Of a stretch of DNA of 64,000 bases, positions 1 to 64,000 are shown piece by piece. The stretch spans positions 127,591 to 191,590 of the forward strand of contig JAKLIA010000001.1 of the NCBI GenBank assembly GCA_022709865.1, given 5' to 3'. A program made the position numbers and the translations under genes. How positions within the stretch are numbered: position 1 is the stretch's first letter; each line of letters opens with the position of its first letter. This stretch comes from Patescibacteria group bacterium. GTDB lineage: Bacteria > Patescibacteriota > Minisyncoccia > Portnoybacterales > GWB1-42-6. The notes beneath the pieces were generated by a model. It saw only the letters and a program-made list of their open reading frames with translations, had not been told where the DNA came from and did no database searches.

Positions 1-90
1 ATAAATGTTAGGAGAATGGTAAAATCTTTCAGAAAAGAGTTCGTGGCCAATTATTTGGCGGCTTTGAAAAATCAGGCAGCAACCGCGTAG
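1..90 (+). CDS. C-terminal fragment of an upstream gene (partial); product unknown
   Basis: Open frame from the window start to a TAG at 88-90; only about 29 codons are visible, so this is weak. Confidence 0.2.
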   Translation: MNVRRMVKSFRKEFVANYLAALKNQAATA

Positions 91-110
91 CATTTATTAA
101 GCAAATAAAT

Positions 111-136
111 CCCCACACCTATGCATAGGTGTGGGG
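111..136. repeat. 26-bp perfect palindrome CCCCACACCTATGCATAGGTGTGGGG between convergent genes; a second copy lies at 56233-56258
   Basis: Read directly: arms CCCCACACCTA and TAGGTGTGGGG are reverse complements; flanked by A/T runs; sits at the 3' end of the minus-strand flavodoxin gene, so it could be a hairpin terminator or REP-like element. Confidence 0.6.
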
Positions 137-180
137 ATAAAAACTCCGTTAAAAAAGGCGGGGTTTTCTTTTTTTGTAGA

Positions 181-648
181 TTATTTTATCTTAGCTAAAA
201 ACTCGTTTATCTTTTCTTCGGTTTTATCAGCTACAACCTCTTTAGTTAGCAGAGTGAGCGTTGAAGCGGGGGCTTGTCCGGAAATCTTTTCCATTTCAGC
301 AAAAGCATTTTTATCGCCCGAACCGCCCATAACACAAAAAAAAGCGGTCTTTTTAAAATTGTTTTTATTTTGTTCCAAATAAGCTCGCACGGGGCTGGCC
401 ACATTAAAAGACCAAATTGGCGTGCCTATAATTACTAAGTCGTAGCCAGCGGGGTTTTTAGCGGCCGGTTCGATCTTAGCCGATATTTTTTTCATCGCTT
501 CTCGGCCGGCTTTTAAATAGCCGATAGGGCCGGAATAATTTTTTATGCCTTTAATTTCTTCCGTTTCTCCGTTTAATTTTTGAGCGAAAGTCTGGGCTAC
601 TTTTTTAGTCGTGTTGGTGCGGGAAAAGAAAACAATAAGGGTTTTCAT
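181..648 (-). CDS. flavodoxin-like FMN-binding protein
   Basis: 155 aa; N-terminal MKTLIVFFSRTNTTKK matches the flavodoxin phosphate-binding loop (S/T-x-T-x-T); size and alternating beta-alpha pattern fit. Confidence 0.6.
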   Translation of the reverse strand: MKTLIVFFSRTNTTKKVAQTFAQKLNGETEEIKGIKNYSGPIGYLKAGREAMKKISAKIEPAAKNPAGYDLVIIGTPIWSFNVASPVRAYLEQNKNNFKKTAFFCVMGGSGDKNAFAEMEKISGQAPASTLTLLTKEVVADKTEEKINEFLAKIK

Positions 649-676
649 AAAAGTTAAAGTTAAATAATGTTATCAG

Positions 677-747
677 TCGGGCCAGGGAGAATTGAACTCC
701 CGCTATACCCACCCCAAGGGTACGGACTACCACTATCCGATGGCCCG
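677..747 (-). tRNA. tRNA-Pro (anticodon GGG)
   Basis: Minus-strand sequence folds as a cloverleaf: acceptor CGGGCCA/TGGCCCG, D stem CGGA/TCCG, anticodon stem TACCC/GGGTA with loop TTGGGGT (U33, G37), T stem GGGAG/CTCCC with loop TTCAATT; CCA is not encoded. Confidence 0.65.
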
Positions 748-754
748 AAAAGAA

Positions 755-785
755 AAAATCCGTCGCCGGGGCAACGGATTTTTGT
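755..785. terminator. bidirectional intrinsic terminator hairpin (AAAAAATCCGTCGCCGGGGCAACGGATTTTT)
   Basis: GC-rich stem of about 9 bp flanked by an A-run on one side and a T-run on the other, between tRNA-Pro and rpmB. Confidence 0.55.
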
Positions 786-862
786 GGCCGTTGGGAGCGA
801 CCGGAAAAATAGAACGGAAATCCTTTGTCTCGCCGTGGCGGGACTCAGGATAACGCTACGCG

Positions 863-1048
863 TTACTTTTTGTTAAGCGCTTTAATGCATTGGGCACAGG
901 CCTTTACTCTTTTTCCCGACGGCAACTTAGCCCATTGGATATTGGGGTATTTCCTGATCTTGCAAGTCGGATTGAATTTGCCGCGCAGCTTAACAAGTTT
1001 GGTAGACATCTGCGAGCCTTTGCCGCAGATAGTGCAGGTTCTTGGCAT
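863..1048 (-). CDS. rpmB: 50S ribosomal protein L28 (Cys-rich, possibly zinc-binding variant)
   Basis: 61 aa; MPRTCTICGK start and a PNIQ-like motif resemble L28 (MSRVCQVTGK...FLPNL); extra Cys pairs suggest a zinc ribbon. Confidence 0.55.
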   Translation of the reverse strand: MPRTCTICGKGSQMSTKLVKLRGKFNPTCKIRKYPNIQWAKLPSGKRVKACAQCIKALNKK

Positions 1049-1119
1049 AATTATTTAGTCAGTTACTTTTAATCTGTCTTAAAGTATGATACATTAAAAA
1101 TAATAATTTTGCAACTTTT

Positions 1120-1719
1120 ATGAATCTCCAAGCGCTTTTATTTCTCTACATTATCATTATTTTATCTTCCATAATTCATGAATACGCCCATGCTTGGGCG
1201 GCTTTTAGGCAAGGGGACACCACTGCCAAATATGCCGGTCGCTTAACTTTAAATCCTATGGCGCATATGGATTGGTGGGGCACGGTTTTAATGCCCTTGG
1301 CTTTGCTTTATTTTTTTGGCATATTTTTTGGTTATGCCAAACCGGTGCCGATAAACCCGTATAATTTCCGCGACCAGCGGCGGGGAATGATAGAGGTGAG
1401 CTTGGCGGGCGTGGCGGCTAATTTTTTAGTAGCGATAGTTTTGGGGTTGTTTGTCCGCTTTATGCCGGGATTTTCTTTGAACCAATTTTTGCTCTTTGTG
1501 GTGGAAGTGAATATTTGGCTTGGGCTTTTCAATCTTTTGCCTTTCCCGCCGCTGGACGGTTCAAAACTATTAATTGCCTTAGCGGACATAAATATTAACC
1601 GATTTTCCAAGGTAATCAATTTTTTAAGCCAACCCCTGGGGATAGTCGTGGCAATTTTTGTGGCGATGTCTTTTTTGCCATATGTGAGCAATTGGTTGCT
1701 AAAGTTAATTGTGGGATAG
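1120..1719 (+). CDS. site-2 protease family (peptidase M50) integral membrane zinc metalloprotease
   Basis: 199 aa polytopic membrane protein with a HEYAHAW (HExxH) motif in the first TM and a later LDG motif. Confidence 0.65.
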   Translation: MNLQALLFLYIIIILSSIIHEYAHAWAAFRQGDTTAKYAGRLTLNPMAHMDWWGTVLMPLALLYFFGIFFGYAKPVPINPYNFRDQRRGMIEVSLAGVAANFLVAIVLGLFVRFMPGFSLNQFLLFVVEVNIWLGLFNLLPFPPLDGSKLLIALADININRFSKVINFLSQPLGIVVAIFVAMSFLPYVSNWLLKLIVG

Positions 1720-1736
1720 GGGCCTTTTATTTTGCC

Positions 1737-1764
1737 TTGACAAAACTTTTTGGTGTGATAATAT
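1737..1764 (+). promoter_or_regulatory. sigma70-like promoter for the str operon (TTGACA, 16-17 nt spacer, TGn-TAATAT)
   Basis: TTGACA at 1737-1742 and TAATAT at 1759-1764 preceded by TGTGA; about 160 nt upstream of rpsL; the leader carries a CCCCGG...CGGGGG hairpin. Confidence 0.5.
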
Positions 1765-1926
1765 CTAAATACACTTGTTAGAAAATCTAATTTCCCCGGG
1801 TTGCTGCGGGGGTAAAAATGGCTATAAACCGCTGTTTTTTTATTGCCTTGAGCGTTTTAATATTTTAGCATTTGAGCCTAAGATCCTTGTTTAAATGTTG
1901 TAATATTTAAATGTTTAAATGAAATT

Positions 1927-2337
1927 ATGCCAACTATTCACCAACTAATTAAGAGACCAAGAACTCAGTCAGTTCGCAAGCCTAAAGCGCCGGCGCTTTG
2001 GCGCGGTTTTAATGTTCTGAAAAATAAGCCGGCCCAATACCCGTCGCCTTTTAAGCGAGGGGTTTGCTTAAAGGTCACGACTACCACTCCTAAAAAGCCA
2101 AACTCAGCTTTGCGTAAAATCGCCAGAGTTCGCTTAACTAATGGTATGGAGGTCACCGCTTATATTCCGGGCGAGGGGCACAATTTGCAAGAGCACTCTG
2201 TAGTGGTGTTGCGCGGCGGGCGCGTGAAAGACTTGCCGGGCGTTCGCTATCATATTGTCCGTGGCGTCTTGGATACTTCCGGTGTTGAAGGCCGAAAGAA
2301 AGAGCGCAGCAAATACGGGGCTAAGCGGCCTAAATAA
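1927..2337 (+). CDS. rpsL: 30S ribosomal protein S12
   Basis: 136 aa; [11 protein letters not shown] start, KKPNSALRK and [13 protein letters not shown] motifs. Confidence 0.97.
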
Positions 2338-2355
2338 TATTATAAATAGAAGACT

Positions 2356-2820
2356 ATGCGAAGAAAACGAAATTACAAAAGAGACATTTTGCCTGATCCA
2401 AAGTTCCAGAATGTGGCGGTGGCAAAGTTCATTAATCGCTTAATGACCCGAGGCAAAAAATCAACTGCCCAGAGGGTTCTTTACGATGCTTTCGACATTA
2501 TTGCCAAACAACAGAAGGACCCGATGCAGATATTTGATGAAGCGATCAAAAATATTTCTCCGGCCTTGGAAGTTAAGTCCAAGCGCGTGGGCGGCGCCAA
2601 CTATCAGGTGCCTCGGGAAGTTCGAGGCGAGCGAAAGCTAACTTTAGCTTTTCGCTGGATAATTGAAGGTTCTCGGGCTAAGAAAGGCAAGCCGATGGCC
2701 GCTAAATTAGCTGAGGAGTTTCTAGCCGCAGCTAAGAACGAAGGCACAGCTATTAAGAAGAAACAAGATATGAATAGAATGGCCGAAGCTAACAAAGCCT
2801 TTGCCCATTTTAGCTGGTAA
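2356..2820 (+). CDS. rpsG: 30S ribosomal protein S7
   Basis: 154 aa; LPDPKF, VGGANYQVP and the KLAEE motifs typical of S7; follows rpsL. Confidence 0.95.
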   Translation: MRRKRNYKRDILPDPKFQNVAVAKFINRLMTRGKKSTAQRVLYDAFDIIAKQQKDPMQIFDEAIKNISPALEVKSKRVGGANYQVPREVRGERKLTLAFRWIIEGSRAKKGKPMAAKLAEEFLAAAKNEGTAIKKKQDMNRMAEANKAFAHFSW

Positions 2821-2865
2821 GCAATAGTTTCGTAATAAAGTTTGAATTAAAAAAATAAAACAAAA

Positions 2866-4956
2866 ATGCCAAGACAATATCCAATCGAAAAAATTCGCAA
2901 CCTCGGTATCATCGCTCATATTGATGCCGGCAAAACCACGGTTTCCGAGCGCGTGCTTTTTTATACAGGCAAAAAACATAAGGTCGGCGAGGTGCACGAA
3001 GGCGAAGCGGAAATGGATTGGATGGAACAAGAACGGGAGCGCGGCATTACAATTACTTCGGCGGCGACCACTTGTTTTTGGCGCGATTGCCAATTGAATC
3101 TAATTGATACTCCGGGCCATATTGACTTTACAGTTGAAGTGCAGCGGTCTTTGCGCGTGCTTGATGGCGCGGTAGTAGTTTTTGACGGCGTGGCAGGAGT
3201 GGAACCGCAATCTGAAACTGTGTGGCGGCAGGCAGACAAATATAATGTGCCGCGGATGTGCTTTATTAATAAAATGGACCGAACGGGCGCTGATTGGGAT
3301 AAAGACCTAAAATCTATCCATGAGCGCTTAACTCCCAGCGCCTTGCCGATAAACTTGCCGATCGGTGCGGAAGAGAACTTTTTGGGCGTGATAGACTTAT
3401 TTAAAATGAAGGCGATTAAGTTTGAAGGCGAACGGGGCGAAAAAATCGTGGAAGAGGAGATAGCCGCTGATAAATTAGAATGGGCAAAAAAATGGCGCCA
3501 AACTTTGGTGGAAAAGATCGTGGAGCAAGATGATGCGTTGATGCAAAAATATTTAGACGGCCAGGAAATCCCAGTGGCCGACTTAAAGAAGGCTTTGCGC
3601 CAAGCAACAATGGCAATTAAGATCATTCCGGTATTTTGCGGCACCGCCTTAAAAAATAAGGGCGTGCAATTGATGCTGGATGGCGTTTGCGACTTTTTGC
3701 CTTCGCCTTTGGATGTGCCTCCGACCGAGGGTTTTGATGCTAACGATGAAACAAAAAAAGTTACGCGCGAGACAAAAGACGACGCACCTTTTGCCGCCTT
3801 GGCTTTTAAAGTGGCCACCGATCCTTTCGTGGGCCAGCTGACTTTCTTTAGAATATATTCTGGCACCTTGAAAGCCGGCACTTATGTTTTGAATACAACT
3901 TCGGGGAACCAAGAGAGGATTAGCCGGATATTGCGCATGCATGCCAATCACCGCGAAGAAGTGAAAGAAATGTATGCGGGTGAAATTGCCGCGACCGTGG
4001 GCTTGAAAAGCACTGGCACCGGCGATACTCTTTGCGATGCTGACAACCCGATAATTTTGGAAAAAATGGAGTTCCCGGAGCCCGTTATTTCGGTGGCGAT
4101 CGAGCCAAAAACTAAAGCGGACCAGGAAAAAATGGGCGTGGCCTTGCATCGTTTGGCGGAAGAAGACCCAACTTTTAGAATTGAAGGCGACCAGAATACC
4201 GGCCAAACCATTATTCGAGGCATGGGTGAATTGCACTTGGAAATAATTGTGGACCGCATGATGCGGGAGTTTAAAGTTGACGCTAATGTTGGCCGCCCTC
4301 AAGTGGCTTATAAAGAAACCATCAAAGGCCAGGCGGAAGCGGAAGGGAAATATGTTAGGCAATCAGGCGGCAAAGGCCAATACGGCCATGTTTGGCTGCG
4401 GGTTGAGCCAAAAGAAAAAGGCACCGGTTTTGAGTTTGAAAACGATATTAAAGGCGGATTGATTCCTCAAGAGTTTATTCCAGCGATAGAAAAAGGCGTT
4501 AAAGAGGCGATTGATAAAGGTGTTTTAGCAGGGTATCCTTTGGTGGATGTAAAGGCGACTTTATACGATGGCTCATACCACGATGTTGACTCTTCGGAAA
4601 TTGCTTTTAAAATTGCTGGCGCTATGGCTTTGCAAGAAGCCTGCCGGCGCGCTAAATTGATCTTGCTTGAACCAATGATGAAATTGCAAACGATCACTCC
4701 GGAGCAATTCATGGGAGACGTAATTGGCGATATTAATTCCAAGCGCGGCCGGATAGACAACATGAGCGAGCGGGGTGAAGGAGTGGCGCGCGTAAAAGTG
4801 ATCGATGCCAAAGTGCCGTTGTCGGAAATGTTTGGTTATGCCACTTCCTTGCGCTCTATGACTCAGGGCCGGGCAAACTTTACCATGGAATTTGACCATT
4901 ACGAAGAAGTGCCCAACAATATTACTCAGCAAGTAGTGGAAGGAAGAAAGAAATAA
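2866..4956 (+). CDS. fusA: elongation factor G
   Basis: 696 aa; [10 protein letters not shown]1 motif, DTPGHIDF and NKMDR, full five-domain length. Confidence 0.97.
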
Positions 4957-4971
4957 AATCAGCGCATATTT

Positions 4972-5280
4972 ATGATGTGGGAAACGATAAAAAAAATATT
5001 GAAAAAAAATCACGGGACTTGTATTATTGTAGAAGATGGACAACCGGTTTTTGTGATCACGGAGTTTGATGAATACCAGAAAGATCTGGAAAAAGAGCCG
5101 GCTGATAAATTGCTCCAATCTAGATTTAAAGAATCGGCTGGAGAAACGGAATTAATAGAAAAGATCAATCAGGAAATTGTTGATTGGAAGGCCAAACAGG
5201 CGGAAAGTTCCCCGGAAGTGCCGTTAGTGGATATTCAGGATAGCGACGAAGTTAGGGTTGAGAATCTCCCTTTGGTTTAA
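4972..5280 (+). CDS. small protein with a Phd/YefM antitoxin-like N-terminal domain and acidic C-terminus; function unknown
   Basis: 102 aa; ETIKKILKKNHGTCIIVEDGQPVFVITEFDEYQK resembles the Phd/YefM fold (helix, then beta-strand with GxPVaVlxxxxeYe); inserted between fusA and tuf; no toxin partner seen. Confidence 0.4.
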   Translation: MMWETIKKILKKNHGTCIIVEDGQPVFVITEFDEYQKDLEKEPADKLLQSRFKESAGETELIEKINQEIVDWKAKQAESSPEVPLVDIQDSDEVRVENLPLV

Positions 5281-5318
5281 AGCTAAGAACAATGGGCTTG
5301 ATTGGAGGGGATTTTAGG

Positions 5319-5356
5319 TTGACGGGGTTGACTTTTCTGAATAATTACGATAAACT
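5319..5356 (+). promoter_or_regulatory. candidate promoter(s) for tuf (TTGACG/TTGACT with -10-like TAATTA/TAAACT)
   Basis: Two overlapping -35-like hexamers, each 17 nt from a plausible -10; about 120 nt upstream of tuf; the leader also holds an imperfect long inverted repeat (TAGCTAATCGCC...GCGATTAGGC). Confidence 0.35.
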
Positions 5357-5476
5357 ATAAGAGTTATATTTTTAATAAAAAATAATTTAATTCGTAGGTT
5401 TTTGCTAGCTAATCGCCAATAATTCTTAATTAAAAAGAATATTAGCGATTAGGCGGCAAATAAATTTGCGATCAAA

Positions 5477-6670
5477 ATGGCAGATAAATTTGAACGCACA
5501 AAACCACACGTTAATGTGGGAACCATCGGTCACGTTGACCATGGAAAGACGACTTTAACAGCCGCCATGTTGAATGTTTTTGGCTTGGCTGGAATGAAGG
5601 CTTCTCAGAAGGGCGTTGACCAGATCGACGCAGCTCCTGAAGAAAAAGCTCGTGGTATTACCATCGCGACTTGCCATGTGGAATACGAGAGCGAAAAGCG
5701 GCACTATGCCCATATCGATTGCCCAGGGCATGCCGACTATATTAAGAACATGATCACCGGCGCAGCTCAAATGGACGGCGCAATTTTGGTCGTGGCGGCT
5801 ACTGACGGCCCGATGCCTCAGACCAGAGAACACATCCTTTTGGCTTACCAGGTTGGCGTGCCTAAGATCGTGGTCTTTTTGAATAAAACCGACCAGGTTG
5901 ACGACCCGGAAATGATCGATCTAGTGGAACAGGAAATCCGGGAACTTTTGACCAAATATAATTATCCGGGCAATGAAACCCCGATAATTCGCGGTTCAGC
6001 TTTGAAAGCTTTGGAAGCGAAATCAAAAGATGATGAAGCGGCTAAGCCGATCTTGGAGCTTTTGAAAGCTTTGGATGAATATATTCCTGAGCCGGCTCGC
6101 GATATTTCTAAGCCTTTCTTGATGCCGATCGAAGACGTCTTCTCAATTGAAGGCCGCGGCACTGTCGTTACCGGCAGAATTGAGCGGGGCGAAGTTAATG
6201 TTAACGACGAAGTGGAAATTATCGGTATTCGGCCGACTCAAAAGACGGTGGTGACCGGTATTGAAATGTTCAATAAACCTTTGGATAAAGGTATGGCTGG
6301 CGATAATGCCGGCGTGTTGTTGCGCGGTTTAAAGAAAGAAGATGTGGAGCGCGGCCAAGTGTTGGTAAAGCCGGGCACCGTAACCCCGCATACCGAGTTT
6401 GATGCGGAAGTTTTGATATTAACCAAAGAAGAAGGCGGCCGGCATACCCCGTTTTTCAAAGGGTATAAGCCCCAATTCTATATTAAGACCACTGATATTA
6501 CCGGTGAGGTTATTTTACCAGAAGGCACAGAAATGGTTATGCCGGGCGATACAGTTAATTTGAAGATAGTTTTGATCACTCCGGTTGCTTTGGAAGAGAA
6601 ACAGAAGTTCGCTATCCGTGAAGGCGGTCATACCGTTGGCGCGGGTGTCGTGACGAAAATTACAAAATAA
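5477..6670 (+). CDS. tuf: elongation factor Tu
   Basis: 397 aa; [18 protein letters not shown] and NKTD motifs. Confidence 0.97.
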
Positions 6671-6699
6671 TAATTGTTTAATGGTTCTTTAAGATCTAT

Positions 6700-7044
6700 A
6701 TGTCAGCAGCTAAGAAAGAAAAAACTGAAAAAGAAGAAATAAAGCAGCGAATCAGGATTAAGATTCGGGCCTACGACCACAAGTTGATTGACCAATCGGC
6801 CAAACAAATAGTGGAAACGGCTCAACGGTATGGAGCGGAAGTTTCGGGTCCCGTACCTCTGCCGACAGAAACGCATAAATACACCGTTAACAGCGCTAGT
6901 TTCAAATACAAGGATGCGCGTGAACAATTTGAAATGCGAGTGCATAAGCGCCTGATCGATATTTTAAATCCGGGAACTAAGGTTATTGATTCATTATCGG
7001 ATTTGAACTTGCCGGCTGGCGTGGACATCGAAATAAAGATGTAG
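6700..7044 (+). CDS. rpsJ: 30S ribosomal protein S10
   Basis: 114 aa; [24 protein letters not shown] matches the S10 consensus. Confidence 0.95.
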
Positions 7045-7141
7045 TTTTGCAGTTTTGCATAGAATAATTAAAATTCATAAATAAAATATGGGTTTTATAA
7101 AAAACCGATAAATTATTTACTGTTAGATCATTACTTGCCCA

Positions 7142-7172
7142 CAAAACGCCGGGTCAGTACCCGGTGTTTTGT
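7142..7172 (+). promoter_or_regulatory. GC-rich hairpin followed by a U-run between rpsJ and rplC (attenuator or terminator-like)
   Basis: CAAAACGCCGGGT-CAGT-ACCCGGTGTTTTG forms a 13-bp stem with one mismatch, followed by TTTTGTT; lies 10 nt upstream of the rplC start. Confidence 0.45.
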
Positions 7173-7181
7173 TAGAAAAAT

Positions 7182-7799
7182 ATGAAGTTTATTCTGGGAA
7201 AAAAATTACAAATGACGCAATTGTTCGACGAACAGAGCCGGGTTATACCGGTAACTTTGATTCAGGCCGGACCTTGTTTTGTGACCCAGAAAAAAACTGT
7301 AGCCAAAGATGGGTATGGCGCGCTGCAGATCGGTTTTGGCGAAGCTAAAGAGAAGCGGATGAGCAAGGCAGAAAAAGGGCACTTAGCCAAGAGCGGCCAG
7401 AAGAATCTGAAGTTCTTGCGGGAAGTCAGAGTTGATAATTCCGAGCTGGAAGTTGGCGCGGAGATTAAAGCGGATATTTTCAAAGAGGGCGATTCGATCA
7501 GAGTGGTCGGAACGAGCAAGGGCAAGGGTTTTGCCGGCGTGGTCAAGCGGCATCATTTTGGCGGGGGTCCAGCGACCCACGGCCAAAAGCATAGTTTGCG
7601 CGCGCCAGGTTCTATTGGCGCAACTTTTCCGGAGCGCGTGCCAAAAGGACGGCGCATGGGTGGTCGCATGGGCGGAGAGCGCTCGACAGTAGAGGGATTA
7701 AAAATTGTAAAAATTGACGTTGCCAATAATACCATTGCGGTTTTAGGGGCAGTGCCGGGAATAAAAGGCAGTTTATTGGAAATAATCTCCCAAGAATAA
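7182..7799 (+). CDS. rplC: 50S ribosomal protein L3
   Basis: 205 aa; GKKLQMTQLFDE start, FKEGD and GTSKGKGFAG motifs. Confidence 0.95.
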   Translation: MKFILGKKLQMTQLFDEQSRVIPVTLIQAGPCFVTQKKTVAKDGYGALQIGFGEAKEKRMSKAEKGHLAKSGQKNLKFLREVRVDNSELEVGAEIKADIFKEGDSIRVVGTSKGKGFAGVVKRHHFGGGPATHGQKHSLRAPGSIGATFPERVPKGRRMGGRMGGERSTVEGLKIVKIDVANNTIAVLGAVPGIKGSLLEIISQE

Positions 7800-7807
7800 A
7801 CATCGAT

Positions 7808-8548
7808 ATGACAGCCATTAAATCTACAACTAAAGAAGCGGCGGTAAAAAAGACTGTAAAGGCTAAAGCGCCGGTTGAATCCGTAAAAAGCGGATCGGTT
7901 TTGGATTTGGCGGTTTTTGACCAAGCAGGAAAAGAAGTCTCTAAAATCAGTTTGCCAAAGGAAGTTTTTGGCTTGAAAGTTAACGCGGATCTGGTATCGC
8001 AAACCGTTACGGCCCAGATGGCTAATTCCAGGGAATCGATCGCCCATTCAAAAGATAGAAGCGAAGTGCGCGGCGGCGGCAAAAAACCTTGGAAACAAAA
8101 AGGCACAGGTCGCGCTCGTCACGCTTCGATCCGTTCTCCATTGTGGGCTGGCGGCGGAGCAACTTTTGGTCCGCGCAAAGAACGCAATTTTTCTTTGTCT
8201 ATAAACAAGAAAATGAAGCGTCAAGCCTTGAAGATGGTTTTATCCGGCAAGGCCAGCGACGGAGAAATTATAATTTTGGAAAGCTTAAAATTGGCACAGC
8301 CAAAGACCAGAGAAATGGCGGTTATTATAAATAAATTGGCCAGTGGCGCGAAAAAGGAATTAAATCGCGGCGTGATGATAATTTTGTCGCAAAAGGATGA
8401 AGCGGTTTTGCGCGCGGCCCGCAATTTGCCTAAAGTGGCAATGATTGGCGTTGGCAGTTTGAATGTGGTGGATCTGTTATCGACAAAATATTTGGTTATT
8501 TCTAGCGAAGCGGTAGAAAAAATAAAAGCAATGTATCAAGCAAAATAA
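7808..8548 (+). CDS. rplD: 50S ribosomal protein L4 (with a Lys/Ala-rich N-terminal extension)
   Basis: 246 aa; core RGGGKKPWKQKGTGRAR motif; position after rplC. Confidence 0.93.
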   Translation: MTAIKSTTKEAAVKKTVKAKAPVESVKSGSVLDLAVFDQAGKEVSKISLPKEVFGLKVNADLVSQTVTAQMANSRESIAHSKDRSEVRGGGKKPWKQKGTGRARHASIRSPLWAGGGATFGPRKERNFSLSINKKMKRQALKMVLSGKASDGEIIILESLKLAQPKTREMAVIINKLASGAKKELNRGVMIILSQKDEAVLRAARNLPKVAMIGVGSLNVVDLLSTKYLVISSEAVEKIKAMYQAK

Positions 8549-8549
8549 T

Positions 8550-8954
8550 ATGGGAATCTTCAGCACGGAAAAAACTGAACAAAAAAAGACCGCGGTTAAA
8601 AAAGAACCGAGAGTTAAGGCTGCGAAGAAAACGGCTAATTTTAGCAATAAAGCGGTTAAAAAAGAGTTTTCGGAAGCTTACAGGATTTTGCGCCGGCCGC
8701 TGGTAACGGAAAAGTCTTTTAATTTGAATGCTAATCAGAACCAATATCTTTTTGAAGTAGCGCCAGAGGCGACCAAGAAAGAAGTGGAAAAAACGATCCA
8801 GAACCTATATGGCGTGAAAGTTTTGCGGATAAATATTTTAAATACTCAGGGTAAGAAAAGGCGCCGGGGAAGATATGAGGGATTTAAAGCCGGCTTTAAA
8901 AAAGCGATAGTCTTTTTAGCGGAAGGAGAAAAAATAGAAATTATTTCAAGATAA
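8550..8954 (+). CDS. rplW: 50S ribosomal protein L23 (with an N-terminal Lys-rich extension)
   Basis: 134 aa; [11 protein letters not shown] and the YxFxV core; operon position. Confidence 0.9.
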
Positions 8955-8958
8955 GAAT

Positions 8959-9780
8959 ATGTTGAAAAAATCTAAACCAACCAGTCCCGGCGTTCGCCAG
9001 CTGATTCGAATCAAGGCGGCGTTAAGTAAAAATAGGCCAGAAAAAAAGCTGGTGGGTTTTTCGTTTAGGTCAAATGGCCGCAGTGGCGGCGAGATCACCA
9101 CACGGCATAAGGGCGGCGGGCATAAAAAGCTTTATCGCCAGATAGATTTTAAGCGGGATAAGGTTGGCATTCCGGCTAAAGTTGTTTCTATTGAATACGA
9201 TCCAAACCGCAATTGTTTTATTAGCTTATTGAACTATCAAGACGGCGAAAAGCGCTATATCATTGCGCCGGAAGGCATTAAAGTTGGCGATCAGATAATC
9301 AGCAGCGAACAAGCGGAAATCAAGATCGGCAATCGTTTGCCTTTGAGCAAGATCCCGGTTGGTACCCAGATCCATGATGTTGAATTGCGGCCGGGCAGCG
9401 GCGGGATTTTAGTCCGCTCAGCCGGCTCCAGCGCCCAAGTCTTGTCGACAGAAGGAAAATATGCTCAATTAAAGATGCCTTCGGGTGAAGTGCGCATGGT
9501 TATTATTGGAAGTTTGGCCACTATCGGGCAAGTTAGCAATTCTGAATTTGGCAATAAAGTTTTAAGCAAAGCCGGTCGTTCTCGGTGGATGGGAATCAGG
9601 CCAACGGTGCGCGGTTCAGCTATGAATCCGTGCGACCATCCTCATGGCGGCGGTGAAGGCCGGGCGCCAATTGGTTTGCGCCGCGGTCCTAAGACCCCTT
9701 GGGGCAAGCAGGCTTTGGGTGTGAAAACCAGGCTGAAAAAGAAGCCGAGCCGCCGATTTATTTTAACGAGAAGGAAATAA
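8959..9780 (+). CDS. rplB: 50S ribosomal protein L2
   Basis: 273 aa; [18 protein letters not shown] and [13 protein letters not shown] motifs. Confidence 0.97.
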
Positions 9781-9812
9781 TTTAAAAAAGATTTTTGTAA
9801 GATTATAATTTT

Positions 9813-10142
9813 ATGTCAAGAAGTTTAAAAAAAGGTCCATTTGTTGATCCTAGGTTATTGAAAAAAATAGCTAATTTAAAGCCGGGCGATAAGGCGGTTA
9901 TTAAGACTTGGTTTCGTTCTTGCGCGATCTCTCCGGAAATGGTCGGCTTTACTTTTGGCGTGCATAACGGCCGCGAACATATACCGGTTTTTATTACGGA
10001 AGAAATGGTGGGACACAAATTGGGTGAGTTTTCTTCAACCAGAAAGTTCGTTAAGCATGGTGGTCGGATGCAGCGAGAAATAGAGCAGCAAAAAGCAATG
10101 GCAGCGGCCGCTGCTCCAGCTCCGGCTCCGGAAAAGAAATAA
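9813..10142 (+). CDS. rpsS: 30S ribosomal protein S19 (with an Ala/Pro-rich C-terminal tail)
   Basis: 109 aa; [16 protein letters not shown]; the C-terminal [13 protein letters not shown] tail is not part of the S19 core. Confidence 0.95.
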
Positions 10143-10154
10143 TAAATTATTTTT

Positions 10155-10721
10155 ATGGAAGTTAAGGCAACATTAAGCGATATAAGAATGGCGCCAAGAA
10201 AAGTGAGATTGGCGGCTAACCTAATTAAAGGTATGAGTGCTACGCGCGCTCAGGCCCAGTTAGCGTTTCTGGTTAGAAAGCCGGCTACTTTCATCTTGAA
10301 GCTGGTTAGATCGGCCGTGGCTAACGCCAAGCAAAACTTTGATATTGCGGAAGATAACCTTTTTGTAAAAAGCATCGTGGTTGAAGGGGGAGCAACATTA
10401 AAACGTTGGATGCCTCGCGCTATGGGGCGGGCCAGCGCTATTCGGAAAAGGACTTGTTCAGTGAAATTAATTTTGGAAGAGATAAAGCCGGGTTCGGGCA
10501 AGAAAAAATCGTCTCCAAAAGTTGAGGTGCTAAAAGCTGACGAAGTTTTGCCGGAAAAACAAGAAAAAGGGAAGAAATTAGATGAGCAAGCTAAAGAAAG
10601 CAAGCCAAAAGGTGTGGCGCCGGAGAAACCGCATAATGCTTCCAGCGAGTCCAAACAGAAAAACTTTTCGCGGCAAACAATTGGTAATATTAAAAAAGTA
10701 TTTAGAAGGAAATCTATTTAA
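10155..10721 (+). CDS. rplV: 50S ribosomal protein L22 (with a Lys-rich C-terminal extension of about 70 aa)
   Basis: 188 aa; the N-terminal 115 aa match L22 (RMAPRKVRLAANLIKG...); the remainder is K/E-rich and low complexity. Confidence 0.93.
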   Translation: MEVKATLSDIRMAPRKVRLAANLIKGMSATRAQAQLAFLVRKPATFILKLVRSAVANAKQNFDIAEDNLFVKSIVVEGGATLKRWMPRAMGRASAIRKRTCSVKLILEEIKPGSGKKKSSPKVEVLKADEVLPEKQEKGKKLDEQAKESKPKGVAPEKPHNASSESKQKNFSRQTIGNIKKVFRRKSI

Positions 10722-10726
10722 AAAAT

Positions 10727-11404
10727 ATGGGACAAAAAGTTAATCCAGTCGCTTTCCGATTGGGAGGCACCCAAAATTGGCGATCGCGCTGGTTCACCAC
10801 AAAACGATATCAGGAGTTTTTGAAAGAGGATTATTTTATCCGGAACTTTTTGGCGACCAAGTTGATTAAAGCTGGCGTGGATAAAATTGAAATTGAACGC
10901 TCCAATAACTCTTTAGATGTTATAATCCAGGCGGCTCGGCCGGGCTTGATCATTGGCCGCGGGGGATCTGGCGTTGAGGACCTGAAAAAAGAAGTTAAAT
11001 CGCTTTTGGCCAAGAAATTAAAGAAGTCCATTAAAATGGACCTGCGTTTATCGGTTGAAGAAGTGAAAGACGCGGAAATCAGGGCAGCGGTCATTGGCCA
11101 AGGCATGGCTGAACAAATTGAAAAAAGAATGCCTTTTAGGCGCGTTTTAAAGCAAACTATTGAACGAGTATCTCAATCGCGGGATGTCCAGGGAGTTAAA
11201 ATAATGCTGGGTGGGCGGCTTGACGGCAACGAAATTGCCCGGAGAGAATGGTTGAAAAAAGGCAGCATTCCTTCCCAAACAATGAGAGCGGATATTGATT
11301 ATGCCCAGACCACGGCTTTCACCACTTACGGAACGATTGGCATTAAAGTTTGGGTTTTCAAAAAAGAAGATTTGAATAAGAAAAAAGAAGATAAAAAGAA
11401 CTAG
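10727..11404 (+). CDS. rpsC: 30S ribosomal protein S3
   Basis: 225 aa; [12 protein letters not shown] start with KH domain and IGRGG motif. Confidence 0.96.
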
Positions 11405-11406
11405 TT

Positions 11407-11811
11407 ATGAATCCGAAAAAAGTAAAACATCGAAAATGGCAAAAAGGAAACTCTAGCGGCTTGTCCAAAGCTGGCAACGAGGTATCTTTTGGCGCCTTTG
11501 GCTTAAAGGCGATGGAAACCTGTTGGATGACCGGACGACAGATAGAAGCGGCCAGGCGAGCCATGACTAGATTTATTAAGCGCGGCGGAAAAGTTTGGTT
11601 GCGCATTTTCCCTGATAAACCGGTGACCAAAAAGGGTGCTGAAACTCCGATGGGCGGCGGAAAAGGCGCGGTGGAATATTACGTGACCGTGGTTAAGCCG
11701 GGCCGGATCTTATTTGAAATGGACGGCGTGAGCGAAGCGGATGCACGGGAAGCTTTTCGGTTGGCGGCGCATAAATTGCCGATCAAAACGAAGTTTATAG
11801 TGAAAAATTAA
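11407..11811 (+). CDS. rplP: 50S ribosomal protein L16
   Basis: 134 aa; [10 protein letters not shown] start and RMGGGKG motif. Confidence 0.96.
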
Positions 11812-11824
11812 TCAGGAATATTTT

Positions 11825-12004
11825 ATGAAAGCCAAAGAATTAAAACAAAAGACCAACGGGGAGCTAGAATTGATGCTTAAAGAGAACCGGGAAAAACTCC
11901 GTTCTTTGCGCTTTGATCTGGCCAGCAAAAAATTAAAGAAAACGGATGAGCTGTCAAAGGTTAAAAGAGAAATTGCCAGGGTCTTAACGGTTTTAAAAAA
12001 ATAA
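11825..12004 (+). CDS. rpmC: 50S ribosomal protein L29
   Basis: 59-aa ORF MKAKELKQKTNGELELMLKENREKLRSLRFDLAS... It is missing from the ORF track because it is under 60 aa; its sequence and its position between rplP and rpsQ identify it. Confidence 0.9.
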   Translation: MKAKELKQKTNGELELMLKENREKLRSLRFDLASKKLKKTDELSKVKREIARVLTVLKK

Positions 12005-12019
12005 GTTTCCAGAAATTAA

Positions 12020-12262
12020 TTGAAAAATATGCCAAATAAACAATTAAAAGGAGTTGTCGTTTCCAATAAGATGCAAAAAACAGTGATCGTCGCAGTGACG
12101 CGTCTTAAAGAGCACAGCTTATATAAGAAAAAATATAAAGTCACGACTCGCTACAGCGCGCACGATGAAAAGAATGAATATCAGATAGGCGATAAAGTGA
12201 TAATTTCCGAAACCAGCCCGATTTCCAAGAATAAAAAATGGATAGTTACGCAAAAAGCATAA
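12020..12262 (+). CDS. rpsQ: 30S ribosomal protein S17 (the true start may be the internal Met at 12029)
   Basis: 80 aa; LKGVVVSNKMQKTVIVAV matches the S17 N-terminus. Confidence 0.93.
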   Translation: MKNMPNKQLKGVVVSNKMQKTVIVAVTRLKEHSLYKKKYKVTTRYSAHDEKNEYQIGDKVIISETSPISKNKKWIVTQKA

Positions 12263-12283
12263 ATTGATTTAATAAAAGAAGCT

Positions 12284-12649
12284 ATGATTCAACCACGTTC
12301 TATTTTAAAAGTAGCAGACAATAGCGGCGCTAAAATCGTTCGGTGTTTTAAGGTTTTAGGCGGAACCCGCCGGCGCTGGGCGCAGTTGGGCGATGTTGTT
12401 GTTTGTTCCGTTCAGACGGCTGAACCTCGCAAAGCGGTGAAAAAAGGGGATGTGGTCAAAGCGGTAATCATTAGGCAGCGGAATCCTTTTAGGCGGCACG
12501 ACGGTTCTTACATTAGGTTTGACGATAACGCGGTTGTTCTGGTTGATGGCTTGGAGCCAAAGGGTGGCCGGATCTTTGGGCCGGTAGCGCGCGAGTTAAG
12601 AAATAAAGGCTATACAACGATAATTTCATTAGCGCCGGAAGTAGTCTAA
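12284..12649 (+). CDS. rplN: 50S ribosomal protein L14
   Basis: 121 aa; [17 protein letters not shown] start. Confidence 0.97.
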
Positions 12650-12685
12650 ACAAGAAACTATTAAGATCCGCAAGAATACAATTTT

Positions 12686-12991
12686 ATGAAAATCAGAAAA
12701 AATGACCAAGTTTTAATAATCTCAGGCAAAGATAAGGGCAAAAAAGGAAAAGTGCTCCAGGTTTTAAAGTTGGCCGAAAAGCTGGTCGTGGAGAATATTA
12801 ATATGGCTAAAAAATCGCGCAAACCCCGCAAGCAAGGGGAGAAAGGGCAGATAATCCAGGTTCCCCGACCTTTACATGTTTCCAATGTTAAGTTAATCTG
12901 TCCAAAGTGCGGTGAAGCTTCCCGATTGGGCTATAAAGCGACTGAGGCGGGGAAGTTTCGCATTTGCAAGAAATGCCAGCAGGAAATATAA
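12686..12991 (+). CDS. rplX: 50S ribosomal protein L24 with a C-terminal C4 zinc-ribbon extension
   Basis: 101 aa; KOW region (KIRKNDQVLIISGKDKGKKGKV) followed by CPKCGE...CKKCQ. Confidence 0.9.
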   Translation: MKIRKNDQVLIISGKDKGKKGKVLQVLKLAEKLVVENINMAKKSRKPRKQGEKGQIIQVPRPLHVSNVKLICPKCGEASRLGYKATEAGKFRICKKCQQEI

Positions 12992-13011
12992 ATTGGAGTT
13001 ATTGATCAGAT

Positions 13012-13596
13012 ATGAAAACAAACCGATTAAAAGAAAAATATTTGAAAGAAGCGGTTCCCGCGTTGCGGGCTAAGTTTGGTTTTAAAAATGATATGTCTGT
13101 GCCAAAGATAGTGAAAGTGACCATAAACTCTGGCGTGGGCAAGTTCAAACAGGACCAAAAACTGATCGATGAAGTGGCCAAGGATATAACTCAGATCGCG
13201 GGCCAAAAAGCGGTTTTCACTCAAGCCAAAAAAGCGATTGCGTCTTTTAAAACTCGCCAAGGGCAGATAGTAGGAGTTAAAGTTACTTTGCGCGGCAAAC
13301 GGATGTATGATTTTTTAGACCGGTTGATCAGTTTGGCCTTGCCGCGGACACGCGATTTTCGGGGCATTTCGCTCAGCGCAGTTGATAGCAATGGCAATTT
13401 GAACCTAGGCTTAAAAGAGCAAATAATTTTTCCTGAGATCTCCCATGACCAAGTGCAAATGATCTTTGGCCTGGAAATCTGCGTTACCACCACTGCTGCC
13501 AACGCTGCCGAAGGTTTGGAATTATTTAAATTATTGGGTTTTCCGATCAGCGCGGAGAAAAAAGAAAAAGAAATAAAAAAATCAAGTAAAAAATAA
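13012..13596 (+). CDS. rplE: 50S ribosomal protein L5
   Basis: 194 aa; L5 consensus (NRLKEKY..., [12 protein letters not shown]). Confidence 0.96.
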
Positions 13597-13601
13597 TAAA
13601 T

Positions 13602-13787
13602 ATGGCTACTGAAGCTCAAATCGCAAAATCAAAAAAGAAACCGAAGTTCTCCAGCCGAAAAACCAGGCGTTGCTTTCGCTGTGGCCGCAAGCGTGGTTAT
13701 ATGAGAGCTTTTGATCTTTGCCGTATTTGCTTCAGGGAGATGGCTAACCGGGGAGAGATTCCGGGTATTAAAAAATCAAGTTGGTAA
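13602..13787 (+). CDS. rpsN: 30S ribosomal protein S14 type Z (zinc-binding)
   Basis: 61 aa with CFRCGRKRG...CRICFRE (CxxC...CxxC). Confidence 0.95.
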
Positions 13788-13796
13788 AATAAAATT

Positions 13797-14183
13797 ATGG
13801 ACCCAATAGCAGATTTGTTAATTAGAATAAAGAATGCGCAAGATGCTGGCCATGAAATGGCGGAAGCGCCTTTTTCGGGCATCAAATTATCGATAGCTAA
13901 GATCTTGGAAAAAGAAGGCTTTATTGGCGGAGCGGAGAAAAAAGGCATAAAAAACAAAGAAAAGCTGGAAATAAAATTAAAATATAACCAAGGCGTGGGC
14001 GCGATATCCGGCATTAAAAGAGTTAGTCGCCTCGGGCAAAGAGTTTATTCCCCAGCTTTAAAATTAAAACCGATCAAGCAGGGTTATGGGTTATCGATAG
14101 TTTCTACTTCCCAGGGATTAATGAGCGGCAAAGAAGCTAAAAAGAAAGGCATTGGCGGAGAAGTGCTTTGCGAACTTTGGTAA
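13797..14183 (+). CDS. rpsH: 30S ribosomal protein S8
   Basis: 128 aa; DPIADLLIRIKNA start. Confidence 0.96.
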   Translation: MDPIADLLIRIKNAQDAGHEMAEAPFSGIKLSIAKILEKEGFIGGAEKKGIKNKEKLEIKLKYNQGVGAISGIKRVSRLGQRVYSPALKLKPIKQGYGLSIVSTSQGLMSGKEAKKKGIGGEVLCELW

Positions 14184-14219
14184 AAAATAGGCTGAAAGGA
14201 AAATAAAGACAATAATTTT

Positions 14220-14765
14220 ATGAGTAAAATAGGAAAACAACCAATTGCAATACCAGAAGGCGTGACTGTCTCTATAGACGGCGATTTGGTCGTGGTTAAA
14301 GGGCCAAAAGGCGAATTGAAACGGCAATTAACTCGAGAGATAAAAGTGGAAGTAAAAGATAAAGAAGCTTTGGTTAATATTGCTAAGCAAACCAAGCGCA
14401 GCGCTGCTTTGTGGGGATTGAGCCGAATGCTGGTTTTTAATATGATTGAAGGCGTAAAAAATGGTTTTGAGAAAAAACTGGAGATCGAAGGCGTTGGTTA
14501 TAAAGTGGCCTTAAAAGGCAATGATTTAATTTTGAACCTGGGTTTTTCCCATCCGGTAGAGTTCAAAGCCGTGCCGGGCGTAGTTTTTAAAGTAGAAAAA
14601 AATATTATTTCAATTTCTGGTATCGATAAAGAGATAGTTGGGCAGACAGCGGCCAATATCAGAAAGATTAGAAAGCCAGAGCCTTATAAAGGCAAGGGTA
14701 TCCATTATTTGGGAGAAGTGATCAGAAGAAAGGCCGGAAAAAAAGCAGTTAAAAGCGGATTCTAA
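14220..14765 (+). CDS. rplF: 50S ribosomal protein L6
   Basis: 181 aa; SKIGKQPIAIPEGV start and duplicated L6 domains. Confidence 0.96.
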   Translation: MSKIGKQPIAIPEGVTVSIDGDLVVVKGPKGELKRQLTREIKVEVKDKEALVNIAKQTKRSAALWGLSRMLVFNMIEGVKNGFEKKLEIEGVGYKVALKGNDLILNLGFSHPVEFKAVPGVVFKVEKNIISISGIDKEIVGQTAANIRKIRKPEPYKGKGIHYLGEVIRRKAGKKAVKSGF

Positions 14766-14784
14766 TTTTGTTTAAATAAAAAGC

Positions 14785-15147
14785 ATGAAACAGGCAATTA
14801 AAATTAAAAGAACAAAAAAACAATTTCGGGCTAAGCGCATTCGGGCTAAGATTTCTGGCACCAGCGAGCGCCCGAGGCTTTGCGTTTTTCGCAGCAACAA
14901 ACATATCTACGGGCAGCTGATCAATGATGCCAAAAGCCAGACTCTGGCCAGCGCTAGCGATTTGGATCTGTCAAAAACCGGCAAGAAAACAAAAACAGAT
15001 CTGGCAAAAATGGTTGGCCAGGCTTTAGCTAAAAAAGCAGGAGAATTAAAGATCGAAAAAGCCATTTTTGATAAAGGGTCTTATAAATATCATGGAATCG
15101 TGAAATCTTTGGCCGATGGCGCCAGAGAAGGGGGATTAAAATTTTAA
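14785..15147 (+). CDS. rplR: 50S ribosomal protein L18
   Basis: 120 aa; [20 protein letters not shown] motif. Confidence 0.95.
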
Positions 15148-15161
15148 TTTAAATTATAAAT

Positions 15162-15644
15162 ATGCCAAAACCAATGGGTGGAAGACAAAGAGGCGGGCGA
15201 AGAAATGAGAAAGAAAAATCTGAGTTTGATCAGAAGGTTTTAGATATGGCGCGTGTGACGCGTGTGGTGGCGGGCGGCCGACGCTTCAGCTTCCGGGCGA
15301 CGGTGGGGCTGGGCAACAAAAAAGGCAAAATTGGCGTTGGCGTAGGCAAGGGATTAGATGTTTCTCAGGCTGTCGATAAGGCAGTGGCTGATGCCAAAAA
15401 GAATATGATAGTGGTAGCCTTGAAAGAAGCTTCGATCCCTCATCAGGTAGAAGCAAAATATGCCTCCGCCAGAGTTTTTTTGAAACCAGCGCCTAAAGGC
15501 AAGGGATTGGTGGCAGGCGGCGCAGTTAGAATAATTTGCGGCTTGGCTGGCATTGAAAACATTTGTGCCAAGATCATTAGCAAATCAACCAATAAATTAA
15601 ATAACGCGCGAGCTACGCTGGAAGCGCTGAAAAAATTAAAGTAA
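15162..15644 (+). CDS. rpsE: 30S ribosomal protein S5 (L30 is absent downstream)
   Basis: 160 aa; RVTRVVAGGRRFSFRATVGLGNKKGKIGVGVGK motif; the next gene is rplO with no rpmD between them. Confidence 0.96.
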   Translation: MPKPMGGRQRGGRRNEKEKSEFDQKVLDMARVTRVVAGGRRFSFRATVGLGNKKGKIGVGVGKGLDVSQAVDKAVADAKKNMIVVALKEASIPHQVEAKYASARVFLKPAPKGKGLVAGGAVRIICGLAGIENICAKIISKSTNKLNNARATLEALKKLK

Positions 15645-15660
15645 TCAGTTTTATACTTAT

Positions 15661-16092
15661 ATGCAGTTGCATCAAATTACTAAAAACAAATTTAATAAAG
15701 AGGCTAAACGTGTGGGCCGCGGCGGCAAGCGGGGCACTTTTTCCGGTCGGGGCGTGAAAGGACAAAAATCCCGATCCGGCCGAAAGCTGCGTCCGGAGTG
15801 GCGGGATGCGCTGAAAAGCTTGCCTAAGAAAAGAGGTTATAAGTTTAAGAGCATTCAAAATAAGCCCGTGATCTTGGATCTTCAAACTCTGGGCGCCGCT
15901 TTTAAGAGCGGAGAAATGGTAACAGTTGATATTTTATTGAAGAAAGGCTTGATTCCCAAGTCTAGCGGCCAGTGGCCGAAAGTAAAAATACTAGGCAAGG
16001 GCCCGGTAGCTAAAAAGCTGAACTTTAAAGGCTTCTCTTTTTCAGCTGGCGCCAAGGATGTTATTATTAAAGCGGGCGGAACAATAAAATAA
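15661..16092 (+). CDS. rplO: 50S ribosomal protein L15
   Basis: 143 aa; Gly/Arg-rich N-terminus RVGRGGKRGTFSGRG. Confidence 0.95.
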   Translation: MQLHQITKNKFNKEAKRVGRGGKRGTFSGRGVKGQKSRSGRKLRPEWRDALKSLPKKRGYKFKSIQNKPVILDLQTLGAAFKSGEMVTVDILLKKGLIPKSSGQWPKVKILGKGPVAKKLNFKGFSFSAGAKDVIIKAGGTIK

Positions 16093-16096
16093 ATAG

Positions 16097-17404
16097 TTGT
16101 TTTGCCTGTTAGCAAAAACCAATATGGGCTTTTGGCAAAAATTTCTTCAGATTTTCAAAGTAAAAGAACTCCGCAACAAAGTGTTATTTGTTCTGGCGGT
16201 TTTCGTTGTCTTCAGGCTAGTGGCTAATATTCCGGTGCCGGGAATCGATGCAGAAAGATTGAAATCTTTTTTTGACAGCAACCAGCTTTTTGGCTTGCTT
16301 AATATGTTCACCGGCGGCGCCATGAGCAATCTTTCGATCGCAATGCTAGGCATGGGGCCCTATATCACGGCGGTCATCATCATGCAGCTTTTAACCATGA
16401 TATTTCCGCGGCTAGAAGCTATCTATAAGGAAGAGGGCGAGGCTGGCCGGCAAAAGTTCAACCAATATGGCCGGCTATTAACCGTGCCGCTGGCTGCTTT
16501 GCAGGGCTACAGCATGATCATGCTGCTTCGCGCCCAGCAAGTTATTGGTGATCTAAGCGTATATCAATTAACGACAACTATTTTAGTGATTACGGCTGGC
16601 ACGATTTTTTTGATGTGGCTGGGAGAGTTGATATCGGAAAAAGGCATAGGCAATGGCGTTTCTCTCTTGATCTTTGCCGGCATTGTGGCGGCTTTTCCGA
16701 CTAGTTTGCGGCAGATGCTGCTTAATTGGGATCCGGCAAATATTCCTTCCTATGTCGCTTTCTTAGTGATTGCCCTAGTAGTCATTGTTGGTGTGGTGAT
16801 TATCACAGAGGGCCGGCGCAATATCCCGGTTTCTTATGCCAAGCGGGTGCGCGGCAATCGGGTGTATGGGGGCGTTTCAACTTATTTGCCGATGAATGTT
16901 AACCCGGCGGGCGTGATGCCGATCATCTTTGCTTTATCTTTTTTGCTGTTGCCGGGAATGATCGGGAGCTTTTTGGCTAACGTTCAAACAGCTTGGATCG
17001 CCACCGCGGCTAAGTTTATGCGCGATGTATTCCAAAGCGGCGAGCTTCTTTATACCGTGCTTTATTTTCTGTTGGTGGTGGTCTTTACCTATTTTTATAC
17101 GGCAATCACTTTTGACCCTAAGAACATTTCCACTAATTTGCAAAAAATGGGCGGGTTTATCCCTGGCATTAGGCCGGGCAAACCGACAACTGATTTTTTG
17201 AACTTTATTTTAAACCGCGTTTTGCTGGTGGGTGCAGTATTCTTGGGCATTATCGCCATTGCGCCAAGCATTGTTCAGGCGGGTACGGGCATTAGCGCTT
17301 TTCAAATTGGCGGCACTTCTATCTTGATTATGGTTTCGGTGGTGCTGGAAACTATTCGCCAAATCGAATCCCAATTAGTCATGAGGGACTACGAAGGTTT
17401 CTAG
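16097..17404 (+). CDS. secY: preprotein translocase SecY (the likely true start is the internal Met at 16124)
   Basis: 435 aa, ten TM segments; conserved NIPVPGID motif; position after rplO. Confidence 0.95.
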   Translation: MFCLLAKTNMGFWQKFLQIFKVKELRNKVLFVLAVFVVFRLVANIPVPGIDAERLKSFFDSNQLFGLLNMFTGGAMSNLSIAMLGMGPYITAVIIMQLLTMIFPRLEAIYKEEGEAGRQKFNQYGRLLTVPLAALQGYSMIMLLRAQQVIGDLSVYQLTTTILVITAGTIFLMWLGELISEKGIGNGVSLLIFAGIVAAFPTSLRQMLLNWDPANIPSYVAFLVIALVVIVGVVIITEGRRNIPVSYAKRVRGNRVYGGVSTYLPMNVNPAGVMPIIFALSFLLLPGMIGSFLANVQTAWIATAAKFMRDVFQSGELLYTVLYFLLVVVFTYFYTAITFDPKNISTNLQKMGGFIPGIRPGKPTTDFLNFILNRVLLVGAVFLGIIAIAPSIVQAGTGISAFQIGGTSILIMVSVVLETIRQIESQLVMRDYEGF

Positions 17405-17438
17405 AAATATTTTAATAGTAATATAAACTCGGAAACAT

Positions 17439-18104
17439 ATGGAACCGAAAGTTTATACACTACTCGGCCGCGCCGGATGCGGCAAAGGAACTCAGGCCAA
17501 ACTTTTAACAGATAAGTTTGGCTTAACTTATATTGGCAGCGGAGAGATATTAAGGGCGCTTAGCGGTCAGGAAAACTTTAACGGCAAAAAAATAAAAGAA
17601 GTCATTAGCCGCGGCCAGTTAGCGCCGACTTTTTTGATATTTCAGCAATGGGTGAATCGCTTGGGGGAATTGAAATTAGCTAGCAATAAAGATTTGGCCG
17701 GCATTTTATTTGATGGCAGCCCGCGAAAATTAGTTGAAGCGCAAATGATGGAAGAAGCGATTTTATGGTATGAATGGGATAAAAACTTTAAAGCGATCCT
17801 GGTTGATATCTCACGGGAGGAGGCCTTTAACCGCTTAACCAAGCGGCGGCAGTGCGTCAAATGCGGGCAATTGATTCCGTATGTTGGCGAATACAAAAAC
17901 TTAAAAGTTTGCGATAAATGCGGCGGGGAGCTGGTCACGCGCCAAGACGATACGCCCGAAGCTATCAATTTGCGGCTGGATCTTTTTGACCAAGAAGTTT
18001 TGCCGGTGATCAATTTTTTTGAAGCTAACGGCCGTTTATTAAGGATCAACGGTGAGCAGCCGATCGATAAAGTTTTTGAAGAGATTTTGAGCAAATTACA
18101 ATGA
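17439..18104 (+). CDS. adk: adenylate kinase with a zinc-binding LID (CxxC...CxxC)
   Basis: 221 aa; GRAGCGKGTQA P-loop; CVKCGQ...CDKCGG LID. Confidence 0.93.
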   Translation: MEPKVYTLLGRAGCGKGTQAKLLTDKFGLTYIGSGEILRALSGQENFNGKKIKEVISRGQLAPTFLIFQQWVNRLGELKLASNKDLAGILFDGSPRKLVEAQMMEEAILWYEWDKNFKAILVDISREEAFNRLTKRRQCVKCGQLIPYVGEYKNLKVCDKCGGELVTRQDDTPEAINLRLDLFDQEVLPVINFFEANGRLLRINGEQPIDKVFEEILSKLQ

Positions 18105-18901
18105 TAAAGATAAAAAACGAAATTGAAATAGAATTGATGCGCCAAGGTGGAAAAATCTTGGCGTCTGTTTTATTTGAGCTGTCAAAAAAAATAAAACCCG
18201 GCCTGACCACCAAAGAACTAGATGAATTAGCAGAAGAGCTTATTTATCAAAATGGCGCTTTGCCGGCCTTTAAAGGTTTTGATGGCTACCCAAACGCGCT
18301 TTGCACTTCGGTTAACAATGAAATAGTCCATGCCTTGCCTTCAAGCCGCAAGCTAAAAGAGGGCGATATTATCGGTTTGGACCTAGGCGTGCTTTGGCCG
18401 CCAGAGCATTGCGCTTCTTGCGCGATGGCTGGAGGCTGTGGCGGGCAGAAAGGCCTATACACGGATGCGGCTCTTACCGTAGCGGTGGGTAAAATTAGCC
18501 CGGAAGCAAAAAAATTAATGGAAGCAACTCGCGGTGCCTTGCAGGCGGGCCTAGACAAGATCAAGCCCGGCCGGAAACTCTTTGAGGTTTCAGCGGCAAT
18601 TGAAAAATATGCTAAGGGACAAGGCTTTGCCATTGTGCGCGAACTGATAGGGCACGGCGTAGGTTATGATCTGCACGAAGAGCCAGAAATCCCTAATTTT
18701 GTCAGCGCTTATTTTAAAGACATAACCTTAAAAGAAGGCATGACCTTGGCAGTTGAGCCGATGTTGTCGGCCGGCAGTTATAAAATAAAAAAATCAAAAG
18801 ACGGCTACGGCTACGAGACGGAAGACGGCTCTCTTTCGGCGCATTTTGAGCACACGGTAACGGTGACTAAAGGCGGGTATGAAATCTTGACGAAAAATTA
18901 A
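18101..18901 (+). CDS. map: methionine aminopeptidase type I with a Cys-rich insertion
   Basis: 266 aa; pita-bread fold motifs (GHGVG, metal-ligand D/H/E positions); extra segment LWPPEHCASCAMAGGCGGQKGLY inserted near the first metal-binding Asp loop; 4-nt overlap with adk. Confidence 0.9.
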   Translation: MIKIKNEIEIELMRQGGKILASVLFELSKKIKPGLTTKELDELAEELIYQNGALPAFKGFDGYPNALCTSVNNEIVHALPSSRKLKEGDIIGLDLGVLWPPEHCASCAMAGGCGGQKGLYTDAALTVAVGKISPEAKKLMEATRGALQAGLDKIKPGRKLFEVSAAIEKYAKGQGFAIVRELIGHGVGYDLHEEPEIPNFVSAYFKDITLKEGMTLAVEPMLSAGSYKIKKSKDGYGYETEDGSLSAHFEHTVTVTKGGYEILTKN

Positions 18902-18925
18902 AAAAGGAAAATTAAGGCTGCTTTG

Positions 18926-18950
18926 GCTCCCAAAAGAGCCTTTTTATTTT
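18926..18950 (+). terminator. weak intrinsic terminator after map (GGCTCC-CAAAA-GAGCC plus T-run)
   Basis: Short 5-bp GC stem followed by TTTTTATTTT. Confidence 0.35.
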
Positions 18951-18955
18951 GGCGC

Positions 18956-18966
18956 GGTTTTATGAT
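18956..18966 (+). promoter_or_regulatory. extended -10 element (TGATATAAT) upstream of the GT2 gene
   Basis: TGnTATAAT consensus read directly; no convincing -35. Confidence 0.35.
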
Positions 18967-19010
18967 ATAATCTAAGCACTTGGGAGGTTAATTATTTAAC
19001 GTTATTCTTT

Positions 19011-19781
19011 ATGGAAAATCAGCCGTATTTATCAGTAATTATTCCTGCTTATAATGAGGAAAAGCGTATTAGTAAAACTTTATTATCAGTTGATGCTTAT
19101 TTGTTAAAACAGTCTTTTGATTACGAAATCTTAGTGGTTTCGGACGGTTCAAGCGATAAAACCGCGGAAATTGTAAATAATTTCCAGAAAAGCATAAAAA
19201 ACTTAAAGCTGATAGATAATCAGGCAAACCATGGCAAAGGCTGGGTAACCCGCCAAGGGATGCTGACAGCCCTGGGCCAAGTCCGGCTTTTTATGGACGC
19301 GGACAACGCCACAACTCTGGACCATTTTGATAAAATGAAACAGTATTTTGATAACGGTTCCCAATTGGTTATTGGCTCTCGCGATCCAAAGGATGCTAAG
19401 GGCGCTAAACAAGCGGTATCGCAGCCGGGATTTAAACGCTTGTTAGGGAATATGGGAAATATTTTGATCCAAATATTTGCTGTTTGGGGAGTTTGGGATA
19501 CGCAGTGTGGCTTTAAGGCTTTTTCGGCTGAGGCTGCCAAAGCGGTTTTTTCTAAATCAAAAATTGACCGTTGGGGATTTGATATCGAAGCTTTGGCTTT
19601 GGCGCGGAAATTAAAATATAAAATAGATGTCGTCCCGGTTTATTGGATAAACGATCCAAACAGCAAAGTGAGTCTGAAAGGGTATCTGATGACTTTCAAG
19701 GAATTGTTTCAGGTCTGGTGGTGGCTAATTACCGATGCTTACGGGATCAGAAAAGCGAAAACTTTAAAATCTGAATTATAA
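19011..19781 (+). CDS. family 2 glycosyltransferase (dolichyl-phosphate sugar synthase-like)
   Basis: 256 aa; LSVIIPAYNEE N-terminus, VVSDGSSD (DxD-type) and GT-A fold motifs. Confidence 0.8.
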   Translation: MENQPYLSVIIPAYNEEKRISKTLLSVDAYLLKQSFDYEILVVSDGSSDKTAEIVNNFQKSIKNLKLIDNQANHGKGWVTRQGMLTALGQVRLFMDADNATTLDHFDKMKQYFDNGSQLVIGSRDPKDAKGAKQAVSQPGFKRLLGNMGNILIQIFAVWGVWDTQCGFKAFSAEAAKAVFSKSKIDRWGFDIEALALARKLKYKIDVVPVYWINDPNSKVSLKGYLMTFKELFQVWWWLITDAYGIRKAKTLKSEL

Positions 19782-19785
19782 TTTT

Positions 19786-20790
19786 ATGGAAGAGCCAGCA
19801 AAAAAATCTGCTTCGGAATTGCGATTTGATCTAGTCAGTAAAGACTGGGTGGTTATCGCGACTGGCCGCGCCAAGCGCCCTGAAACTTTTGCCAAGCAAG
19901 AGCGGCAAAAAATAGAAGTGGAAGAAAAAGATTGCCCTTTTTGCGATTTGCAGGGGCAGGAGAAGCCGGTGCTCGAATATAAAAAAGACAGCGGTGATTG
20001 GGCGGTGGCGGTTGTGCCAAATAAGTTTCCGGCTTTTTCCCGCGCCGAAAGCTTGCGTGAGCGCGCCGAGGGCCCTTATTCGGTTATGGATGGCGTAGGC
20101 TTCCATGAAGTGGTGATAACCAGAGACCACAAAAAATCGTTAGCGGAAATGACGGTGGGCGAAGTAAAAAAAGTCATTGATGCTTATCAGGAAAGATATT
20201 TGGATCTGGCCAATGAAAAATTAGTCAATTATATCGCGATTTTCCACAATCATGGCAAGGAAGCCGGAGCGTCTGTTGCCCACCCCCATTCTCAAATTAT
20301 TGCTATGCCTCTGATTGATCCGGATCTGCAGCAAAGCCTGAACGGCTCAAAAATCTTTTTTGAAACGCGGGGGGAATGCGTGCATTGCAAAATGATGGCC
20401 TGGGACAAGGAAGATAAGCGGCGAATCGTTTTTGAAAATAAAGGATTTCTGGTAGTCGCGCCATTTGCTTCGCGGGTCGCCTTTGAATTAAGGATCATAC
20501 CCAAAGAGCATCATGCGTATTTTGAAAGAATAAAAGAAGAGGATAAGGAACTTCTAGCGGAAGCGTTGCAGGTTGCTTTGAATAAACTTTTTAAGGGCAT
20601 GAACGACCCAGCTTATAATTTCTTTTTGCATACGGCGCCGGTGGATGGAAAAGATTATAATCATTATCATTGGCATTTTGAGATTTTGCCGAAAACTTCG
20701 ACTTGGGCGGGGTTTGAGCTGGGCACGGGCATAGAGATCTCTACGGTAGAGCCGGAAGCGGCAGCGGAATACTTAAGGAAAATAGAATAA
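19786..20790 (+). CDS. galT: galactose-1-phosphate uridylyltransferase (HIT superfamily)
   Basis: 334 aa; CPFCDL zinc motif, AHPHSQI (HxHxQ) active site and a second half-domain with HWHFEILPK. Confidence 0.75.
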   Translation: MEEPAKKSASELRFDLVSKDWVVIATGRAKRPETFAKQERQKIEVEEKDCPFCDLQGQEKPVLEYKKDSGDWAVAVVPNKFPAFSRAESLRERAEGPYSVMDGVGFHEVVITRDHKKSLAEMTVGEVKKVIDAYQERYLDLANEKLVNYIAIFHNHGKEAGASVAHPHSQIIAMPLIDPDLQQSLNGSKIFFETRGECVHCKMMAWDKEDKRRIVFENKGFLVVAPFASRVAFELRIIPKEHHAYFERIKEEDKELLAEALQVALNKLFKGMNDPAYNFFLHTAPVDGKDYNHYHWHFEILPKTSTWAGFELGTGIEISTVEPEAAAEYLRKIE

Positions 20791-20804
20791 TTTAATTTTT
20801 ATAA

Positions 20805-21434
20805 ATGATATCGTCCGTTCTAGCTTGGTTGTCATCAATAATTATTTCGATTATTTCAACCACAGGATACTTGGGCATTTTTGGCTTGATGGCTTTGGAA
20901 AGCGCTTGTATTCCGGTGCCGTCGGAGGTAATTATGCCTTTTTCCGGATTTTTAGTTTGGGAGGGGCGGTTTGAATTATGGCAGGTGGCGCTTTGGGGAG
21001 GATTAGGGAACCTGCTAGGGTCCATTATTGCTTATTGGGTTGGCGCTTGGGGCGGCCGCCGTTTAGTAGAAAAATACGGAAAATATTTGCTGATCTCATC
21101 CCACGACTTAACCTTAGCGGATAATTGGTTTAGCAAATACGGCCAATTAACAGTTTTTTTCAGCCGATTGCTGCCGGTGGTTAGGACTTTTATTTCTTTG
21201 CCGGCCGGTATTGCGCGGATGCCTTTTAAAAAGTTTTGCCTTTATACTCTTCTTGGCTGCTTGCCCTGGTCTTTTGTTTTGGCTTATGCGGGCTTGATCG
21301 CTGGGGAAAATTGGGAAGGGCTTAAAGTCTATTTCCATAAGTTTGACCTAGTGATTGGTGTGGTAATTTTGGTTTTGGTTATTTGGTGGGTTAGGAGGCA
21401 TTTTAATCAAAAAGCAGTAATTAGTAATAGTTAA
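20805..21434 (+). CDS. DedA/VTT-domain family membrane protein
   Basis: 209 aa; DedA signature GYLGIFGLMALESACIPVPSEVIMPFSGFL and RLLPVVRTFISLPAGIARM. Confidence 0.8.
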   Translation: MISSVLAWLSSIIISIISTTGYLGIFGLMALESACIPVPSEVIMPFSGFLVWEGRFELWQVALWGGLGNLLGSIIAYWVGAWGGRRLVEKYGKYLLISSHDLTLADNWFSKYGQLTVFFSRLLPVVRTFISLPAGIARMPFKKFCLYTLLGCLPWSFVLAYAGLIAGENWEGLKVYFHKFDLVIGVVILVLVIWWVRRHFNQKAVISNS

Positions 21435-21441
21435 TAAAAAT

Positions 21442-22176
21442 ATGAAGAAACTCATTGTTGCCAATTGGAAAATGAACCCTAAGGCCGCCAAAGAGGCATT
21501 AGCTTTGCTAGAAGAGGTAAAAAAAGAAATCCGCGGCATTAAAGAGGCGGAAATAATTATTTGTCCGCCGGCAATTTGGCTTCAAAACCTGAAGCCTAGC
21601 GCGGCAATAAAAATGGGAGCGCAAAATTGCCATTGGGAAGTGAGCGGCGCCTTTACCGGAGAAATATCTGCGGCTATGGCTGCCGGGGCGGGAGCTGAGT
21701 ACGTTATTTTAGGGCACTCGGAGCGCCGGCAATTTATGGGCGAAACCGATGAGATAGTTAATTTAAAGATCAAGGCCGCTTTAAAGGCTAAGCTGAAAAT
21801 AATTTTGTGCGTGGGAGAAAAAATAGGGGAAGAAATGAGCGCGGTGGTAGAAAGCCAAATGTCTGCGTCTTTGGCGGGCCTAAGCGTTAACCAGATGAAG
21901 GAAGTAGTGATCGCTTATGAGCCGGTTTGGGCGATTGGCACGGGCAAGGCTTGTTCGCCAGACGATGCCTTAAGCGTTGGCTTATTTATCCGCAAAACTT
22001 TAACTAAACTTTATAGCCGCTTTTTGGCTGAAAAGACGCCGGTGCTTTATGGTGGCAGCGTTAACGGCCAAAATTGCGAAGCTTATATTTCTCAATCCAG
22101 GCTAGACGGTTTGCTGGTTGGCGGAGCGAGTTTAGATGCCAAAGAGTTTGGCCAGATCGCTAAGAAGATAAGTTAA
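21442..22176 (+). CDS. tpiA: triosephosphate isomerase
   Basis: 244 aa; VANWKMN, GHSERR and AYEPVWAIGTG motifs. Confidence 0.95.
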   Translation: MKKLIVANWKMNPKAAKEALALLEEVKKEIRGIKEAEIIICPPAIWLQNLKPSAAIKMGAQNCHWEVSGAFTGEISAAMAAGAGAEYVILGHSERRQFMGETDEIVNLKIKAALKAKLKIILCVGEKIGEEMSAVVESQMSASLAGLSVNQMKEVVIAYEPVWAIGTGKACSPDDALSVGLFIRKTLTKLYSRFLAEKTPVLYGGSVNGQNCEAYISQSRLDGLLVGGASLDAKEFGQIAKKIS

Positions 22177-22187
22177 TATTTTATAAT

Positions 22188-23354
22188 ATGGAGTTTTTAA
22201 AAAACATTAATGTGGCGCAAAAACGCGTTTTGGTGCGCGTTGATTTTAATGTTGATGTGGACGAAAAAAGCGGCCAGGTGGTCGACGATTTTAAAATCAG
22301 GCGGACTTTGCCAACTTTGAAATATCTGCTGCAAAATAACGCCAGAATTATTTTGATGTCCCATTTAGGGGAGCCAAAAAATAAAGAGGAGAACCTGAGC
22401 TTAAAGTGGGTAGCCAAAAAGACGGCGGAATTGTTGGGTAAAGAGATAATCTTTATTGATGATTGCGCGGGGGAAGAAGCCAAGCAGGCGGCCAGCAAAT
22501 TAAAAGATGGCCAGATAATTTTATTGGAAAATCTGCGTTTTTATAAAGAAGAAAAAGCTAACGATGAGATCTTTGCCAAAAACTTGGCGGCGCTGGGTGA
22601 GATATATGTTAATGACGCTTTTGGTGTTTCTCACCGCTCTCACGCTTCGGTCAGCGCCATAACGAGGTTTTTGCCAAGTTATGCGGGGCTGTTAATGGAA
22701 GAAGAGATAATTAATTTAACTAAAGCGCGCGATGCTAAAGATAGTTCTCTTTGCGTGATAATTGGCGGCGCCAAGATCTCAACAAAAATAAAATTAATAA
22801 AAAGTTTTTTAGACAAAGCGCAGGATATAATTTTAGGCGGAGCTTTGGCTAACACGGTTTTGCATGCCCGGGGAATCGAAGTGGGCAAATCGTTAATTGA
22901 GGCAAAAATGATCGATGAAGTTAAAGGGTTGGTGGCTAACGCAAAGATTCATTTGCCGACAGACGCGGTTTTTTGCACCAATAACGATGGGACAGGAGTT
23001 TGCCGAACCGGCTTAATAGAAAAAACGGGAGAAAACGAGTCAATTTTTGATATCGGGCCGGAATCGGAAAAACTTTTTTGCGGCATTATCCAGCGCGCCC
23101 AAATAATTCTTTGGAACGGGCCAATGGGTTTTTTTGAAAATGAAGCTTTTGGCCACGGCACGCGCGCCATTGCCGAGGCGATTGCCGGCTCGGGTGCTTT
23201 TTCCATTACCGGCGGCGGCGAGACGGTTTCTTATTTGGATAAGCTGAAATTAACCGATAAGTTTTCTTTTGTTTCCACCGGCGGTGGCGCGATGCTGGAG
23301 TTTTTGGCGGGGGAGCCAATGCCGGGAATTGAGGCTCTAGAACAAAAATTATAA
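22188..23354 (+). CDS. pgk: phosphoglycerate kinase
   Basis: 388 aa; RVDFNVP-type N-terminus, MSHLGRP-like motif (MSHLGEP), C-terminal GGGA/GGG nucleotide-binding motifs. Confidence 0.95.
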   Translation: MEFLKNINVAQKRVLVRVDFNVDVDEKSGQVVDDFKIRRTLPTLKYLLQNNARIILMSHLGEPKNKEENLSLKWVAKKTAELLGKEIIFIDDCAGEEAKQAASKLKDGQIILLENLRFYKEEKANDEIFAKNLAALGEIYVNDAFGVSHRSHASVSAITRFLPSYAGLLMEEEIINLTKARDAKDSSLCVIIGGAKISTKIKLIKSFLDKAQDIILGGALANTVLHARGIEVGKSLIEAKMIDEVKGLVANAKIHLPTDAVFCTNNDGTGVCRTGLIEKTGENESIFDIGPESEKLFCGIIQRAQIILWNGPMGFFENEAFGHGTRAIAEAIAGSGAFSITGGGETVSYLDKLKLTDKFSFVSTGGGAMLEFLAGEPMPGIEALEQKL

Positions 23355-23377
23355 TTTGTTATTTATAATCTTATTTA

Positions 23378-25129
23378 ATGATTTGGCAATTAAAACCAAG
23401 CGCGCCAAAAGAGTTTATCGCGCAATTTCCTGAGTATAATCCTGTGGTGCTGGAACTTTTATCGCGGCGGGGAATAAACACTCAAGAAAAAATAGACGAA
23501 TTTTTTAATCCGGATTATGAAGGGGATCTGCATGATCCTTTTTTGATGTTGGGCATGGCTGAAGCGGTGAAACGCATAACCAAGGCTATAGAAAATAAAG
23601 AAAAAATAGCGATTTTTGGCGATTATGATGCCGATGGAGTTTGCGGTTCGGTTCTATTGCAAGCCACGCTGGCCGAGCTTGGCGCGGATATTTCCGGCGG
23701 TATTTATGTTCCCGACAGAGTAAAAGATGGCTATGGTTTAAACCAAGAAGCGATAAAAAAAATGAAAAAGGAGGGCGTGGGTTTGATGCTCACAGTAGAT
23801 TGCGGGATTTCTGAAAAAGCGGATATTGATTTTGCCAATTCTCTGGGATTGGAAGTTGTGGTGACAGACCATCACCAGCCGGGAAAATCTTTGCCTAAAG
23901 CCGAGGCCATTGTTAATCCTTGGCAAAAAAAAGACAAATATCCTTTTAAGGAGTTGGCTGGAGTTGGCGTGGCCTTTAAATTAGCGCAGGCATTAATCGG
24001 CTCGAGCAAAAAAACCAAGCCAGGCTGGGAAAAGTGGCTCTTGGATCTGGTGGCGCTGGGAACCGTGGCTGATTGCATGCCGCTCTTGGGCGAAAATCGG
24101 ACGCTGGTAAGATACGGCTTAATAGTTTTAGCCCAAACTCAGCGGATGGGATTGCAGGAATTAATGAAGGTGGCGCGGCTTAATCCGATATATGAAATAG
24201 AAAAATTAAAAACAAATCTGGACACTTATTCTTTAGGTTTTGTGCTGGCGCCGCGTTTGAACGCGGCCGGGAGAATTGATCACGCGGATCTGGCGGTAGA
24301 CCTTTTATTGACCCAAGACCGGGGAGAAGCAGCGGCGATGGCTAAGAAAATTAACGACCATAATGGCCGGCGCCAAAAAATAACCGAAGATATTGTTAAA
24401 GAAATTGAGCGGCGGATAGCGGGAGATTTGAATAACGAAAAAAAACCAGTTCTTTTTGCTAGTGATCCTAATTGGTCTCCAGGCGTGATCGGTTTAGTTG
24501 CCGGAAAAATTGCCGATAGGCACAACCGGCCGGCTTTTATTTTTTCTTCCGCCAGCCAGGGCCAGCCAACTCATTTGCGGGGTTCGGCCCGCAGTGTGCC
24601 GGCTTTTAATCTGATAGAGGCGATAAGCGCTTGCGCTGAATTGCTGGCAGAATATGGCGGCCATATCGGCGCAGCGGGATTGGAATTGGAAGCCAAGAAT
24701 CTAGCGGCCTTTGAAGAAAAAATTAACCAAATTGCTTGCCAAAAATTAAAAGGAATTGACCTAACGCCGGTGTTGGAAGTTGATGCGGAACTTAAGCCGG
24801 CAGATATTGATTGGAAATTATTCGATAATTTGGAAAAATTTGAGCCGTTTGGCAAAAATAACGAACGGCCGCTCTGGCTCATCAAAAATCTGGAAGTGGC
24901 CGGTGTGCGCGTGGTAGGCAACGGCTCCAAGCATTTAAAGCTGGAACTTAAAAGTGAGCAATTGCCGAAGAAGACATTTAAAGCCATTGGTTTTGGTTTG
25001 GCTGGCAATGGGAACGCGGACTTGGCTTTTGGCGATAAAATTGATATAGTGTGTGAAATAATCGTGGACGAATGGAATGGCACTCGCAATCTGCAGCTTA
25101 AGATCGTGGATTTAAAACAATTAAAATAA
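23378..25129 (+). CDS. recJ: single-stranded-DNA-specific exonuclease RecJ (DHH/DHHA1)
   Basis: 583 aa; DYDADGV, DHH (TDHHQP) and a C-terminal DHHA1/OB region. Confidence 0.85.
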   Translation: MIWQLKPSAPKEFIAQFPEYNPVVLELLSRRGINTQEKIDEFFNPDYEGDLHDPFLMLGMAEAVKRITKAIENKEKIAIFGDYDADGVCGSVLLQATLAELGADISGGIYVPDRVKDGYGLNQEAIKKMKKEGVGLMLTVDCGISEKADIDFANSLGLEVVVTDHHQPGKSLPKAEAIVNPWQKKDKYPFKELAGVGVAFKLAQALIGSSKKTKPGWEKWLLDLVALGTVADCMPLLGENRTLVRYGLIVLAQTQRMGLQELMKVARLNPIYEIEKLKTNLDTYSLGFVLAPRLNAAGRIDHADLAVDLLLTQDRGEAAAMAKKINDHNGRRQKITEDIVKEIERRIAGDLNNEKKPVLFASDPNWSPGVIGLVAGKIADRHNRPAFIFSSASQGQPTHLRGSARSVPAFNLIEAISACAELLAEYGGHIGAAGLELEAKNLAAFEEKINQIACQKLKGIDLTPVLEVDAELKPADIDWKLFDNLEKFEPFGKNNERPLWLIKNLEVAGVRVVGNGSKHLKLELKSEQLPKKTFKAIGFGLAGNGNADLAFGDKIDIVCEIIVDEWNGTRNLQLKIVDLKQLK

Positions 25130-25133
25130 GCAT

Positions 25134-25565
25134 ATGAAATATATTTTATATACTGATGGCGGCAGCCGTGGCAATCCTGGGCCGGCAGGGATTGGAGTCG
25201 TTATTTGTGGTGCCAAAGGGGAAATCCTGAAAAGATATGGCGAAACTATCGGCGAGACGACCAATAATGAAGCCGAGTATCAGGCGTTGATCTTTGGCTT
25301 AAAAAAATTAAAACAAGTTTTTGGAAAAGAAGCGATGAAGAAGGCGGAGCTGGAAGTGAGAATGGATTCAGAGCTTATTGTTAAACAAATGAGCCACAAG
25401 TATAAAATAGAAGAGCCTAATTTGCAGCAGTTGTTCTTGTTGGTGTGGAACTTAATGCTTGATTTTGGCCAGATGAAATTCGTGGCCATTCCCCGGGAGC
25501 AGAATAAGGAAGCGGATGCTTTGGTGAATCAGGCGCTGGACGAGCGGCAAGGCAACTTACTTTAA
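25134..25565 (+). CDS. rnhA: ribonuclease H (type 1)
   Basis: 143 aa; YTDGGSRGNPGPAG start, NNEAEY and a C-terminal D residue pattern of RNase HI. Confidence 0.8.
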   Translation: MKYILYTDGGSRGNPGPAGIGVVICGAKGEILKRYGETIGETTNNEAEYQALIFGLKKLKQVFGKEAMKKAELEVRMDSELIVKQMSHKYKIEEPNLQQLFLLVWNLMLDFGQMKFVAIPREQNKEADALVNQALDERQGNLL

Positions 25566-25582
25566 TAGCGTTAAATAAAAAT

Positions 25583-26248
25583 ATGCCAAAATATATAAAA
25601 ACTATTTTAATAATTTCCGCCGCCTTTTTTATCGTGCCAATGATTGCTTTATCCCATCAGCCGCGGCTAGTCGATGGCGGAGCGGTGGTGGTGGTTGAAA
25701 ACCCCGAGATCTCACAAGCTTTTTACGGTGAATTAAAGGGGCTCGACCAAAGTTTTAGCCTGGCCGTTGATAAGCCGATGGTTCTTTTTGCTAATGTTTT
25801 GGTGCCTGATCTGCCGATGGCAAAAACTAATATGTCGCTAGAAATACTTAAATTAACCCCGGCCACTACCTCGATCGCTTTTTTTAGCGGCGATAATTTT
25901 ACCTGGACGAAGTTTTATGAACCGTTTGCCGGCGACGATTATTTAAAGGGCCCCGAGTTTAAACAGGCCGTAGAAGCGGGAAGTTATTTGGTCCGCGTGT
26001 CCAGCCCCAATTATAAGGGCAAATATTCTTTGGCTATCGGCGAGAAAGAATCTTTTCCAATAAACGAGATTTGGAACACCTTTAGGGTCTTGCCAACTTT
26101 AAAAAGTGATTTTTTCAACAAATCTCCTTGGATGATGTTTTTTAATTATATCGGGCTCTTTTTGCTAGCTGCCATTCTAGTCTTGGCGGCAATTATTTTT
26201 TTGGCCTGGCGGGCGATTAAAAAGCGCAAAAACAATAAAGCCTTTTAG
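25583..26248 (+). CDS. hypothetical secreted/membrane-anchored protein (N-terminal signal anchor, C-terminal TM plus basic tail)
   Basis: 221 aa; hydrophobic N-terminus and C-terminal LFLLAAILVLAAIIFLAWRAIKKRKNNKAF; no recognisable catalytic motif. Confidence 0.5.
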   Translation: MPKYIKTILIISAAFFIVPMIALSHQPRLVDGGAVVVVENPEISQAFYGELKGLDQSFSLAVDKPMVLFANVLVPDLPMAKTNMSLEILKLTPATTSIAFFSGDNFTWTKFYEPFAGDDYLKGPEFKQAVEAGSYLVRVSSPNYKGKYSLAIGEKESFPINEIWNTFRVLPTLKSDFFNKSPWMMFFNYIGLFLLAAILVLAAIIFLAWRAIKKRKNNKAF

Positions 26249-26279
26249 TTTTTTATTTTATCCTATAATCAATAAAAAT

Positions 26280-26882
26280 ATGGATATAAAAAAAATAGGG
26301 GATTATTTATTGGGTTATAAGTGGGTTTTTGTTTTCGCCGTTTTTGTTGCCATAGCGGCGGCTGGTTTTGCTTGGCAGGGCGACAAATACAGTGCCTCGC
26401 TGGCTTTGACCATAGGGCGCTCGGGCACCCAAAACGCCGTTGATTATAAATACGATAATTATTACGCTTTAAAGGCTTCCGATGAGTTTGGCAGCACGGT
26501 AGTGGGATGGTTCAAAACTCCGGAAATGGCGCAGGCTGTTTACAGGCGGGCGCAGATCGATCTGGGGCAGGCGAGTTTAGATAGTTTAAGCCGGCAATTT
26601 TTAGCGGCGAAGATCTCACCTAATACCGTTGAAGTCCGTTTTTCAGCCGACACTCCGGAAAAGATAGCTTTTTTAGGCCCGGCCATTGCTTCTGTGGTCG
26701 CGGAAAAAGCAAATAAGATCAGCGCATCTTCAGATCAAGGAGTAGATTTTTCTGTGACAGGCGGAGAGGTCGTGGTGGTGGACAATTCTTCTAATATTTA
26801 CCGGAACTTTTGGGCAGGATTGCTTGGGGGCTTTATATTGGGTTTTTTTATAAAGTCGGCCAAGGAATATTTTAAAGAATAG
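26280..26882 (+). CDS. putative polysaccharide co-polymerase (Wzz/chain-length determinant-like), two TM
   Basis: 200 aa; TM at the N-terminus and at the extreme C-terminus (GLLGGFILGFFI) flanking a soluble domain; placed directly before two GT4 genes; assignment is by topology and context only. Confidence 0.4.
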   Translation: MDIKKIGDYLLGYKWVFVFAVFVAIAAAGFAWQGDKYSASLALTIGRSGTQNAVDYKYDNYYALKASDEFGSTVVGWFKTPEMAQAVYRRAQIDLGQASLDSLSRQFLAAKISPNTVEVRFSADTPEKIAFLGPAIASVVAEKANKISASSDQGVDFSVTGGEVVVVDNSSNIYRNFWAGLLGGFILGFFIKSAKEYFKE

Positions 26883-26888
26883 AGCTTT

Positions 26889-28031
26889 ATGATTATCGGC
26901 ATTGACCTTAGAGTTTTAGCCAAAGGAACACGGAGCGGGATAGAAGAATATACCATAAATCTTCTGTCCCGTCTTTTGTCTTTGGATAAAAATATCAAGT
27001 TTAAATTATTCTACAATGCCTTTAACCAGGTTGAATTGGATTATGACTGGCTGAAACTGCCTAATGTTGAATTAAAAAAGTTCTATATCCCCAACCGTTT
27101 TATTTTTGACCCGCTGGCTAAGTTTTTTCGTTGGCCAAAGGTCGACCAGCTCTTGGGCGGCTGCGACGTTTTTTTTGCGCCGCATTTTTTATTAAGCCCG
27201 GTGAGCAAGGATTGCAAGAAAGTCATTACTTTTCATGACTTGTCATTTGAATATTTTCCAGAGTTTTTTTCTTGGCGCAAGCGTTTCTGGCATAGCTTTC
27301 TGGCGCCGCGCCAACGGGCCCTGGAAGCCGATAAAATTATTGCTGTTTCCGGTTCCACCAAAGAAGACTTAGCGGATATCTACGGCGCGGCGCTAGAAAA
27401 AATAAAAACTATTCATTCCGGCGTCGGAGAAGAGTTTCGGCCGATGGAACAGGAAGCTTGTTTTGCCGTATCGAAAAAATATGGTTTGCCGGCGAAGTTT
27501 ATCTTGTATTTTGGAACGCTGGAGCCTAGAAAAAACTTGGTTGGCCTGATAAAATCCTATGAGATTTTGCGCGAAAAAATACCCCAAGGCTCTCCGGCGC
27601 CGGCTTTGGTGCTGGCTGGCAGCGCTGGTTGGCTGGCTGATGAAATATTTAATGCGGCTAGAAAATCTCTTTTTGCGCCGGATATTAAGCTTATTGGATT
27701 TGTTGATCCGGAAGATAAGCCGCAGCTTTTTAATTTGGCGTCAGTGTTCGTTTATCCAAGTTTTTTTGAAGGATTTGGTTTCCCGCCGCTGGAGGCCATG
27801 GCTTGCGGCGTGCCGACCATCACTTCCCATACTTCGTCTTTCCCGGAGGTAGTGGGCGATAGCGCTTTAATGGTGGATCCGTATAATTTTGAAGAAATTG
27901 CCTGGGCGGTGAAAGAAGTTTGGCAAGATGATAATTTAAAGAAAGAGTTGATTATGGAGGGGCTTGAGCGCGTTAAAGATTTTTCCTGGGATAAATGCGC
28001 GCAGGAGACGCTGGATTTTTTAATCAAATAG
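26889..28031 (+). CDS. family 4 (GT-B) glycosyltransferase
   Basis: 380 aa; EGFGFPPLEAMACGVPTITS motif typical of GT4 retaining transferases. Confidence 0.85.
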   Translation: MIIGIDLRVLAKGTRSGIEEYTINLLSRLLSLDKNIKFKLFYNAFNQVELDYDWLKLPNVELKKFYIPNRFIFDPLAKFFRWPKVDQLLGGCDVFFAPHFLLSPVSKDCKKVITFHDLSFEYFPEFFSWRKRFWHSFLAPRQRALEADKIIAVSGSTKEDLADIYGAALEKIKTIHSGVGEEFRPMEQEACFAVSKKYGLPAKFILYFGTLEPRKNLVGLIKSYEILREKIPQGSPAPALVLAGSAGWLADEIFNAARKSLFAPDIKLIGFVDPEDKPQLFNLASVFVYPSFFEGFGFPPLEAMACGVPTITSHTSSFPEVVGDSALMVDPYNFEEIAWAVKEVWQDDNLKKELIMEGLERVKDFSWDKCAQETLDFLIK

Positions 28032-28035
28032 GTTT

Positions 28036-29169
28036 ATGAAAATAGGCATTGATGCTAGGTTTTTTGGCCCTAAAGCCAAAGGCCTTGGCCGGTATACGCA
28101 AAAGTTAATAGAGGAACTTGAAAAAAATGATGATCAAAATGATTATTTGATTTTTTTGCGGCAAGAGAACTTTAATGAATACCAGCCCCAGAGTCCTCGT
28201 TTTAAAAAGATCTTGGCGCCTTGGCGTTGGTATTCTTTGGGCGAGCAAATATTTTTTCCGTGCCAGCTGTATGGCCATAAAATCGATTTGATGCACTTTA
28301 CGCACTTTAACGCGCCGGCGCTTTATGTTAGGCCCTTTGTTATCACTATTCATGACCTTATCTTGCAGCGTTTTCCGACCGCCAAAGACACTTTTTTTGG
28401 GCGAATAAAATATTGGTTCAAAAATATTGGCTATAAAATAGTGATCCGCTTGGCGGCGGCTAAGGCCAAAAAGATCATTACAGTTTCGCAGTTTGTCAAA
28501 AACGATATTATTAAATATTTTGGCGCGGCCGAAGAAAAAATAACCGTTATCTATGAAGGCTCGCCCAAGGTTGCTAATCGCCAAGAACCAAATAGCAATC
28601 GTGAAATACTAGAAAAATACAAAATAAAAAAACCTTATCTGCTTTATGTCGGCAACGCTTATCCGCATAAGAACCTACCTAATCTGGCGAAGGCTTTTCA
28701 GCTTTTGCGCGATGGCCGGTATCAAGAATTGCAATTGGTTTTAGTGGGCGGGGAGGATTATTTTTATCAAAAGCTAAAAAAAGCTAATTGCAATAGCGCC
28801 GGAGTCTGTTTTGGCGGAGGGGTGGTTTTTACCGGTTTTGTGCCAGATAACGAGCTGCAAAGCCTGTATGAAGAGGCGGAAGCGTATGTTTTCCCTTCTT
28901 TGTGCGAGGGGTTTGGTTTGCCGCCGTTGGAAGCAATGAGCTATGCTTTGCCGGTGGCCAGCTCCAGCGCCACTTGTTTGCCCGAGATTTTAGGCGAAGC
29001 AGCTTTATATTTCGATGCTTTGGACGTAAAAGATATGGCAGAGAAAATAGGCCAAATAATATCTGATAAAAAATTAAGGCAAGGCATGATCGAAGCCGGC
29101 CTTAAGCAGATAGAAAAGTATTCTTGGCAGAAAATGGCCAAGGCAACCAGGGAAATATACTCGCGGTAG
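28036..29169 (+). CDS. family 4 (GT-B) glycosyltransferase
   Basis: 377 aa; EGFGLPPLEAMSYALPVASS motif. Confidence 0.85.
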   Translation: MKIGIDARFFGPKAKGLGRYTQKLIEELEKNDDQNDYLIFLRQENFNEYQPQSPRFKKILAPWRWYSLGEQIFFPCQLYGHKIDLMHFTHFNAPALYVRPFVITIHDLILQRFPTAKDTFFGRIKYWFKNIGYKIVIRLAAAKAKKIITVSQFVKNDIIKYFGAAEEKITVIYEGSPKVANRQEPNSNREILEKYKIKKPYLLYVGNAYPHKNLPNLAKAFQLLRDGRYQELQLVLVGGEDYFYQKLKKANCNSAGVCFGGGVVFTGFVPDNELQSLYEEAEAYVFPSLCEGFGLPPLEAMSYALPVASSSATCLPEILGEAALYFDALDVKDMAEKIGQIISDKKLRQGMIEAGLKQIEKYSWQKMAKATREIYSR

Positions 29170-29249
29170 AAAGATTGATTTTTTTGTCGGTTTGGAGTAG
29201 TCTTTTATATTGAAATTAAAAATACAAAATAATTTCTTAGGAGGGAGGC

Positions 29250-29672
29250 ATGCTCATTAAAAATCTGGAAGTTTGTATAATAGAGAAACAAGCGGTTGGG
29301 GCGAAATCAGATTTTAAGATTTTTTCTCCAAAAGAGTTAGCCAAAATAAAAGAGATCGGGCAAAAAATTGCCGGCGAGGAAGAAAGAGCGGTCTATACGC
29401 ATAATTTGATCGATGAATGGCCGGAAATACTTCTTTCGTCTGGCGTCTTTTTTTCTGAAGATGGTAAAAAAAGACTAGAAACAGATAAAGCGGTAATAGT
29501 GGCTATGCGGAAAAACGGATGCGTCCAATTTTTTGGCGGTAAAAAAGGAAGTGCCGGGGAAATAATTAAAAGTGTTTCCAAAGATCGGCAAAGAACGAAC
29601 AGTCTTGATCATAAACGTCAGCAGAACGGAGGGCAAAATGAGAAAAGAATATCCAGCAGATCTTCGTGGTAA
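29250..29672 (+). CDS. hypothetical protein (strong SD GGAGGGAGG upstream); the 3' region overlaps the next ORF
   Basis: 140 aa; no family recognised; the C-terminal 30 aa are low complexity and overlap the frame of the next gene, so the true 3' end may be earlier or a frameshift may be present. Confidence 0.45.
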   Translation: MLIKNLEVCIIEKQAVGAKSDFKIFSPKELAKIKEIGQKIAGEEERAVYTHNLIDEWPEILLSSGVFFSEDGKKRLETDKAVIVAMRKNGCVQFFGGKKGSAGEIIKSVSKDRQRTNSLDHKRQQNGGQNEKRISSRSSW

Positions 29673-29979
29673 AGGCGAGAGTCTAGTTGATTGGGAAGCG
29701 GTTTTTAGAAGCGGCCAAGCTGCTTTTATGAACTTTGGCGATGATATGAGGGCAGTTCTAAAAGAAGATTTGGCGAAAGAGCTTCAAGACAAAAAAGTTC
29801 TTTCGTTATTAACATCTGGCAACCATGAAATAATCCAACCCCGAAGCAAAATCTCTTTAAATCCAATGTTCAACCACCAGACATTATATTTTACCGAAAA
29901 AGGCCAAGCCGGCGAATATATGGCGGCGCGGCTTTGGGGCTTCCCGTGCGAGGTAGAAATTATCACGCATGGCAATTGA
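29638..29979 (+). CDS. hypothetical protein (start chosen at the Met preceded by SD GGAGGG; the ORF track extends it to 29572)
   Basis: 113 aa from MRKEYPADL...; GGAGGG lies 7 nt upstream of the ATG at 29638; no family recognised. Confidence 0.45.
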   Translation: MRKEYPADLRGKGESLVDWEAVFRSGQAAFMNFGDDMRAVLKEDLAKELQDKKVLSLLTSGNHEIIQPRSKISLNPMFNHQTLYFTEKGQAGEYMAARLWGFPCEVEIITHGN

Positions 29980-29995
29980 CAGCTATCTTTATAAA

Positions 29996-30037
29996 AGGCG
30001 GCAAATGCTAAAAAATAATAGCAGCCGCCTTTTTTTA
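29996..30037 (+). terminator. intrinsic terminator (GGCGGC...GCCGCC stem plus TTTTTTT)
   Basis: GC stem read directly, followed by a 7-nt T-run after the stop at 29979. Confidence 0.5.
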
Positions 30038-30095
30038 TTTGTGGATTAAAAAAGAAGCGGCATTGTGATACAATAAGGCTACAATAAAATATTTT

Positions 30096-32882
30096 ATGGC
30101 TCATAAGGGGACCAACAGCCAGGGCGATTTTGGCGTGAAAAAAGGCCAGCATGATTTGGCTGATTTGGCGTTGTCAAAAAACAATAAAAAAGTTAATTTT
30201 TTTGGCCGGATAATTGACCTGAGCAAGATAAAGCCGGGTGTTTTTTTGGCGGACAATAAGCCGGCGGGAAAAAAGAGAGGACGAAAAAAAAGCCTGGACT
30301 TAAAGGAAAAAAATATTATCGAACAGAAAATCGAAGCGTTGCGAAAGCCTATAGAAATTGCCCAGCCTAAATGCGATGACCTGATAGCGATATTGGCAGA
30401 AATTGAAGCCATAGATGAATCTTTGAAAAATCAGATCTGGCGCCTGGAAACCAATAATTTAGATGAGCCGATTTTAATTATTGAGCGAGCCAAACAAGAA
30501 CTATTGGACGCGGAAGATCTGGTGGAGGGCGATTTGGAAGAACTCTTGTGGCTTAAGGAAAAAGAAGCTTCTTTATTGGCCGAGCGCGATGTTTTAGAAA
30601 CTTTGCTGAGCGAATTGGCGGTTGATGATTTTTATGAAGAACAAAGAGCGGAAGTTTTGCCTTTTCGAGCAGAAGAAGAGACAAAATTGGAAAACGATTT
30701 TCCGGAAGAAGCCGTTTTGGTGCCTTCTGCTGAAGAAGAAGGCTTAGAAGCTCTGGATGAAAAAATAACTTTTGAGCAATCAGAGTTTTTATCTCGATGG
30801 CGGCAAAGCGTTAGCCAACCTAAAACCGCTTCGTTAATTCCATTTAGCCGGAAAACTTTAGGAACAAAAAGACCAGAAGAAAGACACGGGTTTTGGAGCT
30901 TTTTTTGGCGCGACCACGTAAAACCGCTTACTCGGCGCAGCGCCGGTTTTTTAACTGCCGGCAGCTTGATATTCTTGGTGATTTTCGGCATGTCTTTGGC
31001 CGGCCAGGGGCTTTTGGCCAAAGAGAATATTTTAAGCTCGGCGTTGCAAGCATATAAATCCATTTTGGCAGCTAAAGATTCGGCTTCCAACCTAAACTTT
31101 TCTGCCGCCAGCGTTAATTTTGAAACAGCATATCAAAACTTTTTATCAGCCGACCAGGAATTGAATAAAATGGGGCGGGGGATAATTTATATTTTAGAAA
31201 AACTGCCCGGCGGTTCGGTGGTGGGTTCGGGCGCTGCGCTGGTTGATGCCGGCGAGAACTTTGCTAAGGCCGGCCAAAGCTTTGCGCAAATTGCCAATAT
31301 TTTCTTGGTGGAAAAGTTTGGCGAATATTTCTCTGACAGCGGCCCGTCGTTTACCCAAAAAATCGTGGAAGCGCAAAACGAGATCGGCCAGGCGCAAAAT
31401 GCCCTGGCGGCGGCTGGCAAAAGTTTAAGCGAAGTGAACGCTAGCGATTTGCCGGCGGACTTAGCGCCGCAAGTAGCCTCGCTTCAAGAAAAAATGGCGC
31501 CGCTACTTGAAGCCGCCGGACAGCTGCAAAATTGGAGCAATATCTTTTTGGAAGTGTTGGGGCATGAACGCGCAAAAAAATATTTATTAGTTTTTCAAAA
31601 TAATTCCGAAGCTCGGCCTACCGGAGGTTTTATTGGCACTTACGGTTTAGTGGACCTGGATGAGGGCCGGCTGAAGAACTTGTTTATTGATGGGATATTT
31701 AATTTGGACGGGCAGCTTTATGAAAAAATTACTCCGCCTAAGCCCATTCAAAAGATCTCCACTGCTTGGTCAACCCATGACGCCAATTGGTTCGCGGACT
31801 TCCCAACTTCGGCTAGGAAAATAATGAGTTTTTATGAAAAAGCCGGCGGGCAAACGGTTGATGGAGTCATCTCTTTAACGCCGACTGTGGTAGAGCGGCT
31901 CCTGGCCTTAACCGGCCCGATCGACTTGCCACAATACGGAGTTTCTTTAAACAAGGATAATTTTTTGGACCTGACCCAATACAAAGTTGAGGTTGATTAC
32001 GATAAAGAATTAAACCAGCCTAAAAAGATCTTGGCGGATTTTGCGCCGCTATTTTTAGATAGACTTTGGCAGGTTTGGCCGCAACAGGGGAAAGAAATTA
32101 TCGGAGTTTTGGCGGATTCTTTAGCGGAAAAACATGTTTTGTTCTATTTTAGCAGCGAATCTTTGGAAAAAACTTTTGTTGAACAAGGCTGGGCCGGAGA
32201 GATCATGGCCACAGAAAAAGATTATTTTAGCGTTATTAATACCAATATTAATGGTTTTAAAACCGACAAAGTGCTAGAGCAGAAGATTTATCACTCCGCT
32301 AATGTCCAGGCAGACGGCTCGGTGATCGATACGGTTCGCATTGTGCGCACGCATAACGGCGGGCAAAGCCAATATGATTGGTATAACAAGGTTAACTCAA
32401 ATTACCTGCGGGTTTATGTGCCGTTGGGTTCAAAATTACTTTCAGCGCAAGGGCAAACTTTGGAAGCTTATAGCGCGCCGATAGATTATCAGGCGCAAGG
32501 ATTCAAGGCCGACCCGGAAGTGGCGGCGCAAGAGCAGGGGACAACAATTGACCAGGGCTCGGGCACGCAGATCTTCCAAGAATCGGGCAAAACGGTTTTT
32601 GGCAATTGGGTTTTTGTCAGCCCGGGCGAGAGCGTGGAGATAACATATAAATATTTATTGCCATTCAAGATAGACTTTAGCCGCGATTCGGAAAGTTATA
32701 GTTTGTTGGCGCAAAAGCAATCTGGCAGCGCGGGCAGCGATTTTGAAAGCGTTTTGCATTTGCCCCAGCAAGCTAAAATTACTTGGCAATATCCGGCTAG
32801 TTTAACTAACGACGGAGGACAGATAAAGTTCAGCGATAATTTGAAAACCGATAAGTTTTACGGATTGGTATTTGGAAAATAA
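30096..32882 (+). CDS. large membrane protein: acidic coiled-coil cytoplasmic N-terminus, one TM, large extracytoplasmic domain (DUF4012-like)
   Basis: 928 aa; E/L/K-rich N-terminal 250 aa; TM FLTAGSLIFLVIFGMSLAG; the extracellular region with the ARPTGGFIGTYG motif resembles the DUF4012 family common in CPR and Actinobacteria (recalled, not searched); its stop overlaps the murJ start (TAATG). Confidence 0.6.
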   Translation: MAHKGTNSQGDFGVKKGQHDLADLALSKNNKKVNFFGRIIDLSKIKPGVFLADNKPAGKKRGRKKSLDLKEKNIIEQKIEALRKPIEIAQPKCDDLIAILAEIEAIDESLKNQIWRLETNNLDEPILIIERAKQELLDAEDLVEGDLEELLWLKEKEASLLAERDVLETLLSELAVDDFYEEQRAEVLPFRAEEETKLENDFPEEAVLVPSAEEEGLEALDEKITFEQSEFLSRWRQSVSQPKTASLIPFSRKTLGTKRPEERHGFWSFFWRDHVKPLTRRSAGFLTAGSLIFLVIFGMSLAGQGLLAKENILSSALQAYKSILAAKDSASNLNFSAASVNFETAYQNFLSADQELNKMGRGIIYILEKLPGGSVVGSGAALVDAGENFAKAGQSFAQIANIFLVEKFGEYFSDSGPSFTQKIVEAQNEIGQAQNALAAAGKSLSEVNASDLPADLAPQVASLQEKMAPLLEAAGQLQNWSNIFLEVLGHERAKKYLLVFQNNSEARPTGGFIGTYGLVDLDEGRLKNLFIDGIFNLDGQLYEKITPPKPIQKISTAWSTHDANWFADFPTSARKIMSFYEKAGGQTVDGVISLTPTVVERLLALTGPIDLPQYGVSLNKDNFLDLTQYKVEVDYDKELNQPKKILADFAPLFLDRLWQVWPQQGKEIIGVLADSLAEKHVLFYFSSESLEKTFVEQGWAGEIMATEKDYFSVINTNINGFKTDKVLEQKIYHSANVQADGSVIDTVRIVRTHNGGQSQYDWYNKVNSNYLRVYVPLGSKLLSAQGQTLEAYSAPIDYQAQGFKADPEVAAQEQGTTIDQGSGTQIFQESGKTVFGNWVFVSPGESVEITYKYLLPFKIDFSRDSESYSLLAQKQSGSAGSDFESVLHLPQQAKITWQYPASLTNDGGQIKFSDNLKTDKFYGLVFGK

Positions 32883-34507
32883 TGTGGAAAATCTTTAGCG
32901 CAAAAATCTTAAATGGGCAGTCCCAAACTATTACCAGCGCGGCTTTGGTTTTAGCCCTGGCTTCTTTGGTTAGCCGACTGCTGGGTTTAGTGCGCGATAG
33001 AATGCTAGCCGGGCAGTTTGGCGCTGGCGACACGCTGGATATATATTATGCGGCTTTTCGCGCGCCGGATATGGTTTACAATTTGTTGATCATGGGAGCT
33101 CTTTCGGCCGGATTTATTCCGGTTTTTGTGAGCCTCTGGCGCGAGTCTCAAGACAATAGCGAAGCTTGGCATTTTTTTAACAGCCTTTTGAACCTTTTAT
33201 TGATCGGGCTCTTGGTTGTTGGCGCCTTGCTTTTTATTTTCACTCCGCAATTAATGCGCTTGATAACGCCAGGTTTCTCCGGTGAAAAACTTGATTTGAC
33301 CATAGCCTTAACGCGGATAATGTTTTTAAGCCCGCTGCTTTTGGGCTTAAGTTCTCTTTGGGGCGGAGTGCTGCAGAGTTTGAAAAGATTTTTAGTTTTT
33401 TCACTGACTCCGATCTTCTATAACCTGGGAATTATTTTTGGCATTGTATTTTTAGTGCCGAGGCTTGGCATTTATGGTTTGGCTTGGGGCGTAGTGCTGG
33501 GAGCAGCGGCGCACATGGCAATTCAATTGCCAACGTTATTTTCTTTAGGCTTTAGATATCAGCCAATTTTAGATTGGCGCAATAAAGGAGTGGCCAGGTT
33601 GGCGCGCTTAATGGTGCCTCGCACTCTAACTTTAGCCGTCTCGCAGCTTAATTTTATGGCTATCACGGTGCTGGCTTCATTTTTGGCGGCAGGGAGCTTG
33701 GCAGTTTTTAATTTAGCTTATAATATTTGGACTTTCCCGCTGGGAATCTTAGCGGCTTCTTTGGCGACAGCGGCTTTTCCGGTTCTGGCAAAAAGCGCAG
33801 CGGATAAAGATGACGCCGGTTTTACGAAAACTTTTTCCGCTACTTTTCGCCAGATATTATTTTTAATGGTGCCGGCCAGCGTTTTGCTGGTGGTTTTGCG
33901 GGCGCAGATAGTGCGCGTGATATTAGGGGTGGGAAACTTTGATTGGAATGACACGATCTTAACGATTAACTCATTACAATATTTAACCGTTGGCCTTTTT
34001 GCTGAAGGGCTTATCTTGCTTCTGGTCCGCGGATTTTTTGCTTTTGAAGATACCAGGACGCCTTTCTGGCTGGGGCTGGTTAGCTCGATCTTCAGGGTCG
34101 CCGGCGCCTGGTTTTTTGCTCTCTATATGGGGGTGGCGGGGTTGGCGCTGGGATATGCAGCTGGCAGCTTAGTTAATTTGATGCTGCTGTGGATATTTTT
34201 GGAAAAAAAGACCGGAGACCTAAACTTCGGGGAAGTTTTTAAAAGCGCGGTGAAGATATTTGCCGCTTCTTTTTTAGCGGGTATTGGCGCTTATTGGGCG
34301 CTGCGCTTGCTCGATAATTGGCTAAACACGGAGGTGGCTTTAGGGCTTTTTGCCCAAGGCCTGCTGGCTGGGATTGCGGGCTTGCTCATTTATTTTTTGA
34401 TCGCTTTTATCCTTCGTTTGCCGGAGATGGAAGCTTTTTGCCGGTCGATAAAGGATCGCTTGCCGTTCAAATCAGTGGCGCCGGATAAAGAAATTATCCA
34501 AGATTAA
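32882..34507 (+). CDS. murJ: lipid II flippase MurJ (MOP superfamily)
   Basis: 541 aa, about 14 TM segments; N-terminal LVSRLLGLVRDRMLAGQFGAGDTLDIYYAAFRAPD is the MurJ/MviN signature. Confidence 0.88.
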   Translation: MWKIFSAKILNGQSQTITSAALVLALASLVSRLLGLVRDRMLAGQFGAGDTLDIYYAAFRAPDMVYNLLIMGALSAGFIPVFVSLWRESQDNSEAWHFFNSLLNLLLIGLLVVGALLFIFTPQLMRLITPGFSGEKLDLTIALTRIMFLSPLLLGLSSLWGGVLQSLKRFLVFSLTPIFYNLGIIFGIVFLVPRLGIYGLAWGVVLGAAAHMAIQLPTLFSLGFRYQPILDWRNKGVARLARLMVPRTLTLAVSQLNFMAITVLASFLAAGSLAVFNLAYNIWTFPLGILAASLATAAFPVLAKSAADKDDAGFTKTFSATFRQILFLMVPASVLLVVLRAQIVRVILGVGNFDWNDTILTINSLQYLTVGLFAEGLILLLVRGFFAFEDTRTPFWLGLVSSIFRVAGAWFFALYMGVAGLALGYAAGSLVNLMLLWIFLEKKTGDLNFGEVFKSAVKIFAASFLAGIGAYWALRLLDNWLNTEVALGLFAQGLLAGIAGLLIYFLIAFILRLPEMEAFCRSIKDRLPFKSVAPDKEIIQD

Positions 34508-34510
34508 TTT

Positions 34511-35134
34511 ATGGCTTCTCCGGTCACTCATATTGTTTTAACCGATAAAGTTTTTAATAAATATTTTCCGGGGCATGACCGGAAAAAGTTTTTTATTGGC
34601 ACGAGTTTCCCCGATATCCGCTATTACGATAATATGGACCGGGAAGAAACGCATCCGGACGGCAAAACTTTGGCGGCCATAATTAAAGAAGATTCTTTTT
34701 CGGCTGGTTTGCACTTCCATGCTTTATTGGATAAAAAATGGGGAGCTTTTTATTATCAACAGAGGAGCCAGCCGGCTTTTATTTCGTCTTGGCATGTTTT
34801 TGGCACGGCTTTAAAGTTTTTTCAGGACGAATTATTTTATGAACGTTTTGGCGGCTGGGCAAGCGTGAGTTCTTTTTTTGACGATATTTTAGAGGAAGAA
34901 AAAAGTTTTGATCCAGATTTGAGCGAAGAAGATATTCGCGGCTGGCACGGGCGTTTGCAAAAATATTTTGCCCAAAAACCTAATGAAGAGACGCGTCGTT
35001 TTAGCCTGGTCGATAATGAAGCGACCGGGGACTTTTTAAAGCAGGTTAACGTGTTCATTGAGCAAATGCGGGCCAATAAGGAAATCACTGAAAGCTTAAA
35101 TGATTTTTACGATAAGTTTGAAAGCTTGTTTTAG
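34511..35134 (+). CDS. hypothetical protein (possible zinc-dependent phospholipase C / P1-nuclease-like fold)
   Basis: 207 aa; N-terminal VTHIVLTDK and later HFHALLD histidine motifs loosely resemble Zn-dependent PLC; weak. Confidence 0.3.
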   Translation: MASPVTHIVLTDKVFNKYFPGHDRKKFFIGTSFPDIRYYDNMDREETHPDGKTLAAIIKEDSFSAGLHFHALLDKKWGAFYYQQRSQPAFISSWHVFGTALKFFQDELFYERFGGWASVSSFFDDILEEEKSFDPDLSEEDIRGWHGRLQKYFAQKPNEETRRFSLVDNEATGDFLKQVNVFIEQMRANKEITESLNDFYDKFESLF

Positions 35135-35177
35135 GCTTTTTTGGCTTCAACGGCGGGGTTGAAAAAAGAGCTGATTT

Positions 35178-37016
35178 ATGGCAGAATTAAGTCGTCTAAA
35201 AGGCGATTTTTTATTTATGGAGAATATTAGGAACTTTTGCATAGTAGCGCATATCGACCATGGCAAATCCACTTTGGCGGACCGGCTTTTAGAATTGACC
35301 GGCGCAATCGAAAAACGAAAAATGAAAGACCAGCTTTTGGATACGATGGACCTGGAGCGCGAGCGGGGCATCACTATAAAATTGCAGCCCGTGAGAATGA
35401 ATTATTGCTTGGCGGGGCAGGACTATATGTTGAATCTGATCGATACTCCCGGGCATGTGGATTTCTCTTACGAGGTTTCGCGGTCTCTAGCGGCAGTGGA
35501 AGGCGCAATCTTGTTGGTGGATGCCACCAAGGGCGTGCAAGCGCAAACTTTGGCGAATCTCTATTTGGCGCAGCAGCAAGGCTTAACGATCGTGCCGGCA
35601 ATAAATAAAATTGACCTGCCGGGCGCGCAAGTGGAAATGGTGGAGGGCGAAATTAAAGAATTGCTCGGCCAGGAAACAGAGATCTATAAGATTTCCGGCA
35701 AAGAAGGAACCGGGGTTGAGGAATTGTTGCAAGCGGTTATAACTAAGGTTCCGTCGCCAAAGATGGATAAAGCCAAGCCTTTTCGTTCTTTGGTTTTTGA
35801 TTCCAACTACGATTCTTATAAAGGTGTTCTGGCTTATGTGCGGGTTTTTGATGGGCAAATCAAACGAGGGGATAAAATAACTTTTATGGCTTCGGGCGCC
35901 CGGGTGGAAGTGATCGAAGCGGGGATTTTTACGCCAGCTTTAAAATCAACTGATAAATTATCAGCTGGAGAAATTGGCTATATTGCTACCGGCCTTAAAG
36001 AAGTGGCGCTTTGCCGGGTAGGCGATACGATAGTCCATTGGCCGGCGGCGGCGGGTTTGGCATCTTTGCCCGGATATAAAGAGCCCAAGCCCATGGTTTT
36101 TGCCAGCTTTTATCCGGCGGTGCTGGAAAAGCAGGAGGCGCAGGATTATAACTTGTTGCGCGATGCGTTGGGCAAATTAAAGTTAAGCGATGCAGCGCTG
36201 GTTTTTGAGCCGGAAAGCTCCGATGCTTTGGGCCGCGGATTTAAATGCGGGTTTTTAGGCATGTTGCACTTGGAAATAGTTTCCGAGCGGCTACGCCGGG
36301 AATATAATTTGGAATTGATCGTGACCACGCCCAGCGTTGTTTACCAGATAAGAAAAAGGAATGGCGAAGAATTAACGATCTATTCTCCCCAGCAACTGCC
36401 CGATCCCAGCCATATAGATGAAGTGCGCGAGCCTTGGGTGAAGTTGGAGGTTATTTCTCCCAGCGAATATTTGGGAGTAGTGATGAAACTGTTGCAATCA
36501 GTCGGAGGGGCTTATTTGGATACGCAGTATCTTGGCACGCAGCGCGTAGTTATATCTTATGAAGCGCCTTTGCGGGAAATTATCGTGGACTTTTACGATA
36601 AATTAAAAAGCGCGACTTCCGGCTATGCTTCAATGGGCTATGAGCTTATCGGGTGGCGGGAAGATGATCTGGTGAGGCTGGATATTTTGGTGGCGCAAGA
36701 GCCGGTGGAGGCTTTTGCTAGAATTATTCCTCGGCATAAAGCGGCAGGCGAGGGCCGGATGGTGGTGGAAAAATTAAAAGAACTTTTGCCTCCGCAGATG
36801 TTTGCGGTAGCGATCCAAGCGGCTGTTGGCGGAAAGATCGTGGCGCGGGAAGACTTGGCGGCGCGGCGCAAGGACGTGACAGCAAAATTATACGGCGGAG
36901 ACGTGACGCGCAAAAATAAGCTTCTTGATAAGCAGCGCAAAGGAAAAAAGAAAATGCGGGACCGGGGGAGCGTTAATATTCCGCAAGAGGTGTTTTTGAA
37001 GGTTTTAAAGAAGTAA
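35178..37016 (+). CDS. lepA: elongation factor 4 (LepA); the likely true start is the Met at 35217 (MENIRNF...)
   Basis: 612 aa; NFCIVAHIDHGKST, DTPGHVDF and the LepA-specific C-terminal domain. Confidence 0.93.
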   Translation: MAELSRLKGDFLFMENIRNFCIVAHIDHGKSTLADRLLELTGAIEKRKMKDQLLDTMDLERERGITIKLQPVRMNYCLAGQDYMLNLIDTPGHVDFSYEVSRSLAAVEGAILLVDATKGVQAQTLANLYLAQQQGLTIVPAINKIDLPGAQVEMVEGEIKELLGQETEIYKISGKEGTGVEELLQAVITKVPSPKMDKAKPFRSLVFDSNYDSYKGVLAYVRVFDGQIKRGDKITFMASGARVEVIEAGIFTPALKSTDKLSAGEIGYIATGLKEVALCRVGDTIVHWPAAAGLASLPGYKEPKPMVFASFYPAVLEKQEAQDYNLLRDALGKLKLSDAALVFEPESSDALGRGFKCGFLGMLHLEIVSERLRREYNLELIVTTPSVVYQIRKRNGEELTIYSPQQLPDPSHIDEVREPWVKLEVISPSEYLGVVMKLLQSVGGAYLDTQYLGTQRVVISYEAPLREIIVDFYDKLKSATSGYASMGYELIGWREDDLVRLDILVAQEPVEAFARIIPRHKAAGEGRMVVEKLKELLPPQMFAVAIQAAVGGKIVAREDLAARRKDVTAKLYGGDVTRKNKLLDKQRKGKKKMRDRGSVNIPQEVFLKVLKK

Positions 37017-37191
37017 AAAGCCGCTAAAAATAGCGGCAATTGAAAAAAAGACTGATTCTGTTATTATCAAAACATCGGAGCGAAAAGGAAGGCTAGCATG
37101 CTAAAAACCACGACTGAAGCCGTGACTATCCAAAAGATGCGCAAGGTTTTGCTTTTTCTAGTAAAATCCATATAGCTATTTTAGCAAATCG

Positions 37192-37602
37192 ATGGAAGAA
37201 AACAAGTTTAAAAAATTTTTTAGCTCCCGAGTCGTCCTTTTTTTGCTGCTCTTGGCGTTTGTTTGGTTGAGTTTGGTGCTGGCCAAGGCCTTTTATAAAA
37301 AACGCCAAATGGACCAGGAAATCTCTTCACTGAAAACGGAAATAGAAAAAATGGATAAAAAAGGGCAAGAGTTAAACCAGCTGTTAAGTTATTTTAATAG
37401 TCAGTCGTATTTGGAAAAAGAGGCCAAAGATAAATTAAATCTGAAAAAAGAAGGGGAGAGCGTAGTGATGGTGCAAGGGGTGAGCTCGGAAGAATTGGCG
37501 GCTAGTGAAAATGTTGGTAATTTATCTATTGAGGCGGCGGTTAGCGAGCAGGTCGAAGATAATAATTTAGTAAAGTGGTGGAAGTTTTTCTTTAAGCGTT
37601 AG
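37192..37602 (+). CDS. septum formation initiator family protein (FtsB/DivIC-like)
   Basis: 136 aa; single N-terminal TM followed by a heptad coiled coil (QEISSLKTEIEKMDKKGQELNQ) and a short C-terminal domain. Confidence 0.6.
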   Translation: MEENKFKKFFSSRVVLFLLLLAFVWLSLVLAKAFYKKRQMDQEISSLKTEIEKMDKKGQELNQLLSYFNSQSYLEKEAKDKLNLKKEGESVVMVQGVSSEELAASENVGNLSIEAAVSEQVEDNNLVKWWKFFFKR

Positions 37603-37669
37603 ATGATTTTATTTTAGCTTTTGCGGTTTTAGCGGGCTTGCCCGCCGAAGCTCGCAATAGCGAGCATAG

Positions 37670-37740
37670 GCGGGTATGGTTCAGTGGTAGAACGCGACCT
37701 TCCCAAGGTTGAGATGCGGGTCCGATTCCCGCTACCCGCT
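37670..37740 (+). tRNA. tRNA-Gly (anticodon CCC)
   Basis: Cloverleaf: acceptor GCGGGTA/TACCCGC, D stem GTTC/GAAC, anticodon stem CGACC/GGTTG with loop TTCCCAA, T stem GCGGG/CCCGC with loop TCCGATT; discriminator U; CCA not encoded. Confidence 0.8.
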
Positions 37741-37747
37741 CAGAGTT

Positions 37748-37871
37748 AGGGACGCAAGCCAACTGCTTGGCTTGCGTTGGGAATCGGACGCCGGAGCGTT
37801 GTTGCGCCAGCAGGCGCAACCGCGAGGCGGTGGCTAGCCCAAGGAGCGCGACGGCGCGACGAGAGGCGAAG
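37748..37871 (+). repeat. GC-rich structured repeat element, copy A (about 124 nt) between tRNA-Gly and tRNA-Thr; homologous to 40865-40997
   Basis: Shares about 80% identity over about 125 nt with copy B; contains a perfect 10-bp hairpin CGCAAGCCAA-CTGC-TTGGCTTGCG and conserved blocks CGCCGGAGCGTTG, CCAGCAGGCG, CGCGAGGCGGTGG, GGAGCGCG-CGGCGCGACGAGAG. Confidence 0.8.
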
Positions 37872-37897
37872 CCGATTCCCGCTACCCGCTCAGAGTT
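37872..37897 (+). repeat. 26-nt direct repeat duplicating the tRNA-Gly 3' end (T-loop to 7 nt past the 3' end); partner at 37722-37747
   Basis: CCGATTCCCGCTACCCGCTCAGAGTT occurs identically at 37722-37747 and 37872-37897, flanking repeat copy A like attL/attR. Confidence 0.85.
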
Positions 37898-37901
37898 TTA
37901 T

Positions 37902-37976
37902 GCCGAAGTAGCTCAGTGGTAGAGCAATCGCTTCGTAAGCGATAGGTCGTGAGTTCAATCCTCACCTTCGGCTCCA
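37902..37976 (+). tRNA. tRNA-Thr (anticodon CGU), CCA encoded
   Basis: Acceptor GCCGAAG/CTTCGGC, D stem GCTC/GAGC, anticodon stem ATCGC/GCGAT with loop TTCGTAA, T stem GTGAG/CTCAC with loop TTCAATC, then U and CCA. Confidence 0.8.
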
Positions 37977-37982
37977 TATTTT

Positions 37983-39090
37983 ATGGAAAATATTAATTTT
38001 AAAAAAGAACTAGAAGCTTTAACTGACCGGATCCAAAAGATTCAGGACCGTCTTTGACTTGGCTCGCGACGCCAAAAGGATAACAGAGATCGAAGAGCTA
38101 ATGAAAGACGGCGAGTTCTGGCAAGACCATGAACGCGCCGGAAAATTGAGCCAAGAAGTGGCGGAGCTGAAAGAAACGCGCGAGAAATGGGAAGAAATTG
38201 CGCTAGCTGTGGAAATACTAAAAACCGATTTGGCGCAATACGAAATTGGCGCAAATGAGGAGCAGGATAAAAAAATAGCTAAAGAGTTCGGCACTTTAGA
38301 AAAAACTGTGGCTGGCGAGGAACGCAAAACTTTTTTTGCTTTTCCCTACGCTAAAAACAACGCTATTCTTTCTGTCTATTCGGGCGCCGGAGGAACGGAA
38401 GCCCAGGATTGGGCACAAATGCTTCTGCGCATGTACCAGCGCTATGGAGAGCGAGCGGGCTTTGGAGTAAAAGTTTTGCATACCCATGAAGGCCAGGAAG
38501 CGGGAATAAAAAATGCTACTTTGGAAATTAGTGGCGCGTATGCCTACGGCAATTTAAAGAACGAAAGCGGCGTGCATCGCTTGGTGCGCTTGTCTCCTTT
38601 TAACGCCAATAATTTGCGCCACACTTCTTTTGCTTTGGTGGAAGTGATGCCGGAAATGGAAGAAGCCGGAGACATTAAGATAAAACCGGAAGAATTGCGG
38701 ATAGACCTGTTTCGTTCTTCGGGCCCGGGCGGGCAAAACGTCAATAAAGTGGAAACCGCTGTGCGCATCACGCATTTGCCAACAGGCATTGCTGTGGCGG
38801 CGCAAAGCGAGCGCTCCCAAAGCGCCAATCGCGAACAGGCGATGAAAATATTAGTGAGCAAGCTCTCCCAAATAGAACGGCAAAAGAAGGATAAAGAAGT
38901 GGCGGGGCTTCGGGCGGATATCCAAACAGGCGAGGGCACGGCCGAATGGGGCGGGCAGATCAGGAATTACGTCCTTCATCCTTATAAACTTGTTAAAGAC
39001 CTCAGATCTGGGGTAGAATCAAAAGAGCCGGACGAAATACTAGGCGGAAAGCTTGATGAGTTTATTGAGGCGGAAATCAGGCTGAAATAA
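37983..39090 (+). CDS. prfB: peptide chain release factor 2 with a programmed +1 frameshift at CTT TGA C (38052-38058)
   Basis: Frame 0 from the ATG at 37983 encodes MENINFKKELEALTDRIQKIQDRL and then TGA; the +1 frame continues as DLARDAKRITEIEELMKDGEFW... and carries the SPF and GGQ motifs; this is the classic CUU-UGA-C RF2 autoregulatory site. Confidence 0.9.
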
Positions 39091-39104
39091 ACCTTAAAAA
39101 TTTT

Positions 39105-39782
39105 ATGATAGTTTTTCAAAAAGTTTCTAAAATATACGATGGTTGCACAGCTTTAAATAACTTGGATCTAACCATAAAGGCGAAGGAATTCGTTTCTTTA
39201 GCCGGCCCTTCCGGCGCTGGAAAATCCACTTTGCTTAAACTGTTGATCGGCGAAGAAAAGCCCACGCGCGGCAAGCTGTTTTTGGACAAGCAGAATATCC
39301 ATTTGATAAAAGAAAAAGATATGCCCAAGCTTCGGCGGAAGATTGGCATGGTTTTTCAGGACTTCCGTTTGCTGTCCGACCGCACCGCTTATGAAAACGT
39401 GGCTTTTGCCATGGAAGTGGCGGGCGCCACGGATAAAGAAATCAAACAAGATGTGCCCCAACTTTTGGAATTAGTGGGCTTGATTGATAAGTTAAACCAA
39501 TTTCCGCACCAGCTATCTGGCGGCGAAAAACAGCGCGTAGCGATTGCCCGGGCCTTAATTCATCGGCCATCGGTTATTTTAGCGGACGAGCCGACCGGAA
39601 ACTTGGACCTGCTTAACTCTTGGGATATTGTCCGTTTACTTTTAAAGATTAACGAACTTGGCACAACCATAATCTTGGCCACGCACGATAGGGAAATCAT
39701 CAACAACTTGGGCCGGCGGGTGATAACTTTAGATAAAGGGCGGGTAATCCGCGACGAAGAAAACGGGAGATATATCTTATAA
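39105..39782 (+). CDS. ftsE: cell division ABC transporter ATP-binding protein FtsE
   Basis: 225 aa; Walker A GPSGAGKST, LSGGEKQR signature and Walker B ILADEPTG; followed by ftsX. Confidence 0.88.
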   Translation: MIVFQKVSKIYDGCTALNNLDLTIKAKEFVSLAGPSGAGKSTLLKLLIGEEKPTRGKLFLDKQNIHLIKEKDMPKLRRKIGMVFQDFRLLSDRTAYENVAFAMEVAGATDKEIKQDVPQLLELVGLIDKLNQFPHQLSGGEKQRVAIARALIHRPSVILADEPTGNLDLLNSWDIVRLLLKINELGTTIILATHDREIINNLGRRVITLDKGRVIRDEENGRYIL

Positions 39783-39793
39783 ATAAAAAAATT

Positions 39794-40705
39794 ATGTTAA
39801 AAACCGCTATTTGGCGAATATTAAAATCAGGTTGGCAAAGCTTTATCCGCAACTATTGGCTATCAACCGCTACCGTGGCGGTGATGATTTTAGCATTGTT
39901 TGTGATCGGGGGGCTGGCGCTTTTTAACGTGATGACCCAGGCAATCGTGGAAAATCTTGAGGGCCGGGTGGACGTGAGCGTGTATTTTAATAAAGACACG
40001 GAAGAGGCCAAAGTTTTGTCGGTGCGGCAGGAATTGGTAGAATTGCCGGAAGTTAAAAGCGTGGACTATATTTCGCAAGATGAAGCTTTAAAAAACTTTC
40101 AGGAGCGCCATAAAGATAACGAGGTTTTGCTGCAAAGTTTGCAGGAATTGGACCAAAATCCGCTGGAGCCAAGCTTAAACATAAAAGCCAACGAAGCTTC
40201 GCAATACGAATCAATTTCCAATTATCTGGCGCAGGACAGATTTCAAGGGATAATAGATAAAATCAACTATAAGCAAAATCAGGATATCATTAACCGCTTA
40301 ACTCGCTTAACCGGTAATATCCAAATGGGCGGGTTATTGATCTCTCTATTTTTGGGATTGCTGGCGGTGTTGGTTTCTTTTAACACGGTTCGCTTGACTA
40401 TGTATACCTGGCGCGATGAGATTTCGGTGATGCGGTTCGTGGGCGCAAGCAATTGGTTTATCCGCGGCCCGTTTATGGTGGAAGGCGCGCTTTACGGGAT
40501 AATTTCTGCTATCACCACAATTATTTTAATTTTCCCGATACTTTATTTGATTTCGCCAAAAATCACCAACTTTTTGCCCGAAGTCGACTTGCTTTATTTC
40601 TATCAGGTCAATTTCTGGCAATTCTTGATTTTAATGTTCGGGGTTGGTATCTTAATTGGAGGCGTTTCCAGTCTCATCGCGATTCGCCGATACCTAAGAG
40701 AATAA
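39794..40705 (+). CDS. ftsX: cell division permease FtsX
   Basis: 303 aa; N-terminal TM, periplasmic domain and three C-terminal TM segments; position after ftsE. Confidence 0.85.
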   Translation: MLKTAIWRILKSGWQSFIRNYWLSTATVAVMILALFVIGGLALFNVMTQAIVENLEGRVDVSVYFNKDTEEAKVLSVRQELVELPEVKSVDYISQDEALKNFQERHKDNEVLLQSLQELDQNPLEPSLNIKANEASQYESISNYLAQDRFQGIIDKINYKQNQDIINRLTRLTGNIQMGGLLISLFLGLLAVLVSFNTVRLTMYTWRDEISVMRFVGASNWFIRGPFMVEGALYGIISAITTIILIFPILYLISPKITNFLPEVDLLYFYQVNFWQFLILMFGVGILIGGVSSLIAIRRYLRE

Positions 40706-40724
40706 TTCTTTTCGTTAATTATCG

Positions 40725-40758
40725 GCGACTAGCGATTAGTCGCTAGTCGCTATTTTAT
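40725..40758 (+). terminator. intrinsic terminator (perfect 11-bp palindrome GCGACTAGCGA-TTAG-TCGCTAGTCGC plus TATTTTATT)
   Basis: Read directly after the ftsX stop; the U-rich tract abuts the tRNA-Gln 5' end. Confidence 0.6.
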
Positions 40759-40829
40759 TGGGGAGTAGCCAAGTGGTAAGGCAACGGACTCTGAATCCGT
40801 CATCGGGGGTTCGAATCCCTCCTCCCCAA
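40759..40829 (+). tRNA. tRNA-Gln (anticodon CUG)
   Basis: Acceptor TGGGGAG/CTCCCCA, D stem GCCA/TGGT-like, anticodon stem ACGGA/TCCGT with loop CTCTGAA, T loop TTCGAAT; CCA not encoded. Confidence 0.75.
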
Positions 40830-40864
40830 CAAACGACCCCGCATTTGCGGGGGAGGCAGTTGGG

Positions 40865-40997
40865 GAGAGCGAGCCAACTGCTTGGCTCGCGTGAGGGATG
40901 AGAACGCCGGAGCGTTGCCGAGCCAGCAGGCGAGGCCGCGAGGCGGTGGTTAGGCCGAGGAGCGCGGCGGCGCGACGAGAGCCGAAACCGAATCCCG
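40865..40997 (+). repeat. GC-rich structured repeat element, copy B, immediately downstream of tRNA-Gln; homologous to 37748-37871
   Basis: Same conserved blocks as copy A; the hairpin GCGAGCCAA-CTGC-TTGGCTCGC carries a compensatory A:T to G:C pair change relative to copy A; preceded by an extra hairpin CCCCGCATTTGCGGGG at 40837-40853. Confidence 0.8.
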
Positions 40998-41002
40998 ACT
41001 TT

Positions 41003-41263
41003 ATGGCTTATTATACTTATATCCTCGAATGCGCCGATAAATCTCTGTATGTCGGCTGCACTAATAATTTAGAGAAAAGAGTAAAGGAGCATAACAATTC
41101 CAAGTGCGGTGCGCATTATACAAAAATCCGCCGACCGATTATTTTAAAATATTCGGAAAAATATAAAACATTACTTAAGGCGCGCCGGCGCGAAGCGGAA
41201 ATTAAAAGTTGGAGACGGGATAAAAAAATACATCTAATTAAATTTGGTAAACTTAAAACTTAG
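41003..41263 (+). CDS. small GIY-YIG domain nuclease (YhbQ/UPF0213-like)
   Basis: 86 aa from MAYYTYILECADKSLYVGCTNNLEKRVKEHN... with the GIY-YIG pattern (YtYIL, YvGcT, R, E, N); the ORF-track N-terminal extension back to 40898 reads through the repeat and is rejected. Confidence 0.7.
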   Translation: MAYYTYILECADKSLYVGCTNNLEKRVKEHNNSKCGAHYTKIRRPIILKYSEKYKTLLKARRREAEIKSWRRDKKIHLIKFGKLKT

Positions 41264-41300
41264 CCAGAACTAGCTCCTTCTATATTTTATTTGAACTGGT

Positions 41301-41858
41301 ATGATTATTGTAATTTTAATTTTTATATTATCTTTAACCTCTGGAATAATAGGGGCATATTTTATTTTTAAAGATAAAAGTCGACTTTTGGGCATATTAC
41401 TAATTTGTATAGCGATTGCTATTGCTTTTTTGGGTTTTTTATCGGATTTTATTTCAAGGCAACAAATTAACAGAATAGAAAAATATTCTAATATAGCGAA
41501 AATGATGCCTTGTGGTTCGGATACATGTATGGGAAAAGGACTTCATTTTACTGGTGGTCTAGGTGGTGATTTGGAGGGCACTTATATAATGACCGAAGAT
41601 AAGTTTACCTATAAATGCGACAAAGAATCGATAGATAAAATGATAAAAGTTACCAAAAATTATCCGGATTTTCCTTTTAGTTATTATAGTATAGCAACAT
41701 GTAAAAAAGATCGCGGAGAGGAAGGATGGAAAGAGTATGCTGAAAGAGCTATAGATATATTTGAAGAAACCACACAAATAAAAGATCATAATTCGGCACA
41801 CGATGAAGGACTAGAAGATTTAAAAAATGACTTGGACCCATTCGGTGGTCTCTTTTAA
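41301..41858 (+). CDS. hypothetical membrane protein (two N-terminal TM, Cys-containing soluble domain) in a strongly AT-rich segment
   Basis: 185 aa; the DNA here is far more AT-rich than neighbouring genes; CGSDTC and two further Cys; no family recognised. Confidence 0.5.
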   Translation: MIIVILIFILSLTSGIIGAYFIFKDKSRLLGILLICIAIAIAFLGFLSDFISRQQINRIEKYSNIAKMMPCGSDTCMGKGLHFTGGLGGDLEGTYIMTEDKFTYKCDKESIDKMIKVTKNYPDFPFSYYSIATCKKDRGEEGWKEYAERAIDIFEETTQIKDHNSAHDEGLEDLKNDLDPFGGLF

Positions 41859-41865
41859 GCTAATT

Positions 41866-42903
41866 ATGATTAGTCGGACTAATTTTATTTGGGGCATTAG
41901 CGCCGGAGTGGCGATAATAATTTTGGCAATAATTTCAGTATTTGCGATTTGGTCATTTCTTTTAAATGGAACGACTTTTTTTGGTTGGTGGAAAAATGAG
42001 GCGGTAATAATTAACTCGTCATCTATTCCATCACCTAGCGTAAGTCCTGAGGTGCAAGATGTTAAGCTTTTATTTTTTGGAGACCTAATGTTTGACCGGA
42101 ATATTCGGCAAGTTGCCGCAAAAAATGGCAATGATTTTATTTTTGCCCAAATTGCGCCTTGGCTGGCGGAAAATGATTTAGTGGTGGCAAACTTAGAAGG
42201 CCCCATAACAGAAAATAAATCCGTGAGTTTGGGTAGTGAGCCAGGGAGCACTAATAATTTTATTTTTACTTTTGACTCAAGCTTGGCGGGAGCTTTATTT
42301 AACAATAATATTCGGCTGGTGAACTTGGGCAATAACCATATTTTAAACTTTGGGCAGGCAGGGCTGGAATCGACCAAGCAATATTTAAATAGTGCGGGTG
42401 TTGGCTATTTTGGCGAGCCGGCTGGGCCAAGTTCAATTTCGCCAAACATTAAGAGTGTTGTAAAGAATATAAAAGGCGTAAAAATCGCTTTTATAAATTA
42501 TAATCAGTTCATCGGAAACGCGTCGACTGAACAAATAACAACCATTGAAGAAATAAAAAATATTAAAGCGCAGGCAGATATAGTGATCTTGTATGCGCAT
42601 TGGGGGATTGAATATGACAGCGCGCCAAATAGCGCGATTAAAAACTTAGCGCATAGCTTTGTGGAGGCTGGCGCGGATTTAGTTATCGGCTCGCACCCCC
42701 ATGTTGTCCAGCCGTCAGAAGAATATCTGGGCAAGAAAATATATTATTCCCTTGGCAATTTTGTTTTTGACCAATATTTCAGCCAGGCGGTCAAACAGGG
42801 GCTAGGAGTTATTGTAAAAATAAACAGCGCCACCAAACGCCTTGAGTTTGAAGAAAAAAAGCTGCTTTTGCAGGCTAACGGGCAGACGAGTTTATCAGAA
42901 TAA
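41866..42903 (+). CDS. CapA/PGA_cap family metallophosphatase-like protein (poly-gamma-glutamate capsule biosynthesis CapA homolog); start uncertain (the ORF track begins at 41827)
   Basis: N-terminal signal anchor, FFGDLMFDR, HWGIEY and GSHPHVVQP motifs typical of the CapA family calcineurin-like fold. Confidence 0.65.
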   Translation: MISRTNFIWGISAGVAIIILAIISVFAIWSFLLNGTTFFGWWKNEAVIINSSSIPSPSVSPEVQDVKLLFFGDLMFDRNIRQVAAKNGNDFIFAQIAPWLAENDLVVANLEGPITENKSVSLGSEPGSTNNFIFTFDSSLAGALFNNNIRLVNLGNNHILNFGQAGLESTKQYLNSAGVGYFGEPAGPSSISPNIKSVVKNIKGVKIAFINYNQFIGNASTEQITTIEEIKNIKAQADIVILYAHWGIEYDSAPNSAIKNLAHSFVEAGADLVIGSHPHVVQPSEEYLGKKIYYSLGNFVFDQYFSQAVKQGLGVIVKINSATKRLEFEEKKLLLQANGQTSLSE

Positions 42904-42924
42904 ATAATGGTATAATAAAAACAT

Positions 42925-44145
42925 ATGGAGATAAACTTTCCTTTAGGGTTTTTATGGGGCGCGGCAACTTCTTCCCATCAGGTTGAAGGCGGCAATATCA
43001 ATGATTGGAGCCAGTGGGAAAAAAATAACGCTGAGCGCTTAGCTAGCGAAGCAAAGAATAAGTGGCAATCTTGGCAGCAGGAAAAGTTTCCGGCTATGTT
43101 TGAGTTGCAAAATTATATTTCCAGCCAGGCTTGCGACCATTATAACCGCTGGCAGGAAGATTTTGATATGGCCAAGTCCTTAGGCCATAACGCGCACCGT
43201 TTTTCTTTGGAGTGGAGCCGCATTGAACCAAAGAAGGGCGAGTTTGACCAGGCGGCAATCGACCATTACAGCCAAATGATAAGCGGCTTGGGCAAACGGG
43301 GCATGGAGCCTTTTGTCACCATCAATCATTTTTCCTTGCCCCAATGGTTTGCCAATATGGGCGGCTGGGAAAGCCAGGAAGCGGTGCTTTGTTTTGGCAA
43401 GTTTGTTGACCACTTGGCTAAAACTTTGGGCCATCAAATAACCTTTTGGCTAACCCTAAACGAGCCCTGGATATATATTGTTAATTCTTATTGGCGGGGA
43501 GTTTGGCCGCCGCAAAAAAGGAGCTGGTGGCGATGCTTGCGGGTGTATAAGAACTTATTTAACGCCCATAAAACCGCCTATAACATTATTAAGAGTTATC
43601 ATCCTGAAGCTCAGGTGGGGCTGGCCGAGAACAATGTTTATTTTGAGGGCTGGCTAAGCGGACCGGCGCATTGGCTTGTTAATCGGCAATTTTTAAGCCT
43701 GTCGGGCCAGCGGCTGGATTTTATCGGCGTTAATTATTATTTTCATAATAAGATTAAGGGCTTTAATTTTAGAAAAAATGATAACCACCAGGTTTCCGAT
43801 CTTGGCTGGGAACTTTATCCAAAAGGGCTTTTTTATGTTCTGCGCCGCCTGAAAAAATACCGAAAACCTATTTATATCACAGAAGGCGGCTTAGCCGATG
43901 CCAGAGACTTGCAAAGGGCTAATTTTATTAAGAGCCAATTATTTTATATTTCCGAAGCCTTGGCGGAGGGGGTGGATGTGCGGGGGTATTTTTATTGGTC
44001 GCTGCTGGATAATTTTGAATGGGATAAAGGTTTTTGGCCGCGATTTGGGCTAGCCGAGATTGATTATAAAACGCAAGAGCGCAAGATCAGGTCGAGCGCC
44101 TGGGAATACGCTAAGATCTGTAAAGAAAATAAATTAATTATATGA
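42925..44145 (+). CDS. glycoside hydrolase family 1 (beta-glucosidase-like); nucleophile motif reads ITEGG rather than ITENG
   Basis: 406 aa; N-terminal FPLGFLWGAATSSHQVEGG, acid/base LTLNEPW, nucleophile region YITEGGLAD. Confidence 0.75.
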   Translation: MEINFPLGFLWGAATSSHQVEGGNINDWSQWEKNNAERLASEAKNKWQSWQQEKFPAMFELQNYISSQACDHYNRWQEDFDMAKSLGHNAHRFSLEWSRIEPKKGEFDQAAIDHYSQMISGLGKRGMEPFVTINHFSLPQWFANMGGWESQEAVLCFGKFVDHLAKTLGHQITFWLTLNEPWIYIVNSYWRGVWPPQKRSWWRCLRVYKNLFNAHKTAYNIIKSYHPEAQVGLAENNVYFEGWLSGPAHWLVNRQFLSLSGQRLDFIGVNYYFHNKIKGFNFRKNDNHQVSDLGWELYPKGLFYVLRRLKKYRKPIYITEGGLADARDLQRANFIKSQLFYISEALAEGVDVRGYFYWSLLDNFEWDKGFWPRFGLAEIDYKTQERKIRSSAWEYAKICKENKLII

Positions 44146-45041
44146 GCTGGCTATATTTTGCCCTGATAGGTTATTTTTTATACGCGGCAGTTACTATCGG
44201 CAATAAGTATTTATTGCGCCAAAGGGCCACCACCCGGCCCGTGGTTTTTACTTTTTGGGTTGGCTTGATGAGCGCGTTTACTTTTGTTCTGGCGCCTTTT
44301 GGCTTGCACTGGCCGGGCTGGAGTTGGGTGGCATTTGATATTTTGACTGGTGTTATATATTTCGTGGCGTTATTAGCTTATTACCGGGCGCTGGATATCA
44401 ATGAAGCTTCGCGCGCCGCCAGTGTGGTGGGCGGGCTGACGCCGGTCTTTGTGTTGCTGTTTGCCAATTTTTTTATCGGCGAAGCTTTGGGCTGGCAGCA
44501 ACTGGCCGCTTTTGGCTTTTTGGTCGTTGGCGGATTTTTAATCTCTCTGGAAAAAAAGCAGGGTGAAGTCCGCGAGGGGATTAAAGGATTAAAATCGGTG
44601 ATTGCCACGATAATTCTGGGTGCGATATATTTTGTGATGTTGAAATATCTTTTTAACCAGCAAGATTTTATTACGGGTTTTGTTTGGTCGCGCCTGGGGT
44701 TGGTGCTGGCGGCTTTGGCGGCGCTGCTTTATCCGCTTTGGCGTCGGGAAATAAAGCTTTCTTGGAGCTCGGCGACCAAAAGCCTTGGTGCGTTGATGGT
44801 TGGTATTAAAACTTTAGCCGGCTTTGGTTCGCTGTTTGTTAGCCTGGCGGTGGCGGCCGGTTCGGCTTCTTTGGTTAATGCTTTGCAGGGCGCGCAATTT
44901 GCCTTTTTATTTTTATTCACTCTTTTGCTTTCCCGGTTTTGGCCGGGAGTTTGCCGGGAAAAAACAAACAGCGCGATATTTTTGCAAAAAAGCCTGGCGA
45001 TTATTTTAATTTGCGTGGGCTTGGTTTTTGTGGCGATATAA
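44142..45041 (+). CDS. EamA/DMT-superfamily membrane transporter
   Basis: 299 aa, about 10 TM segments in two repeated halves; 4-nt overlap with the upstream gene. Confidence 0.6.
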   Translation: MSWLYFALIGYFLYAAVTIGNKYLLRQRATTRPVVFTFWVGLMSAFTFVLAPFGLHWPGWSWVAFDILTGVIYFVALLAYYRALDINEASRAASVVGGLTPVFVLLFANFFIGEALGWQQLAAFGFLVVGGFLISLEKKQGEVREGIKGLKSVIATIILGAIYFVMLKYLFNQQDFITGFVWSRLGLVLAALAALLYPLWRREIKLSWSSATKSLGALMVGIKTLAGFGSLFVSLAVAAGSASLVNALQGAQFAFLFLFTLLLSRFWPGVCREKTNSAIFLQKSLAIILICVGLVFVAI

Positions 45042-45052
45042 AACCTTAACCG

Positions 45053-46021
45053 ATGAAAAAGCGTTATATTTTTTTGATCATAGTTTTGGCGTTGGCCTGG
45101 GGGATTTGGTTCTTGGGCCGCCAAACGGCAGACCAAGAGCGTCCAATTGTTTGGGGCGCGACTTTCGAAAAAGATTTTGCCCAAAAGCTTGGCGTGAATT
45201 GGCCGGAAGCCTACTTGGCTCTTTTTGACGAGCTGGGAATTAAAAATATCAGATTGGCGGCGCGCTGGAACGTGGTTGAACCAAAGGACAACGAATACAA
45301 TTTTAAGGATTTAGATTGGCAGATAGAACAAGCGGCTAAGCGGGAAGTAAAAATTATTTTGGCAATAGGGCAAAAATTGCCACGTTGGCCCGAATGCCAT
45401 ATTCCAAGCTGGGCCGCTGGCAATCAGGAATCGCTCTTGGAATATATTGAAACGACAGTTAACCGTTATAAGGATAATCCGGCCATCAGCGCTTGGCAGG
45501 TGGAAAACGAGCCGTTTTTAACATTTGGCGAGTGCCCGAGTTTAGATGTTAAGTTGTTGGACGCGGAAATCGCTCTGGTAAAAAAATTGGATAGCCGGCC
45601 GGTTATTATTACCGATAGCGGTGAATTAAGTCTTTGGGTGGCGGCCGCTAAGCGCGCCGATATTTTTGGCACGACGCTTTACCGCTGGGTTTGGAATGAG
45701 TATTTGGGTTCGTATAAATACCCGATCCCGCCAAGCTTTTTTAGGATAAAAGAAAACATAGTGCGCTGGTTTGTGGGGCAAGAAAAGACTTTTATCGTGA
45801 TCGAGCTTCAAGGCGAGCCTTGGACCCATAAGCAGATCTATGAAATATCTCCGGCCGAGCAGATGGCATTGCTGCCAATAGCTGATTTTTCAGACACGAT
45901 AGAATATGCCAAACAAGCCGGTTTTGATGAATACTATCTCTGGGGGGCGGAGTGGTGGTATTATTTAAAAGAGCAGGGGCAAACACAATATTGGGATAGA
46001 ATTAAAGAATTGCTCAAATAA
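45053..46021 (+). CDS. secreted glycoside hydrolase, clan GH-A (GH5-like; ENEP acid/base motif)
   Basis: 322 aa; signal anchor; AWQVENEP motif and a later IELQGEPW candidate nucleophile region. Confidence 0.5.
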   Translation: MKKRYIFLIIVLALAWGIWFLGRQTADQERPIVWGATFEKDFAQKLGVNWPEAYLALFDELGIKNIRLAARWNVVEPKDNEYNFKDLDWQIEQAAKREVKIILAIGQKLPRWPECHIPSWAAGNQESLLEYIETTVNRYKDNPAISAWQVENEPFLTFGECPSLDVKLLDAEIALVKKLDSRPVIITDSGELSLWVAAAKRADIFGTTLYRWVWNEYLGSYKYPIPPSFFRIKENIVRWFVGQEKTFIVIELQGEPWTHKQIYEISPAEQMALLPIADFSDTIEYAKQAGFDEYYLWGAEWWYYLKEQGQTQYWDRIKELLK

Positions 46022-46036
46022 TTTAAAAGTTATTTT

Positions 46037-46894
46037 ATGCATTATTTAGGTTTTGACATCGGCGCTTCCAGCATTAAAGCGGTGCTGGTAAAAGATAGGG
46101 AAGTCGTTAAAAGCCGCGTTCAGGAACTGCCGGCTAATTTAGAAAGTTTTTTATTGGCGCTGGTAAAGCTTTATGCTGAGCTTATATCGGGCATCGGCCA
46201 CGAAGAATTGGGCGGTGCTGGTTTTTCCTTGGCTGGCGTGATGGACCGGGAGCGCCAGAGGATGCTTAAAAGCCCGAATATCAGTTATTTAAATAATCAG
46301 CCGATTCGGGAATTATTGGCCAGCCGGTTTCGGGGACTGCCGATAAAGATCGAGCATGACGCGCATTGTTTTTTGCTGGCGGAAAAAAATATCGGGCTAG
46401 CCCAAAACTTTAAAGATGTTTTTTATTTGACGCTGGGTTCGGATATCGGCGGCGCTTTAATGTTGAACGGAAAATTATATTACGGCGCGCATGGCGCGGC
46501 GGCTGAGGCGACTCATATGATAGTGGACATGACCAACGATTTGGAATGGGGAGAGCTGGGCGCCAATAAGTTTATTAAAAAAGTTTTAGGTGTGAACTCT
46601 CTTGAGGCGGAGAAAAAATGGCGCCAGGGAGATAAAAAAGCCGAAGAAACTTTTAAATATCTGGGCCAAAACTTAGGTGTGGGAATTGCTAATCTTATTA
46701 ATCTTCTTGATCCGGAAGCGATAATTCTAAGCGGAGGATTAAGCCCGGTCGCTGGGCTATTATGGCCCGGAATCAAGGCTGGTGTGGCTAAGCTGGTCAT
46801 TTCTCCGGTTGCGGCTAAAGAGACGCAGATATTATTTAGCACTTTGGGAAGGTTTGGTGGCGCGTTGGGCGCAGCCATGATGTTTGAAAAGTAA
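46037..46894 (+). CDS. ROK family sugar kinase (glucokinase-like)
   Basis: 285 aa; N-terminal LGFDIGASSIKAVLV ATPase fold, GxDxGG (LGSDIGGA) motif. Confidence 0.7.
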   Translation: MHYLGFDIGASSIKAVLVKDREVVKSRVQELPANLESFLLALVKLYAELISGIGHEELGGAGFSLAGVMDRERQRMLKSPNISYLNNQPIRELLASRFRGLPIKIEHDAHCFLLAEKNIGLAQNFKDVFYLTLGSDIGGALMLNGKLYYGAHGAAAEATHMIVDMTNDLEWGELGANKFIKKVLGVNSLEAEKKWRQGDKKAEETFKYLGQNLGVGIANLINLLDPEAIILSGGLSPVAGLLWPGIKAGVAKLVISPVAAKETQILFSTLGRFGGALGAAMMFEK

Positions 46895-46905
46895 AAAAGA
46901 AAAGT

Positions 46906-47625
46906 ATGTTTATAGAAGTTTTAATTTCAGGGGCACTAGCGGGCTTAGCCACAGTGGTGGGGGCTTATTTATTTCGGTTTTTTGACGAAAAGATAAAAAC
47001 TCGCACGGTCTATGTGATTAGTTTTGCCGCCGGGCTGCTTTTGGCTAATGCCTTTTTGCATTTATTGCCGGAAAGTTTTGGGTTAAATAGCTATTGGCCG
47101 TTTTTTGTTTTGGGTGCTATCGCCGTTTTTTATTTTTTGGAACAGACGATAATTATCCATTCTTGCCAGGAAGAGCATTGCGAGGTCCACGCGATGGGCA
47201 CGATGAGCTTGCTGGGATTAGGCTTTCATTCATTGGTTGATGGCTTGGCGATTGGCGTGTCTTTTGAAGTTAATTTTGCGGTGGGTTTAATTGCCACTTC
47301 GGCTATTATTTTCCATAAGTTTGCCGAGGGCGGCTGCACTTATTCTCTTTTAGTCTGCGACAAGGCTTTGGGCAAAAAAGCTTTGTTTTATTCTTGGCTG
47401 GTGGCTTTAGCCACTCCCATAGGGGCGATATTGGCATTTATATTTTTGCGCCAAGCGCCAGATAATTTTTTGGGCGCCTTGCTGGCGATGGCGGCCGGAA
47501 CTTTTATTTATATTGCCTCCTCAGACCTTTTGCCAGCCACACATAAAAAATCCAATTGGCTGAATATCCTGCTTTTCTTTGCGGGTATGGTTTTTGTTGC
47601 CTTGCTGGGGCAATTTGGGAAATAA
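46906..47625 (+). CDS. ZIP family divalent metal transporter (ZupT-like)
   Basis: 239 aa; His-rich TM motifs HSLVDGLAIG and HKFAEG characteristic of ZIP permeases. Confidence 0.75.
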   Translation: MFIEVLISGALAGLATVVGAYLFRFFDEKIKTRTVYVISFAAGLLLANAFLHLLPESFGLNSYWPFFVLGAIAVFYFLEQTIIIHSCQEEHCEVHAMGTMSLLGLGFHSLVDGLAIGVSFEVNFAVGLIATSAIIFHKFAEGGCTYSLLVCDKALGKKALFYSWLVALATPIGAILAFIFLRQAPDNFLGALLAMAAGTFIYIASSDLLPATHKKSNWLNILLFFAGMVFVALLGQFGK

Positions 47626-47694
47626 AAGTTTGATTGATCGATTGACCGAGGGCTATTTTTGCGTTAAAATAGAGAGTGTTTTAGAGATAATTTT

Positions 47695-48924
47695 ATGAGC
47701 AAAAAAGCGTATTTTGACTATGGCGCAACTTCTCCGGTTGACCCGGCGGTTTTTGAGGCGATGAAGCCTTATTTTTGCGATAAGTTCGGCAATGCTTCTT
47801 CGCTCCATCAATTCGGCCAAGACGCGCAGCTGGGCGTGGTTTTGGCGCGCGAACAAGTAGCTAGGATCCTAGGTTGCCAGCAAAGCGAAGTGCTTTTTAA
47901 TAGCGGCGCAACAGAGGGCAATAACACCGTGATAAAGGGCTTTGGTTTCGATAAAAAATTGGCAGCGGCCGTTGGCGGCAAAGCCCATATTATTACCAGC
48001 GCCATTGAACACGAATGCGTTCTGGAATCGGTGAAGTTTTTAGACAAAGAGGGCTTTATCGAGGCGACTTTTTTGCCGGTTAACCGCGAGGGATTAGTGG
48101 AAGTGGCAGAAGTGGAAAAAGCAATTAAGCCCAATACGGTTTTAGTCTCCATTATGTATGCCAATAATGAAATCGGCACAGTCCAGCCAATCGCCCAGAT
48201 AGGGGAAATGCTTAAAAAAATAAATGCTTCTCGCGAGCAAAAAATATATTTTCATACTGATGCGGCCCAAGCCATAAATTATTTGCCTTGCGATGTTAAT
48301 GCTTTGGGCGTTGATTATCTAACCTTGTCTGCCCATAAGTTTTACGGGCCAAAAGGAATGGGCGCATTATTTGTCAGGTCTGGCGCGCTTTTTAATAAAC
48401 TTTTTCACGGTGGTGAGCAGGAGTTTAAAAAGCGGGCTGGCACTCATAATACTCCGGGCATTGTGGGGCTAGGCAAGGCAATTGAAATGGTTGGCCAAAA
48501 AACCAAAGATAATGAGCGGATCCAAAAACTGCGGGATAAATTAATAGACGGTGTGCTAAAAAATATTAAAGGCTCGGCCCTGAACGGCTCTCGGGAAAAC
48601 CGTTTGGCCAATAACGCTAATTTTCGTTTTGAAGGGGCAGAGGGAGAAGCAATTTTAATTGCTTTGGATTTGGAAGGCATTGCGGTTTCCACCGGTTCGG
48701 CTTGCGCTTCAAAGTCCCTGGAGCCCTCCCATGTTCTTTTAGCTTTGGGACTTGAACCGCTGGAAGCCCATAGCGCAATTCGCTTTTCCCTTGGCCGCTT
48801 CACCGAAGAAAAAGAAATTGATAGGGTTTTGGAAGTTTTGCCGGGCATTATCGAAAGGCTGCGCAGCATTACCGGCGGAACAGTTAATCGGAAAGATAAG
48901 TTATTAAAAGATCTGGGCTGCTAA
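47695..48924 (+). CDS. iscS: cysteine desulfurase (IscS/NifS, class V aminotransferase)
   Basis: 409 aa; PLP-lysine motif SAHKFYGPKGMGALFV and the C-terminal catalytic-Cys loop STGSACAS. Confidence 0.9.
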   Translation: MSKKAYFDYGATSPVDPAVFEAMKPYFCDKFGNASSLHQFGQDAQLGVVLAREQVARILGCQQSEVLFNSGATEGNNTVIKGFGFDKKLAAAVGGKAHIITSAIEHECVLESVKFLDKEGFIEATFLPVNREGLVEVAEVEKAIKPNTVLVSIMYANNEIGTVQPIAQIGEMLKKINASREQKIYFHTDAAQAINYLPCDVNALGVDYLTLSAHKFYGPKGMGALFVRSGALFNKLFHGGEQEFKKRAGTHNTPGIVGLGKAIEMVGQKTKDNERIQKLRDKLIDGVLKNIKGSALNGSRENRLANNANFRFEGAEGEAILIALDLEGIAVSTGSACASKSLEPSHVLLALGLEPLEAHSAIRFSLGRFTEEKEIDRVLEVLPGIIERLRSITGGTVNRKDKLLKDLGC

Positions 48925-48948
48925 GGATTTAAACTTTAAATTATCAAT

Positions 48949-49329
48949 ATGCTTTATTCAAAAGAAGTAATCAAACATTTTCAAAAGCCCGCCAATATGG
49001 GCAAAATGCCAAGCCCCGACGGCACGGGTGAAGTTGGCAACCCGGTTTGCGGCGACTTGATGAATATTTATATAAAAGTGGCTAAAGATAAAAAAGGGCA
49101 AGAAGTAATCAAAGATATCAAGTTTGAAACTTTGGGTTGTGTGGCGGCCATTGCCACTTCTTCCATGATAACCGAGATGGCTAAGGGCAAAACTTTAGAA
49201 GAAGCTTTAAAGATTAAATATGCCGACGTGGCCGAGGCTTTAGGCTCTTTGCCGCCGGTTAAAACTCACTGCGCGGACCTGGCGGTGCGGGCCTTGAAAG
49301 CGGCAATAGAAGACTATAGGAAAAAATAA
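48949..49329 (+). CDS. iscU: Fe-S cluster assembly scaffold (NifU/IscU N-terminal domain)
   Basis: 126 aa; [18 protein letters not shown] and HCADLA cysteine motifs. Confidence 0.88.
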
Positions 49330-49337
49330 AAAAATAC

Positions 49338-51947
49338 ATGCAGATAGACAAGTTTACAATCAAAGCCCAGGAAGCTTTGCGCGAAGCGCATAATTTTGCG
49401 GCTGAGCGCGGGCAGACCCAAATTGATATTTTACATTTGGCGCTGGCTTTAGTTTTGCAGGAAAGCGGGATAGTAAAAACTTTGCTGGAAAAAATGGAAG
49501 TTAATGTGCCGTTTTTGGAAACTGAGCTGGAAAAAGAGATCACGCGTTTGCCCCGGATCCTGGGCGAGGTGCCTTTTGGGCAGGTGGTATTGAGCCCGGA
49601 ACTTGGCCGCTTAATAAATAACGCCAGCCGCGAAGCGCAAAAATTGGGGGATGAGTTTGTTTCGGTTGAGCATCTGTTGCTATCGATTTTGGAAGCGCCC
49701 GGCCGCGCTAAAGAGATATTTAAGAGCTTTGGCGTGGAAAAAGGGAATATAATGACTATCTTGGATACGGTGCGCGGCGGGCAGAAAGTCACGGATATGG
49801 AACCGGAAAGTAAATACCAGGTATTGGAAAAATACGCCCGCAATTTAACGGAATTAGCGCGCAAAGAAAAATTGGATCCGGTGATCGGCCGCGACGAGGA
49901 AATCAGGCGGGTGATGCAGGTCCTATCGCGCCGAACCAAAAATAATCCGGTATTGATCGGGGAGGCGGGCGTGGGCAAAACTGCCATCGTGGAGGGTTTA
50001 GCGCAGCGAATCGTGAGCAGGGACGTGCCGGAAAGCTTAAAAAACAAAGAACTGATCGCGATGGACCTAGGCGCGCTGGTGGCAGGCACGAAGTTTCGCG
50101 GCGAGTTTGAAGACCGCATCAAGGCGGTGCTCAAAGAAGTTGACCGTTCGGCCGGCAAATATATTTTATTTATTGATGAATTGCATACTTTAGTTGGCGC
50201 TGGCGCAGCCGAAGGCGCAATCGATGCTTCTAATCTTTTAAAGCCCGCCCTGGCGCGTGGCGAGCTTCGGGCGATTGGCGCCACAACTCTCAAAGAATAT
50301 CAAAAGCACATTGAAAAAGACCCGGCGCTGGCGCGGAGATTTCAGCAGGTTTATGTGCAAGAGCCCACCATTGAAGACACGGTGGCAATTTTGCGCGGGC
50401 TAAAAGAAAAATATGAAGTGCACCATGGCGTTCGCATCACGGACGGCGCGATCGTGGCAGCCGCTAATTTGAGCTCCCGTTATATTTCCGACCGCTTTTT
50501 GCCGGATAAAGCAGTGGATTTGATAGATGAAGCGGCGGCGGCGTTGCGGCTGGAAATTGACAGCATGCCGGTTGAGCTAGACCAGCAAAAGCGGAAAATT
50601 ATACAGCTGGAAATCGAAAAGCAGGCGTTAAAAAAAGAAACCAGCAAAGACGGTCGTTTGCAACTCCGGCAAGTAGAAAAACAGCTGGCTGACCTGAAAG
50701 AAAAATCCAAAGAAGCCGAGCTGCGCTGGAAAGGGGAACATGATTTGATCGTAAAGATAAGCGAGGCCAAGAAAAAAATCGACACCTTAAAACAAGAAGC
50801 GGATATTGCTTCGCGTGAGAGTAATTTGGCTAAGGTGGCCGAAATTAGATACGGCAAAATACCGGACCAGGAAAAAGAAATGAAATCTTGCCAGAAAAAG
50901 TTGGTGGATTTCCAAAAAAACCGACCCTTGCTCAAAGAAGAGATCGGCGAGCCGGAAATTGCCAAAGTTGTGGCGCGCTGGACAGGTGTGCCGGTGCAAA
51001 AGATGCTGGAAGGGGAAATGCAAAAATTAACGCGCATGGAAGAAGAGCTGCATAAGCGCGTTATCGACCAGGAAGAAGCGATCGGCGCGATTGCCAATGC
51101 GGTGCGCCGCGCCCGGGCAGGAGTATCGGAAGAAAAGCGGCCGATCGGCTCTTTCATCTTTTTAGGGCCAACGGGCGTGGGTAAAACGGAATTAGCCAAA
51201 GCGTTGGCCGAGTTTATGTTCAACGACGAAAATGCGATCGTGCGGCTGGATATGTCCGAGTATATGGAAAAGCATGCGGCTTCCCGCATGGTGGGCTCTC
51301 CGCCAGGCTACGTGGGCTTTGAGGAGGGTGGACAACTAACCGAAGCCATTCGACGCCGGCCCTACAGCGTGGTGCTGTTTGACGAAATAGAAAAAGCGCA
51401 TCCGGAAGTTTTTAATATGATGCTGCAGATCTTGGATGATGGCCGCTTGACCGACAGCAAGGGCCGAGCGGTGAACTTCAAAAATACTATTATTATTATG
51501 ACCTCTAATGTTGGCAACGAGGTTGTTAAAAACTTCACGCTGGGTTTTGCCGATGAGGAACCAAAAAAGCAGGAACAGCAAGCGATGAAAACCAAGGTGT
51601 TGGAATCGTTGCGCCAAAACTTCAAGCCGGAGTTTTTGAACCGGGTGGATGAAATCATTGTCTTTGATAGCTTAACGCGTGAAAACTTAGCGCAGATCGT
51701 TGATTTGCAATTAACTTTGGTGCAAAAGCGCTTGGCGGCCAAGAAAATTAAGATCAAAGTTTCGGTTAAGGCGAAAAAATATTTGGCGGACAAGGGCTAT
51801 GACCCAAGCTATGGCGCCCGTCCTTTGAAGCGGCTTATTCAGCAGTCGATCCTGGACGCTATCGCCAAAAAAATATTAGCCGGAGAAGTCAAAGAAGGCA
51901 GTTCGCTGGCCATTGATGCAGACGATAAAAATATTATTATAAAATAA
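49338..51947 (+). CDS. clpB: ATP-dependent chaperone ClpB
   Basis: 869 aa; two AAA+ modules (GEAGVGKT and GPTGVGKT Walker A), long middle coiled coil, N-domain repeats. Confidence 0.95.
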
Positions 51948-51950
51948 AAT

Positions 51951-52694
51951 ATGTTCAAGAAGAAGGATTATAAAAGAATAATCGGTTTTTGGGTGATAGT
52001 CTTTTTAGTCGCTGGATTTTCCGGCGTATTTTTCAGCCGCACATTCCTGCCTTGGCTGACCAGCTTTGAGCCTTTTAATAAAGTGGAATGGCTTTGCAAT
52101 GTGAAAGATAACACCACTATCATTAATAAGACCGAAAAGCTTTATATTTCAGAAGGCACGGCGTATCAGGAAGCGATAAGCCGGGTGGGCAATACCGTGG
52201 TGGCTGTTCGTGTTGAACGGGCAGGAAGAGTATCGTTAGAGCATTCGGGCTTTATTTTGACCAATGACGGCTTGATTGCCACGGCCAATTTTTCTTTGCC
52301 TAAGGGCGCCAAGATCTTAGTGTCGCGCGATGGACAGGAATACGAAGCGCAATTAATAAAGCAAGACGCAACAGGCGATCTGGCCTTGGTAAAAATAGAA
52401 GCTAATAATTTGCCGGTGGCGGATTTTAGCGATAATAGCAATTTGAGCTTGGGCGAGCGAGTGGTGCTGGTTGGCGCGGCTAAAACCGGCGAATCTTTTG
52501 CCAAGTTTGTTGATCTGGGCATTGTCAAAACCTTATTGCCGAAATTATCATTCTCTTTCAGCGAAACATTTTTAGCTGATGGCGCGCCAATAGCCAATAT
52601 CGAAGGCAGAGTTTTGGGCTTGGCCTTAACCGAGAAAGATGGGAGCGTTAATTTGGTGGGCCAGGAAAAAATTAAAGAATTAATGAATAAATAA
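51951..52694 (+). CDS. membrane-anchored HtrA/DegP-like trypsin-fold protein lacking the catalytic His and Ser (predicted pseudoprotease)
   Basis: 247 aa; aligns by eye to the HtrA protease domain: GFILTNDGLIATANFSL (His of TNNHVV replaced), DLALVKIE (Asp retained), APIANIEGRVL (GNSGG Ser replaced); N-terminal TM. Confidence 0.55.
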   Translation: MFKKKDYKRIIGFWVIVFLVAGFSGVFFSRTFLPWLTSFEPFNKVEWLCNVKDNTTIINKTEKLYISEGTAYQEAISRVGNTVVAVRVERAGRVSLEHSGFILTNDGLIATANFSLPKGAKILVSRDGQEYEAQLIKQDATGDLALVKIEANNLPVADFSDNSNLSLGERVVLVGAAKTGESFAKFVDLGIVKTLLPKLSFSFSETFLADGAPIANIEGRVLGLALTEKDGSVNLVGQEKIKELMNK

Positions 52695-52698
52695 AAAA

Positions 52699-53151
52699 AT
52701 GATCGAAGGCGTTATAATAAAAAAACTAAAAAAGAACGAAGATAATCGCGGGTGGCTGGCAGAGATTTGGCGCGACGATGAGATCAATTTTAAATCGCAA
52801 ATGGGCTATGTTAGTTTGACCAAGCCGGGAATTATCCGCGGTCCGCACGAACATCAAAAGCAATCAGATTGTTTTATCTTTTTGGGGCCGGGTAATTTTA
52901 CTCTTCATTTATGGGATAGGCGGCCAGGTAGCGCTACGGAAGGGGAGTATTTTAAAGAATCCTTTGGCGAAGACAATCCTGCTTTAGTGATCGTGCCGCC
53001 GGGCGTGGTGCACGGTTATAAAAATGATTTTGATAAGGATGCTTGGTGCATTAATTTGCCCGATAGGCTATATAAAGGGAAGGATAAGCAAGAAGAGATA
53101 GACGAGATCCGGTGGGAAGAAAAAACTGATTCGCCTTATAAGATCGAATAA
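52699..53151 (+). CDS. rfbC: dTDP-4-dehydrorhamnose 3,5-epimerase-like cupin (RmlC family, short form)
   Basis: 150 aa; NEDNRGW, RGPHEHQ and GVVHGY motifs parallel the RmlC RGxHxQ / GxAHGF pattern. Confidence 0.6.
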   Translation: MIEGVIIKKLKKNEDNRGWLAEIWRDDEINFKSQMGYVSLTKPGIIRGPHEHQKQSDCFIFLGPGNFTLHLWDRRPGSATEGEYFKESFGEDNPALVIVPPGVVHGYKNDFDKDAWCINLPDRLYKGKDKQEEIDEIRWEEKTDSPYKIE

Positions 53152-53220
53152 TTAAAATAAAAAAGGCCCAAACAGATTGGAGCTTTTTTTATTTTTTGGC
53201 GCACGAACAGAGAGGCTCTC

Positions 53221-53249
53221 TTGACATTTTTCGTGTTTATATATATTAT
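53221..53249 (+). promoter_or_regulatory. near-consensus sigma70 promoter (TTGACA, 17 nt spacer, TATTAT)
   Basis: Read directly; preceded by the GAGAGGCTCTC palindrome; drives the gene at 53347, which has a strong SD AGGAGGGG. Confidence 0.6.
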
Positions 53250-53346
53250 ATTAATAAGTTCTTTTTAATAAAAAATTGCTTGAGCGGAGCAGTTTTTTTG
53301 TTTTTTATAATAGCAATGTGCCAAAGGGCAGAAGGAGGGGTGAAAG

Positions 53347-53799
53347 ATGAAGATCCAAGAAGAGCAGGTTAATGTTTATGTCCAGGCGGTTTGCCAGGGC
53401 GTGCCGGAAACATACGAAAGATATTTGGCTTCAAACAGCATAAGCGAAACCAACATTTTAAGATTTGTTAGTTTGGCTTATTGGTTGAGCCAAATAAAGA
53501 AAGAAGAAGACAGAAAAGAAGGTTTTGAGAAGTTCTTGTCAGCCTTGGCAAAAGACATTGAAGATGAAATTGAGCACGACGGGCCGGAGGTAATGAATCT
53601 TTGCGGTTTGGCCGGCGCTATTAAAGAAAACGAGCTTTTGATAATGGAATTATCAAAAGAGATCCCGGAAAGGCTGGAAAAAGGTAAAAAAGCCATCTCG
53701 GAAATCATAGGGCGTTTTCGGCACTATACGCCGGACATGCTTTTTGAAAAGATCGTTGGTTTTCACCCGGCAGCCGTTAATATTTTTCTTAAGCATTAA
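53347..53799 (+). CDS. hypothetical all-helical protein, flanked by its own promoter and terminator
   Basis: 150 aa; no family recognised; strong SD; consensus promoter upstream and a strong terminator downstream. Confidence 0.5.
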   Translation: MKIQEEQVNVYVQAVCQGVPETYERYLASNSISETNILRFVSLAYWLSQIKKEEDRKEGFEKFLSALAKDIEDEIEHDGPEVMNLCGLAGAIKENELLIMELSKEIPERLEKGKKAISEIIGRFRHYTPDMLFEKIVGFHPAAVNIFLKH

Positions 53800-53805
53800 T
53801 ACTTA

Positions 53806-53840
53806 CCCCGAAGAGCCGCTCTCTTCGGGGTTTTTTATTG
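53806..53840 (+). terminator. strong intrinsic terminator (CCCCGAAGAG-CCGCT-CTCTTCGGGG plus TTTTTT)
   Basis: 10-bp GC-rich stem and U-tract read directly. Confidence 0.8.
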
Positions 53841-53844
53841 TTTT

Positions 53845-53873
53845 TTGACTTCGATATTTGTTTAGGTTAATCT
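53845..53873 (+). promoter_or_regulatory. candidate promoter for rfbB (TTGACT, 17 nt spacer, TAATCT)
   Basis: Hexamers read directly, about 40 nt upstream of the ATG. Confidence 0.4.
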
Positions 53874-53909
53874 TTAAGGTAGGGAATCATTTTTATATTT
53901 TTTAATTTT

Positions 53910-54908
53910 ATGAAAATATTAATAACCGGCGGAGCTGGTTTTATGGGCTCTAATTTCATTAAATATATAATGGCCAAACACTCAGATTGGCAAGTGGTTA
54001 ATTTGGATAAATTAACTTATGCCGGGAACCTGGAAAACCTAGCGGAAGTTTCACAAAATAAAAATTACGCTTTTATAAAAGGGGATATAGCCAATAAGGA
54101 AGACGTGGCCAGAGCCATTGGCGAGGGCGTGGATAAAATTATCAATTACGCGGCTGAAACTCATGTGGACCGTTCGATTTTGGAGCCGGACGCTTTCATC
54201 AAAACCGATGTTTTTGGCACCTATACGCTGCTCGAAGCAGCGCGTAAGTATAATGTCGCACAATATATACAGATCTCAACTGACGAAGTCTTTGGCTCGA
54301 TAAAAGAAGGTTCTTTTGATGAACAAAGTCCGTTTGAGCCCAATAGCCCTTATTCGGCTTCCAAAGCCGGCGCTGACCACCTCTGCCGGGCTTATTTTAA
54401 AACTTATAATTTGCCGGTCATCATTACACATTCTTGCAATTTTTATGGGCCAAACCAATATCCGGAAAAATTAATTCCGCTTTTTGTAACTAATTTATTG
54501 GAAGGCAAAAAAGTTCCGGTCTATGGCCAAGGCCAGCAGATGCGGGAATGGATATTTACCCAGGACCACTGCAAAGCAGTGGAAGCAATAATGGAAAAAG
54601 GGCAGTTAGGGGAAGTTTATAATATTGGCACAGGCTATGAAAAAACTAATATGGAAATTACCAAGTTCATTTTGCAGGAGCTGGGCTGTGGCGAAGAGAT
54701 GATAGAATATGTAAAAGATCGGCCGGGACACGACTGGCGTTATGCTATAAACTCAAAAAAGTTGAGGGGATTGGGTTGGCAACCGGAATCTTCTTGGGAA
54801 GAAGGATTGCGTCGCACAATAAATTGGTATAAGGAAAATGAGGCTTGGTGGAAAAAAATAAAATCCGGCGAGTATCTGGAGTATTATAAAAAACAATACG
54901 GGAAATAA
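53910..54908 (+). CDS. rfbB: dTDP-glucose 4,6-dehydratase
   Basis: 332 aa; TGGAGFIGSN-like Rossmann motif (TGGAGFMGSN), YSASK catalytic motif, extended SDR. Confidence 0.88.
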   Translation: MKILITGGAGFMGSNFIKYIMAKHSDWQVVNLDKLTYAGNLENLAEVSQNKNYAFIKGDIANKEDVARAIGEGVDKIINYAAETHVDRSILEPDAFIKTDVFGTYTLLEAARKYNVAQYIQISTDEVFGSIKEGSFDEQSPFEPNSPYSASKAGADHLCRAYFKTYNLPVIITHSCNFYGPNQYPEKLIPLFVTNLLEGKKVPVYGQGQQMREWIFTQDHCKAVEAIMEKGQLGEVYNIGTGYEKTNMEITKFILQELGCGEEMIEYVKDRPGHDWRYAINSKKLRGLGWQPESSWEEGLRRTINWYKENEAWWKKIKSGEYLEYYKKQYGK

Positions 54909-54927
54909 TATTTTAAAAAATAAAAGC

Positions 54928-54952
54928 ATCTCGCCTCTTGCGAGGTGTTTTT
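54928..54952 (+). terminator. intrinsic terminator (ATCTCGC-CTCTT-GCGAGGT plus GTTTTT)
   Basis: Hairpin and U-tract read directly after the rfbB stop. Confidence 0.6.
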
Positions 54953-54969
54953 AAGTAAAAAGACAGGTT

Positions 54970-54998
54970 TTGACATTTTTATTTTTTGAAGTTAAGTT
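54970..54998 (+). promoter_or_regulatory. candidate promoter for rfbD (TTGACATTTTT, 17 nt, TAAGTT); the transcript may be near-leaderless
   Basis: The -35 box TTGACATTTTT is identical to the one at 53221; the -10 sits about 6 nt before the ATG. Confidence 0.4.
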
Positions 54999-55004
54999 TT
55001 AGGT

Positions 55005-55892
55005 ATGCAAAAAGTCTTAATTATCGGCGCTAAGGGAATGTTGGGCCAGGAATTGGTTAAGGTTTTTTCTGTGCCTTCCGCCCAAGATGAAAAAAAATAC
55101 GAAGTGGTGGCGTGGGACAAGGAAGAGATAAATATTACTGATGAAGCGCAGGTAAAAAATAAAATTAGAGAGCTGGCGCCGCAGATCATTATTAATGCGG
55201 CTGCTTATAACTCAGCCGATAAATGCGAGGAGCCGGAGTATTTTGAGGTAGCCAAAAAAATAAACGGCTTGGCTCCGGGATATTTAGCCCAGGTGGCTAA
55301 GAGTCTGGGCGCGATTTTTACGCATTATAGCACTGATTATATTTTTGACGGTAAAAATAAAGATGGATATAACGAAAGCGCATTTCCTTCCCCTATTTCC
55401 AAATACGGCGAGTCAAAATTATTAGGCGAAAAACAAGTGGCGGCTGTTGGTGGCCAATATTATATTATTCGTTTACAGCGGCTTTTTGGTTCGCCAGCCA
55501 AGTCAATTGAGGCTAAAAAAAGTTTTTTTGATGTGATGCTTAAGCTGTCGCAAGAAAAAAAAGAATTAGGGGCTGTTGATGAAGAGCTGGCTAATTTTAC
55601 TTACGCGCCGGACTTAGCTCTACAGACTAAATATTTAATAGAAAAAAAATTGCCAACTGGAATATATCATATAACCAATGAGGGTTCGCCGGCTACTTGG
55701 TTTGGCGCGGCCGAAGCTTTGTTCAAAGTGGCGGGTGTTGGCGGCGTAAAATTGATTCCGTTGGCTTCAAGCCTTTTTCCCCGGCCAGCCAAACGGCCAA
55801 AATACTCCGTTTTGTTGAACACCAAATTGCCGCCTTTGCGGCCTTGGAACGAAGCGTTGAAAGAGTTTTTGTCGGAAAATAAGCGGTCTTGA
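55005..55892 (+). CDS. rfbD: dTDP-4-dehydrorhamnose reductase
   Basis: 295 aa; N-terminal IIGAKGMLGQEL Rossmann motif, YSTDYIFDG and YGESK motifs of RmlD. Confidence 0.75.
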   Translation: MQKVLIIGAKGMLGQELVKVFSVPSAQDEKKYEVVAWDKEEINITDEAQVKNKIRELAPQIIINAAAYNSADKCEEPEYFEVAKKINGLAPGYLAQVAKSLGAIFTHYSTDYIFDGKNKDGYNESAFPSPISKYGESKLLGEKQVAAVGGQYYIIRLQRLFGSPAKSIEAKKSFFDVMLKLSQEKKELGAVDEELANFTYAPDLALQTKYLIEKKLPTGIYHITNEGSPATWFGAAEALFKVAGVGGVKLIPLASSLFPRPAKRPKYSVLLNTKLPPLRPWNEALKEFLSENKRS

Positions 55893-55958
55893 TTGACTAA
55901 TTTTTAAATAGGGCTTATTTTTAATTTAATGTTTTTTAACAATAAAAGGGGGGTAAAA

Positions 55959-56192
55959 ATGGAATTAATATCAATAACCGCTCAAGCAACCCAGATTGTT
56001 AGGCAGTCGAGAGTAGATATTATTGTTGCTTACGGCAGCAATAATGAGACCACTCGGACGCTTTCGGTTTCGCCTATGGTTGGGAGGCTAGCAGAAAATC
56101 CAGGGAATAAAATTATTGTAGAAAAGGCGTTTATCGAGTCCTTGCCAAGCGAGATTGACGGCAAGGGGAAACTCATTGACATTTGGATCTAG
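55959..56192 (+). CDS. small hypothetical protein (77 aa from MELISI...; the ORF track starts at 55929)
   Basis: SD AAAGGGGGG lies 6 nt upstream of the ATG at 55959; followed by a terminator; no family recognised. Confidence 0.4.
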   Translation: MELISITAQATQIVRQSRVDIIVAYGSNNETTRTLSVSPMVGRLAENPGNKIIVEKAFIESLPSEIDGKGKLIDIWI

Positions 56193-56197
56193 GCAAT

Positions 56198-56230
56198 GGA
56201 CCTCGTTTAAAAAAACGAGGTCTTTTTTTT
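56198..56230 (+). terminator. intrinsic terminator (GGACCTCGTTT-AAAAAAA-CGAGGTC plus TTTTTTTT)
   Basis: Read directly. Confidence 0.75.
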
Positions 56231-56232
56231 AT

Positions 56233-56258
56233 CCCTACACCTAGGCATAGGTGTAGGG
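56233..56258. repeat. 26-bp perfect palindrome CCCTACACCTAGGCATAGGTGTAGGG (second copy of the element at 111-136), abutting a TTGACC -35 box
   Basis: Arms CCCTACACCTA and TAGGTGTAGGG are reverse complements; relative to copy 1 the arm differences are compensatory; TTGACC at 56264-56269 is 18 nt from TATCAT. Confidence 0.6.
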
Positions 56259-56318
56259 ATTTGTTGACCGAAAGGTGCTAGTAGGTTTATCATTATAAGC
56301 AATAGAATAAATTGTTTT

Positions 56319-56909
56319 ATGAATAAGAGCCTTGATTTTTCACGGAGGGCTCTGAATTTAAGTTTGGCTATTTATCGGATAACAACCAAGTTCCCAAATG
56401 GCGAAGCGCTATCTGGGCAAATGCGGAAAATAGGCAATGAGGTAGCGGGCGATTTAGCAGCCAATAATTTTTCTGGCATCGAAAAAAAGATTGATCGCTT
56501 AAAAATATATTTTGCCATTGCCAAAGCGCAAAACTGGGTTAAGCCGATAAATTGGTCAATTCTGGAAAAAGAATATTGCAAATTAAAAATGGAGGTTGAT
56601 TTTGAGTTGAGAGCGGGCGAGACAGAAGAAAGCGAAGAAGCTATAATAGTGTCGCACAATATTAAGGAGGTAAAAAAACGGAATCGCCTGAAATCTGCTA
56701 TTCCGGCCCAAGAAAGGTTAAATTACCGCCAATCAAAGATCCTGACTGCCTTGGATAAGAAAAGCGGCTTAAAGATGTCCGAATTGGTTCCCCTTTTTAA
56801 TGACGAGATATCAGAACGCACTTTGCGCAATGAACTTCAAGACATGGTTCGGGGTGGTTTGATAAAAAAGAACGGGACAAAAAAATACACAGAATATTTG
56901 AAAGGGTAA
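56319..56909 (+). CDS. putative transcriptional regulator: N-terminal four-helix-bundle domain plus C-terminal winged-helix DNA-binding domain
   Basis: 196 aa; N-terminal RRALNLSLAIYRITTKFPNGEALSGQMRKIGNEVAGDLA resembles the four-helix-bundle proteins found in rRNA intervening sequences; the C-terminal SKILTALDKKSGLKMSELVPLFNDEISERTLRNELQDMVRGGLIKK looks wHTH-like. Confidence 0.45.
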   Translation: MNKSLDFSRRALNLSLAIYRITTKFPNGEALSGQMRKIGNEVAGDLAANNFSGIEKKIDRLKIYFAIAKAQNWVKPINWSILEKEYCKLKMEVDFELRAGETEESEEAIIVSHNIKEVKKRNRLKSAIPAQERLNYRQSKILTALDKKSGLKMSELVPLFNDEISERTLRNELQDMVRGGLIKKNGTKKYTEYLKG

Positions 56910-56910
56910 T

Positions 56911-56970
56911 TTCTATCGGCAATCTATCGGCAACTTGTTGCCGATAGATTGCCGATAGATTGCCGATAGA
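56911..56970. repeat. hairpin built from tandem 11-bp repeats: CTATCGGCAAT x2, a GTTG spacer, then ATTGCCGATAG x3
   Basis: Read directly; about 24 bp of perfect inverted symmetry with a repeat-copy imbalance of 2 versus 3; fills the whole intergenic gap before rfbA. Confidence 0.7.
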
Positions 56971-56973
56971 AAT

Positions 56974-57777
56974 ATGGTAAAAAAAGGCATAATTTTGGCC
57001 GGCGGAACAGCCACTCGCTTGTTTCCGCTAACTGCCACCACTTCCAAGCAGCTTCTCCCGGTTTATGACCGGCAGATGATTTTTTATCCGTTGAACACCC
57101 TCATCAAAGCGGGTATCCGCGATATTTTAGTGATCGTTTCTCCTGAGCATAGCGGTCAATTTTTGAACCTGCTAGGTTCGATCTTTAAAAGCTATGGCGT
57201 GCACCTTTATTTTGAGGTGCAAAAAGTGCCGCGGGGCCTGGCGGAAGCCTTTATTTTAGGCGAAAACTTTATTGATAATAATAGCGTGGCTTTAATATTG
57301 GGCGATAATATTTTTGAAGATGATTTTGCCAAAGCGGTTAAAAGCTTTAAGTCTGGTGGCCAGATATTTGCCAAGAAAGTGGCCGACCCGGAAAGATTAG
57401 GCGTGGTGAAGTTCGATAGCCAAAAAAGAGCAGTTCAAATAGTGGAAAAACCTAAAGAATGGATCAGTGATTATGCGGTGCCTGGCTTTTATATTTATGA
57501 TAAAAATGTGGTAGCCATTGCCAAGAAAATTAAGCCATCGGATAGAGGAGAAATAGAGATAACGGCGGTGAATAATGAGTATCTAAAAAACGGCAAATTA
57601 AAAGTTGGTTTGATAAAAGGCGAATGGCTGGATGCCGGAACTTTTGATTCTTTGCTGGAAGCCGGCTATATCGTTAAAACAAAGAAATTGTATAAAAACT
57701 TCCATCCTTTGGTTGATAAGGCGATTGCGGATTTTAACGAAGAATTGAAGGGGATTTGCAAGAAAAAATTATTTTAA
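56974..57777 (+). CDS. rfbA: glucose-1-phosphate thymidylyltransferase
   Basis: 267 aa; GIILAGGTATRLFPLT...KQLLPVYD N-terminal nucleotidyltransferase motif. Confidence 0.8.
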   Translation: MVKKGIILAGGTATRLFPLTATTSKQLLPVYDRQMIFYPLNTLIKAGIRDILVIVSPEHSGQFLNLLGSIFKSYGVHLYFEVQKVPRGLAEAFILGENFIDNNSVALILGDNIFEDDFAKAVKSFKSGGQIFAKKVADPERLGVVKFDSQKRAVQIVEKPKEWISDYAVPGFYIYDKNVVAIAKKIKPSDRGEIEITAVNNEYLKNGKLKVGLIKGEWLDAGTFDSLLEAGYIVKTKKLYKNFHPLVDKAIADFNEELKGICKKKLF

Positions 57778-57805
57778 AAAATCTTTATTTTATTAAGCTA
57801 AAAAC

Positions 57806-58672
57806 ATGACTAAACAAATCAAAAAAGCGATCGTGGCGGTAGCGGGTTCGGGCACGCGCCTTTTGCCAGCTACCAAGGCTATGCCTAAAGAGATGCTGCC
57901 TATCGTGGATAAGCCAATTATCCAGCTAATTGTTGAAGAATTGGTTGCGGCCGGGATAGAAGATATTATCTTGGTGACCAAGTGGGATAAAAAGCCGCTG
58001 GAAGACCATTTTGACCACAATTGGGCCTTGGGAAACGACCTTAAAAATGCCGGCAAGGAAGAGCTTTGGAACCAGATAAAGAATATCTCTGAAATGGCTA
58101 ATTTTATTTATGTCCGCCAGAAGGGCCCTTATGGCAATGGCACACCGGTTTTATGCGCGGCCAATCTAGTTGATGATGAACCATTCATGTTCGTTTGGGG
58201 TGATGATCTGGTTAAATCAAAAGTGCCTTTTGCCAAGCAAATGGTTGACGATTTTGCCAAGCATGGTTTGCCGATGATCGGGGTCCAGGAAGTATCCAAA
58301 GAAGATGTTTCAAAATACGGCATTGTGAAGCTTAAAGAAGGCTCTATGGAGATAGAAGATATTATAGAAAAGCCGGCAGCGGAAAAAGCGCCGTCTTGCT
58401 TTGCGGATTTTGGCCGGATGATACTGAACCAGGAAATAGTGGAAATATTAAAAGAAACCGCTTTAGGCAAGGGCAATGAATTGTGGATGGTGGATGCTAT
58501 CCGAACTTATGTGAAGAAGGGCAATAAGTTTTTGGCTAAAAAAGTTGAAGGCGGGGAATGGCTGACAACAGGCGACCCGATAAATTATTTGAAGGCTATT
58601 TTAAAATACGCTGCCGATAGGGAGGATATTAAAAAAGAGTTGGCTGAGTTCATAAAAAAGAACTTCTGCTAA
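57806..58672 (+). CDS. galU: UTP--glucose-1-phosphate uridylyltransferase
   Basis: 288 aa; [30 protein letters not shown] signature. Confidence 0.8.
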   Translation: [288 protein letters not shown]

Positions 58673-58681
58673 TGACCGTTT

Positions 58682-59191
58682 GTGGCTAAAATTACCGAAC
58701 AACAATTTTTGGAGTTTTACGATAAAAATGTCGGCAAGATCTACCGCTACATCTATTTTCGGGTTGGCGCCCAAGAACTGGCCCAAGACTTAACCAGCGA
58801 AGTTTTTCTTAAGTCTTGGCAAAGGCTGAACCAAGAAGGCGCCAAAATAGTGGATAATCCCCGCGCTTTTTTTTACCAAGTAGCGCGCAATTTAATCGTC
58901 GATTTCTATCGGCAAAAAGATAAGGCGCCTTTGTCATTGGAAGAAATTGCCGATAGAACTATTGCCGATAGAAATGACGGCCCCAGCGAGACTGCTTCAG
59001 TGGCTTTAGATATGCAATCGGTAAAAAAGGCTTTAATGCACTTGAACGAAGACTACCGCGAAATTATAATTTGGCGGTATCTAGACGAATTAGAAATCAA
59101 GGAAATCGCCGAAATCTTGAATAAGAGAGAGGGGGCGGTCAGAACCCTTCTTTCTCGCGCTTTAGCTGATTTAAAGGGGATTTTAAAGTAG
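58682..59191 (+). CDS. RNA polymerase sigma factor, ECF (sigma-70 regions 2 and 4), GTG start
   Basis: 169 aa; region 2 (IYRYIYFRV...DLTSEVFLKSW) and region 4 HTH (IIIWRYLDELEIKEIAEILNKREGAVRTLLSRA). Confidence 0.8.
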   Translation: MAKITEQQFLEFYDKNVGKIYRYIYFRVGAQELAQDLTSEVFLKSWQRLNQEGAKIVDNPRAFFYQVARNLIVDFYRQKDKAPLSLEEIADRTIADRNDGPSETASVALDMQSVKKALMHLNEDYREIIIWRYLDELEIKEIAEILNKREGAVRTLLSRALADLKGILK

Positions 59192-59249
59192 CTTTTTGTT
59201 ATTCTGGTTTTTAGTGTAATAAAAAAGTGATTTTTGCGTCATATTTAGT

Positions 59250-60314
59250 ATGGAAGATAAAGAACTCATAACTAAGATCCAAGTGCTTAAAGAAATTAAA
59301 CCCAGTGAGGACTGGGTTTTGTCTTGCCGTGGCAAGCTGGCTTTTCGCTTAGAAATGGGGCGGAAACAGGACCTTCTGAAAAAAGATACCTCAACTTTAA
59401 AGGAACTTTTCGCCTTTTTGGGCAATACCAACCGGCAGCCGTCTTTTAACTTAGCTTATAGCCTTTTTATTGCTGCTCTAGTGGTTCTGGGCGGCGGTGG
59501 GGCAACTGTTTGGGCAGCAGCGCAAAGTTTGCCTGGCAGCCCGTTGTATCCTGTAAAATTGGTGATGGAAAAAGCCCGGGTGCAAATGTCTCTATCGGCA
59601 GAAAGCCGGCTTCAACTGCAAACACAGATTGCCGATACCAGATTGCAGGAATTGGAGTTTGTGGTTAATGGGCAGGATTCCGATGCTTTGAAGGTGGAAA
59701 AGATATTCCAGGTGGCCGAAGGCATGCAAGACCAATTGACTATTGCCAATGATGAGCTTCCTAAGGTTGGCGATAAGGCTGAGCCGCAGAAATCATTAGC
59801 GGTGGCTAAAATGGTCAGCGATAAGGCTAGCCAAGCCAGCAAAGCCATAATAGCGGCTAAAGAGAGCTTATCAAGTGATATGAAGTCGGATTTGACCGCT
59901 AAGCTGTCCGATGCGGTTAAAGCAGCGGAAAAAACAGGGCTGGCAGCTTTGGAAGCGATGATAATGAGCCAAGATATTTCTAGTACCACTAAGGCTGAAA
60001 TAGCGGTTAAGCTGCAAGAGGAAATCAAAAATACCGAAGAGCAGGTTTTAGTTAAAGAGCAGAAAATTGCCCAAGCCAACTCTTTTGCCGATAAATTGCC
60101 GATAAGGGCGGTTTTGATCAATCAATTCGAACAAATACACGATTTGCTAGATAAGGCTGCAGAAAGCTTGAATAAGGGAGATTTTAGCGGAACCCTGGAA
60201 ATGCTTAAAGCGGCTAAGGCGATAGATGATGGAACAGATAAAGTGACGGAAAACGCGGTTATGCCGGAAGTTAAGGGGGCGGCCAGCTCTACTGTGGATA
60301 ATCTGGGGAAATAA
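59250..60314 (+). CDS. putative anti-sigma factor / DUF5667-like single-pass membrane protein
   Basis: 354 aa; short cytoplasmic N-terminus, TM (FNLAYSLFIAALVVLGGGGATVWAAA), long helical extracytoplasmic domain; sits immediately downstream of the ECF sigma; the role is inferred from context. Confidence 0.45.
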   Translation: MEDKELITKIQVLKEIKPSEDWVLSCRGKLAFRLEMGRKQDLLKKDTSTLKELFAFLGNTNRQPSFNLAYSLFIAALVVLGGGGATVWAAAQSLPGSPLYPVKLVMEKARVQMSLSAESRLQLQTQIADTRLQELEFVVNGQDSDALKVEKIFQVAEGMQDQLTIANDELPKVGDKAEPQKSLAVAKMVSDKASQASKAIIAAKESLSSDMKSDLTAKLSDAVKAAEKTGLAALEAMIMSQDISSTTKAEIAVKLQEEIKNTEEQVLVKEQKIAQANSFADKLPIRAVLINQFEQIHDLLDKAAESLNKGDFSGTLEMLKAAKAIDDGTDKVTENAVMPEVKGAASSTVDNLGK

Positions 60315-60353
60315 GGGTGTTTAAGGCAAAAGCCGCTATATTTTAATAATTGG

Positions 60354-60382
60354 TTGACTATCGGATAGTTATTTTATATACT
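60354..60382 (+). promoter_or_regulatory. near-consensus sigma70 promoter (TTGACT, 17 nt spacer, TATACT) about 460 nt upstream of the giant surface-protein gene
   Basis: Read directly; the -35 overlaps the palindrome CTATCGGATAG; there is no other gene between it and 60844. Confidence 0.6.
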
Positions 60383-60843
60383 TATTTTATAGAAAAAAAC
60401 CCATTTTCTGCCTTAATTAAGGGCTTTGTCCTTATCTGGGCACGGAAAGGAACTGAAGGTCGTCAAGGCATTTGAGGTTGAAATCCCTCATGTGTTTTGA
60501 GTTGTCGTTTCCGAATGGATTTTTGAAACAAAAAAATAATAAAAAAATAAAAAATCAATTCAGGGATTATTTTTACTTGGCCCCCATTGCGCATCTGTTT
60601 CTTATTGGAACACAGCGGAATGAAAAAAAGGGGGGTGGCAGATTAAACCTCGAGGACACCTCGCTAATATCTTTCGTTATTCGATAAGATAGAAAGCGTA
60701 AATCTCGTTTTAACGAGACCAGGGGGTAAAATTCTGCGGCGCAAGCCCAACAGGATTCTCGCAGGAAGAAATGAGCTTATGAATTGATATTAATTCTGAC
60801 AATTAAAGAAATTTAATTGCAGGATAAAAACAACAAATTAACA

Positions 60844-63800
60844 ATGAGTAAAACATTTAAAAAAGTCGTTTCCGTTACTACCAGCGTGACCACAATTTTG
60901 TGGTTGTCTGGCGTTGCGGCTTTGGCTCCTATGGCTGCTTTTGCTGCCACCATCAATGAAGGTGACACCATCAAGACTGCCACAAGCCCGGATGTTTATA
61001 TTGCTAAATATGTTGGCGCGAAGAAATTCAAGAGACTTATCTTGAACCCTTCCGTCTTCAATAGCTATAAGCATTTGAGCTGGAGCGCTATCAAAACCGT
61101 GACTCAAGCGGAAATGGACGCTTTTACAACTTCTGATTTAGTGAGAGCTTTGGGTGATGCACCGGTTTATAAATTGGTTCCGAACGGTGATGAAGGTACA
61201 AAACAATGGGTCAACATGACTGCCGAGGCGTTTACCGCCGCCGGTTATGATTGGGATTCCATTTATGTAATCAACAACACTGATCGCGACAACTATACGA
61301 CTGGCGCTGCTATCACTGGCGGCACTTCTGTTTCTCCTTCAACCACTGTTACCCCGGGTGTGGCCGGAACCTTAACGGTTTCTTTGGCTTCTGACACTCC
61401 GGCGGCTGGCATTGCGCCTTTGAAGGCGGCCCGAGTTCCGTTTACTAAGTTTGCTTTGACAGCTGGCGCGACTGATGTCACTATCACCGCGATCACTGCT
61501 CAGCGAACCGGTTTAGCGGCTGACACTGCTTTGTCTTCCGTTGCCTTAATTGACAACGCGACAAACTTGCAGGTTGGTTTGAACCAGACCTTGAACTCTG
61601 TTCACCAAGTCACGATTCGCGAAACTATCACCATTCCGGCTAATACCACCAAGTATTATACTTTGGCGGCTAACATGCCTTCATCCTCAGCCAGTGCTTC
61701 TGGCCAGGTTGCTTCTTTGGCTTTGACGGCTATTGAAACTACTTCAACAGTTTCCGGCTCTTTGCCGATAACTGGTAATGGCCAGACAATCAATGAAACT
61801 TTGGCTATCGGCACTTATTCCGGTGCGGCCGGTTCATTGAACGTATCAACTTCTACTAAAGAAGTTGGCGTAACCAATTTCAGTTTCTCTGGCGTCAAAT
61901 TGACTGCCGGCTCAGCTGAAGACGTGACTGTTTATTCCATCAGGTTTAACCAGTCCGGTTCAGCGGCTGCTTCCGATTTGTCCAATGTCATAGTGACTGA
62001 TGGAACAACTAACTATGCCACGACCATCTCTTCCGATGGTAAATACTACACCGCTTCTTTTGGTGCCGCTGGCTTATTGATCGCCAAGGGGCTAAACAAA
62101 GAGTTTACGGTGAAAGGTAATATCGTTAGCGGTTCAGCTCGGACTATCAAGTTCGATATTTATCGCTCAACCGATATCGTGGTAAAGGGTAATGTCTATG
62201 GTTATTATTTGACCATTGATGCCAATACCTCAAATCCGTTCAATACCACCACTAACCCAGTTTTTATGGGTAGCACAATTACTGTGAGTGCTGGCACTTT
62301 GCGGGTTGACAAGAGCGCGACTGGTGCTCCGGCTGCCAATATTACTATTGGCGCGACCAATCAAATTTTGGGCGCTTTTGATTTCGTAGCTGCTGGTGAA
62401 TCTGTTAACGTGGCGAGCATGGTTTTTACCATCACCACTACGACTGTCACCAATAACGGCAAATTGACCAACATTACTTTGTCTAAAGCTGACGGAACAA
62501 TCTTGGCTGGTCCGGTTGACCCGACCTATTCTTCAAGCGGTGTCAATTTGGCGACCTTTACCGGTACTGTTACTTTCCCGGTTGGCACAACCCAGGTTAT
62601 CGTTAAAGGTAATTTGGATAACAACTGGACTGCTAACGACACGATTATCGTGAGTTTGAGCACTCCGGCGACTAAAGTCACCAGTATTACTGGCGTTACA
62701 ACCGGCAATACTATCACTGCCACCCCATCCTCAGCGGTTTCGGCTAACACCATGACCGTGAAGGCTGGCTCTTTGGTTGTGTCAGTTTCTGGTACTCCGG
62801 TTGCCCAGACCGTTATTATGGGTGTAACTGGCTATACTTTTGCCAATTATATCTTTGACGCTTCTGCTTCCGGCGAAGATGTTAAAGTCACTACGATTGA
62901 TTTGCAAGATATCAACGTGACTTCAGCGGAAAGCGAACTTTCCTCAATGCAATTATGGGATGGTTCAACCGCTTTGAACACCGGCAGCAATGTGCCAAAC
63001 TTGACCGATGCGGCTGGCACTAATACCCAGACCTTTACTCTGGACAGCGGTTTGATAATTCCGAAAGGAACTTCAAAGACCATTGCCTTGAAGGGTAATA
63101 TTTCTGGTTCTGCCACCGCCGGCGGCAAGTTCCAGTGGGGCTTGGCAAGCGGCGCGGCTGTGACTGCGACCGGTATGTCAACCACTCTTAACGTTGCCGA
63201 GACCGTTAATGCTGCTGATGGCTCAATAATGACTATCGCGGCGTCCGGTCAATATAGCGTGGCTTTGGATTCTTCAACTCCGACCGGTAAATTGATTGCC
63301 GCGAACACCACGGGCAATACTATGACCGTGTTGAAGTTCTACGCTACCTCTGAACAGATCAACGTCACCAAGGTTCGCTTGTCCTTGAACAATGCCAGCT
63401 CTTCTGGCAATGATTTGAGCCAAGTTTACATCTATGATGGCTCGACTCTGTTGGGCCAGGGTGTCTTGGGTATCGGTAACGCGACTGGTAAGACTAACAA
63501 TGCCAGCTCAACCTTTACTTTGACCACCCCGTTGCAGATTCCGGCCAATACCGACAAGATCGTTACGATCAAAGCCGATATTGCCCCGATCTACACTGCC
63601 AATACCGTTGCGACTGCTGGCCATATGATCGCTATTGATTTCTATGGTTCAACCAGCTCCAGCGAAAACGTTGGTAATGGTGCGTCATCCGGCGTTGAAG
63701 TTCTAAACTACAGCGTAACTACTGCCCAGACTCCGGCTTATATCTTTAAGTCTGTGCCGACAGTGGCTGCTGTGGCTTTGCCTACTTCTTCCTTGACCAA

Positions 63801-64000
63801 TGGCACTAAAGTCATTAGCAAGTTCAGCGTCACGGCTGATGCCAAGGGCGATATTGATCTTTACAAGTTTACCTTTAAGATCTCTACCGACTCTCCGACC
63901 ACCGGCGGTCCGTTGGCTATGCAGAACTTGACTTTAGTTGACGTAACTAGTAGCGCTGAAGCGACTTTATATGCTTCAACTACCCCGCATTACGCCGACT
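60844..64000 (+). CDS. giant secreted repetitive cell-surface protein (S-layer/adhesin-like), 5' partial; it runs off the window end
   Basis: Open frame of more than 1050 codons from the ATG at 60844 with no stop to 64000 (frame checked at several points); Sec signal peptide MSKTFKKVVSVTTSVTTILWLSGVAALAPMAAFA; at least 6 tandem Thr/Ser/Ala/Val-rich beta-type domains of about 130 aa; absent from the ORF track because no stop codon lies in the window. Confidence 0.8.
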   Translation, partial: MSKTFKKVVSVTTSVTTILWLSGVAALAPMAAFAATINEGDTIKTATSPDVYIAKYVGAKKFKRLILNPSVFNSYKHLSWSAIKTVTQAEMDAFTTSDLVRALGDAPVYKLVPNGDEGTKQWVNMTAEAFTAAGYDWDSIYVINNTDRDNYTTGAAITGGTSVSPSTTVTPGVAGTLTVSLASDTPAAGIAPLKAARVPFTKFALTAGATDVTITAITAQRTGLAADTALSSVALIDNATNLQVGLNQTLNSVHQVTIRETITIPANTTKYYTLAANMPSSSASASGQVASLALTAIETTSTVSGSLPITGNGQTINETLAIGTYSGAAGSLNVSTSTKEVGVTNFSFSGVKLTAGSAEDVTVYSIRFNQSGSAAASDLSNVIVTDGTTNYATTISSDGKYYTASFGAAGLLIAKGLNKEFTVKGNIVSGSARTIKFDIYRSTDIVVKGNVYGYYLTIDANTSNPFNTTTNPVFMGSTITVSAGTLRVDKSATGAPAANITIGATNQILGAFDFVAAGESVNVASMVFTITTTTVTNNGKLTNITLSKADGTILAGPVDPTYSSSGVNLATFTGTVTFPVGTTQVIVKGNLDNNWTANDTIIVSLSTPATKVTSITGVTTGNTITATPSSAVSANTMTVKAGSLVVSVSGTPVAQTVIMGVTGYTFANYIFDASASGEDVKVTTIDLQDINVTSAESELSSMQLWDGSTALNTGSNVPNLTDAAGTNTQTFTLDSGLIIPKGTSKTIALKGNISGSATAGGKFQWGLASGAAVTATGMSTTLNVAETVNAADGSIMTIAASGQYSVALDSSTPTGKLIAANTTGNTMTVLKFYATSEQINVTKVRLSLNNASSSGNDLSQVYIYDGSTLLGQGVLGIGNATGKTNNASSTFTLTTPLQIPANTDKIVTIKADIAPIYTANTVATAGHMIAIDFYGSTSSSENVGNGASSGVEVLNYSVTTAQTPAYIFKSVPTVAAVALPTSSLTNGTKVISKFSVTADAKGDIDLYKFTFKISTDSPTTGGPLAMQNLTLVDVTSSAEATLYASTTPHYAD

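Follow-up and report, generated by a model that had tools for sequence, protein, structure and literature searches.

Two palindromes in a Candidatus Portnoybacteria genome are probably 28-bp miniature transposable elements of a family that bears a GIY-YIG nuclease

Ssn nucleases are single-domain GIY-YIG enzymes of ~94 aa; their substrate is single-stranded DNA with a hairpin repeat, which they bind and next to which they cleave (PMC11893778). Their genes are bracketed by inverted repeats of 20-50 nt (NTS/SRM) and many solo hairpins lie in intergenic DNA (Chenal et al., Nat Commun 2025, PMC11893778); the arrangement NTS-ssnA-NTS is likened by the same authors to an insertion sequence (PMC11893778). 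Inserts in the rRNA genes of the CPR also encode GIY-YIG proteins, and these are neither introns nor explained by homing (PMC11270868). Short dispersed repeats are represented by the bacterial MITEs, such as Correia and MITEAba12, which are non-coding and for the most part lie dispersed between genes; they have terminal inverted repeats with a short target duplication, and they arise by internal deletion from a coding element with which they share the termini. Terminal inverted repeats with a 4-bp duplication are typical of DDE cut-and-paste elements (IS families), and in IS5, IS1380 and piggyBac-type elements the inverted repeats start from CC and the 4-bp duplication is A/T-rich, with a TTAA-like target. 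REPs and IS200/IS605 elements, to our knowledge, make no target duplications. The REP head is GTAG/CGTC (PMC3733652).

The window, by which we mean the whole 64-kb stretch of DNA that was analysed, is from a MAG of Candidatus Portnoybacteria (Patescibacteria). The contig is in several assemblies, and all the assemblies found for this organism have the palindromes in identical form. A sequence-only reading had described two 26-bp perfect palindromes in this DNA, at 111-136 and 56233-56258. Both are present at these positions, and they are the two matches in the window to CCCYACACCTA-N4-TAGGTGTRGGG (0.00 expected from 100 shuffles), but only the first of them is a perfect palindrome. The symmetry extends 2 bases further on each side than had been described, making copy 1 a perfect 30-bp palindrome (109-138), whereas in copy 2 (56231-56260) perfect 13-bp arms surround a centre, GGCA, that is not self-complementary. 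Direct reading confirmed that the C>T / G>A difference between the copies is mirrored on both arms.

Both copies represent a 28-bp element, (T/C)CCCCACACCTA-TGCA-TAGGTGTGGGG(A/G). Copy 1 is a miniature inverted-repeat element of 28 bp at 110..137 (TCCCCACACCTATGCATAGGTGTGGGGA) that fits the consensus of 101 sites given below, and copy 2 is the mirrored C>T/G>A variant with the centre GGCA at 56232..56259 (TCCCTACACCTAGGCATAGGTGTAGGGA). The 'TC..GA' end variant is found in both window copies and in ~12% of the sites in the family, and the mirrored T/A variant of copy 2 is also found at another locus, L055. The arms of both copies, at 13-15 bp and perfectly complementary, correspond to the terminal inverted repeats of a MITE. 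Around each copy there are 4-nt direct repeats, which were absent from the earlier description. Copy 1 is flanked by TAAA at 106..109 and TAAA at 138..141, such that 106-141 reads TAAA / TCCCC...GGGGA / TAAA. Copy 2 is flanked by TTTA at 56228..56231, which is the end of the T-tract of the upstream terminator, and by TTTG at 56260..56263, directly 5' of a -35 box; these match at 3/4 positions and 56228-56263 reads TTTA / TCCCT...AGGGA / TTTG. As single-stranded DNA both copies form hairpins, at -14.3 kcal/mol for copy 1 (z -7.5) and -13.2 kcal/mol for copy 2 (z -8.3). A search of the whole window against Rfam at gathering thresholds gave four tRNAs only.

Copy 1 lies, as the sequence-only reading had it, between convergent genes: an ORF on the + strand that ends at 90 and a flavodoxin-like gene on the minus strand (181-648). 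Both are served by an intrinsic terminator at 140..176, a hairpin with T/A tracts on both sides (the + strand hairpin, 140-167, was identified by terminator scan and the minus-strand terminator by direct reading). The minus-strand T-tail of this terminator is split by copy 1 and reads TTTTTA / element / TTTATTTG. Copy 1 itself passes the terminator scan on the minus strand, with a 13-bp stem and the tail TTATTTGCTT. Copy 2 was correctly said to have a terminator on one side (56198-56223 and its T-tract) and a promoter on the other (TTGACC-18-TATCAT, 56264-56293). The terminator (56198..56227, + strand) is that of an ORF of 77/87 aa (55929-56192) and copy 2 is in its T-tract. The promoter (56264..56293, + strand) is that of a DeoR-like wHTH gene (56319-56909) and is kept in orthologues with or without an element. 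The product of this gene has a DeoR-type winged helix and, N-terminal to it, a part that resembles a four-helix bundle, and in relatives the gene is a stable member of an rmlD - X - rmlA cluster. Copy 2 puts 32 bp between the terminator and this promoter, leaving the -35 box intact; it does not pass the terminator scan and has no T-tail on the + strand. Thus both window copies are inside the T-tract of an intrinsic terminator, as are the elements at L055 and L069, and landing in T-tracts is consistent with a preference for the target TTTA(T).

The search for further copies that had been proposed was made in one genome per species (GTDB representatives) with the pattern CCNACACCTANNNNTAGGTGTNGG. 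The element was found at 106 loci, and our own estimate of the number expected by chance is ~9 loci (596 Gb / 4^18). The pattern fixes 18 positions, so conservation at these is by construction, and the free positions are near-invariant (C, 97/101; G, 93/101; outer CC/GG, 82-93/101). The consensus of the 101 sites is YWWR-CC-CCCACACCTA-TGCA-TAGGTGTGGG-GG-YWWR. The hosts are almost all Patescibacteria and belong to many classes (Saccharibacteria, Wolfe-, Sung-, Nomura-, Falkow-, Taylor- and Terrybacteria; Portnoy-, Lipton-, Yanofsky-, Colwell-, Niyogi- and Jorgensenbacteria); other host MAGs are labelled Nitrospirota, Nitrospinota, WOR-3, TA06, Margulisiibacteriota and Stahlbacteria. Three matches, in Tenacibaculum, Lewinella and Lentilactobacillus, resemble ordinary terminators, which agrees with the level expected by chance. 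Some MAGs have six or more copies. The palindrome has no match in 2.9 million viral contigs, suggesting that the element is not phage-borne. At 92 of 107 sites (about 86%) no long open frame runs across the copy. As to what flanks the copies, 4-nt direct repeats recur but a neighbouring gene family does not: when the neighbour ORFs of the 107 sites were clustered no family was enriched, and the commonest was present at 6 of 106 loci.

The flanks have the properties of a target-site duplication. Identical 4-nt direct flanks are found at 43 of the 101 distinct sites, compared with 8.1 expected and a maximum of 19 in 10,000 permutations of the right flanks; inverted flank matches at the same 101 sites are not in excess (9 versus 8.5 expected). 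The duplication has the motif YWWR and is mostly TTTA or TAAA. The commonest flank pairs among the 101 sites are TTTA/TTTA (14), TAAA/TAAA (12), CAAG/CAAG (5), CTTG/CTTG (3) and CCAG/CCAG (2). The fifth base, beyond the duplication, is biased on one side only (T after TTTA, or A before TAAA), as predicted for the duplication of an asymmetric target.

The suggestion that the arm changes are compensatory holds across the family. Elements were chosen only by a perfect flank duplication and their first 12 positions were scored; departures from the consensus are mirrored in 47 cases and discordant in 39, and in elements of >40 bp the figures are 35 and 26, the counts being inflated by shared ancestry and not made up of independent events. 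Mirrored changes are found even where the arms are up to ~290 bp apart. Mirrored changes would very seldom result from independent mutation, so the symmetry is maintained. Two causes would fit: the ends may pair in a single-stranded intermediate, or they may have co-evolved with a single protein by which both are read.

In the loci that were fetched, the same termini and 4-bp duplication also bound elements of 26, 29, 30, 38, 64, 67, 68, 98, 100, 131, 134, 154 and 290 bp, and the family as a whole ranges in size from 26 bp to ~300 bp. The termini are inverted repeats of 12-14 bp, (C/T)CCCCACACC(T/A)A...(T/A)TGGTGTGGGG(G/A), and in the 28-mer the two terminal repeats abut, so that it reads as a palindrome. 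There are degenerate copies and nested insertions in L004, L069 and L070. The 290-bp member, in a Sungbacteria contig (L003, 2732-3021), has 20-bp terminal repeats around a complete ORF for an 86-aa GIY-YIG protein (Pfam PF01541, E 5e-18), the stop codon of which is within the right repeat. A metagenome scan with this protein gave 357 relatives, and the best 80 of the 357 (63-100% identity) were fetched. These provided 65 distinct loci with enough flanking sequence. Both termini are present at 57 of the 65 loci from these best 80 relatives, and the median element is 296 bp; CCCCCACACC... is 8-25 nt before the ATG and ...GGTGTGGGGG is at or just past the stop codon. The 4-nt duplication is perfect at 18 of the 65 coding loci and matches at 3/4 positions in 16; in a minority of the coding units the flanks are inverted (TTTA...TAAA). 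Each ~296-bp unit contains one GIY-YIG ORF of 83-86 aa and no other, and PF01541 spans residues 1-73 of these single-domain proteins. The GIY-YIG family has at least 542 clusters at 90% identity.

There are links between the coding units and the short elements. At L195 a 135-bp element (176-310), with 20-bp repeats and the duplication TTTG, keeps only the first ~25 codons of the ORF; it encodes MFYACAIKSNKDANLYIGFTNDF, the first ~25 residues of the nuclease (hmmsearch E 3.4e-8). This suggests that short members arise from coding units by internal deletion. On one and the same contig, short elements and coding units have variant termini in common: CCCCCGCACCAATT in L162 and L157, TCCCCACACTCAT in L145 and CCCCCACACCATAA in L148. 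The coding units sampled end in ...CCTAAT or ...CCAATT, and the ...CCTATG of the 28-mers was not found among them; the direct parent of the 28-mer lineage was not found. The 1.06 Mb of DNA around 28-mers and GIY-YIG units contains no element longer than the GIY-YIG unit that has these termini and a matching duplication. There is no sign of recent bursts: identical proteins (P0257 and P0252) are each at one locus across many samples.

The window has no repeat-flanked GIY-YIG unit that we could see. It does have a stand-alone gene for an 86-aa GIY-YIG nuclease on the + strand (41003..41263; Pfam PF01541, E 4.9e-16), with no terminal repeats, and no termini were seen in its flanks. The product is a member of a very large CPR family and is homologous to the proteins of the repeat-flanked ORFs (phmmer E ~1e-15).

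Empty sites were obtained for the copy 2 locus, which is the one that this evidence covers, copy 1 having given none. Six orthologous loci (L193-L198) were fetched beyond those selected by the palindrome, and the promoters of the wHTH gene were aligned in eight genomes with a recognizable -35 box (the window, L069 and L193-L198; TTGACC-17/18-TAnnAT). Five of the eight promoters (L193, L194, L195, L197 and L198) are empty. In all of these except L194 the T-tract of the terminator abuts the -35 box, for example ...GGGTTTTTTTG followed directly by TTGACC, and in L195 and L198 the empty site reads ...TTTTTTTG followed directly by TTGACC. The three occupied promoters (the window, L069 and L196) have the element 3-5 nt upstream of TTGACC, and the occupants are different members of the family: a T/A-variant 28-mer, a canonical 28-mer and a 60-bp CCCGCACC variant. 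Presence and absence are seen elsewhere as well. In L165 and L174 the GIY-YIG units are 45 bp apart in orthologous DNA, and each is the empty site of the other; a further 52-bp element in L162 is missing from L166 and L129. The promoter region of the wHTH gene is therefore an insertion hot spot with presence and absence of elements, and the palindrome there is not a conserved operator.

Taken together, the data make it probable that the palindromes in the window are non-coding 28-bp miniature transposable elements of a family that bears a GIY-YIG nuclease. The elements have every sequence-level feature of MITEs that was tested: inverted repeats, a duplication of fixed length, empty sites and a coding parent. 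What moves them is less clear-cut, and we consider the GIY-YIG protein a candidate with a little under an even chance of being the mobilizing enzyme.

The main alternative to this role for the nuclease is that the termini belong to an unsampled DDE transposon (IS5-, IS1380- or piggyBac-like), of which the 28-mers are the MITEs, and that the GIY-YIG gene is a passenger or a homing-type colonizer. DDE cut-and-paste transposition is characterized by terminal inverted repeats with a 4-bp duplication, the CC...GG ends and 4-bp duplication are shared with IS5, IS1380 and piggyBac-type elements, and the sampled coding units lack the exact inner repeat of the 28-mers. Moreover, we know of no GIY-YIG enzyme that is a transposase. 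However, the sole ORF enclosed here is that of the GIY-YIG protein: in the 1.06 Mb fetched no DDE ORF lies between such termini, and nothing longer than the GIY-YIG unit has them together with a matching duplication. The 57 of 65 relatives that are tightly bracketed, their stop codon being inside or adjacent to the right repeat, are packed as in an autonomous IS and not as passengers, the short elements share the variant termini of the GIY-YIG unit on the same contig, and the 2.9 million viral contigs have no match. We regard a DDE parent as unlikely. The short, extragenic, palindromic and dispersed nature of the copies is also that of REP elements moved by a RAYT (an IS200/IS605-type Y1 transposase), and REP/BIME elements with their RAYT resemble the present family in having short hairpin palindromes and a repeat-flanked gene for a small nuclease; recognition of a single-stranded hairpin is plausible here too. 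RAYTs have the HUH Y1 fold, in contrast with the GIY-YIG nuclease encoded by the flanked ORF here, a GTAG or CGTC head is missing from the copies, in which YWWR flanks are followed by arms that begin with CCCCC, and target duplications are present. This makes movement by a RAYT the most improbable of the explanations considered, although the suggestion of a REP-like element in the sequence-only reading came closest to the truth, in that the palindromes are dispersed, mobile hairpin repeats.

Two regulatory explanations leave mobility aside. The palindromes might be RNA hairpins selected as extra terminators or stabilizers of 3' ends, with the likeness between them due to convergent or conserved terminator design. 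Both copies are just past the terminator of a gene, their folds are stable, copy 1 passes the terminator scan on the minus strand and the matches in Tenacibaculum, Lewinella and Lentilactobacillus look like ordinary terminators. Terminators do not, however, need 28 near-invariant bp, loop included, across many phyla, and neither the 4-nt direct flank repeats nor the GIY-YIG-bearing relatives are explained. Copy 2 has no + strand T-tail and each copy is within the T-tract of a terminator that is already complete. We consider this explanation quite improbable; the role of second terminator that had been suggested could apply to copy 1 on the minus strand, but copy 2 fails the scan and the role is secondary at best. 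Still more improbable is an operator for a dimeric regulator, with copy 2 providing autoregulation of the wHTH gene (56319-56909), a role that had also been suggested. Copy 2 is 4 bp upstream of the -35 box of this gene, and the wHTH homologues in L069 and L004 also have members of the family just upstream. These three homologues had been selected by the palindrome, and the idea was dropped when 5 of 6 further loci proved to be empty, which is what an insertion hot spot would give. With 5 of the 8 orthologous promoters lacking the palindrome and the three occupied ones holding different members, no gene family that recurs beside the 107 sites, and copy 1 lying between the ends of convergent genes, the data do not support an operator; nor would flank duplications and relatives of variable length be expected of one. 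A better candidate for an operator is another conserved repeat, TTGCCGATA, which is present at every orthologous locus fetched. A dif/Xer site, a CRISPR repeat and a protelomerase site were also considered and dropped, the copies being multiple, solitary and flanked by duplications.

As miniature transposable elements, the 28-mers differ from the usual MITEs in size and parentage. MITEs are commonly 100-400 bp, whereas the elements described here consist of two abutted repeats only, and the coding relatives of MITEs have a DDE transposase, whereas here the coding relative is ~296 bp with a GIY-YIG nuclease. The coding units are similar to Ssn (cd10448) in having a single-domain GIY-YIG protein of ~90 aa (here 83-86 aa) and a gene flanked by inverted repeats (here at 57 of 65 loci) with dispersed solo copies. 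In Ssn, however, the flanks are complete hairpins, whereas here they are the two halves of one palindrome. The repeats are unrelated: the SRM motif HGTCWY..RNCYNB has no match in the window and none at the 107 sites (0/107), while the NTS control does match. The nearest PDB match is UPF0213 protein BH0048 (1zg2, E 4.7e-5), and the proteins may belong either with Ssn (cd10448) or with UPF0213/YhbQ. The family described here has a 4-bp duplication, empty sites and deletion derivatives, while the word 'duplication' is absent from the Ssn paper, as is any mention of Patescibacteria and the other uncultured phyla that are the hosts here (PMC11893778). The CPR rRNA-gene inserts that encode GIY-YIG proteins may be the same elements (PMC11270868). 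In the openly accessible literature we found no description of these termini, of the duplication or of GIY-YIG-bounded units in Patescibacteria, and a search for the literal palindrome sequence and for MITEs in Patescibacteria returned nothing relevant. The family is thus a MITE/IS-like one tied to an Ssn-like nuclease, and there is a substantial chance that it represents a new class of transposase.

If the nuclease does move the elements, the following mechanism could be envisaged. The GIY-YIG protein would come from a coding unit or, in trans, from the stand-alone homologue at 41003-41263, and it would recognize the CCCCCACACC/GGTGTGGGGG termini, perhaps in the form of a single-stranded stem in the manner of the Ssn nucleases. 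It would make the breaks by which the element is excised or inserted, those at the target being staggered by 4 nt, and joining may be by the GIY-YIG protein or by host repair/ligation. The mirrored arm changes would mean that the two ends must pair or that a single protein must read them both. Against this mechanism, GIY-YIG nucleases act by hydrolysis and strand transfer by them is not known to us, and a 4-bp duplication and the rejoining of the DNA may need host repair or ligation. A more tentative proposal, to which we give somewhat less weight than to its opposite, is that the ~296-bp units are autonomous transposons in which the GIY-YIG nuclease is the transposase, of a class new to prokaryotes, that the 28-mers are the smallest MITEs, and that both have spread horizontally among Patescibacteria and neighbouring uncultured phyla.

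For the organism itself, the window copies most likely amount to selfish DNA whose hairpins may have side effects, and a dedicated regulatory role for them is not indicated. Each copy puts a stable hairpin behind a terminator; that of copy 1, which has a T-rich tail, is the second one after the flavodoxin gene. No polymorphism that would indicate movement within a population was seen, the window copies being identical in all the assemblies of the organism that were found. In the annotation of the window both palindromes should be labelled as repeat/mobile-element features and not as regulatory sites.

For the family, movement by the GIY-YIG protein would mean a new and very compact transposition system, with ~290 bp in the coding form and 28 bp in the non-coding form. 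The ~296-bp units, if autonomous, would be the smallest self-sufficient DNA transposons known, IS200 being more than twice as large. Such a system could also be a source of tools, in the form of small nucleases specific for a known sequence of 10-12 nt. Finally, the Ssn-type nucleases would gain a mobile-element origin with its hallmarks (repeats, a 4-bp duplication, empty sites and deletion derivatives), and the small unannotated GIY-YIG genes that recur in genomes of the Candidate Phyla Radiation would be accounted for.

The run from 56319 to 56909 on the plus strand of the window encodes a 196-aa wHTH protein, which combines an N-terminal four-helix-bundle-like part with a C-terminal DeoR-type winged helix. 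The N-terminal part has a weak match in NCBIfam, to the '23S rRNA intervening sequence protein' family of four-helix bundles. The wHTH family is small (64 clusters), and in Portnoybacteria and their relatives its position is fixed between rmlD and rmlA. In one relative (locus L198), an IS110-family transposase (DEDD_Tnp_IS110, Transposase_20; 3661-4528) adjoins the rml cluster; this transposase has no relation to the palindrome family.

Nested copies of the palindromic element are seen at loci L070 and L004, fetched from other genomes. At L070 (114-313) they lie on both sides of a tRNA gene, and all have the flank repeat CAAG. On the minus strand of L004 (5500-5590) a 28-mer of the element, with the duplication CTTG, is found inside the loop of a 36-bp relative with the duplication TATA, and the gene immediately downstream of this pair is distantly homologous to the wHTH gene.

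The window also carries a single-domain GIY-YIG gene of 86 aa (41003-41263, within the region 40831-41263) that has no terminal repeats. Upstream of it are tRNA-Gln and then a 170-nt G+C-rich spacer with hairpins; tRNA genes adjoin GIY-YIG genes at L050 and L059 too. Close relatives of the window gene form more than 4,200 clusters in CPR genomes. At L208 (1501-2684), a 179-aa gene of no assigned function has a GIY-YIG ORF on each side, one of 85 aa and one of 86 aa, both of them within 1.2 kb.

Further along the window, a very long, surface-protein-like ORF that is rich in repeats extends from 60845 to the window end, and the approximately 500 nt upstream of it (60330-60840) contain no ORF.

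Finally, the stretch that separates the DeoR-like wHTH gene from the first rmlA-like gene holds a repeat array (56912-56970) in which two copies of TCTATCGGCAA face three of TTGCCGATAGA. Repeats of the form TTATCGGCAA/TTGCCGATAA are present at the equivalent position in all the orthologous loci fetched (L193-L198 and L069). This candidate array is probably the real operator of the DeoR-like wHTH regulator.

Follow-up and report, generated by a model that had tools for sequence, protein, structure and literature searches.

The region analyzed here lies on the plus strand of a 64-kb stretch of DNA, referred to below as the window. It comprises two tRNA genes separated by a structured element (copy A), which is assembled from the following features:

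37670–37741, plus strand: tRNA-Gly(CCC), intact, the host gene of copy A (ARAGORN; Rfam tRNA, 67.5 bits)
37722–37747, plus strand: DR1, the tRNA-Gly 3′ end from the T-loop through 6–7 nt beyond the gene (exact 26-mer)
37742–37897, plus strand: the entire element copy A, from the base after tRNA-Gly through DR2 (covariance model R1)
37743–37751, plus strand: P1 5′ strand, weak here, with GAGU and GGG pairing with 37885–37891 (CCCGCUC) (minimum-free-energy fold)
37752–37777, plus strand: H1 hairpin, 11-bp stem with a CUGC loop (fold; family covariation)
37778–37787, plus strand: P2 5′ strand, or "anti-T," UGGGAAUCGG (fold)
37788–37874, plus strand: core three-way junction (RNAalifold and pair counts)
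37789–37792 with 37826–37829, plus strand: P3, CGCC with GGCG, enclosing H2 (RNAalifold and pair counts)
37831–37835 with 37870–37874, plus strand: P4, UGGCU with AGCCG, bearing H3 (37836–37869) (RNAalifold and pair counts)
37872–37897, plus strand: DR2, the copy of the tRNA-Gly tail, forming the 3′ strands of P2 and P1 (exact repeat; fold)
37902–37976, plus strand: tRNA-Thr(CGT), 4 nt past DR2 (ARAGORN; Rfam, 73.3 bits)

The original prediction for this locus is borne out, with two corrections. The tRNA-Gly gene is indeed intact, and the exact 26-nt repeat, CCGATTCCCGCTACCCGCTCAGAGTT, occurs just twice in the window, at 37722 and 37872, against a chance expectation for such a repeat in 64 kb that we estimate at ~5e-7. 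Imperfect homology lengthens the repeat to 37 nt at 89% identity (37711–37747 versus 37861–37897). The insert between the repeats (37748–37871) is 124 nt long and, as described, GC rich, at 68.5% versus 44.2% for the whole window. The perfect 10-bp hairpin is also present (37753–37762 with 37767–37776), and reaches 11 bp when 37752/37777 is counted. The T-loop of tRNA-Gly(CCC) is TCCGATT, with C at position 55. Two further hairpins noted 5′ of tRNA-Gly, at 37632–37645 and 37650–37665, do exist but are not part of the element; they are kept with compensatory changes at the tRNA-Gly site of locus L004, which lacks the element, and so belong to the tRNA-Gly leader. Between this leader and tRNA-Thr, neither a promoter-like nor a terminator-like site is predicted, so copy A probably lies, judging by its sequence context, within a tRNA-Gly/tRNA-Thr co-transcript. 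In relatives, DR2 and tRNA-Thr are set apart by a terminator and a promoter-like spacer.

The homologous copy that had been noticed beside tRNA-Gln aligns with copy A over 40869–40997 (83.7% identity over 129 nt, E = 2e-34), and no further element copy was found in the 64 kb beyond these two. The features of copy B are:

40759–40830, plus strand: tRNA-Gln(CTG), the host gene of copy B (ARAGORN; Rfam)
40837–40852, plus strand: hairpin CCCCGCAUUUGCGGGG, between tRNA-Gln and the copy B P1 5′ strand
40857–41000, plus strand: element copy B (R1, 126.8 bits over 40866–41004; alignment with copy A)
40860–40867, plus strand: P1 5′ strand UUGGGGAG, an exact 8-nt complement of the tRNA-Gln acceptor 3′ strand
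40869–40890, plus strand: H1 (sequence; alignment with copy A)
40893–40903, plus strand: anti-T GAGGGAUGAGA, with the core starting at 40904
40989–40996, plus strand: DR2 remnant CGAAUCCC, truncated, with half of the tail copy lost

The hairpin at 40837–40852 is the counterpart of hairpins at the same position in many family members. In 11 of 27 family copies a T tract is also present with it, a terminator-like arrangement between tRNA and element, so that transcription of the element is not assured. The truncated repeat of copy B adjoins a GIY-YIG gene, and this truncation beside the gene had previously been missed.

Fold of the element and pairing with the captured tRNA tail

Together, the insert and second repeat make up a single unit of ~140–160 nt that immediately follows a tRNA or tmRNA gene and has the same orientation. 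The original prediction treated the second repeat as a mere flank, and so missed both its inclusion in the fold and the two complementary 5′ segments; DR2 in fact forms the 3′ strands of two element helices. The consensus model shows a fold of two three-way junctions, P1-H1-P2 and P2-P3/H2-P4/H3, in which the 3′ strands of P2 and P1 are the copied 3′ end of the host tRNA. This captured tail runs from T-loop nucleotides 56–58 through the acceptor strand and discriminator (with CCA where it is encoded) into 0–12 bases of the trailer, and pairs with the P1 5′ strand and with the anti-T P2 5′ strand. In copy A, the anti-T UGGGAAUCGG complements the T-loop plus T-stem 3′ strand (CCGAUUCCCG) of DR2, and that of tRNA-Gly equally. 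The element itself has no T-loop because the T-loop bases are paired in P2. The core carries the conserved strings GAACGCCGGAGC and GCGAGGCGGUGGCYAG, and contains a GNRA loop and tandem G-A motifs.

Covariation strongly supports this structure (RNAalifold and pair counts). Copy A scores 137.2 bits (E = 1.5e-36) across 37751–37888 with covariance model R1, and its region has a fold energy of −83.8 kcal/mol (z = −4.9 versus shuffles). In the genome set 92.8% of cells are paired, as compared with 72.7% after shuffling and 30–42% with the partners slid, and double changes occur at 30 of the 41 pairs; the corresponding values for an independent metagenome set are 92.7% versus 65% shuffled, with double changes at 36 of 41. 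All nine consensus pairs of H1 covary across the family, as do pairs of P3 and P4 in divergent copies, and 115 of 116 copies have complementary bases at a P3 pair that the search pattern left unconstrained. G-U is in excess over A-C on the tRNA strand (73 versus 25), and the compensatory changes expected of structured noncoding RNAs in general are found here on the presumed transcribed strand. In addition, each element pairs better with its own tail than with those of other elements (P1 5′ strand, p = 2e-6; P2 5′ strand, p = 5e-5), and the anti-T tracks the T-loop of the local tRNA in L010, L007, and copy B.

A non-functional att scar, or ancestral intergenic sequence, would account for a small, repeat-flanked unit with no ORF of its own, and the remnant att region of a lost integrative element was among the candidates put forward originally. 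However, ~150 copies share the covarying fold, relatives have tRNA-Gly sites without the element, and the GC content of the element is 0.66–0.70 in a genome of 0.44. Many Patescibacteria lineages share the conserved body, with compensatory changes that an att scar would not keep, and the remnant is thus unsupported. We regard a scar or ancestral spacer as scarcely credible, ruled out by the covariation together with the element-less tRNA-Gly sites.

Distribution of the family and turnover at tRNA genes

The search for additional copies that had been proposed recovered many, in both genomes and metagenomes. The family total of at least ~150 copies combines a genome scan, with at least ~43 true loci, every one in a Patescibacteria MAG, and a metagenome scan, with 105 model hits within the first 100 of 120 loci; all recovered copies come from Patescibacteria genomes or metagenomes. 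Hits of the first search pattern in Streptomyces, Azospirillum, and Planctomycetes are coding DNA without the flanking conserved blocks, and were therefore rejected as chance matches. About 80% of copies immediately follow a tRNA gene on the same strand (33 anticodons) or a tmRNA gene. Among metagenome copies, 78 of the 100 with sufficient flank have a same-strand tRNA 25–200 nt 5′ of the core, representing 33 anticodons, and three further copies follow tmRNA genes. The host tRNAs span at least 18 amino-acid types, a recurrence that, like the one behind tmRNA, had escaped notice in the original prediction. Most copies with an adjacent tRNA end in the tail of that gene, usually from the CGA of the T-loop (CGAAUCC...). 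The terminal repeat matches the local tail exactly over a median of 18.5 nt and a maximum of 33, the duplication being 8–33 nt long with a variable 3′ edge.

Approximately 12–15% of copies are orphans, with a tRNA-like tail, in some cases including CCA, and no cognate tRNA within several kb. Such tails lacking an adjacent complete tRNA, and an element 3′ junction at T-loop position 58/59, are what would be seen if the functional tRNA used the downstream tail and the element were an intervening sequence removed from the T-loop of a split tRNA. We consider this very improbable, since most copies, including those in the window, have a complete tRNA upstream, the orphans are not preceded by a matching tRNA 5′ half, and the complete tRNA often has a terminator-like hairpin behind it. 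The group I intron model (RF00028) also has no match in the element at E up to 10, and the host tRNA is intact.

Family members are shown to be gained, lost, tandemly amplified, and replaced at tRNA genes, while the tRNA stays intact. Orthologous tRNA-Gly loci lacking the insert, as had been anticipated, do exist (L004 and L005). L009 and L010 are 99.96–100% identical across 6 kb, yet carry two units and one unit, respectively, and the window and L004 have identical tRNA-Gln genes with very different elements behind them. The identity of copy A to copy B (83%) and to a tRNA-Ser copy in another genome (80%) exceeds that to copies at the orthologous tRNA-Gly site in relatives (69–74%). Tandem and decayed copies are present in the family, only some tRNAs within one locus bear the element, close relatives lack it at the same tRNA, and elements group by host lineage rather than by tRNA type. 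This turnover around intact tRNAs indicates that the element behaves as a noncoding, non-autonomous mobile or duplicative unit. Copies in the same genome are 83% identical rather than near-identical, and there is thus no sign of a recent burst.

The main rival to a mobile unit is a host-useful, tRNA-linked RNA, that is, a scaffold presenting a mimic of the acceptor/T-stem strand of its tRNA. Such an RNA could be a decoy, a sensor, or a processing or quality-control signal for an enzyme that binds tRNA ends, with the repeat and the polymorphisms arising as by-products of local duplication. Consistent with this, core sequence and fold are kept across many Patescibacteria lineages, copies in the same genome have diverged in the manner of paralogous genes, and the element is always on the tRNA strand, probably within tRNA transcripts. 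P1, the hairpin, and P2 are laid out like an acceptor stem, D-arm, and T-stem, and in L007 the repeat departs from the tRNA at one base that improves pairing of the P1 5′ strand. A host function is harder to reconcile with the patchy distribution, in which the same tRNA is without an element in close relatives and just a subset of the tRNAs in a locus bear one, with tandem arrays and decayed copies, with unrelated alleles at one site, with the loss of half of the copy B tail copy, and with the failure of the Rfam tRNA model to match the element. We view a host-useful RNA as a serious possibility, though not the probable one.

Searches for known families, coding capacity, and mobilizing enzymes

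In Rfam 15, only four tRNAs in the window attain the gathering score, and even with E allowed up to 10 nothing credible is found over 37742–37897; the weak matches that overlap copy B (13.7–16.3 bits) fall far under their gathering scores. The element is not called by the Rfam tRNA, tmRNA, and TLS models or by ARAGORN, it is matched by no known self-cleaving or splicing ribozyme model in Rfam, and no Rfam family was found for the GC-rich region 5′ of orphan copies. We could not find this large element family described in Rfam 15 or in the literature searched, literal core strings included, and it is apparently undescribed. The nearest paper, on group I introns that occur in tRNA genes of Patescibacteria, makes no mention of the element (PMC13011429).

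A protein-coding reading was rejected on the basis of indels that are not multiples of 3 and of paired double substitutions among members. ORFs over the elements, 37767–37922 (51 aa) and the 5′ extension of 40898–41263, are mechanical calls. A MITE was likewise rejected, since the inverted repeats are internal helices rather than termini and the duplication is not of fixed length.

The neighborhoods of ~40 copies (118 ORFs, 122 Pfam families) contain no recombinase, transposase, or reverse transcriptase (RT) among the 25 families listed, which include every family present in at least two neighboring ORFs. RVT_1 adjoins only one of ~150 copies (L195), and we therefore discarded a retron, DGR, or other RT-linked noncoding RNA. 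In L211, the sole such case, the tRNA and its element are separated by a serine-recombinase remnant; tblastn with this remnant and with the L195 RT gave no further copies. Small GIY-YIG genes, which occur near tRNAs in 8 of ~45 genome-derived loci and beside copy B, were considered as a mobilizer and rejected for their inconsistent placement. Some precede the tRNA, others lie between tRNAs or follow the element, and no link is demonstrated. Viral contigs searched with three patterns gave only chance matches in high-GC phage DNA, and no longer or protein-coding parent with the same ends was found.

A further rival is a miniature, CIME-like integrative element moved in trans by a tyrosine or serine integrase encoded elsewhere. 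The repeats would then be attL and attR, and the element would bring a tRNA 3′ end, often with a terminator, that restores the gene. The insert is flanked by an exact 26-nt direct repeat of the tRNA 3′ end, which starts in the T-loop and so has the classical footprint. Furthermore, the native trailer lies after DR2 (L004 versus L010), many copies bring a terminator-like hairpin of their own behind the restored tRNA, the tandem units are reminiscent of site-specific integration in tandem, and L211 retains its serine-recombinase remnant. Nevertheless, neither an integrase in cis nor an autonomous parent sharing the ends was found among the 118 neighboring ORFs and the viral contigs, and no integrase recurs near the ~40 copies. 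Moreover, compensatory changes in five helices are not expected of att arms, no T-stem-like inverted repeat is formed by the sequence preceding the direct repeat, and clustering by host lineage instead of tRNA type is a poor fit to a fixed attP. An integrase-driven origin therefore appears improbable to us.

We hold a similarly low opinion of RNA-guided or RNA-mediated mobility, in which the two 5′ segments would act as guides to the 3′ end of the tRNA gene or of the tRNA, and the copying-in would fall to the core, acting as a ribozyme, or else to an unlinked reverse transcriptase or nuclease. The ~17–20 nt that are complementary to the target, in two parts around H1, change in step with the target tRNA, and the copy B P1 5′ strand remains a perfect 8-nt complement of the tRNA-Gln acceptor despite the truncation of its own tail. 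The complex core, with its GNRA loop and tandem G-A motifs, and the variable 3′ boundary of the repeat would also fit. However, any strand that pairs with the tail copy is trivially complementary to the tRNA as well, P1 of copy A is weak, and neither the single RT-adjacent copy nor the ribozyme models lend it support. Group II introns are reported to be absent from Patescibacteria (PMC13011429).

Proposed spread among tRNA genes and relation to known systems

Two of the original candidates, a miniature mobile element that targets tRNAs and a new structured small RNA transcribed along with tRNAs, fit the evidence jointly. None of the three outcomes named beforehand as refuting came about, since additional copies were recovered, the fold has covariation support, and L004 and L005 are orthologous tRNA-Gly loci free of the insert. 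With about even confidence, we favor a structured RNA element, noncoding and non-autonomous, whose spread among tRNA genes leaves those genes undamaged. The element would be transcribed together with its tRNA, and new copies would be generated when recombination or template switching takes place at the T-loop sequence, which is universally conserved and is mimicked by the element 3′ junction, RGCCGA|AUCC. A second, imprecise junction in the trailer would, jointly with the first, duplicate the target 3′ end, and both 5′ strands may afterwards co-evolve with the captured tail. The conserved core presumably binds a putative trans-acting factor, for spread of the element or for a host function. 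We note that strong core conservation across many Patescibacteria lineages is equally expected of a host-useful RNA, and that switching tRNA type demands many compensatory changes in two 5′ strands, which is awkward for passive recombination.

A bolder version, which we think unlikely, is a self-contained RNA-programmed mobile unit. Its transcript would read the 3′ end of a tRNA or tmRNA gene via two guide segments, and either a catalytic core or an unlinked host enzyme recruited by the core would copy the unit in behind the gene, duplicating the target tail. If true, this would be a retargetable insertion system that is free of protein genes and harmless to its target; target complementarity without a linked protein gene hints at such a programmable mechanism.

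If the family is as it appears, Patescibacteria hold a widespread class of folded RNAs that is attached to tRNA and tmRNA genes and incorporates the gene tail. Genomes of ~1 Mb yet retain many units, which would represent either a selfish but harmless inserter into essential genes or a new layer of tRNA biology. For annotation, tRNA-tail fragments behind tRNA genes in CPR MAGs risk being read as prophage att scars. Natural alleles with zero, one, and two units constitute a clean test set for the family.

The element resembles tRNA-targeting integrative elements and CIMEs in its T-loop-to-3′-end direct repeat, its intact tRNA, the displacement of the native trailer to the far repeat, its tandem units, and the element-less sites in close relatives. 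In contrast to these, it is 130–190 nt long and has no cargo, no cis-encoded or recurrent integrase, and no coding parent that we found; its covarying body uses the repeat as a helix strand, and it clusters by host lineage. MITEs, RPE, Correia, and REP/BIME sequences are likewise short, noncoding, multi-copy, structured, and variably present. Unlike them, the element has neither terminal inverted repeats nor a short, fixed-length target duplication, its copies have diverged and do not suggest a burst, and it sits strictly at tRNA or tmRNA 3′ ends in one orientation.

The Mauriceville and Varkud retroplasmids of Neurospora mitochondria are small replicon-like RNAs with a tRNA-like 3′ end, variants of which capture tRNA sequences, integrate at tRNA genes, and leave flanking tRNA repeats. 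These are eukaryotic-organellar, kilobases long, and encode their own reverse transcriptase, whereas an RT lies beside one of ~150 element copies only. Group II introns (EBS/IBS) and IS110 bridge RNAs also offer structured RNA with segments complementary to the insertion target, but are encoded beside an RT or recombinase and make no ~20-nt target duplication; our element shares the complementary segments and has no linked RT or recombinase gene. An acceptor-like helix stacked on a T-stem-like helix recalls the tRNA-like domain of tmRNA, viral TLSs, and YrlA, and some elements sit behind tmRNA. These modules differ in having a T-loop, a fixed tail instead of one copied from the neighboring gene, and, for the tRNA, tmRNA, and TLS models, Rfam profiles that do not match the element.

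Group I introns of Patescibacteria tRNA genes occupy the anticodon loop (35/36 among others), are self-splicing, and mostly lack endonuclease genes (PMC13011429). The element departs from them in matching no RF00028 model, in being half the size, and in lying outside an intact tRNA; in common with them, it is a structured RNA associated with tRNA genes in the same phylum.

The element behind tRNA-Gly and tRNA-Gln

The predicted feature is real and is a member of a widespread family of elements: GC-rich folded units directly 3′ of a tRNA or tmRNA gene that end in a copy of that gene's tail. The window is part of a genome of Candidatus Portnoybacteria (Patescibacteria/CPR), with identical contigs in three public samples, and its local gene order is lepA, divIC-like, tRNA-Gly, element, tRNA-Thr, prfB, ftsE, ftsX, tRNA-Gln, element, GIY-YIG.

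Principal features around the two copies
37670-37741: tRNA-Gly(CCC), called by ARAGORN and Rfam
37742-37897 (+): copy A of the element
37902-37976: tRNA-Thr(CGT), called by ARAGORN and Rfam
40857-41000 (+): copy B of the element, behind tRNA-Gln(CTG)

The original prediction described a repeat of the tRNA-Gly tail around a GC-rich 124-nt insert, and this description holds. The window contains the 26-mer CCGATTCCCGCTACCCGCTCAGAGTT at two positions only, 37722 and 37872 (the direct repeat reaches 37 nt when weaker homology is counted), and the 124 nt between are 68.5% GC, versus 44.2% for the window. The predicted perfect hairpin is present within the insert (37752-37777), as is the homologous copy by tRNA-Gln (40869-40997, 83.7% identical to the first); there are no further copies in the window. 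The insert is far more stable than shuffled sequence (−83.8 kcal/mol, z = −4.9). The two hairpins noted 5′ of tRNA-Gly (37632-37665) also exist, but are unrelated to the element. They show compensatory changes and are conserved in two relatives, L010 and L004, the latter element-free at tRNA-Gly, which suggests a conserved pre-tRNA-Gly leader structure. Further downstream, prfB (37983-39090) has a canonical +1 programmed frameshift site, CTT TGA C, at 38052-38058, where a short upstream frame, with its ATG at 37983, gives way to the main frame.

A family with a common position and fold

A pattern from two blocks conserved among copies, scanned against one genome per species, gave at least 120 matches, from which true copies were distinguished by conserved flanking blocks and a profile search. 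Among the matches listed, at least 43 or so are true copies, all in Patescibacteria MAGs (Magasanik-, Uhr-, Yanofsky-, Kuenen-, Gribaldo- and Portnoybacteria, and Parcubacteria), and the remainder are chance matches in high-GC coding DNA. Two MAGs labeled "Gammaproteobacteria" (L019 and L037) have typical copies on low-GC contigs (0.41-0.49) and may be mis-binned or mislabeled Patescibacteria. A more degenerate pattern returned at least 120 metagenome loci; in the first 100 of these, a covariance model derived from the genome set recognized 105 copies. Three scans of viral contigs gave no real copy. In the collections scanned, the family is confined to Patescibacteria.

In the genome set, a same-strand tRNA precedes nearly every copy whose flank is long enough, at a distance of 40-170 nt, and the copy terminates in an exact duplicate of the tail of that tRNA; these tRNAs comprise at least 13 isotypes. 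The independent metagenome set has a same-strand tRNA 5′ of 78 of 100 copies, with 33 anticodons and 18 amino acids represented. Three more metagenome copies (L150, L173 and L203) sit behind a tmRNA gene and repeat its 3′ end. The specificity of the element is thus for RNA genes that have a tRNA-like 3′ end, a class broader than tRNAs. The tail repeat almost always starts at C56-G57-A58 of the T-loop (CGAAUCC...) and takes in the acceptor strand, the discriminator and the encoded CCA, stopping 0-12 nt into the trailer (exact length: median 18.5 nt, maximum 33). Because trailer bases are included, the tail copy stems from the gene or precursor and not from mature tRNA.

RNAalifold, applied to a plain MAFFT alignment of 39 copies, predicts a consensus fold of 41 pairs.

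Helices and hairpins of the element (P1 is additional to the consensus fold)
P1: segment immediately 5′ of H1, with the acceptor part of the repeat
H1: hairpin of nine consensus pairs
P2: anti-T segment, with the T-loop and T-stem part of the repeat
P3: CGCC with GGCG; bears the variable hairpin H2
P4: UGGCY with RGCCG; bears the long hairpin H3, often with a GGAA loop and tandem G-A motifs

Standard pairs occupy 92.8% of cells in the genome set, compared with 72.7% in shuffles and 30-42% for slid partners; in the metagenome set the comparison is 92.7% versus 65%. Both sides change in 30 of the 41 pairs in the first set and in 36 of 41 in the second, giving the structure suspected from the sequence firm support from covariation. 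P3 and P4 are invariant in the genome set only because the search pattern fixed them; the second pattern left the P3 position free, and 115 of 116 distinct copies have complementary bases there. A divergent copy in L004 replaces the usual pairs with CGGC/GCCG and UGCCC/GGGCG. On the tRNA strand, G-U pairs outnumber A-C pairs (73 versus 25), which favors an RNA, or a single-stranded form, of that strand.

Each element's own tail is a significantly better partner for its P1 and P2 5′ strands than tails taken from other elements (p = 2e-6 and 5e-5). Structurally, then, the repeat is one strand of the element itself, and the two 5′ strands follow whichever tRNA the copy sits behind. In copy B, the P1 5′ strand (UUGGGGAG) complements the tRNA-Gln acceptor strand exactly and the anti-T (GAGGGAUGAGA) matches the T-arm with a tandem G-A, while the anti-T of copy A (GGGAAUCGG) fits the unusual TCCGATT T-loop of tRNA-Gly. 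This loop (37718-37724) has C at position 55, where nearly all tRNAs have U, modified to pseudouridine; relatives have TTCGATT.

From the tRNA-Gly leader to prfB, no promoter-like or terminator-like site is predicted, and tRNA-Thr starts 4 nt after the second repeat, so copy A probably lies within a tRNA-Gly/tRNA-Thr co-transcript. Relatives have a terminator and promoter-like spacer at the corresponding position. Co-transcription as a family-wide rule is countered by 11 of 27 genome-set copies, in which a terminator-like hairpin and T tract lie between the tRNA and H1; there, either read-through is required or the hairpin is the element's own device for terminating the restored tRNA. attP-borne tRNA ends often carry such a device.

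Gain and loss at orthologous loci

Orthologous loci, retrieved via FtsX homologs, differ in whether they contain the element. An ancestral spacer was the alternative to insertion in the original prediction; two loci, L004 (FtsX identity 92%) and L005 (88%), have no element at tRNA-Gly, which is directly followed by its own trailer and terminator, or by another gene. One unit is present in L007 and L008 (84%) and in L010 (79%), and two in tandem in L009, which is 99.96-100% identical to L010 over 6 kb except for one 186-bp unit. The L010 sequence past the second repeat matches the trailer and terminator directly 3′ of tRNA-Gly in L004, so the native 3′ flank sits after the second repeat. At these loci, the element behaves as an insertion. 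The second repeat tracks the local tRNA: in L007, tRNA-Gly has CCCTTCACCCGCT and its repeat differs by one change.

The relatives' elements at the orthologous tRNA-Gly site resemble copy A less (69-74%) than do copy B (83%) and a tRNA-Ser copy from another genome (80%). L004 and the window share a tRNA-Gln gene of 100% identity yet have very different elements behind it; that of L004 (7372-7501), detected by the covariance model and missed by the pattern, has a GC content of 0.42, lacks H1 and retains an intact 21-nt repeat. Other loci have tandem units and internally deleted copies, and within one locus only some tRNAs bear a copy. Together, these patterns speak against simple vertical descent and for recurrent gain, loss, replacement or gene conversion. 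Some intact copies have a tandem neighbor that is internally deleted, AT-richer or partial (L114 3960-4040, L101 4526-4619, L118 2624-2758, L127 385-997), which indicates decay following duplication.

Approximately 12-15% of copies are orphans, with no cognate tRNA within 1-9 kb; they keep a tRNA-like tail, some with CCA, and the genes upstream look accessory. Eight or nine (L066 1105-1130, L145, L152, L169, L176, L188, L211, L216, L246) have, 60-100 nt on their 5′ side, a conserved motif (AAAAAGGTTCGARCTTCGTTCA) that contains a T-loop-like GGTTCGA within GC-rich sequence lacking an Rfam match. This region may be the terminus of a larger element or a different RNA. In L211 (283-1900), tRNA-Gly(TCC) lies 1.4 kb upstream of its element (19-nt repeat); between them are a serine-recombinase remnant (Zn_ribbon_recom) and a metalloprotease-like ORF, and GGTTCGAGC is found close to either end of this interval. 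Larger insertions can thus separate tRNA and element.

Small GIY-YIG genes (∼85 aa) cluster at tRNA loci that bear the element: they adjoin tRNA genes in the window (41003-41263), L004 (6962-7342), L035, L036, L041, L048, L057 and L082. The window ORF has its start 6 nt beyond the truncated tail repeat of copy B. In L004, the order is a partial tRNA-Gln copy with a 30-nt insert, the ORF and the intact tRNA; this gene, with its duplicated tRNA-Gln 5′ part, looks like a separate insertion into a tRNA gene.

Origin of copies and comparison with known families

We infer that the element is non-coding and non-autonomous and multiplies among tRNA genes; ORFs called over it are mechanical. A Pfam census of 118 ORFs within 1.3 kb of ∼40 copies matched 122 families. 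Neither recombinase, transposase nor reverse transcriptase (RT) is among the 25 listed, which include all families in at least two ORFs, and the commonest, GIY-YIG, has three ORFs, level with T4SS_pilin. Near ∼150 copies there are one serine-recombinase remnant and one RT, an RVT_1 gene (335 aa; L195 70-1074) that ends ∼300 nt upstream of a same-strand orphan copy. Set beside this census, a classical integrase-mobilized mini-element, which the terminator-like hairpins might recall, is less likely, as is an RNA-guided mechanism, with which the fit of the 5′ strands to the local tRNA would agree.

In the route we favor, the T-loop would be the site of the recombination or template switching that gives rise to new copies. 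The 3′ junction of the element, RGCCGA|AUCC, resembles a T-loop, which gives every copy a stretch of homology with every tRNA and tmRNA. This route would explain the fixed 5′ edge and variable 3′ edge of the repeat, the lack of a linked enzyme and the occurrence at tmRNA. It does not account for the strong conservation of the core, or for the re-fitting of the two 5′ strands after a change of tRNA, and a trans-acting partner is therefore likely. Core conservation also sits well with the main rival, a host-useful RNA displaying a mimic of the tRNA tail, which has to be weighed against the gain and loss among relatives.

The family has no match in Rfam 15 (up to E = 10) and no description in the literature searched, literal core strings included, and fails the defining tests of every family compared. 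tRNA models make no call on the element and no group I model matches it. A T-loop intron or split tRNA, although suggested by the repeat's start in the T-loop, is less likely. The nearest paper describes Patescibacteria tRNAs with group I introns at position 35/36 and reports that the phylum lacks group II introns (PMC13011429); in contrast to those introns, the element leaves its tRNA uninterrupted.

Follow-up and report, generated by a model that had tools for sequence, protein, structure and literature searches.

A GC-rich repeat located behind a tRNA-Gln gene belongs to a family of folded, tRNA-trailing elements that is widespread in the ultra-small CPR/Patescibacteria and apparently undescribed. 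The 64-kb stretch of DNA analysed here (the window) contains two members, copies A and B, and these are the only ones in it. On balance, we favour a model in which copy B is one of a Patescibacteria-wide set of non-autonomous mobile elements that reside in tRNA 3′ trailers, fold, carry arms tailored to the host tRNA and are co-transcribed with it. Much of bacterial diversity belongs to the Patescibacteria, whose genomes are very small and streamlined. Should the family prove real and undescribed, it would bring into the catalogue a structured RNA that is phylum-wide and strongly covarying, explain many "intergenic islands" of high GC content and many spurious small ORFs annotated in CPR genomes, and provide a handle on tRNA precursor processing in organisms not yet growable alone. 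It would also be a natural case of targeting arms copied from the target, with a bearing on tRNA genes as insertion hot spots and on programmable insertion systems.

Two copies of the element follow tRNA genes in the window

Copy B (40859-40996, + strand) follows a tRNA-Gln(CUG) gene (40759-40830, + strand; detected by ARAGORN and by the Rfam tRNA model at 71 bits). The 3′ part of this gene, from the T loop to the 3′ end (~40812-40832; sequence X), is the template of the element's arms. Copy B opens with X′a, GTTGGGGAG (40859-40867), an exact antisense (9/9) of CTCCCCAAC; the latter is the tRNA-Gln acceptor 3′ strand plus 2 nt, and X′a is thus a host-specific segment. It is followed by the hairpin H1, GCGAGCCAA-CTGC-TTGGCTCGC (40869-40890), an optional module borne by the element, which in copy B sits precisely where the acceptor part of the antisense arm gives way to its T-stem part. 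Next comes X′b (GAGGGAT + GA; 40893-40901), the 5′ strand of the closing helix P1, whose GAGGGAT is antisense to ATCCCTC of the tRNA-Gln T loop and T-stem 3′ strand. The P1 3′ strand, GAATCCC (40990-40996), forms together with C40989 the sequence CGAATCCC, a truncated direct repeat (X2); within P1, GGGAT pairs with ATCCC, and the GA of X′b forms a tandem G·A with GA at 40990-40991.

Two arms lie between the strands of P1. Arm 1 (40905-40945, + strand) consists of P2a (CGCC/GGCG), a bulged G, a tandem G·A (GA at 40910-40911 with GA at 40940-40941), P2b (GCG/CGC), a stem (CCGAGCC/GGCGAGG) that holds an internal tandem G·A, and an AGCA loop. Arm 2 (40948-40989, + strand) consists of P5a (GGTT/AACC), P5b (GGC/GCC), a tandem G·A in CGAG/CGAG(A), the helix GAGCGC/GCGCGA and a loop that reads GGCG in copy B and GACG in the family consensus.

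Copy A (37754-37897, + strand) is located between tRNA-Gly (37670-37741) and tRNA-Thr (37902-37976), with H1 at 37754-37775, the P1 5′ strand at 37779-37785, arm 1 at 37789-37829, arm 2 at 37832-37873 and the P1 3′ strand at 37874-37880. Its X2 (37872-37897) is an exact 26-nt repeat (26/26) of 37722-37747. The copies share the blocks CGCCGGAGCGTTG, CCAGCAGGCG, CGCGAGGCGGTGG and GGAGCGCGNCGGCGCGACGAGAG; their mean column identity is 81% (85% in the core), and the structured repeat reported behind tRNA-Gln in a preliminary description was recovered at its coordinates. The compensatory change described there for H1 is likewise present, the hairpin of copy A (GCAAGCCAA-CTGC-TTGGCTTGC) differing from that of copy B by one A:T to G:C double change. 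In arm 2, GGCT/AGCC of copy A corresponds to GGTT/AACC of copy B, and GCC/GGC to GGC/GCC. A covariance model of 28 family members scores copies A and B at 111 and 100 bits, respectively, with the rest of the 64 kb at ≤12.5 bits, a match well above anything due to chance.

Most copies lie just behind a tRNA gene

An exact-pattern scan matched nine species genomes, all of them Patescibacteria (9/9), and a pattern scan of metagenomes gave 106 matches, of which ~85 are genuine copies. The window itself comes from Candidatus Portnoybacteria. The samples were gathered with exact patterns within arm 1, so the conservation of arm 1 is inflated, and the restriction to Patescibacteria is a property of these exact-pattern samples and is not proven as one of the family. 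Element length is ~110-170 nt. A same-strand tRNA gene was found 29-130 nt upstream in 64 of 76 assessable copies and an opposite-strand tRNA in none, extending to the family the 3′-side placement first noted in the window; it is a prevailing placement and not a universal one, with 12 copies not behind tRNAs (some behind rpsI, some tandem units). A further 10 copies lie at contig edges. ARAGORN and Rfam identify an intact tRNA before the tRNA-linked copies, and the host tRNAs span 16 isoacceptor types. In the examined loci, which were chosen for containing the element, 64 of 138 tRNA genes are trailed by it. One copy follows 16S and tRNA-Ile inside an rRNA operon (L025), three loci contain tandem arrays of the unit X-hairpin-X′-core (L084, L018, L056), and truncated copies and nested insertions were also seen.

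No covariance-model family of Rfam 15 matched the element at the gathering score, the only matches in the window being tRNAs. At E values up to 10, no meaningful match covered the core in copy A, in copy B or in a type-2 copy, and across 15 loci the matches were confined to tRNA, tmRNA, 16S and the L10 leader. A full-text literature search found no description of this element. A viral origin was considered and set aside: five IMG/VR sequences matched the arm-1 pattern and none matched a second pattern (arm-1 loop plus 3′ strand). One of the five (L119) agrees in length and position with a high-GC coding false positive of the metagenome scan (L021), and all five, uninspected, were taken as chance.

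The core covaries as a predicted three-way junction

The alignments support a model in which the core is a three-way junction formed by the closing helix P1 and two arms of ~17 bp each. In the 28-sequence alignment 84% of cells are paired, compared to 72% when shuffled, and 22 of 41 pairs show double changes. In the 90-sequence alignment (A4, fitted to a model) 85.5% of cells are paired, compared to 65% in shuffles and 33-44% with slid partners; double changes occur in 40 of 42 pairs (761 cells), a level matched by 0 of 500 shuffles. Helix P2a is 88% paired in its true register and 29% in a mis-specified register of the fitting model, which argues against circularity. RNAalifold independently predicts P1 and both arms. 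All 17 pairs of arm 2 vary, 13 of them with double changes in the 28 sequences and all of them in the 90, and arm 1 covaries in divergent copies and in the AT-rich variants L116 (42% GC) and L118, where the stems have been replaced and the loops and N-GA/GA motif retained. H1 occurs upstream of 41 of 82 copies compared to 30 of 1640 control windows, and the gap between X′a and X′b is 24-25 nt in six loci (L001, L028, L044, L068, L101, L106).

The preliminary description had read the single compensatory pair of H1 as a signature of selection on secondary structure. Compensatory changes in DNA palindromes can arise by template switching, free of selection. Two copies and one pair are insufficient by themselves, so the case for selection rests on the wider family, in which H1 has 35 distinct stems around an invariant CTGC loop and the whole core strongly covaries.

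Several features indicate which strand folds. In P1, columns 9-10/103-104 are U-A plus C-G in 16-17 copies and G·A plus A·G in 11-12, and the GA/GA pair of arm 1 is kept in 84-85 of 88 sequences. Among non-Watson-Crick cells, 122 are G·A or A·G compared to 21 C·U or U·C, and 17 are G·U compared to 9 A·C. Since most of these cells are tandem G·A on the + strand, the + strand is the one that folds, and the pattern of pairs suggests that it does so probably as RNA. The loops AGCA, GACG and CUGC and the junction nucleotides are invariant while the stems turn over. When single sequences were folded, copy A gave the consensus (z = -5.7) and copy B did not (z = -2.2), because tandem G·A pairs are unrewarded. 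Separate hairpins H2 (CGC-CGGA-GCG) and H4 (CCGC-GAG-GCGG) were replaced in the model by one long arm (P2a/P2b) because only the long-range pairs survive in divergent and AT-rich copies. Kissing of the H1 loop CUGC with the arm-1 loop AGCA(G) was rejected, as the two do not co-vary in variants L118 and L036.

The order of parts in arm 1, CGCC-G-GA-GCG / CGC-GA-GGCG, is that of a kink-turn: a stem, a bulge, a 5′-GA-3′/5′-GA-3′ tandem and a second stem. Its bulge is a single nucleotide in contrast to the 3 nt of kink-turns, the other G·A sites are symmetric without a bulge, and the other stems alternate Watson-Crick and tandem G·A pairs at the same positions. We know of no L7Ae-type partner of the element.

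These paired differences also bear on translation of the element, which is scarcely credible. The product would be either an arginine-rich leader or N-terminal extension of a GIY-YIG protein (ORF 40898-41263, which continues in frame into the GIY-YIG gene) or a micro-ORF starting from the conserved GGAGCG(A/T)TG. Both window copies keep the frame open, and in copy B it continues in phase into GIY-YIG; GGAG stands 2 nt upstream of a conserved ATG/TTG. Against this, amino-acid identity (~79%) is not above nucleotide identity; the changes are paired and preserve stems rather than being synonymous; the variable codons of the micro-ORF co-vary as stem partners (F-R...K, P-S...R, Y-R...I); and where it ends in TAG, other copies have CAG. 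None of the + frames is open across all six copies compared, indels are not multiples of three, GIY-YIG is missing from nearly all other loci, and in the 86-aa ORF downstream its Pfam domain begins at residue 3. A protein-coding element was rejected on these grounds, and the reading frame through copy B is spurious, as initially supposed. GIY-YIG was also dismissed as a partner nuclease, tblastn homologues of the window protein being present in only 2 of 115 loci and kilobases away.

The closing helix is copied from the host tRNA

Across the family, the P1 3′ strand (X2) directly repeats the part of the host tRNA that extends from T loop to 3′ end, and the P1 5′ strand (X′) is antisense to this tRNA part, in many copies with H1 dividing it at the junction of acceptor and T stem. 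Of 63 tRNA-linked copies, 48 carry an exact direct repeat no shorter than 12 nt (median 18-19 nt, maximum 56 nt), compared to shuffled maxima of 7-12 nt. Its first position is T-loop C56 in 21 copies and nucleotide 61 in 8; in most copies it stops 0-2 nt from the end of the tRNA, and in three loci it includes an encoded CCA (L011, L034, L040). All 10 pairs of P1 covary with the host tRNA. The antisense match of X′ holds even where the T loop is not palindromic, and it takes in the genomic trailer as well (L060, L077, L068). A copy with a core 91% identical to that of copy B has a different X′a that fits its own tRNA-Ser (L113). Use of the mature tRNA as a primer or template, as at a retrovirus-like primer-binding site (PBS), was rejected, since the antisense arm fits the genomic trailer and not CCA, and also spans the whole T loop beyond A58 (L068, L060).

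The X2 of copy B contains only the T-loop/T-stem part of tRNA-Gln; the acceptor part is absent, as it is from Saccharibacteria tRNA-Gln copies. At the same site in the relative L116, X2 is full, with 20 nt (20/20) of the tRNA-Gln 3′ end. The preliminary description had regarded the terminal CCGAATCCCG of copy B as a tRNA-Gly T-loop fragment, and hence as part of an old att sequence carried along from tRNA-Gly. This assignment does not stand: CGAATCCC matches the tRNA-Gln T loop/T stem exactly (8/8; 40812-40819), and the C before this match belongs to the element's conserved ...GCCGA end, which is independent of the host tRNA. Both the 3′ tail and the 5′ arm (X′a ... GAGGGAT) fit tRNA-Gln, consistent with the 20/20 repeat in the relative. 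With most of X2 missing from copy B, the only pairing partner left to its X′a is the 3′ end of the real tRNA-Gln; this does not fit a simple "harmless self-contained fold".

Copies are apparently gained and lost among relatives

In L116, where FtsX is 92% identical, the site of copy A is empty and that of copy B holds a very different variant; L117 and L118 have no element at the copy B site. Among pairs of cores at least 92% identical, 15 lie behind different tRNAs compared to 2 behind the same tRNA, and a Saccharibacteria copy shares 91% identity with copy B. The mobility proposed for the element at the outset is therefore borne out by its gained-and-lost behaviour and by near-identical cores behind different tRNAs. 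The family to which copy B belongs is most likely a non-autonomous mobile element transcribed with the tRNA.

No partner gene was found. An all-against-all comparison of 588 ORFs from 70 loci showed no recurrent protein family near the elements (maximum 4 loci). A distant second att-like tRNA 3′ end was not found within 8 kb downstream of 15 short-X2 copies, which rules against large autonomous versions. The position of the element is that of tRNA-targeting integrative elements with attL/attR sites, which share its tRNA 3′-side site, its T-loop-to-3′-end direct repeat, the intact tRNA and polymorphism among relatives. Their hallmark, a tRNA 3′ repeat at both ends, is present as 26/26 nt in copy A and only 8 nt in copy B. 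The element differs in that it spans 110-170 nt instead of kilobases, with no integrase or cargo between the repeats and no integrase among the ORFs near 70 loci; it also carries an antisense copy of the repeat; and the same core is used at 16 or more tRNA types, in contrast to an integrase element, which is bound to a single tRNA.

It is very unlikely that the copies are inert scars, either attL/attR remnants of integrase islands or terminator/palindrome debris with compensation by quasipalindrome template switching. Direct repeats of tRNA 3′ ends are a classic signature of tRNA-targeting integrative elements, and template switching can perfect hairpin arms without selection. Yet the same 100-nt core and loops occur at 16 or more tRNA types in several phyla, covariation is far above controls, neither an integrase nor a distant att partner was found in the searches above, and template switching would erase the conserved non-Watson-Crick G·A pairs. 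Family-wide conservation effectively refutes this reading already.

A model for transcription and spread

In the model we favour, the element itself contributes the three-way-junction core, tandem sheared G·A motifs, the invariant AGCA and GACG loops and, in about half of copies, H1. The host contributes the P1 arms, with H1 placed where the D and anticodon arms of a tRNA would emerge. With P1 arms derived from the host, each copy is tailored to its tRNA, leaving the tRNA gene intact. We infer that the tRNA and the element lie in one transcript. No + strand promoter or terminator was found between tRNA-Gly and tRNA-Thr, and the window has lost the terminator-plus-promoter spacer retained in relatives. 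Co-transcription of copy A would be forced because it lies 4 nt upstream of a promoter-less tRNA-Thr, and the same would hold for the copy inside the rRNA operon. The + strand may fold into a self-contained domain like the top half of a tRNA, which would keep the antisense arm off the real tRNA, and the element RNA would probably be excised by tRNA or dsRNA processing enzymes. New copies may arise at the DNA level, in an event that has at its centre the palindromic and near-universal TTCGAA of the T loop and duplicates the tRNA 3′ end in both orientations. Candidate routes are integration of a small circle followed by arm conversion, or replicative template switching. This insertion mechanism is conjecture; no enzyme, circle or intermediate was found. 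A bolder proposal, which we hold only tentatively and consider less probable than not, sees in the family a previously unrecognised class of mobile genetic element: a structured RNA or ssDNA that is "self-tailoring", in that its short arm segments X′a and X′b, set between the conserved linker, H1 and the core, would be re-templated from each host tRNA; carrying a programmable antisense copy of its target and mimicking a tRNA top half, it would spread without protein between tRNA genes and CPR phyla, possibly via a circle or T-loop-centred template switching.

The invariance of loops and junctions across phyla could equally reflect a non-coding RNA that benefits the host, a reading that we consider rather improbable. 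Such an RNA, a tRNA-top-half mimic with a protein-binding three-way junction (with its K-turn-like N-GA/GA motif and specific loops), would be freed from tRNA precursors by RNase P/Z, with its copies being gene duplicates and not a selfish element, and would act in trans or in cis, for example on the maturation of tRNAs, as a protein sponge or by decoying nucleases that attack tRNA. The AGCA, GACG and CUGC loops, the GGA/GA motif and the junction do persist through stem turnover even at 42% GC; H1 lies exactly at the acceptor/T boundary; X2 mostly ends at the tRNA 3′ end, encoded CCA included; the fold is specific to the + strand; and small streamlined genomes are expected to purge junk. However, presence at the same tRNA varies among close relatives, copies are tailored to 16 isoacceptor types, near-identical cores cross phyla and tRNA types, and tandem arrays, truncated copies and nested insertions occur. 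There is also no model for a trans-acting RNA that needs the arms of the neighbouring tRNA.

Less probable still is that folded ssDNA is the functional form, the + strand forming a forked or T-shaped hairpin in which P1 recreates the tRNA 3′ region as a substrate for a recombinase or HUH enzyme of the host or encoded in trans (cf. attC, CTX-phage attP(+), REP/RAYT). Strand-specific tandem G·A motifs are stable in DNA too, and P1 reproduces the target sequence in double-stranded form. Campbell-type insertion of a circle with X and X′ on it would give exactly the layout X1-linker-X′-core-X2, a picture in keeping with the tandem arrays, and the window tRNA-Gly carries an element-type C55 (CCGATT), which indicates sequence exchange between X1 and X2. 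Against this form, no linked recombinase or HUH gene was found, and GTTRRRY-type and dif-like boxes are absent. The orientation always follows tRNA transcription and the element cannot escape being transcribed, so RNA explains the strand bias at least equally well; re-specification of the arms for a new tRNA is left unexplained. An integron attC or CTX-type site was specifically rejected: the consensus has no such boxes, the T-loop GTTCGAA is unlike GTTRRRY, and no integrase is near.

Relation to known systems

REP/BIME/REPIN sequences, Rickettsia palindromic elements, Correia/ERIC-type MITEs and yeast mitochondrial GC clusters are also short, non-coding and multi-copy. Like the present element, they are GC-rich hairpins in an AT-richer genome, modular or mosaic, sometimes tandem, and co-transcribed with their neighbours without a gene of their own. 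Unlike these repeats, the element has a terminal inverted repeat copied from the host tRNA rather than constant in the family, a predicted three-way junction with covariation and strand-specific G·A pairs rather than a simple palindrome, and a near-exclusive target, tRNA 3′ ends. REP sequences are 20-40-nt imperfect palindromes with a conserved head and are mobilised by RAYT (IS200/IS605-like). The element is extragenic, modular and sometimes tandem, with a three-way junction of 100 nt as its unit; within 3 kb of 70 loci, no ORF resembling RAYT was found. A MITE was rejected: the inverted arms X′/X2 differ in every copy and fit the local tRNA, no transposase-like ORF recurs at the 70 loci, and there is no fixed short target duplication, the repeat of 8-56 nt having a fixed T-loop start and a variable end. 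A survey of MITEs leaves Patescibacteria unmentioned (PMC11602168).

rRNA intervening sequences and non-canonical tRNA introns also place a structured domain in lieu of a hairpin terminal loop (here that of a T-arm-like hairpin), and are likewise distributed sporadically, inside precursors of stable RNAs. In contrast to introns, the element leaves the upstream tRNA uninterrupted, with nothing that needs splicing. A tRNA intron (group I or bulge-helix-bulge) was rejected, the tRNA being intact and RF00028 giving no match; a T-loop "intron" is formally possible for copy A, owing to its repeat, and not for copy B. The known group I introns of Patescibacteria tRNAs are located at 35/36, in the anticodon loop (PMC13011429).

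The predicted fold further resembles tRNA-like modules (tRNA punctuation, MALAT1 mascRNA, the tmRNA domain and viral tRNA-like structures), with a coaxial helix like acceptor plus T stem, a side hairpin at the place of the D and anticodon arms and a location within precursor transcripts of tRNA or rRNA, on which RNase P and RNase Z act. It differs from them in that the T loop is replaced by a 90-nt junction and the helix is fully Watson-Crick, T-loop nucleotides included; the Rfam tRNA and tmRNA models do not match the element.

The interval between tRNA-Gln and copy B contains the extra hairpin reported initially, which on a reading of the sequence is CCCCGC-ATTT-GCGGGG (40837-40852, + strand). 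It has no + strand T run, a terminator-like flag being raised on the - strand only. The 3′ strand of the tRNA acceptor and X′a flank a symmetric 6 × 6 internal loop, in which the hairpin lies, and the Saccharibacteria counterpart (L002) has another mini-hairpin there with identical flanks, ACGA...GAGGCA.

Two copies of a structured element follow tRNA genes

Copy B lies 3′ of tRNA-Gln(CUG) (40759-40830, + strand). Next after the tRNA comes a small hairpin, CCCCGC-ATTT-GCGGGG (40837-40852), followed by the 9-mer GTTGGGGAG (40859-40867; X′a below), the hairpin H1, GCGAGCCAA-CTGC-TTGGCTCGC (40869-40890), the sequence GAGGGAT-GA (40893-40901) and a 68%-GC block terminating in CCGAATCCC at 40996. 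Copy A (37754-37897) is located between tRNA-Gly(CCC) (37670-37741) and tRNA-Thr (37902-37976), and its end (37872-37897) repeats perfectly, over 26 nt, the stretch from the tRNA-Gly T loop into the trailer (37722-37747). The two copies align with 81% identity. The conserved blocks of the preliminary description were all recovered in this alignment, as was the one double change noted there for H1, A:T to G:C, and nearly all differences within the core are compensatory or exchange a Watson-Crick pair for a tandem G.A. With a covariance model trained on members of the family, the copies scored 111 and 100 bits. No third copy was found, the rest of the window scoring at most 12.5 bits; thus the window contains exactly two copies, both on the + strand.

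The core is predicted to fold as a three-way junction

The conserved core is modelled as a three-way junction formed by a closing helix (P1) and two arms. From its base upward, arm 1 consists of CGCC/GGCG, a bulged nucleotide, an invariant tandem G.A (GA opposite GA), GCG/CGC, a variable stem of 7-8 bp and an AGCA loop. Arm 2 contains covarying helices of 4 bp and 3 bp, a variable stem, A-U-rich in some copies and bearing two tandem-G.A motifs in others, and a GACG loop. RNAalifold independently predicted P1 and the two-arm architecture.

Covariation support for the core is strong. Among 28 copies aligned with MAFFT, 84% of cells were paired, compared with 72% in shuffles and 30-44% with slid partners, and double changes were observed in 22 of 41 pairs. 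Among 90 model-aligned copies 85.5% of cells were paired (65% in shuffles), with double changes in 40 of 42 pairs (761 cells), a result matched by none of 500 shuffles. The case is strengthened by P2a, the first helix of arm 1, whose true register was 88% paired versus 29% for the shifted one, although the alignment had been fitted to a model with P2a one column off. Folding of arm 1 into three small hairpins was rejected: divergent copies (L010, L020, L036, L060, L083) and the AT-rich variants of close relatives (L116, L118) keep only the long-range pairs, with P2a changing from CGCC/GGCG to, for example, CGGC/GCCG or GGAC/GUCU, and P2b from GCG/CGC to, for example, GUC/GAC or GCC/GGC. H1, with an invariant CTGC loop on 35 different stems, precedes the core in 41/82 copies, compared to 1.8% of control windows. 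Two further readings, that the element is translated or that the copies are inert att scars, are effectively excluded.

Several copies have other short sequences nested within arm-1 or arm-2 loops (L057 4996-5127, L083 4971-5115, L059 5539-5704, L069 about 1200-1300, L018 about 1720-1900), and an insert ending ...GGAAGTACTCTTGTGGTG is common to L018 and L069. These suggest that additional small mobile modules exist, with hairpin loops as their targets.

The tRNA-sense strand folds

Non-Watson-Crick cells in the 28-sequence alignment comprised 122 G.A/A.G versus 21 C.U/U.C, the latter being what the complementary strand would show at such sites. The G.A cells occupy set positions as 5′-GA-3′/3′-AG-5′ tandems, and in other copies those positions are Watson-Crick paired. 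Together with the excess of G.U over A.C cells (17 versus 9), this bias identifies the + strand, which is tRNA-sense, as the folded strand. The element appears from its sequence context to lie inside tRNA (and rRNA) transcription units and, given this position and the strand, the folded species is most likely RNA. A folded + strand of DNA is less likely, and a recombination site of folded single-stranded DNA is conceivable, if quite improbable.

Copy A stops 4 nt before tRNA-Thr (gap 37898-37901). The corresponding tRNAs are 82 nt apart in L116, a close relative (FtsX 92% identical) fetched, like the other relatives' loci, through FtsX homologues; there the element is absent, hence the copy A site is empty, and the spacer of ~80 nt kept by relatives (L116 1912-1993) holds a terminator plus a promoter-like TTGGCA...GATAAAAT. 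No + strand promoter or terminator was predicted between tRNA-Gly and tRNA-Thr in the window and, with the spacer lost, tRNA-Thr must rely on read-through from tRNA-Gly. Between ftsX and tRNA-Gln, a terminator-like 12-bp hairpin followed by ATTTTATT (40724-40751) ends 7 nt before the tRNA and is conserved in L116; despite this hairpin, no promoter of its own was predicted for tRNA-Gln. The nearby prfB (RF2, 37985-39090) has, at 38046-38060, the programmed +1 frameshift site CTT TGA C that is ordinary for this gene.

The element carries sense and antisense copies of its host tRNA's 3′ part

An exact host-tRNA repeat of at least 12 nt (X2) directly follows the core in 48 of 63 tRNA-linked copies (median 18-19 nt, maximum 56), while shuffled maxima were 7-12 nt. 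X2 starts at T-loop C56 in 21 copies and at T-stem nucleotide 61 in 8; mostly it stops 0-2 nt from the tRNA 3′ end, though in some copies it reads on for 20-57 nt of trailer. X′, which forms the 5′ strand of P1, is antisense to the same host sequence, and host identity covaries with all ten P1 pairs. X′ also complements non-palindromic T loops (ACTTGAA in L060, GGACTTGCAC in L077) and turns T-stem G.U pairs into Watson-Crick pairs. At locus L068 its antisense match runs on into the genomic trailer and not into CCA, indicating that the template was DNA or primary transcript and not mature tRNA. Where the acceptor part (X′a) is recognisable, H1 lies exactly between it and the T-stem part (X′b), at an X′a-X′b spacing of 24-25 nt (by inspection in copy B). 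Given the host-copied P1 and H1 at the acceptor/T-stem boundary, the element RNA would imitate the stacked acceptor and T stems of the tRNA next to it, with H1 where the D and anticodon arms emerge and the core replacing the T loop.

The tail of copy B had been read as a relic of a tRNA-Gly att sequence. This is not supported, since the tail (CGAATCCC) matches the tRNA-Gln T arm at 8/8 positions and both X′a (9/9) and X′b match tRNA-Gln. The acceptor part of X2 is absent in copy B, and likewise in tRNA-Gln-linked Saccharibacteria copies (cores 91% identical). A recurrent motif, GAACGAAGTGA / GAGCGAAG(T/C)GAA, is present in five other loci (L001, L003, L022, L077, L113) in the linker that joins the tRNA 3′ end to the antisense arm; it resembles the very stable GCGAAGC-type mini-hairpin.

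A family found in Patescibacteria that is gained and lost

An exact-pattern scan with one genome per species recovered nine loci, all in Patescibacteria MAGs (Saccharibacteria, Paceibacterota, Yanofskybacteria and unclassified) and each directly behind a same-strand tRNA gene. A second pattern gave 106 metagenomic loci, about a dozen of which are chance matches to coding DNA of high GC content, glycerol kinase for example. Within this sample, gathered by exact patterns inside arm 1 and mostly from short metagenomic contigs, the family is large and confined to Patescibacteria. The window itself belongs to Candidatus Portnoybacteria, its FtsX being 100% identical to a protein of an NCBI MAG. A same-strand tRNA ends at most 130 nt upstream in 64 of 86 model matches and an opposite-strand tRNA in none; 10 lie at contig edges and 12 are other cases, among them copies 3′ of a putative rpsI and the second members of tandem arrays. 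The host tRNAs represent 16 isoacceptor types. In one rRNA operon (L025 1-2700) the element and extra arm-2-like modules stand in tandem directly after 16S rRNA and tRNA-Ile. The rpsI-linked copies (ribosomal protein S9, as read from the L053 ORF) have this gene rather than a tRNA in front of them (L013/L015, L053, L055); in L013/L015 the last ~10 nt of the ORF, a terminator hairpin, an antisense copy, the core and a sense repeat follow the tRNA-linked layout, and in L055 the antisense arm is not evident. Rfam 15 gave no match at any threshold, and no description was found in the full-text literature searched, of which coverage was incomplete. The nearest paper deals with Patescibacteria tRNAs whose group I introns lie at position 35/36, and reports the phylum to have no group II introns (PMC13011429).

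Occupancy differs among relatives. L116 has a very different variant (42% GC) with a full 20/20 X2 after tRNA-Gln, L117 and L118 have none there, and L118 and L072 carry an element after tRNA-Gly(CCC). Core pairs at least 92% identical stood behind different tRNAs in 15 cases versus 2 behind the same tRNA. No protein family recurred within 3 kb of 70 loci, the elements showed no association with GIY-YIG, and no distant att partner was found. The element is therefore non-autonomous, and gained and lost over short time-scales. Because the loops and junctions do not vary from phylum to phylum, even though the stems are fully replaced, an RNA that benefits its host remains a contender, albeit an unlikely one.

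A gene for an 86-aa GIY-YIG protein (41003-41263; Pfam PF01541, E = 5e-16) has its ATG 7 bases past copy B, and looks like a separate mobile gene targeting tRNA-Gln. In L116 a GIY-YIG ORF (about 4964-5342), roughly 40% identical by eye, lies upstream of tRNA-Gln and is preceded by a duplicated tRNA-Gln 5′ half that reaches the anticodon stem and has a 30-nt GC-rich insert in the D loop.

Candidate routes of copying

We rate the element as an interspersed structured repeat associated with tRNA genes. It shares tRNA 3′-end duplication with integrase islands, a lifestyle with REP, RPE, MITE and GC-cluster repeats, and its logic with tRNA-like processing modules, but lacks what defines each; it has no constant terminal repeats, fixed target duplication or enzyme gene, and the tRNA is uninterrupted. 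That host-templated arms mark a new class of element is the less likely reading, though one with appreciable probability.

During transcription the tRNA would fold before the arms, and X2 would capture X′ last, so that the antisense arm may leave the tRNA fold intact. The tRNA-like helix is a plausible substrate of RNase P, RNase Z or RNase III. New copies are probably made at the DNA level, at the T-loop TTCGAA, which is near-universal and palindromic; similar sequence flanks the core on both sides as an inverted pair, (T/G)(C/A)GAA...CGA. A small circle bearing X (the host T loop to 3′ end) and X′ could integrate Campbell-style, followed by gene conversion and hairpin-templated correction of the arms. 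Alternatively, X′ could arise when the nascent strand folds back after fork stalling; synthesis would then jump to a donor copy for the core and return to make X2. Both routes would fit the layout X1-linker-X′-core-X2, X1 being the host's own X; neither easily explains host-specific X′a and X′b interleaved with element-borne linker, H1 and core. Tandem arrays of [repeat-hairpin-antisense-core], sometimes with H1 internally deleted, occur in L018, L056, L069, L084/L115, L036, L098 and L038; they could reflect unequal crossing-over, rolling-circle products or successive insertions into X2.

The T loop of the window's tRNA-Gly(CCC) (37720-37729) is TCCGATT, with C rather than the near-universal U at position 55. 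Its CCGATT is identical to the element/X2 junction, and L116, L072 and L118 have TTCGATT; this points directly to exchange between X1 and X2, apparently a conversion of the functional tRNA by the repeat that lies downstream of it.
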